This document shows positions 1 through 14,607 of a stretch of DNA of 14,607 bases, in pieces. The position numbers were made by a program, and so were the translations under genes. Each line of letters starts with the position of its first letter. The first letter of the stretch is position 1. The notes beneath the pieces are model-generated. The model was not told the DNA's origin. It did no database searches and was given only the letters and a program-made list of their open reading frames with translations. The stretch is from Promethearchaeota archaeon (GTDB lineage Archaea > Asgardarchaeota > Lokiarchaeia > Sigyniarchaeales > SOKP01): the NCBI GenBank assembly GCA_011364975.1, contig RDOE01000082.1, positions 1 to 14,607 of the forward strand, written 5' to 3'.

Positions 1-577
1 TGATTCCCCTACAGATTTCATTTAGGTTATGAGGTGGCATAGAAGTAGCCATCCCTACAGCAATTCCCTTAGTGCCATTTAATAAGATATTTGGAAGTTT
101 TGCGGGCAAATATATTGGTTCAGAGGTACTATTGTCAAAGTTAGGCTGAAATGTCACCGTTTCTTTCTCAATATCCTCAATTAACTCTGCTGAGACTTGC
201 GCAAGCCTTGCTTCAGTATACCTATAAGCGGCTGGTGGATCTCCATCTATGGATCCAAAATTGCCTTGCGGATGGATTAATGGGTATCTTAATGAAAAAT
301 CTTGTCCCATTCTTACTAAAGCATTATAAACTGCCATATCTCCATGAGGATGATAGTTACCAAGTGTTTCTCCAACTATTTTAGCACATTTAACATGAGA
401 ACTATTATAGTTCCAATTATTAACAGCCATAGCATATAGTATTCTTCTATGTACTGGTTTGAGGCCATCTCGAGCATCGGGGATCGCTCTACCCACTACA
501 ACGGACATAGCATAATCAATGTAGCTGCTTTGCATTTCCTCTTTTAATAATATCTCTTTAATTTTGCCTTCAGTCAA
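1..577 (-). CDS. gyrA: DNA gyrase subunit A, N-terminal part (runs off the left edge of the window)
   Basis: Not in the ORF track; manual translation from TTG at 577 (in-frame TAA three codons upstream): [50 protein letters not shown]...[53 protein letters not shown]...[29 protein letters not shown]. Hallmark type IIA topoisomerase A-subunit motifs with catalytic Tyr (codon 120, 218-220); directly downstream of gyrB. The GyrA-box lies outside the window, so gyrase vs ParC rests on gene order and overall similarity. Confidence 0.95.
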
Positions 578-623
578 ATTGAATTACCATTTTTATTGGA
601 TTTTAAAATCAAATAATAAGATA

Positions 624-2639
624 TTAGATATCTAGCACATTAACCTCATCGAAATTACTAATAATAAATTTTTTACGTGCTAATACTTCTTTTCCCATTA
701 ATTTTGTAAATATTAAATCATTCTCTAAATAATCTTCATAAGTAACTTTTTTTAATATCCGGGATTCTCTTTTCATCGTTGTGTCAAATAACTCATCAGC
801 ATTCATCTCTCCAAGTCCTTTATACCTCTGGACTTTAATTGAATCCGTATTTGATAACTTATATTTTGTTTTCAACTCATTTAATATGGTTTCTTTCTCT
901 TGGTCTGAATATACATATATCTTATTATTTTTATATGACACTTTGTATAATGGAGGAACTGCTATATATAAATAACCATCATCTATTATTGGTCTTAGAT
1001 ATCTAAAAAAGAAAGTAAGTAGAAGAGTTTCAATATGAAATCCATCCACATCAGCATCACACATAATAATAACTTTATGATATCGTAATTTACTGATGTC
1101 AAAATCCTCCTCTTCATCTCCCTCCTCAGAATCTTCAGTATCACCGTTAGTTCCATTGCCTTCATCAGACCATTGAATACCAGCACCTAGAGCTTTGATA
1201 ATAGCTTGTATTTCGGTGTTTTTTAAAATTTTATCCAATCTAGCTTTCTCAACATTTAATATTTTACCTCTTATTGGAAGAATTGCTTGATAGTTTCTAT
1301 CTCTTCCTTGTTTAGCAGGGCCTCCCGCAGAATCACCCTCTACAATAAATAATTCGGCTTGTTGTGGATCATTTGATGAGCAATCTGCGAGTTTTCCAGG
1401 CATTCTAGCACTATCTAATGCAGATTTTCTTCGTATTAACAATTTAGCTTTTTGAGCCGCCTCTCGAGCTAATTTTGCATTTATTGTCTTTAAAACGATC
1501 TTTTTCGCAGTTTCAGGATGTTCCTCTAAATATTGAGTTAATTTGTCAGTCACTATTTGACTTATAATTTGTCTTATCTCAGGGTTTCCCAATTTTATTT
1601 TAGTTTGACTTTCAAATTGTGGATTTGGTAATTTAATAGATATCACCGCAGATAAACCTTCTCTGGTGTCAGCTCCGCTTAATACATGCTCCTTATATTT
1701 TTTCTCCATAAAATTCTCAATATAAGAGTTAAATGCCCTTGTGAGCGAGGATTTGAAACCCGTAAGGTGAGTACCGCCTTCAATTGTATTTATAGTATTC
1801 GCAAAAGTTAAAACGTTAGTTTGATATCCTTGATTATATTGCATTGCCAAATCGCAATAAACATCCTCATTATCATCATTCTTAGCTGAATCAGAGATAT
1901 AAATAATATCATTATGCAATGGCTGCTTATCTTTATTCAGATAGGCAATAAATTCTTTAATTCCGCCTTCATAAAAAAATTCGTGTGTGTCGTCAGTAAA
2001 TTTATTGTGTAATTCAAATCTTGCTTGCGGAGTCAAAAAGGCAAGCTCTCTTATCCTGTTTACGATTATTGCGGGAGTAAACACTCGTTCTTCTTTATTA
2101 AACTCAAAAATCTTTTCATCCGGATAAAAGGTAATTTTCGTATAAGTTTGTATTTGGTTTGTTTCACTAATTTCCGGGTCAGATACATGAACCCCTCTTG
2201 AGAACTTTTGCTTGTAAAGCAAACCATCTCTACAAATTTCTACTTGCAACCATTCTGTTAGCGCATTAACAACGGATAAGCCAACACCATGAAGTCCTCC
2301 AGAAATCTTATAACTTTTTTTATCAAATTTCCCTCCTGCATGTAGATGCTCCAATATAACTTCCAATGCTGGTCTATTAAATTCGGGATGGTCATCTATT
2401 GGGATACCCCGTCCATTATCATAGATTTGAACAGAATTATCATTTAAAAGAGTGACTTTGATCTCATTAGCAAACCCACCGATAGCTTCGTCGACAGAAT
2501 TATCCAAAACTTCAAAAACAAGATGGTGCAACCCTTTCTTTCCAGTATCACCAATATACATGGCAGGGCGTTTTCGAACACCTTCTAACCCTTTTAGGAC
2601 TTGAATATCCTCTGCTTCATATGTATTATGATCAGACAT
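624..2639 (-). CDS. gyrB: DNA gyrase subunit B (671 aa)
   Basis: LKGLEGVRKRPAMYIG, EVLDNSVDE, DNGRGIP, LHAGGKF, GGLHGVGLSVVNAL (GHKL ATPase); VEGDSAGG, PIRGKILNV, IMCDADVDG (TOPRIM); QRYKGLGEMN. Confidence 0.97.
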   Translation of the reverse strand: MSDHNTYEAEDIQVLKGLEGVRKRPAMYIGDTGKKGLHHLVFEVLDNSVDEAIGGFANEIKVTLLNDNSVQIYDNGRGIPIDDHPEFNRPALEVILEHLHAGGKFDKKSYKISGGLHGVGLSVVNALTEWLQVEICRDGLLYKQKFSRGVHVSDPEISETNQIQTYTKITFYPDEKIFEFNKEERVFTPAIIVNRIRELAFLTPQARFELHNKFTDDTHEFFYEGGIKEFIAYLNKDKQPLHNDIIYISDSAKNDDNEDVYCDLAMQYNQGYQTNVLTFANTINTIEGGTHLTGFKSSLTRAFNSYIENFMEKKYKEHVLSGADTREGLSAVISIKLPNPQFESQTKIKLGNPEIRQIISQIVTDKLTQYLEEHPETAKKIVLKTINAKLAREAAQKAKLLIRRKSALDSARMPGKLADCSSNDPQQAELFIVEGDSAGGPAKQGRDRNYQAILPIRGKILNVEKARLDKILKNTEIQAIIKALGAGIQWSDEGNGTNGDTEDSEEGDEEEDFDISKLRYHKVIIMCDADVDGFHIETLLLTFFFRYLRPIIDDGYLYIAVPPLYKVSYKNNKIYVYSDQEKETILNELKTKYKLSNTDSIKVQRYKGLGEMNADELFDTTMKRESRILKKVTYEDYLENDLIFTKLMGKEVLARKKFIISNFDEVNVLDI

Positions 2640-2926
2640 AAAAAACCTGTTATGTTGTATAATACTTTGTAATAGTAAAATTATCTCTTCGTAATTGAAT
2701 TGTGAAGATAATTTAGCAAATTACATATAATATATGTTATTACTCGAATTTAAATATAAGCACATTTTTTTGTACTTTAAAATCGCAAAAAGTTAACGGA
2801 GATTTACCAAAATCATTAATATTGTGTTTTAATCAACTAATTTTGCTAAAAAGTAATGAATTTCGTAGATTTAAGGTTGTAAAGCTTAAATTTTTCTGAA
2901 GTTTTTTGTGGAATGAAATACACTTT

Positions 2927-3790
2927 TCATTGATTTCTCCTAATTTCTTCAGCCATCTTAACTGTTTCTGATAACTTTTTATCTACATCATGAGTGCGGA
3001 CAATATGGGCCCCATTATATATAGCTATTGCTGTAGCAGCGAGAGATCCATTTAGTCTTTTTTCAGGTTCTGGAATATTTAAGGTCGTTCCAATAAAAGA
3101 TTTTCTCGAAATTGCAACCAGTACAGGTTTGTGTAATGAACGTAATTTCTGTAAATTCCCTATAATTTTTAAATCATATATATGGGTTTTTTCTTCAATC
3201 CAATGACCAATTCCTGGGTCTAATATTATTTTATTTATATCATATCCTCCCTTCTTTAATATATTAATAGTTTTTTTGAATTCTTTAACAATTTCTTCAA
3301 TGGTGCATAAATCTCCAGGTATTAATTTTGATGCCATTAAAATAATAGGTAAATCTTTATCTATTATAAAGTCTATTAAAGATGGATCGGTTTTGAGGCA
3401 ACTCACATCATTTACCATAATATTTCTGTTATACTTCATAGCAATATCGTGATTTTTTTCAGCAACTTTTGCATATTGGGTATCCACGGAGATTGTAATA
3501 TTTTTAGGTATTATCTTGCATATAAGTTCCATAGCAGGAATGATTCGTTTTAATTCATCCTCGATGGTTATCTTTTTAGACCATGGTGCAGTCGATCTGG
3601 CCCCTAAATCTAGTATCCTAGCCCCATTTTCAATCATAGTTAAGGTGGCATTCTGTAATGAATTTAAGTCCTCATATACAGAGCCCTTATAAAAAGATTC
3701 GGGACTTAGGTTGAGTACTCCCATTATTATTGTAGGAAAATTATCCCCTATTTCTAAAGAATCATAGTACTTTGCATAGATTTTATCCAT
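2927..3790 (-). CDS. folP: Dihydropteroate synthase family (pterin-binding TIM barrel), 287 aa
   Basis: IMGVLNLSPESF, LDLGARSTAP, ISVDT, MVNDVS, IILDPGIG, ISRKSFIG, IVRTHDV: pterin-binding Asn/Asp/Lys/Arg residues of FolP are retained. Confidence 0.9.
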   Translation of the reverse strand: MDKIYAKYYDSLEIGDNFPTIIMGVLNLSPESFYKGSVYEDLNSLQNATLTMIENGARILDLGARSTAPWSKKITIEDELKRIIPAMELICKIIPKNITISVDTQYAKVAEKNHDIAMKYNRNIMVNDVSCLKTDPSLIDFIIDKDLPIILMASKLIPGDLCTIEEIVKEFKKTINILKKGGYDINKIILDPGIGHWIEEKTHIYDLKIIGNLQKLRSLHKPVLVAISRKSFIGTTLNIPEPEKRLNGSLAATAIAIYNGAHIVRTHDVDKKLSETVKMAEEIRRNQ

Positions 3791-3846
3791 ACTTATCTAT
3801 ATTTGTAAAAAACTATATCAAATAAGTTTAATTTTTTTCTTCAATC

Positions 3847-4641
3847 ATGCAGTTGTTTTCATTAAAACTCCCCTTAATAAGAGAAAATGATCCGTTATTA
3901 GATATTATTATAACTCATCTTAAACAAGAAGATGAGACTCTAAAAGAAGGGGATATAGTGGTAATTGCTGAAAAGGTAATTGCTACCGCTCAGGGAAGGG
4001 TTATTGATCTTAATACGATAACAAACATCTCAAAAGAAGCAAAAAAGTTAGCAAAGAACTACGATATGGATGAAAGATATGTCCAATTAATATTAAAGGA
4101 ATCTTCTATGATACTAGGTGGAATGACACATGTAATCTTAGCAAAAGTACATGATTTTCTTATCGCTAATGCAGGTATTGATCAATCTAATGCGGGTCCT
4201 AATAAAGTTGTCCTTTTACCAGACAATTTAAAAAAGGTCGCGTGGGAATACCGAGATATACTGAAAGGTGAATTTAATCTGAATAATTTGGGAGTAATAA
4301 TCGCTGACTCAAGAGTTCAACCATTGAGAAAGGGCACAATAGGAATTGCAATCGCAACTGCTGGATTCGAACCAATTGAGGATTTACGAGGAAATCCTGA
4401 TTTATTTAATCGCCCCATGCAAATTACCATGAGAGCAGTTGCTGATGATTTAGCTAGCGCCGCACAATTTTTATTGAATGAAACTGATCAGCGTACTCCT
4501 GTAGTGATAATAAGAGGCGCTAATTTAGAATTTACAAATACACCATTAAGTACTCCAGAAATGGCTCCAGAAGAATGTCTTTATATGAACATTTTTTCAA
4601 AATATTTACTTACCAAAACTTCGAGAGACAAGGAGGATTAA
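3847..4641 (+). CDS. cofE: CofE-family gamma-glutamyl ligase (F420-0:L-glutamate ligase or folate/pterin glutamyl ligase), 264 aa
   Basis: LPLIRENDPL, GDIVVIAEKVIATAQGR, ANAGIDQSN, GVIIADS, DLRGNPDLFNR, AVADDLASAA, PVVIIRG are characteristic CofE motifs. Confidence 0.88.
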   Translation: MQLFSLKLPLIRENDPLLDIIITHLKQEDETLKEGDIVVIAEKVIATAQGRVIDLNTITNISKEAKKLAKNYDMDERYVQLILKESSMILGGMTHVILAKVHDFLIANAGIDQSNAGPNKVVLLPDNLKKVAWEYRDILKGEFNLNNLGVIIADSRVQPLRKGTIGIAIATAGFEPIEDLRGNPDLFNRPMQITMRAVADDLASAAQFLLNETDQRTPVVIIRGANLEFTNTPLSTPEMAPEECLYMNIFSKYLLTKTSRDKED

Positions 4642-4695
4642 CTTTTTAATTGCTTTAATCTTGTTCTGTTAATAATAAATTTAACTGATTCATAA

Positions 4696-4716
4696 TAAGA
4701 AGGTTTATATATATAA
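4696..4716 (+). promoter_or_regulatory. Putative archaeal promoter (purine-rich BRE + TATA box) for the acidic microprotein
   Basis: TAAGAAGG-TTTATATATATAA about 80-90 nt upstream of ATG 4794; an SD-like GAGAGAGGT follows at 4775-4783. Confidence 0.5.
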
Positions 4717-4793
4717 TAATGTTCTTTTTATACTTAGATTATAATAAAATCACAGATTAAATTTAATCAAATAAGAGAGAGGTTTGATAATTG

Positions 4794-4931
4794 ATGAATT
4801 CAGATAATAATCATTATAATCGAGATGATGATGAGTGGGAAGACGACTATGATGACAATGATGAAGAATGGGAAGACGATGATGAAGAATGGGACGATAA
4901 GGATGATGAAGATTTAGAATATATCAATTAA
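4794..4931 (+). CDS. Unannotated 45-aa hyper-acidic, Trp-repeat microprotein: MNSDNNHYNRDDDEWEDDYDDNDEEWEDDDEEWDDKDDEDLEYIN
   Basis: Below the ORF-track length cut-off. ATG 4794 (in-frame TTG at 4791) to TAA 4929-4931; SD-like GAGAGAGGT upstream; markedly more G-rich than flanking intergenic DNA; 26/45 residues are D/E; repeat units differ partly at synonymous positions. Confidence 0.75.
   Translation: MNSDNNHYNRDDDEWEDDYDDNDEEWEDDDEEWDDKDDEDLEYIN
4827..4901 (+). repeat. Three imperfect 21-nt (7-codon) repeat units within the microprotein
   Basis: GATGATGAGTGGGAAGACGAC (4827-4847), GATGAAGAATGGGAAGACGAT (4860-4880), GATGAAGAATGGGACGATAAG (4881-4901). Confidence 0.85.
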
Positions 4932-5056
4932 AAACGTTAGAGTATTCGATTATATAATATCACACTAATTGAATTTTTTATCAAAATATTTTTTATTAAA
5001 AAATTTTAAAGCGTCCCCTTTTGTAATATGAGACGAAATAATTATCCCTCTTATAT

Positions 5057-6067
5057 TTAGATAATCTTTAATTTTTGAAATAATGCGGATACGAGTATTG
5101 GAAGAGCTATGGTTGCATCACACCATACACTAACGTATTTTGACTCTAATGAATATTTTCCCCATGATTTAGACTCTGAAATCGTACATCCGGAGAGTCC
5201 ACCATCATATTCTGTTGCTGTATGGATACGAACAGAATAATTATATCCAATGGTTTCCATATCTTCAATTTGATCTAGTAATGGAAAAATTTGTTGAGCC
5301 CAATTTCTAGGAACACCTCCTCCAACTATTAATGTACCATATTCCTCATAACTTTTAATAATTTCTGCAAATTTTAATACATCTCTAAAAATGTCAAGCT
5401 TAAAGGAATATCCCTCCCTTACTGAAAATTTAATCAAGTCTAAAGCTAATTCTGAATCTGAAAATGCAGGTATAAATATAGGAACTTTATATTTCGCCGC
5501 TATGGATATTATACTTCTAGTATGAATATTTTCTCCCAATATCCTCAAAAATTCTGAAGGAGCTAGATCAATCGTTTTTTCTTTAAATACATTCTTAATT
5601 ATTTTCAATAACTCATTTTCAGCTTTCTTATAATTCTCTTCCGGCAAAAATACATCATAAATTCGATTTATTCTATGCTGAAACAATTCATTATCATCTA
5701 CGTTAGGTGAGCCCATATAATGACCTACATTTGAAAAAACATCAACGATATCATGAATAATATTTGCTCCCGTAGAAACTATAACATCAATTAATTTGTG
5801 TTCTATTAGAGCACAGATTAAATCCCCCATACCAGCGGGAACCATTGCTCCTGATAAGGTTAATACAGTTAAAATCTTTTCTGAACTTACCATTGTATAA
5901 AGTACATCGAGAGCTTTTCCTAAATTTCTTCCTTGAAATCCACAATTCTTTAAGGAATTGAGTAGATCCTCTATGGTTTTCACTTTGTATACATTAAAAG
6001 GTGTTATTTTTTTAAATAAAAAATGATCTTGTTGTTTATTACTCATAATAGGTATATTATATTCCAA
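5057..6067 (-). CDS. Deoxyhypusine synthase family protein (DHS or DHS-like homospermidine synthase); true start may be ATG at 6046
   Basis: GFQGRNLG, LSGAMVPAGMG, IVSTGANIIHD, INRIYDV, PIFIPAFSDSE, GGGVPRN, DGGLSGCTISESKSWGK (active-site Lys), CDATIALP. A TTTAAAA box on the minus strand at 6071-6077 sits about 25-30 nt upstream of ATG 6046, favouring a leaderless start there over TTG 6067. Confidence 0.9.
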   Translation of the reverse strand: MEYNIPIMSNKQQDHFLFKKITPFNVYKVKTIEDLLNSLKNCGFQGRNLGKALDVLYTMVSSEKILTVLTLSGAMVPAGMGDLICALIEHKLIDVIVSTGANIIHDIVDVFSNVGHYMGSPNVDDNELFQHRINRIYDVFLPEENYKKAENELLKIIKNVFKEKTIDLAPSEFLRILGENIHTRSIISIAAKYKVPIFIPAFSDSELALDLIKFSVREGYSFKLDIFRDVLKFAEIIKSYEEYGTLIVGGGVPRNWAQQIFPLLDQIEDMETIGYNYSVRIHTATEYDGGLSGCTISESKSWGKYSLESKYVSVWCDATIALPILVSALFQKLKII

Positions 6068-6391
6068 ATGTTTTAAATTAATCTAAAGAGTGCTTTTTGA
6101 AATAGAGACTAATAAAGAATTATAAAATATCACATAATCTTTTACAACTTACAACTATAAGTATAGAATATATTTTTTGGGGATATTGTAATAATTAGCA
6201 ATGTCTATTTAGATATTATACTCTAATATTTTAATAAATGATCTTAAACTCACCCAATTATTAATTTGGAAGAACTTAGTAAGACAAGCTAAGTATAATA
6301 TAAGATTATTAATATGTATAAAATAAATTTAAATAATAGTAAAAGTTATAATATAATTAATTGAATAACCTAATAGAATTATAAGTATAAG

Positions 6392-6940
6392 ATGTCACTC
6401 GTCCCAAGGAAAGTATTTTTTGTTAAGGGGATAGGTTATCACAAATCCAAGCTTGCTGCGTTCGAGCAAGCACTTAGAGAAGCAGGAATTGAAAAGTTTA
6501 ATTTAGTAAATGTTTCTTCAATTCTACCTCCCTATTGTATTGAAGTAGGAAAAGAAGATGGTTTATCACAATTAAACCCCGGTCAAATAGTATTTGCAGT
6601 GATGGCACGATCAGAATCTAATGAGTATAACCGTTTAATTTGCGCCTCGATAGGGGTAGCAAAACCTGCAGATAAAGGGCATTATGGCTACTTAAGTGAA
6701 CATCATACTTATGGAGTAAAACCAGAAAATGCTGGAGAAACAGCTGAAGATTTAGCAGCAGAAATGTTAGCCACAACTTTGGGCATACCATTTGACCCAG
6801 ATGCGAATTATGATGAAAAGAGAGAAGTATTTAAGATGGAAGGTAAGATTGTAGAAACAAAAAATATCACAGTTTGTGCTACTGTGAGAAATGAAAATGA
6901 ATGGGCAAGTGTTTTAGCAGCAGCAGTATTTATTCTCTAA
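6392..6940 (+). CDS. pdaD: Pyruvoyl-dependent arginine decarboxylase (182 aa)
   Basis: VPRKVFFVKGIG, AFEQALREAGIEKFNLVNVSSILPP (Ser-Ser autocleavage site), GYLSEHH, AEDLAAEMLATTLG, C-terminal VLAAAVF. Confidence 0.93.
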   Translation: MSLVPRKVFFVKGIGYHKSKLAAFEQALREAGIEKFNLVNVSSILPPYCIEVGKEDGLSQLNPGQIVFAVMARSESNEYNRLICASIGVAKPADKGHYGYLSEHHTYGVKPENAGETAEDLAAEMLATTLGIPFDPDANYDEKREVFKMEGKIVETKNITVCATVRNENEWASVLAAAVFIL

Positions 6941-6955
6941 ATTTTTGATTTTTTC
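6941..6955 (+). terminator. Putative archaeal oligo-U terminator after pdaD
   Basis: ATTTTTGATTTTTTC immediately after the stop codon; weak evidence in AT-rich DNA. Confidence 0.4.
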
Positions 6956-7106
6956 TAATATTTATATTTTTATGATTTATATAATGAACTACTTTTGCTC
7001 AAGAGAGAATTAATTTAAACCAATATTGGTGAAATTTTTTAGAAATCAATAATTCATTTTTTTTAAAAAGGTTAAAACAATAAATAAAATCTTCTAGTGT
7101 AAAATA

Positions 7107-8408
7107 ATGGTAAAAGCAGAGTATTTAACAATTGAGGATGCAATTAAGAAAAAAATTCCTATTGCTTACTTACGAGGATGGGTTTATCGAGAGAGGAAGT
7201 CGAATAAATTCATTTTTATAGTGTTAAGGGATGAATCAGATATAATCCAATGCGTTATATCTAAAGCGAAAACTCCAAAAATTTTCGAGAAAGCTGAACA
7301 ACTGACCATCGAATCTTCAGTAAAAATCACTGGAAATTTAAAAAAGGACGAAAGAGCTCCAACAGGTTATGAAATATCAGTAACTGATTTAGAGATTATT
7401 CAAATTGCTGAACCATTTCCAATAACAGAACATCAATCTCCAGAACTTTTATATGACAACAGACATTTATGGATAAGATCAAGGCATTTAACTGCTATAC
7501 TAAAAATTCGGCATACTGTTGTTGGTGCAATCCATAATTTTTTTAGAGGAAGAGGATATTATGAATTTGATGCTCCAATCTTCCAACCTACGATGTCTGA
7601 AGGAGGTTCCACATTATTTGAGGTGAAATATTTTGATGATAAAGTCTATTTAAGTCAATCATGGCAATTATACGCTGAAGCAGGTATTTTCTCATTAGGT
7701 AAAATTTATAACATGGGTCCAACATTTCGCGCTGAAAAATCGAAAACATCAAGACATTTAGCTGAATTTTGGATGGCAGAAATGGAAGCCGCATGGATGA
7801 GACTAGAAGAAGTCACAGAAGTGGCAAAAGATGAAATACGATTTATTATCCAAGAGGTTTTAAATTATAATAAAAAGGAACTAGACATCTTAGAGAGAGA
7901 TATTAGCTTATTAGAAAAATATGCTAAAGAGGAGTATCCTACAATTAAGTATGCTGAAGCTTTAAAAATTCTTAACGAAAAGTATGATATGGAAGTTCCT
8001 TGGGGTAAAGATTTAAGAACTATAGAAGAAGCAAAGATTGCAGAGCACTTTCAAGTTCCGGTAATTGTGACACATTATCCCACCGAAATAATGGGATTTT
8101 ATAAACCACCCAGTGAAAAAGATTCCAAAGAAGCATTGTGCTTTGATATGTTAGCTCCAGAAGGATATTGTGAAATAATTGGAGGATCTGAGAGAAGTTT
8201 ACTAGTTGACAATATGATGGAACGATTAAAAGCAGAAGGGGAGAATCCTGAAACCTATAATTGGTATTTTGATCTTAGAAAATATGGAAGCGTACCCCAT
8301 TCTGGGTATGGAGTTGGTGTTGAGAGAGTTGTTTCTTGGATTTGTGGAATAGATAATATAAAAGATGCAATAGCATTTCCCAGAACCATGCTTAGAAAGG
8401 CACCTTAA
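7107..8408 (+). CDS. asnS: Asparagine--tRNA ligase, archaeal type (433 aa)
   Basis: N-terminal OB fold (LRGWVYRER...FIVLRD), RHLWIRS, YLSQSWQLYAE (AsnRS-type, not AspRS QSPQLYKQ), motif 2 FRAEKSKTSRHLAEFW, EIIGGSER, motif 3 PHSGYGVGVER, FPR. Confidence 0.93.
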   Translation: MVKAEYLTIEDAIKKKIPIAYLRGWVYRERKSNKFIFIVLRDESDIIQCVISKAKTPKIFEKAEQLTIESSVKITGNLKKDERAPTGYEISVTDLEIIQIAEPFPITEHQSPELLYDNRHLWIRSRHLTAILKIRHTVVGAIHNFFRGRGYYEFDAPIFQPTMSEGGSTLFEVKYFDDKVYLSQSWQLYAEAGIFSLGKIYNMGPTFRAEKSKTSRHLAEFWMAEMEAAWMRLEEVTEVAKDEIRFIIQEVLNYNKKELDILERDISLLEKYAKEEYPTIKYAEALKILNEKYDMEVPWGKDLRTIEEAKIAEHFQVPVIVTHYPTEIMGFYKPPSEKDSKEALCFDMLAPEGYCEIIGGSERSLLVDNMMERLKAEGENPETYNWYFDLRKYGSVPHSGYGVGVERVVSWICGIDNIKDAIAFPRTMLRKAP

Positions 8409-8578
8409 ATTCTTGTACGATTCCTTAGACTTAAATCAACATGTTCATCCTAAAATTTCATTAAATAACCTTTTTTGCGACCTTTTCAGTCAAATTTTTT
8501 AGTTTACCTTTCTTTATTTCTGTAATAAAATTAAGATGGTACTTTTTTTTTAATTATTCTGTAAGTGAGATTTTACAA

Positions 8579-10048
8579 ATGAAACTTTATGAGTACATGG
8601 GTTTTGAATTAATTGAAAAAATTAGAAAAAAAGAGATAAAGATTGAAGAAATCATTAATTCTTGTTTTAATAGAATCAATGAAGTTGAATCCAAATTACA
8701 TTCATTTGTAAAATTAAATAGAGAAAATGCTCTAAAACAAGCAAAATTATTTGATAGTTTTTTAGGAAAAAAGAAGAAATTAGGACGTTTGAGTGGGTTA
8801 CCTTTAGCAAATAAGGATTTGATATGCATCAAAGATTTTCCAACAACATGTTGTTCTAAAATTTTAGAGTCTTACATTCCACCCTATAATGCAACTGTAA
8901 TTAATAAGCTAATTGACCAAGAAAATGCCGTTCATGTGGGAAATACTAATATGGATGAATTTGCTATGGGAGGAACTACTGAAAACAGTTGTTATGGCCC
9001 AACACATAATCCTTGGGATTTAGAAAGAGTACCGGGGGGTTCAAGTGGTGGTAGTGCTAGTGCCATTGCTTCGGGACAAGCAATATTTGCTCTTGGAAGT
9101 GATACGGGTGGAAGCATAAGATGTCCTGCTTCATATTGTGGTGTGGTTGGATTAAAGCCAACTTATGGTAGAGTTTCTAGATATGGATTGATAGCTTTTG
9201 CAAATTCATTAGATCAAATTGGTCCCATCACCAAATGTGTTTATGATTGTGCCCTACTGCTCGAAGTTATCTCTGGTAAAGATAATTATGATTCTACTTC
9301 TGTCAATGTTCAAGTTGATAATTATACGGAAGAAATCAAGAAATCAATTCAAGAAAAAGTTATTGGAATTCCAAAAGAGTTTTTTAGCGAGGGAATTGAT
9401 AATGTCGTAAAAAAAGAAGTAATGAAATCAATTGAGAAACTTGAAGAATTAGGAGCAAGAACAACTGAAGTAACAATCCCACATCTTGAATATGCCATTG
9501 CAACCTATTATTTAATCTGTATGAGTGAAGCAAGCTCAAATTTAGCTAGATATGATGGATTAAGGTATGGTAAAACAAGTCAAAATCAGGAAGGAGATAT
9601 TTACGATGTTTTTAGCAGGACTAGAAGTGATGGATTTGGGAGAGAAGTAAAAAGAAGAATAATTTTGGGAACATATGCATTGTCTGCTGGCTATTATGAT
9701 ATGTATTATATCAAAGCTCTAAAAGTAAGAGCTTTAATGAAAGAAGATTTTCAAAAAGCATTTGATCAATGTGACATACTAGCATCTCCTACTATGCCAT
9801 CTACAGCTTTTAAAATAGGCGAAAAAATTGATGACCCATTAAAGATGTATATGGATGATATTTTAACATGTCCAATAAATTTAGCCGGATTACCTGCTAT
9901 TTCTATACCTTGTGGTTTTAACAATGAAAATCTTCCTATTGGAATACAATTTATTGGAAATTACTTCGAGGAAAAAGTGATTCTTAATATTGCATATAAG
10001 TTAGAACAGGAATTGAATATTTTTAGAAAAATGGCTACTATAAAATAG
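8579..10048 (+). CDS. gatA: Asp/Glu-tRNA amidotransferase subunit A (489 aa)
   Basis: Amidase signature: KDLI, GNTNMDEFAMG, PGGSSGGSA, GSDTGGSIRCPASYCG, LKPTYGRVSRYGL; GatA-specific SEASSNLARYDG and EVKRRIILGTYALSAGYYD. Confidence 0.96.
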   Translation: MKLYEYMGFELIEKIRKKEIKIEEIINSCFNRINEVESKLHSFVKLNRENALKQAKLFDSFLGKKKKLGRLSGLPLANKDLICIKDFPTTCCSKILESYIPPYNATVINKLIDQENAVHVGNTNMDEFAMGGTTENSCYGPTHNPWDLERVPGGSSGGSASAIASGQAIFALGSDTGGSIRCPASYCGVVGLKPTYGRVSRYGLIAFANSLDQIGPITKCVYDCALLLEVISGKDNYDSTSVNVQVDNYTEEIKKSIQEKVIGIPKEFFSEGIDNVVKKEVMKSIEKLEELGARTTEVTIPHLEYAIATYYLICMSEASSNLARYDGLRYGKTSQNQEGDIYDVFSRTRSDGFGREVKRRIILGTYALSAGYYDMYYIKALKVRALMKEDFQKAFDQCDILASPTMPSTAFKIGEKIDDPLKMYMDDILTCPINLAGLPAISIPCGFNNENLPIGIQFIGNYFEEKVILNIAYKLEQELNIFRKMATIK

Positions 10049-10061
10049 GAGAATTATAAAC

Positions 10062-11531
10062 ATGGAAAATACAATTAAAGATGTCGTCATAGGATTAGAG
10101 ATCCATATTCAACTTACTTATCTGAAAACTAAATTATTTTGCAGTTGTGATAGTAATTATCGAAACTCATTACCCAATACCCATAATTGTCCAATATGCC
10201 TAGGATTGCCTGGAACGCTTCCTGTAATAAATAAAGAAGCGGTTGAGTTTGCTACTAGATTGGCATTAGCATTAAATAGCAAAATAAATTCATCAACCTA
10301 CTTTTTTCGAAAGAATTATTTCTATTGTGATTTACCAAAAGGATTTCAAATAAGTCAATATAATAAAGCTGGAGGAAGAGCTTTTGCAGATGGAGGACAG
10401 GTGACTATTAGTTTAAATAATCATAAAAAAGAAATTCTATTGAATAGAATCCATCTTGAAGAGGATCCCGCCAGATTAGTGCATAAAGGTAGCATTGCTA
10501 CGTCTCCTTACACATTAATCGATTATAACCGATCAGGAATTAGTTTGATAGAAATAGTTACTGAGCCGGTTATACAATCTCCTGAAGAAGCAAGGGAATT
10601 TTTGAAGAGGTTGAAATCTATTGTCCAATATACAGGAATATCTGATTTAGATCTCGAAGGTTCTGTTAGAGTTGATGCAAACATTTCTATTAAGGGACAT
10701 GAACGAAGTGAAGTAAAAAATATCAATAGTTTTAAGGAAGTTGAACGTGCGCTGCGTCATGAAATAATAAGACAAAAAAATTTTTTAAAAAGAGGAAAAA
10801 AACTATTTCAAGAAACTCGCCATTGGGATGATAAACGAAAGGTAACTTTATCTCTAAGAACTAAAGAATTTGAAGCAGATTATCGTTATTTCCCCGAACA
10901 AGATTTAGTTCCAATTGAAATTAATTCAGAATTTATTCAGAAAGTAAAAGAAAGTTTACCAGAAATGCCAAAAGAAAGAACAATTAGACTCATTAGACAG
11001 TATGTTTTATCTGAATTTGACGCAGAAAATCTTGTATTAGATAAACATATTGCTGATTTTTATGAAGTAGGAGTGAATTCAGATCCAACTTTTGGACCAA
11101 ATGAATTTAAACAATATTGTAATTGGTTGATGAATGATATCTCGGGTTGGTTAAATGAAAAAAGTATGACTATTTTACAAACTAAATTGCAACCAAAAAT
11201 AGTAGCAGAATTAGTAACTAATATTAAAGAAGGAAATATCACGACTAAAATTGCAAAATCGTTCATAAATGACATGATGAAAGGCAAATCGCTTGTTCAG
11301 ATAATAAAAGATAAAGGAAAGAAGAGAATTTCTGATCAAAAACTGCTTAAGAATTTAGCTTTAGAAGTAATAGAAGAAAATTCTAAAATTGTAGAAGATT
11401 GTAAGAGAAACTTAAAAGCAGTAGAAGCTTTGATTGGTAAGGTTATGGCAAAAACTCATGGGCAAGCAGATCCGGGTATAACTAGACGATTAATGACAAA
11501 ATTGTTAAAAGAAAAGAGATTTATAAACTAA
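10062..11531 (+). CDS. gatB: Asp/Glu-tRNA amidotransferase subunit B (489 aa)
   Basis: VIGLEIHIQL, KLFCSC..CPICLGLPG, RKNYFY.DLPKGFQISQ, IHLEEDPA, DYNRSG..LIEIVTEP, EVKNINSF, DYRYFPE, C-terminal YqeY-like domain; no GatE-type insertion. SD AGGAG at 10047-10051 overlaps the gatA stop. Confidence 0.96.
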   Translation: MENTIKDVVIGLEIHIQLTYLKTKLFCSCDSNYRNSLPNTHNCPICLGLPGTLPVINKEAVEFATRLALALNSKINSSTYFFRKNYFYCDLPKGFQISQYNKAGGRAFADGGQVTISLNNHKKEILLNRIHLEEDPARLVHKGSIATSPYTLIDYNRSGISLIEIVTEPVIQSPEEAREFLKRLKSIVQYTGISDLDLEGSVRVDANISIKGHERSEVKNINSFKEVERALRHEIIRQKNFLKRGKKLFQETRHWDDKRKVTLSLRTKEFEADYRYFPEQDLVPIEINSEFIQKVKESLPEMPKERTIRLIRQYVLSEFDAENLVLDKHIADFYEVGVNSDPTFGPNEFKQYCNWLMNDISGWLNEKSMTILQTKLQPKIVAELVTNIKEGNITTKIAKSFINDMMKGKSLVQIIKDKGKKRISDQKLLKNLALEVIEENSKIVEDCKRNLKAVEALIGKVMAKTHGQADPGITRRLMTKLLKEKRFIN

Positions 11532-11554
11532 AAAAGAGAAAAAATTTATTGTTT

Positions 11555-11908
11555 CTATAAAAATTGCTTTATTGCATCTACAGCAGCACTTAGCTTTAGA
11601 TTTATAATTCCTAATTTTGCATCTGTAGTTGCGATAATACATAATACATTCCCTTCAATTTCAGAAAAAAGTATTTTTCCTTTTCCACTTTCTATAATAG
11701 CATTATTAAATTCCCCTTGTTCTAACTCTTTCGTAGCTCTTTGTGAAGCTTTAAGAATAAGCGTCACCATAGCTGCAACCGCTTCGGGATCAACCCAACC
11801 AGGTAAAGCAGAACCTTTAATAAGACCAAATTTCTCTATGAGCGCTGCTCCATGAACACCTTTAATTGCTTTTAGGGAGTCTAGTATTTCCTCTAATGAT
11901 TGACTCAT
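11555..11908 (-). CDS. Roadblock/LC7 (MglB/LAMTOR-like) domain protein (117 aa)
   Basis: LEEILDSL..IKGVHGAALIEKFGLIKGS..P...DPEAVAAM....L.AS......L..GEF...IIES..GKIL......LCIIATTDAKLGII...L......I: classical Roadblock/LC7 pattern and length; SD AGGAG (minus strand 11918-11922). Confidence 0.88.
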   Translation of the reverse strand: MSQSLEEILDSLKAIKGVHGAALIEKFGLIKGSALPGWVDPEAVAAMVTLILKASQRATKELEQGEFNNAIIESGKGKILFSEIEGNVLCIIATTDAKLGIINLKLSAAVDAIKQFL

Positions 11909-12020
11909 TCTATTTTTCTCCTTTACATTCTTTTAATTTGATTTGAAATGTCTGCTATTTTATATATATAATACTAATAATATATTTTTTTAATTTAAGA
12001 TTTGATATTATTTTTCTATT

Positions 12021-12039
12021 AAAAAAAGAAAAAAGAAAA
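12021..12039 (-). terminator. Putative oligo-U terminator after the membrane acyltransferase
   Basis: Minus strand reads TTTTCTTTTTTCTTTTTTT immediately after the stop codon. Confidence 0.5.
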
Positions 12040-13053
12040 TTATAATTTTATTACTTTACCCCATTTATCAAGTCCAATCGCTATTATCGTTATAACTATA
12101 ACCATTATAGTAAAGATGATAAAGTCCATTTCTAATCCTATTATATCTGAAATTAGAAATTCAAAAACTATAGCTATAACATAAAGTAAGAAAGGATTCT
12201 TCCCATAACTGTCTAATATAAATATTGGCTTTTTTACTACTTTATCTAAAGCGATAAAGAGAAAGGAAAGCAATATAGAAGCGCCCATACTTATCATAAT
12301 ATAAGTGAGAGTGACTTGTCGTTTATTTGGATACCATTCTGGGATAAAGGCAAGGAGTAAACCTCCAACAAAACATATAACTCCAAAAATAGCATAAAAT
12401 AGATATTTCTTCTTCTGTTCAAAAGTCTTATTGAGCAATAATAGCTCTCCAAAACATGTTGCAAAAATCATAAGTGATGCGAACCCAAAAATAGTACCAA
12501 AAATTCCTCCATGTACCGATTCAATTGCATACCATCTCCATCCGCCGTAAATTAACATTATCTGATAAAATAGGAGCATTGAACTTGCGATTATCGCTCT
12601 GACCCTAATATTAAAGAATAGAAAAGGTATTGTTAATAATCCAACTAGTCCCAATGTCGGAAGCACATCCCAAATTACTATTGGTACACCATCAACTAAT
12701 TTTACAACACCACCTTGATCGATTATTATTACTAAATAACCTAAAACCAATAAAATAATATAACGAATAGCTAAGTGTAGGATTGCTTTTCTAACTCCAC
12801 TTTTTTCTTTACGCCTCGAAAAGGATAACGGCATTAAAAGACCCATTATTAAAATGAATGCAGGTGCACCTATATCATAGAAATTCATTGTAGTAGTGGT
12901 CGTTTGGTTTTCTGGATGTTCTAAAAAGAATCTTGCTGAAGTACGTATAATTTGGGGAAGAAATTCGGTTAAGACTAAGAGAATCATTATGAACCCTCTA
13001 GCATGGTCAATCCAATAATAACGTTTTCTCTCAATAATCTCGATTTCAGACAT
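12040..13053 (-). CDS. Multi-pass membrane acyltransferase, HGSNAT/DUF1624-like (337 aa)
   Basis: N-terminal RYYWIDHARG...ILLV (RxxxxDxxRG), FLEH (candidate catalytic His), DIGAPAFILIMG (cf. DLVFPxFLFIVG), PNKRQVTLTY, YGKNPFLLYV; about 10 hydrophobic segments; SD AGGTG upstream of the ATG. Confidence 0.7.
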   Translation of the reverse strand: MSEIEIIERKRYYWIDHARGFIMILLVLTEFLPQIIRTSARFFLEHPENQTTTTTMNFYDIGAPAFILIMGLLMPLSFSRRKEKSGVRKAILHLAIRYIILLVLGYLVIIIDQGGVVKLVDGVPIVIWDVLPTLGLVGLLTIPFLFFNIRVRAIIASSMLLFYQIMLIYGGWRWYAIESVHGGIFGTIFGFASLMIFATCFGELLLLNKTFEQKKKYLFYAIFGVICFVGGLLLAFIPEWYPNKRQVTLTYIMISMGASILLSFLFIALDKVVKKPIFILDSYGKNPFLLYVIAIVFEFLISDIIGLEMDFIIFTIMVIVITIIAIGLDKWGKVIKL

Positions 13054-13178
13054 GTTTACACCTTATTTTCTATTATTTTATATCACATAACAATTCTTAT
13101 GAAATTGATATATAAAAAAATTATTGCGCTTACTATATTTAAAGATAAAAAGTTAAATTTTCAGAATTTATTAATTTA

Positions 13179-14333
13179 GTGTTATCATTTATGCCGATTG
13201 CATACAGACATTATCAACAAGGGGATGATCATGATCTGGCCCATTTATATAACATCGCTTTCCAAATGAATGGAGCTGGTTTTGTACGCACACCAATAGG
13301 CTGGAATTGGAGATATGTCCAATCACCTTCATTTGAACCAGAGATGATTCAAATAGCTGAAGATCTACACAGCCATAAAATAGTAGGTGCCGTTCACGTT
13401 AATTTAGTTGAGAAAGTAAGAATTAATGGCAGAGAATATATTTTTGGAGATATTAATGACGTGGTATGTCATCCAGATTATACTAAGAAGGGTGTTGCAA
13501 CAAAATTATTAAAGATGGCTATTGAATTCATGCAAAAGAAGGATTGTGATTTTTCAATTTTAACCGCAGATGCTAAAGGATTTGCTAGAGAAAAAATCTA
13601 TCTACAGCATGGATTTGAAGATATTTCTCGAGCTACCCTGTTGTTTAATTTTCCAAATATTTTTAGGTTAATAAGGGATTTCCCAGGATTTATGATATTT
13701 GCACCCGTATTATTCGCAATTTCTTATATCCCGCGGTTTATTATTAGAATTTTAACTCGAAATAATCCTTTCTTTAAAGATATAAGTTATGAAATAACTC
13801 ACAATAGAAAGCATTTTGAATATATGCACGCTAGAAATAAAATAATGGCTAAATATTATTCGGGATTTCCAATATATAACACTGAAAGGTTAAAATGGGC
13901 AAGAATTAATACACCTTCAAAAAGGCACCACCCGACCTATATAATAATGCGAAAGAAGTCTAAAATTATTGGTGGTGCAATTTTTACTCGAAAAAATATA
14001 TACTCCTTTAAGCATGGGATTAAAATAAGAATGGGAATCATTCATGAGATTTTTTTAGATAAAATGCAATTTAAAAATGAGCTTAATTTGCTGTATGGAT
14101 ATAAATATTTGATAGATAAGATTTTAAAAGCAGCTACCAAAAGGTATATCAGTTTCGCTTTATATCAATCAAATGAAAATGATTTTGATGTAATTAATGC
14201 ATTTAAAACCATGAAATTTTTGAAATTCTCTTCAGCTATGATTATGGTAAAAAGTTTTAAAGAGGATTTCAAGAAGATAAACGTGAAGAAACCTTTGTTT
14301 TTACCTACGTACATCTCTTTAGGCTTTCCTTAA
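13179..14333 (+). CDS. GNAT-family N-acetyltransferase (384 aa; true start may be ATG at 13191)
   Basis: YRHYQQGDD, WNWRY..SP, IVGAV, acetyl-CoA motif A INDVVCHPDYTKKGVATKLL, motif B IYLQHGF; extended C-terminal half resembling a second degenerate GNAT domain. Confidence 0.8.
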   Translation: MLSFMPIAYRHYQQGDDHDLAHLYNIAFQMNGAGFVRTPIGWNWRYVQSPSFEPEMIQIAEDLHSHKIVGAVHVNLVEKVRINGREYIFGDINDVVCHPDYTKKGVATKLLKMAIEFMQKKDCDFSILTADAKGFAREKIYLQHGFEDISRATLLFNFPNIFRLIRDFPGFMIFAPVLFAISYIPRFIIRILTRNNPFFKDISYEITHNRKHFEYMHARNKIMAKYYSGFPIYNTERLKWARINTPSKRHHPTYIIMRKKSKIIGGAIFTRKNIYSFKHGIKIRMGIIHEIFLDKMQFKNELNLLYGYKYLIDKILKAATKRYISFALYQSNENDFDVINAFKTMKFLKFSSAMIMVKSFKEDFKKINVKKPLFLPTYISLGFP

Positions 14334-14340
14334 GGTAACT

Positions 14341-14607
14341 CTAAGCAGGATTAAATGCTGCAATCCTTTGTAATTCTTTATTTTTCAAGAATTCAATGGT
14401 AGGTAATTGCTTAACTAAATAACCATCACTCATAATTATAACTTCCCTGGGATAAGTTGAAATTACAAAAGGATCAAGGGTCACTACTATTATAGTGTGA
14501 TTATCCGCATTTAAGAATTGAAGGATTTTCATAAATCCTTTTATCATTAAAAAGTCTTGACCAGTTGTAGGTTCATCAATAATTAGAAATTTAAGGGTTT
14601 TAAATGC
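14341..14607 (-). CDS. C-terminal end of an ABC ATPase, ECF (EcfA/CbiO)-like; runs off the right edge, possibly degenerate
   Basis: Frame is open to the window edge: AFKTLKFLIIDEPTTGQDFLMIKGFMKILQFLNADNHTIIVVTLD...VIIMSDG. Walker B/D-loop DEPTTGQD is typical of ECF ATPases; the 68-aa ORF in the track is just an internal Met. Confidence 0.8.
   Translation of the reverse strand, partial: AFKTLKFLIIDEPTTGQDFLMIKGFMKILQFLNADNHTIIVVTLDPFVISTYPREVIIMSDGYLVKQLPTIEFLKNKELQRIAAFNPA

What the first reader, a model, noticed from the sequence alone, without database searches (positions are those of the whole stretch)
4794..4931. Hidden 45-aa microprotein made of three WASP/N-WASP-like acidic-Trp ('A') motifs in a probable Asgard archaeon
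Seen: a stand-alone small ORF with BRE/TATA-like and SD signals encoding MNSDNNHYNRDDDEWEDDYDDNDEEWEDDDEEWDDKDDEDLEYIN (17 D, 9 E, 3 W), with units DDDEWED, DEEWED and DDEEWDD and synonymous variation between units, suggesting selection on the peptide. Established: the C-termini of N-WASP (DDDEWED) and WASP (DDEWDD) are the acidic A motifs that bind Arp2/3; related acidic-Trp motifs occur in cortactin and fungal myosin-I, and W-acidic motifs bind kinesin light-chain TPR domains; Asgard archaea encode actins and actin regulators. Inference: this may be a multivalent, disordered short-linear-motif ligand for an actin/Arp-like or TPR partner. No WH2 or C segment is visible, so it would be an adaptor or inhibitor rather than a full nucleation factor. 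Alternatives: a nucleic-acid mimic or histone/ribosomal protein chaperone, or a cation-binding peptide. Low-complexity convergence is a real possibility.
Basis: partly seen in the sequence, partly recalled or inferred. Interest (0 to 1): 0.85.

Follow-up and report, generated by a model that had tools for sequence, protein, structure and literature searches.

The report
Hidden archaeal acidic-tryptophan microprotein gene

Summary
The ORF (window 4794-4931, +) is exactly as described: 45 aa with 17 D, 9 E and 3 W. It is not chance. The genome holds three such small ORFs and four composition-matched random genomes held none. In 13 of 41 relatives of the genus an orthologue sits in the same place, convergent with deoxyhypusine synthase, with its own Shine-Dalgarno-like signal and two conserved Trp positions.

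A DNA pattern for two acidic-Trp motifs, with a reversed control that hit no genome, shows the class is archaeal rather than Asgard-specific:
- 112 of 400 genomes in the window's phylum;
- 74 of 151 in the Acidianus phylum;
- 63 of 81 in the Thermococcus phylum;
- 1 of 151 (the centre genome only) in a bacterial phylum.

Pfam, NCBIfam, PDB and billion-protein searches find nothing, so it is unannotated.

The WASP/Arp2/3 reading is not supported: no WH2 or C segment, no Arp2/3 subunit found, and the class is commonest outside the Asgard phylum. The only functional leads are recurrent neighbours: ABCE1 in TACK archaea, NIP7 in Thermococcales and DHS here. My best guess, at low confidence, is a disordered polyanionic peptide acting on the translation machinery.

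The parts
4794..4931 (+). Coding sequence of the 45-aa acidic-Trp microprotein (ATG 4794, TAA 4929-4931). I call this the type A, DHS-convergent copy.
   Evidence: Orthologues occupy the same position in 13 relatives. W15 and W26 are at least 90% conserved across 34 family members. Main contigs from runs of four studies show no difference inside 4794-4931.
4779..4783 (+). Shine-Dalgarno-like GAGGT core within GAGAGAGGT (4775-4783), 10 nt upstream of the ATG.
   Evidence: Read. The orthologues listed mostly carry GGAGG, AGAGG or AGGTT-like purine blocks upstream of the start. Function is inferred.
4730..4749 (+). Conserved ATACTTAG box (4730-4737) followed by an A/T-rich TATA-like stretch (4738-4749); candidate promoter.
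   Evidence: the ATACTTAG box is shared with 6 orthologues (L005, L034, L009, L006, L036, L037). A second subclade shares a TTATAATTG box and an AATCTCAATAAAAATAAAA leader. Promoter function is inferred and no transcript data were found.
4854..4910 (+). 21-nt (7-codon) in-frame tandem repeat covering motif units 2 and 3.
   Evidence: period 21, 2.7 copies, 83% matches, score 79.
4974..4994 (+). Two T-runs (4974-4979 and 4989-4994) between the convergent microprotein gene and DHS; candidate archaeal terminators.
   Evidence: Read. T-runs lie downstream of the orthologues as well. Function is inferred.
5057..6067 (-). Deoxyhypusine synthase gene, the conserved convergent neighbour.
   Evidence: Pfam DS, 1.3e-90. 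Its 3' end lies 55-181 nt from the microprotein stop in 13 relatives and in this genome.
3847..4641 (+). cofE (F420-0:gamma-glutamyl ligase), the upstream same-strand neighbour. It is a less constant neighbour than DHS.
   Evidence: Pfam F420_ligase, 2.3e-63. In G014 and G015 the microprotein lies about 1.6 kb from cofE but still abuts DHS.

Best explanation
Window 4794-4931 is a real, expressed-as-protein, unannotated gene. It belongs to a widespread archaeal class of tiny (about 22-70 aa), intrinsically disordered microproteins. The class is built from a short, often Lys-rich head, a body of Asp/Glu runs punctuated every 3-10 residues by Trp (less often Phe, Tyr, Leu or Ile), and an aromatic or hydrophobic C-terminal end.

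Shown: the gene, its conservation, its paralogues, its phyletic spread and its recurrent neighbours.

Inferred: the peptide acts in trans as a polyanionic, multivalent acidic-aromatic ligand of the translation apparatus (ribosome recycling, ribosome biogenesis or factor modification). It would dock its aromatic anchors and acidic runs on basic or hydrophobic surfaces, in the manner of the ribosomal P-stalk C-terminal tail or the eIF3j N-terminus on ABCE1.

My odds: real gene about 0.85; member of the pan-archaeal class, by homology or by convergent design, about 0.7; translation-related trans-acting ligand about 0.3. The confidence figure given for this explanation (0.3) is for the whole statement, mechanism included.
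For: Gene reality:
- 3 such ORFs in the genome against 0 in each of 4 random genomes.
- Syntenic orthologues convergent with DHS in 13 of 41 relatives of the genus.
- At least one acidic-Trp micro-ORF in 20 of 41 relatives when synteny and pattern hits are combined.
- SD-like elements, conserved upstream boxes and downstream T-runs.
- W15 and W26 at least 90% conserved in 34 sequences.
- Inside the acidic cores of 34 Asgard-phylum ORFs, 180 of 231 non-acidic residues are W, Y, F, L or I, and 111 are W. The ORFs were chosen for having at least one motif, which inflates W.
- Every pattern hit I inspected in the genus is a 46-67 aa stand-alone ORF.
- No differences inside the ORF in main contigs from four studies, while both flanks vary.

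Class and spread, by the double-motif pattern:
- 112 of 400 genomes and 36 of 85 genera in the window's phylum.
- 74 of 151 in the Acidianus phylum sample.
- 63 of 81 in the Thermococcus phylum sample.
- 1 of 151, the centre genome only, in a bacterial phylum sample.
- The reversed control hit no genome in any of the four samples.
- Inspected loci were stand-alone ORFs of under 70 aa in 17 of 30 (window's phylum), 15 of 15 and 14 of 14.

Translation-related context:
- The micro-ORF lies upstream of ABCE1 on the same strand in 10 of 15 pattern-selected loci. ABCE1 is also present in 9 loci from the collection-wide scan, and for 17 of these 19 loci the script placed the ABCE1 start 52-498 nt downstream.
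- Starting from ABCE1 instead, 12 of 30 loci in the Acidianus phylum sample have it.
- In Thermococcales it directly precedes or overlaps a NIP7/UPF0113 PUA gene in 7 of 14 loci.
- Here it abuts DHS, the aIF5A-modifying enzyme.

Precedents: the aP1 stalk C-terminal peptide binds NBD1 of archaeal ABCE1 through hydrophobic residues (PMC6125642, abstract and passages). The eIF3j N-terminus contacts ABCE1 near nucleotide-binding site I (PMC7780240, abstract and passages).
Against: - No transcript, ribosome-profiling or peptide evidence was obtained.
- The ABCE1 linkage is absent where it matters. 0 of 30 ABCE1 loci in the window's phylum have an upstream acidic ORF. In this genome ABCE1 is preceded by a divergent gene. 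None of the 67 Asgard-phylum microprotein loci searched contains ABCE1 or NIP7.
- The DHS relation is convergent, not operonic, and is confined to one genus.
- The two paralogues in this genome sit in unrelated contexts.
- Common descent of the Asp-rich Asgard copies and the Glu-rich TACK and Thermococcales copies cannot be shown. HMMER-based searches return nothing for such low-complexity sequence, so similar design could be convergent.
- Close orthologue pairs differ too little for a dN/dS test: 0 synonymous against 4 non-synonymous, and 1 against 3.
- Alternative frames of a GAW-rich stretch are also open, so an open frame alone proves little.
- About half the genomes of the genus show no copy with the methods used.
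Confidence: 0.3

Rival explanations
1. General polyanion. The peptide would be a nucleic-acid mimic, a chaperone or decoy for basic proteins (histones, ribosomal proteins, OB-fold ssDNA binders), or a buffer for cations or polyamines, with no specific link to ABCE1 or translation factors.
For: - The composition is 58% D+E with regularly spaced aromatics.
- In one Asgard genus the same acidic-Trp tail is fused to the C-terminus of PCNA (6 of 30 loci), and in one locus to a small Zn-ribbon protein.
- The genes beside the window copy, DHS and a pyruvoyl arginine decarboxylase, both concern polyamines.
- Contexts of the paralogues are heterogeneous.
Against: - Trp specifically, not just any aromatic, dominates (111 of 231 core residues), and two Trp positions are conserved. 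That argues for defined pockets rather than bulk charge.
- The TACK and Thermococcales copies have specific recurrent neighbours.
- The class also occurs in an Acidianus genome, a lineage I recall as lacking histones, which was not tested here. If so, histones cannot be the universal partner.
Confidence: 0.25
2. Cis-acting sensor ORF. Translating an N-terminal run of acidic residues destabilises the ribosome, and the act of translating the ORF, rather than its product, would regulate a neighbouring gene. In TACK archaea that gene would be ABCE1.
For: - Consecutive acidic residues near the N-terminus of a nascent chain stochastically abort translation (abstracts of PMC9718836 and PMC12673854).
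- The TACK copies are 22-64 aa, begin almost at once with poly-Glu, have their own GGAGGTG-type signal and lie 52-498 nt upstream of the ribosome-splitting ATPase gene.
Against: - At the window locus no same-strand gene follows. The next gene, DHS, is convergent.
- The window protein has 10 non-acidic residues before the acidic run and a conserved hydrophobic C-terminal end. Conserved Trp positions and C-termini suggest a functional peptide.
- Nothing here tests ribosome destabilisation in archaea.
Confidence: 0.15
3. One reading: a multivalent WASP/N-WASP-like acidic 'A' motif peptide that binds an Arp2/3-like or actin-family partner (or a TPR domain) in an Asgard archaeon.
For:
- The genome encodes three actin-family proteins and a weak profilin-like protein.
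Against: - No WH2 or C region, and 0 Pfam families.
- ARPC4 not found. P34-Arc not found either, but the control genomes were silent too.
- The class is more frequent outside the Asgard phylum: 63 of 81 and 74 of 151 against 112 of 400.
- No cytoskeletal gene lies beside any copy examined.
- One review of actin-network evolution lists profilin and gelsolin homologues for Asgard archaea; the 7 passages I read name no nucleation-promoting factor (PMC12050087).
Confidence: 0.03
4. An archaeal homologue of eukaryotic DSS1/Sem1, the small acidic Trp-containing subunit of the proteasome lid, BRCA2 and TREX-2 complexes.
For: Similar size, acidity, disorder and Trp-in-acidic-patch design. This comparison is recalled and not computed.
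Against: - The Pfam DSS1_SEM1 model finds nothing in the genome at E<=10, and hmmscan of 7 family members finds no family.
- PCI-model hits in the genome are unspecific, since the model rings in all 14 control genomes.
- No paper in the library holds both 'Asgard' and 'DSS1'.
Confidence: 0.05
5. Not a functional gene: an open frame created by expansion of a purine-rich GAW/TGG repeat and maintained by chance or for a DNA- or RNA-level reason.
For: - A 21-nt tandem repeat lies inside the ORF.
- Other frames of such sequence are open too, for example the 30-aa frame at 4825-4917.
- The copy in G001 (L029) has no canonical start codon.
- About half the genomes of the genus show no copy with the methods used.
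Against: - Conserved position, strand, start context and stop across species whose cofE proteins are only 70-78% identical.
- None in random genomes and none with the reversed pattern.
- Trp (TGG) cannot arise from GAT or GAA by a single change, yet its positions are conserved or replaced by other hydrophobic residues.
- No Rfam family above noise.
Confidence: 0.07

Closest known systems
Ribosomal P-stalk C-terminal tail (archaeal aP1)
   Same: An acidic, flexible segment ending in a few hydrophobic or aromatic residues that dock on translation factors. The aP1 C-terminal peptide binds NBD1 of archaeal ABCE1 (PMC6125642). ABCE1 is the gene the TACK micro-ORFs precede.
   Different: aP1 is a folded ribosomal protein with an N-terminal dimerisation domain, and its tail uses Leu and Phe in a helix. 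The microprotein has no folded domain, uses repeated Trp, matched no Pfam family, and is not linked to ABCE1 in the window's phylum.
eIF3j/Hcr1 N-terminal region
   Same: A eukaryotic translation factor whose N-terminus contacts ABCE1 near its first nucleotide-binding site (PMC7780240). I recall, but did not verify, that this region is acidic with a conserved Trp.
   Different: eIF3j is a much larger helical-bundle dimer, and archaea have no eIF3 (recalled). No Pfam family matched the microproteins.
DSS1/Sem1
   Same: A small, disordered, very acidic protein with Trp and Phe anchors that binds several unrelated complexes (recalled).
   Different: The DSS1_SEM1 model finds nothing here. DSS1 has two defined acidic sites and a C-terminal helix (recalled), not 3-6 evenly spaced Trp units.
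WASP/N-WASP VCA 'A' motif
   Same: A short acidic stretch with one Trp. The strings DDDEWED and DDEEWDD look alike.
   Different: The A motif is the C-terminal tip of a large multi-domain protein and works together with WH2 and C elements on the Arp2/3 complex (recalled). Those elements are absent here, no Arp2/3 subunit was found, and the class is commoner outside the Asgard phylum.
Acidic leader peptides that act through intrinsic ribosome destabilisation
   Same: Short ORFs whose N-terminal acidic runs destabilise the translating ribosome (PMC9718836 and PMC12673854 abstracts). The TACK copies upstream of ABCE1 fit this layout.
   Different: The window copy has no downstream same-strand gene, and it has conserved Trp positions and a conserved C-terminal end.

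Membership tests
WASP/N-WASP VCA region (A motif) | Acidic stretch containing a Trp | tested here: met
   Three [DE]2-3 W [DE]2 units in the 45-aa product.
WASP/N-WASP VCA region (A motif) | A motif preceded by WH2 (V) and connector (C) elements at the C-terminus of a larger protein | tested here: not met
   The protein is a stand-alone 45 aa with 10 residues before the first acidic run. 0 Pfam families at E<=10.
WASP/N-WASP VCA region (A motif) | An Arp2/3 complex present as target | tested here: inconclusive
   ARPC4 (PF05856): 0 matches at E<=1. P34-Arc (PF04045): 0 matches, but no control genome rang, so that blank is weak. Arp2, Arp3 and ARPC1 were not separately tested; three actin-family genes exist.
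WASP/N-WASP VCA region (A motif) | Trp-dependent binding to and activation of Arp2/3 | not testable with these tools
   Needs biochemistry.
DSS1/Sem1 (Pfam PF05160) | Match to the family profile | tested here: not met
   PF05160 against the six-frame genome: 0 matches at E<=10. hmmscan of 7 members found no family. HMMER's composition correction may hide weak similarity.
DSS1/Sem1 (Pfam PF05160) | PCI-domain or BRCA2-type partner | tested here: inconclusive
   PCI model hits in the genome reach at most 30.3 bits, and the model rings in all 14 prokaryotic control genomes.
Ribosomal stalk protein P1/aP1 | Folded N-terminal dimerisation domain plus conserved C-terminal hydrophobic motif | tested here: not met
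   No Pfam or NCBIfam family at E<=10. The protein is too short for the domain (direct reading).
eIF3j/Hcr1 | Match to the family profile and helical bundle | tested here: not met
   hmmscan of all Pfam-A at E<=10 returned nothing.
Archaeal acidic-Trp microproteins (class proposed here; not a curated family) | Stand-alone ORF of about 22-70 aa with its own start and SD-like signal | tested here: met
   45 aa, ATG at 4794, GAGGT 10 nt upstream. Members are 46-67 aa in the genus, 22-64 aa in the Acidianus phylum sample and 46-64 aa in Thermococcales.
Archaeal acidic-Trp microproteins (class proposed here; not a curated family) | At least two [DE]2W[DE]2 motifs spaced by 2-9 residues in a D/E-rich body | tested here: met
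   Two pattern matches in the window, at 4830-4876 and 4863-4897.
Archaeal acidic-Trp microproteins (class proposed here; not a curated family) | Common descent with the TACK and Thermococcales copies | tested here: inconclusive
   The head-body-tail layout is shared. PKKK-type heads occur in Asgard, TACK and Thermococcales copies, but the window copy has only a single Arg. No sequence search can score such low-complexity peptides.
Archaeal acidic-Trp microproteins (class proposed here; not a curated family) | Linkage to ABCE1 (TACK) or NIP7 (Thermococcales) | tested here: not met
   0 of 30 ABCE1 loci in the window's phylum. The own ABCE1 locus has none. No ABCE1 or NIP7 in the 67 Asgard-phylum loci searched.

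The most novel reading that the evidence does not exclude
A never-annotated, pan-archaeal family of acidic-Trp microproteins is a trans-acting accessory of ribosome recycling and biogenesis. Its genomic partners would be ABCE1 in TACK archaea and NIP7 in Thermococcales. It would be the archaeal counterpart, or forerunner, of the acidic-Trp modules that eukaryotes use on the same machinery (eIF3j N-terminus, P-stalk-type tails, perhaps DSS1). The Asgard copies, including this one beside DHS, would be expanded and diversified paralogues.
Probability: 0.15. Interest if true: 0.85.

Novelty: new variant of a known kind. Interest (0 to 1): 0.66.

Why it matters
If the gene is real, as the evidence suggests, a protein class present in a quarter to three quarters of the genomes sampled in three archaeal phyla has escaped gene callers, Pfam, NCBIfam and, as far as my searches reach, the literature. 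The sampled genomes include complete single-contig Thermococcales genomes. That matters for annotation practice, because short low-complexity ORFs are discarded and HMMER-type tools cannot see them.

The recurrent placement upstream of ABCE1 and NIP7 offers a concrete, testable entry point into unexplored regulation of archaeal ribosome recycling and biogenesis. These tests can be done in genetically tractable Thermococcus and Sulfolobus species.

It also corrects an attractive but misleading 'eukaryote-like actin nucleation' reading. Acidic-Trp motifs are an old and general archaeal device, so finding them in an Asgard genome says nothing about Arp2/3-type regulation.

Tried and rejected
- Protein-based searches are blind to this family. 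The genome search with the window protein found no relative in 40 genomes, and the alignment profile recovered only 6 of 41 relatives and missed known members. The search for homologous proteins gave 3 candidates and 0 hits for the window ORF, and 1 metagenomic hit for a Thermococcales copy. The search of protein representatives with the 34-sequence profile gave 0 of 1.84 billion at E<=0.001. PDB profile and single-sequence searches gave 0. NCBIfam gave 0. The exact look-up found 0 of 10 sequences. The protein atlas gave only 'hypothetical protein' clusters at 0.80 or below, which is not evidence. These blanks show lack of annotation and lack of sensitivity, not absence.
- Expression: no RNA holder was listed for the stretch. 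This says nothing about expression.
- Complex prediction: a Bathyarchaeota micro-ORF product with its adjacent ABCE1, each given as an alignment (A3, A4). The result was no verdict, score 0.00 in both runs, and the controls were not run. It is no evidence for or against binding. The window's own protein was not folded with any partner.
- I did not predict a monomer structure, because a 58% D/E peptide gives an uninformative model.
- dN/dS: the close pairs differ at only 4 codons each, so I abandoned the test.
- Neighbourhoods of the two paralogues in this genome gave no shared theme. A proteasome-activating-nucleotidase-like AAA gene lies about 2.7 kb from the C164 paralogue. Several type A orthologues end in phi-Tyr-Ser, which recalls the HbYX proteasome-docking motif (recalled). 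The window copy ends LEYIN, so I did not pursue this.
- I considered LIR-like WxxL, EEY/F-like and SSB-tip-like endings from memory. None is consistent across the family.
- Rfam: one hit at 12.9 bits against a gathering score of 38, E=0.96, treated as noise.
- Literature. 'Asgard' with 'DSS1': 0 papers. 'archaea' with 'small acidic protein' and 'tryptophan': 0. Four peptide strings: 0. 'ABCE1' with 'upstream open reading frame' and 'archaea': 35 papers, of which I saw the listing and abstract openings of 8, and none concerned an archaeal leader ORF. The broad search listed nothing relevant among its 15 rows.
Full report
OBSERVATION. A/T-rich TATA-like stretches lie at 4704-4719 and 4738-4749, and T-runs follow the stop. 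It sits between cofE (3847-4641, +) and a convergent deoxyhypusine synthase gene (5057-6067, -). Around these lie gyrB, a pterin-binding enzyme, a pyruvoyl arginine decarboxylase, AspRS, GatA and GatB. Motif units 2 and 3 fall in a 21-nt in-frame tandem repeat of 2.7 copies at 83% matches, so the three units are partly a recent duplication.

IS IT MORE THAN CHANCE? The assembly has 3.74 Mb in 200 contigs at 30.6% G+C. Among its 62,403 stop-to-stop segments of 25 aa or more, only three small ones reach 68% D/E over 25 residues, and all three carry at least two [DE]2W[DE]2 motifs. They are the window ORF, a 48-aa open frame on contig C164 and a 66-aa ORF on C119. Nine larger acidic proteins have no such motif. 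Four third-order Markov genomes of the same size produced none.

CONSERVATION IN THE GENUS. Protein searches failed, so I used synteny. I fetched the cofE locus from 29 relatives, and 10 of those loci carry a small acidic-Trp ORF just downstream. Longer stretches and a profile search added G014, G015, G051 and G045. In 13 relatives and in this genome the ORF's stop lies 55-181 nt from the 3' end of a convergent DHS gene. In G016, DHS is about 0.9 kb away. Where a gene separates the ORF from cofE (G014, G015), the ORF stays beside DHS, so DHS is the anchor.

Seven relatives have a second DHS paralogue in that position and no ORF, and in one DHS abuts cofE. The copy in G001 lacks a canonical start codon. 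The orthologues are 33-51% identical to the window protein. They keep SD-like purine blocks, often GGAGG, before the start, conserved upstream boxes and downstream T-runs. They end in hydrophobic or aromatic residues such as LEYIN, LNFYS, LGYYS, LELYS, FEDF and DYDI.

A DNA pattern encoding two [DE]2W[DE]2 motifs 2-9 residues apart hit 17 of 42 genomes of the genus, and its reversed control hit none. All the hits I inspected were stand-alone ORFs of 46-67 aa, which fall into three paralogue types. Combining synteny and pattern, 20 of 41 relatives show at least one copy. In a 34-sequence alignment, W15 and W26 of the window protein are at least 90% conserved. Main contigs from runs of four studies show no difference inside the ORF, while both flanks vary. 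That is consistent with constraint, but the numbers are small.

SPREAD. The same pattern gave these counts:
- 112 of 400 genomes in the window's phylum (36 of 85 genera; 52 of 134 in its own family);
- 74 of 151 in the phylum holding an Acidianus genome;
- 63 of 81 in the phylum holding a Thermococcus genome;
- 1 of 151 in the phylum holding an Anaerostipes genome, and that one is the centre genome chosen because it has a hit.
The centres of the Acidianus and Thermococcus samples were also chosen by a hit, so without them the counts are 73 of 150 and 62 of 80. The reversed control hit no genome in any sample.

In the window's phylum, 17 of the 30 loci I inspected are stand-alone ORFs of 25-67 aa, many with a GPKK-type basic head. 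Six are a C-terminal tail on PCNA in one genus, and the rest are tails or internal segments of other proteins. In the Acidianus phylum sample, all 15 inspected loci are ORFs of 22-64 aa, most ending in Trp. In Thermococcales, all 14 are a clearly orthologous 46-64 aa protein of the form MQPPKKKKK-VEEFEEE...-EEW.

Of the 79 with an in-frame hit, 23 are small ORFs, mostly archaeal, and 56 are tails, heads or internal segments of larger, mostly bacterial, proteins.

WHAT ORGANISM? No tool named it. Three Actin-family hits (292, 215 and 175 bits), two Snf7 hits and a weak profilin-like hit fit an Asgard archaeon. The low G+C would suit a Lokiarchaeia-type lineage, but that is my inference.

ANNOTATION STATUS. 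Nothing was found in Pfam (7 members, E<=10), NCBIfam, PDB, the 5.8-billion-protein word search, the 1.84-billion-protein HMMER search or the exact look-up (0 of 10). My literature searches also found nothing. Supplements were closed, so small-protein catalogues there could hold members I could not see.

FUNCTIONAL LEADS. In the Acidianus phylum sample, 10 of 15 pattern-selected loci have the micro-ORF directly upstream of one conserved gene on the same strand. That gene is ABCE1, identified by Fer4_RLI plus two ABC domains. Nine loci from the collection-wide scan, including Thermoprotei, Bathyarchaeia and Acidianus records, also contain ABCE1. For 17 of these 19 loci a script placed the ABCE1 start 52-498 nt downstream of the micro-ORF, which often has its own GGAGGTG-type signal. 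Starting from ABCE1 rather than from the motif, 12 of 30 loci have such an ORF within 900 nt upstream, or 11 of 29 without the centre genome.

In Thermococcales, 7 of 14 loci have the gene directly before, and slightly overlapping, a NIP7/UPF0113 pre-PUA/PUA gene, with a pterin-binding enzyme gene upstream. Four of the 14 lie upstream of moeA.

In the window's phylum, however, 0 of 30 ABCE1 loci from 18 families have an upstream acidic ORF. This genome's ABCE1 is preceded by a divergent gene. None of the 67 Asgard-phylum microprotein loci searched contains ABCE1 or NIP7. The two paralogues here sit in unrelated contexts: a MobA-like NTP transferase and a methyltransferase/ATP-grasp fusion for one, cyclophilin and a HEAT-repeat protein for the other.

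The neighbours ABCE1, NIP7 and DHS all concern translation. That is a theme, not a proof, and for the window copy it rests on a convergent neighbour in one genus.

MECHANISM. Peptide ligands of ABCE1 have precedents. [quoted passage not shown] The eIF3j N-terminus contacts ABCE1 near nucleotide-binding site I (PMC7780240, abstract and passages). I therefore rank first a trans-acting, disordered, polyanionic peptide with Trp anchors that acts on the translation machinery (about 0.3).

The rivals, with my odds:
- a general polyanion, meaning a nucleic-acid mimic, a chaperone or a polyamine/cation buffer (0.25). The PCNA fusions and the polyamine-related neighbours favour this.
- a cis-acting ORF that exploits ribosome destabilisation by acidic nascent chains (0.15). 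This rests on the abstracts of PMC9718836 and PMC12673854. It fits the ABCE1-upstream copies but not the window copy, which has no same-strand gene after it.
- a non-functional repeat-derived frame (0.07);
- a DSS1/Sem1 homologue (0.05). The PF05160 model finds nothing.
- the WASP/Arp2/3 reading (0.03).

The motif resemblance is real, but the defining context is missing. There is no WH2 or C element and ARPC4 is not found. P34-Arc is not found either, although the control genomes were silent for that model too. No cytoskeletal gene is a neighbour of any copy examined. The class is most frequent in the Thermococcus and Acidianus phylum samples. The resemblance is best explained as a general acidic-aromatic design.

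VERDICT. The Asgard/actin interpretation is not supported, and function remains open with a translation-related lead. The novelty lies in the breadth of the hidden class and its ABCE1 and NIP7 linkage outside the window's phylum, not in the window copy itself.

Noticed in passing
L102-L105, L108, L111 (one genus, g49, of the window's phylum); e.g. L103:649-1554:+: A PCNA homologue (PCNA_N 3.4e-15) of about 290-300 aa carries a C-terminal acidic-Trp tail (...GYLLAPMQP...DEDWDEDEDEDEDWDEDEE). This is the same module as the microproteins, fused to the sliding clamp.
   Followed up: partly
L020, L022, L023, L026, L027, L030, L031 (relatives of the genus): Seven relatives have two DHS genes in tandem next to cofE, one about 77-82% and one about 59-61% identical to the window's DHS. 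These genomes lack the microprotein at that position. This genome has a second, distant DHS-like gene on C127 (34% identity).
   Followed up: no
G000 contig C127:21557-22249 (+): A 230-aa frame begins with an acidic, Phe-rich stretch (EEEDDFEEEFEEEEEESDAEYEE) followed by IENVVATV. From memory that looks like a TATA-binding-protein repeat, which would mean a TBP with an acidic N-terminal extension. I did not test it with Pfam.
   Followed up: no
G000 contig C142:30093-31175 (-): The best actin-family match in the genome (292 bits) contains one in-frame TAG. This could be a sequencing error, a split gene or something else.
   Followed up: no
L029 (genome G001), reverse strand, downstream of cofE: The syntenic microprotein frame (...NIEIKDEEEEDIWEDLDEDDEENDDDDDDFEDF) has no ATG, GTG or TTG start, and its upstream region differs from its closest relative L024. 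It may be a pseudogene or use a non-canonical start.
   Followed up: partly
L158, L182, L196, L197 (Micrococcoides, Yaniella, Rothia records): Actinobacterial proteins of about 117-136 aa end in Pro-rich linkers followed by (D)nW repeats (...WDDDDWDDDDWDDDWDDDD). This looks like a bacterial C-terminal-tail version of the motif on an unidentified protein family.
   Followed up: no
L304, L305, L307-L311 (Thermococcales); window 2927-3790: A pterin-binding enzyme gene lies just upstream of the Thermococcales microprotein gene, and a Pterin_bind gene also lies two genes from the window's copy. This may be coincidence.
   Followed up: no
window 4825-4917 (+), other frame: A 30-aa Met/Lys-rich frame (MMMSGKTTMM...) overlaps the ORF. 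Any GAT/GAA-rich stretch produces such a frame, which shows that open frames alone are weak evidence here.
   Followed up: yes
The genome search, second matches in most genomes of the genus; G000 C200:11266-11979: Each genome has a second cofE-like domain (36-42% identity) inside a 470-490 aa frame, so presumably a fused form.
   Followed up: no
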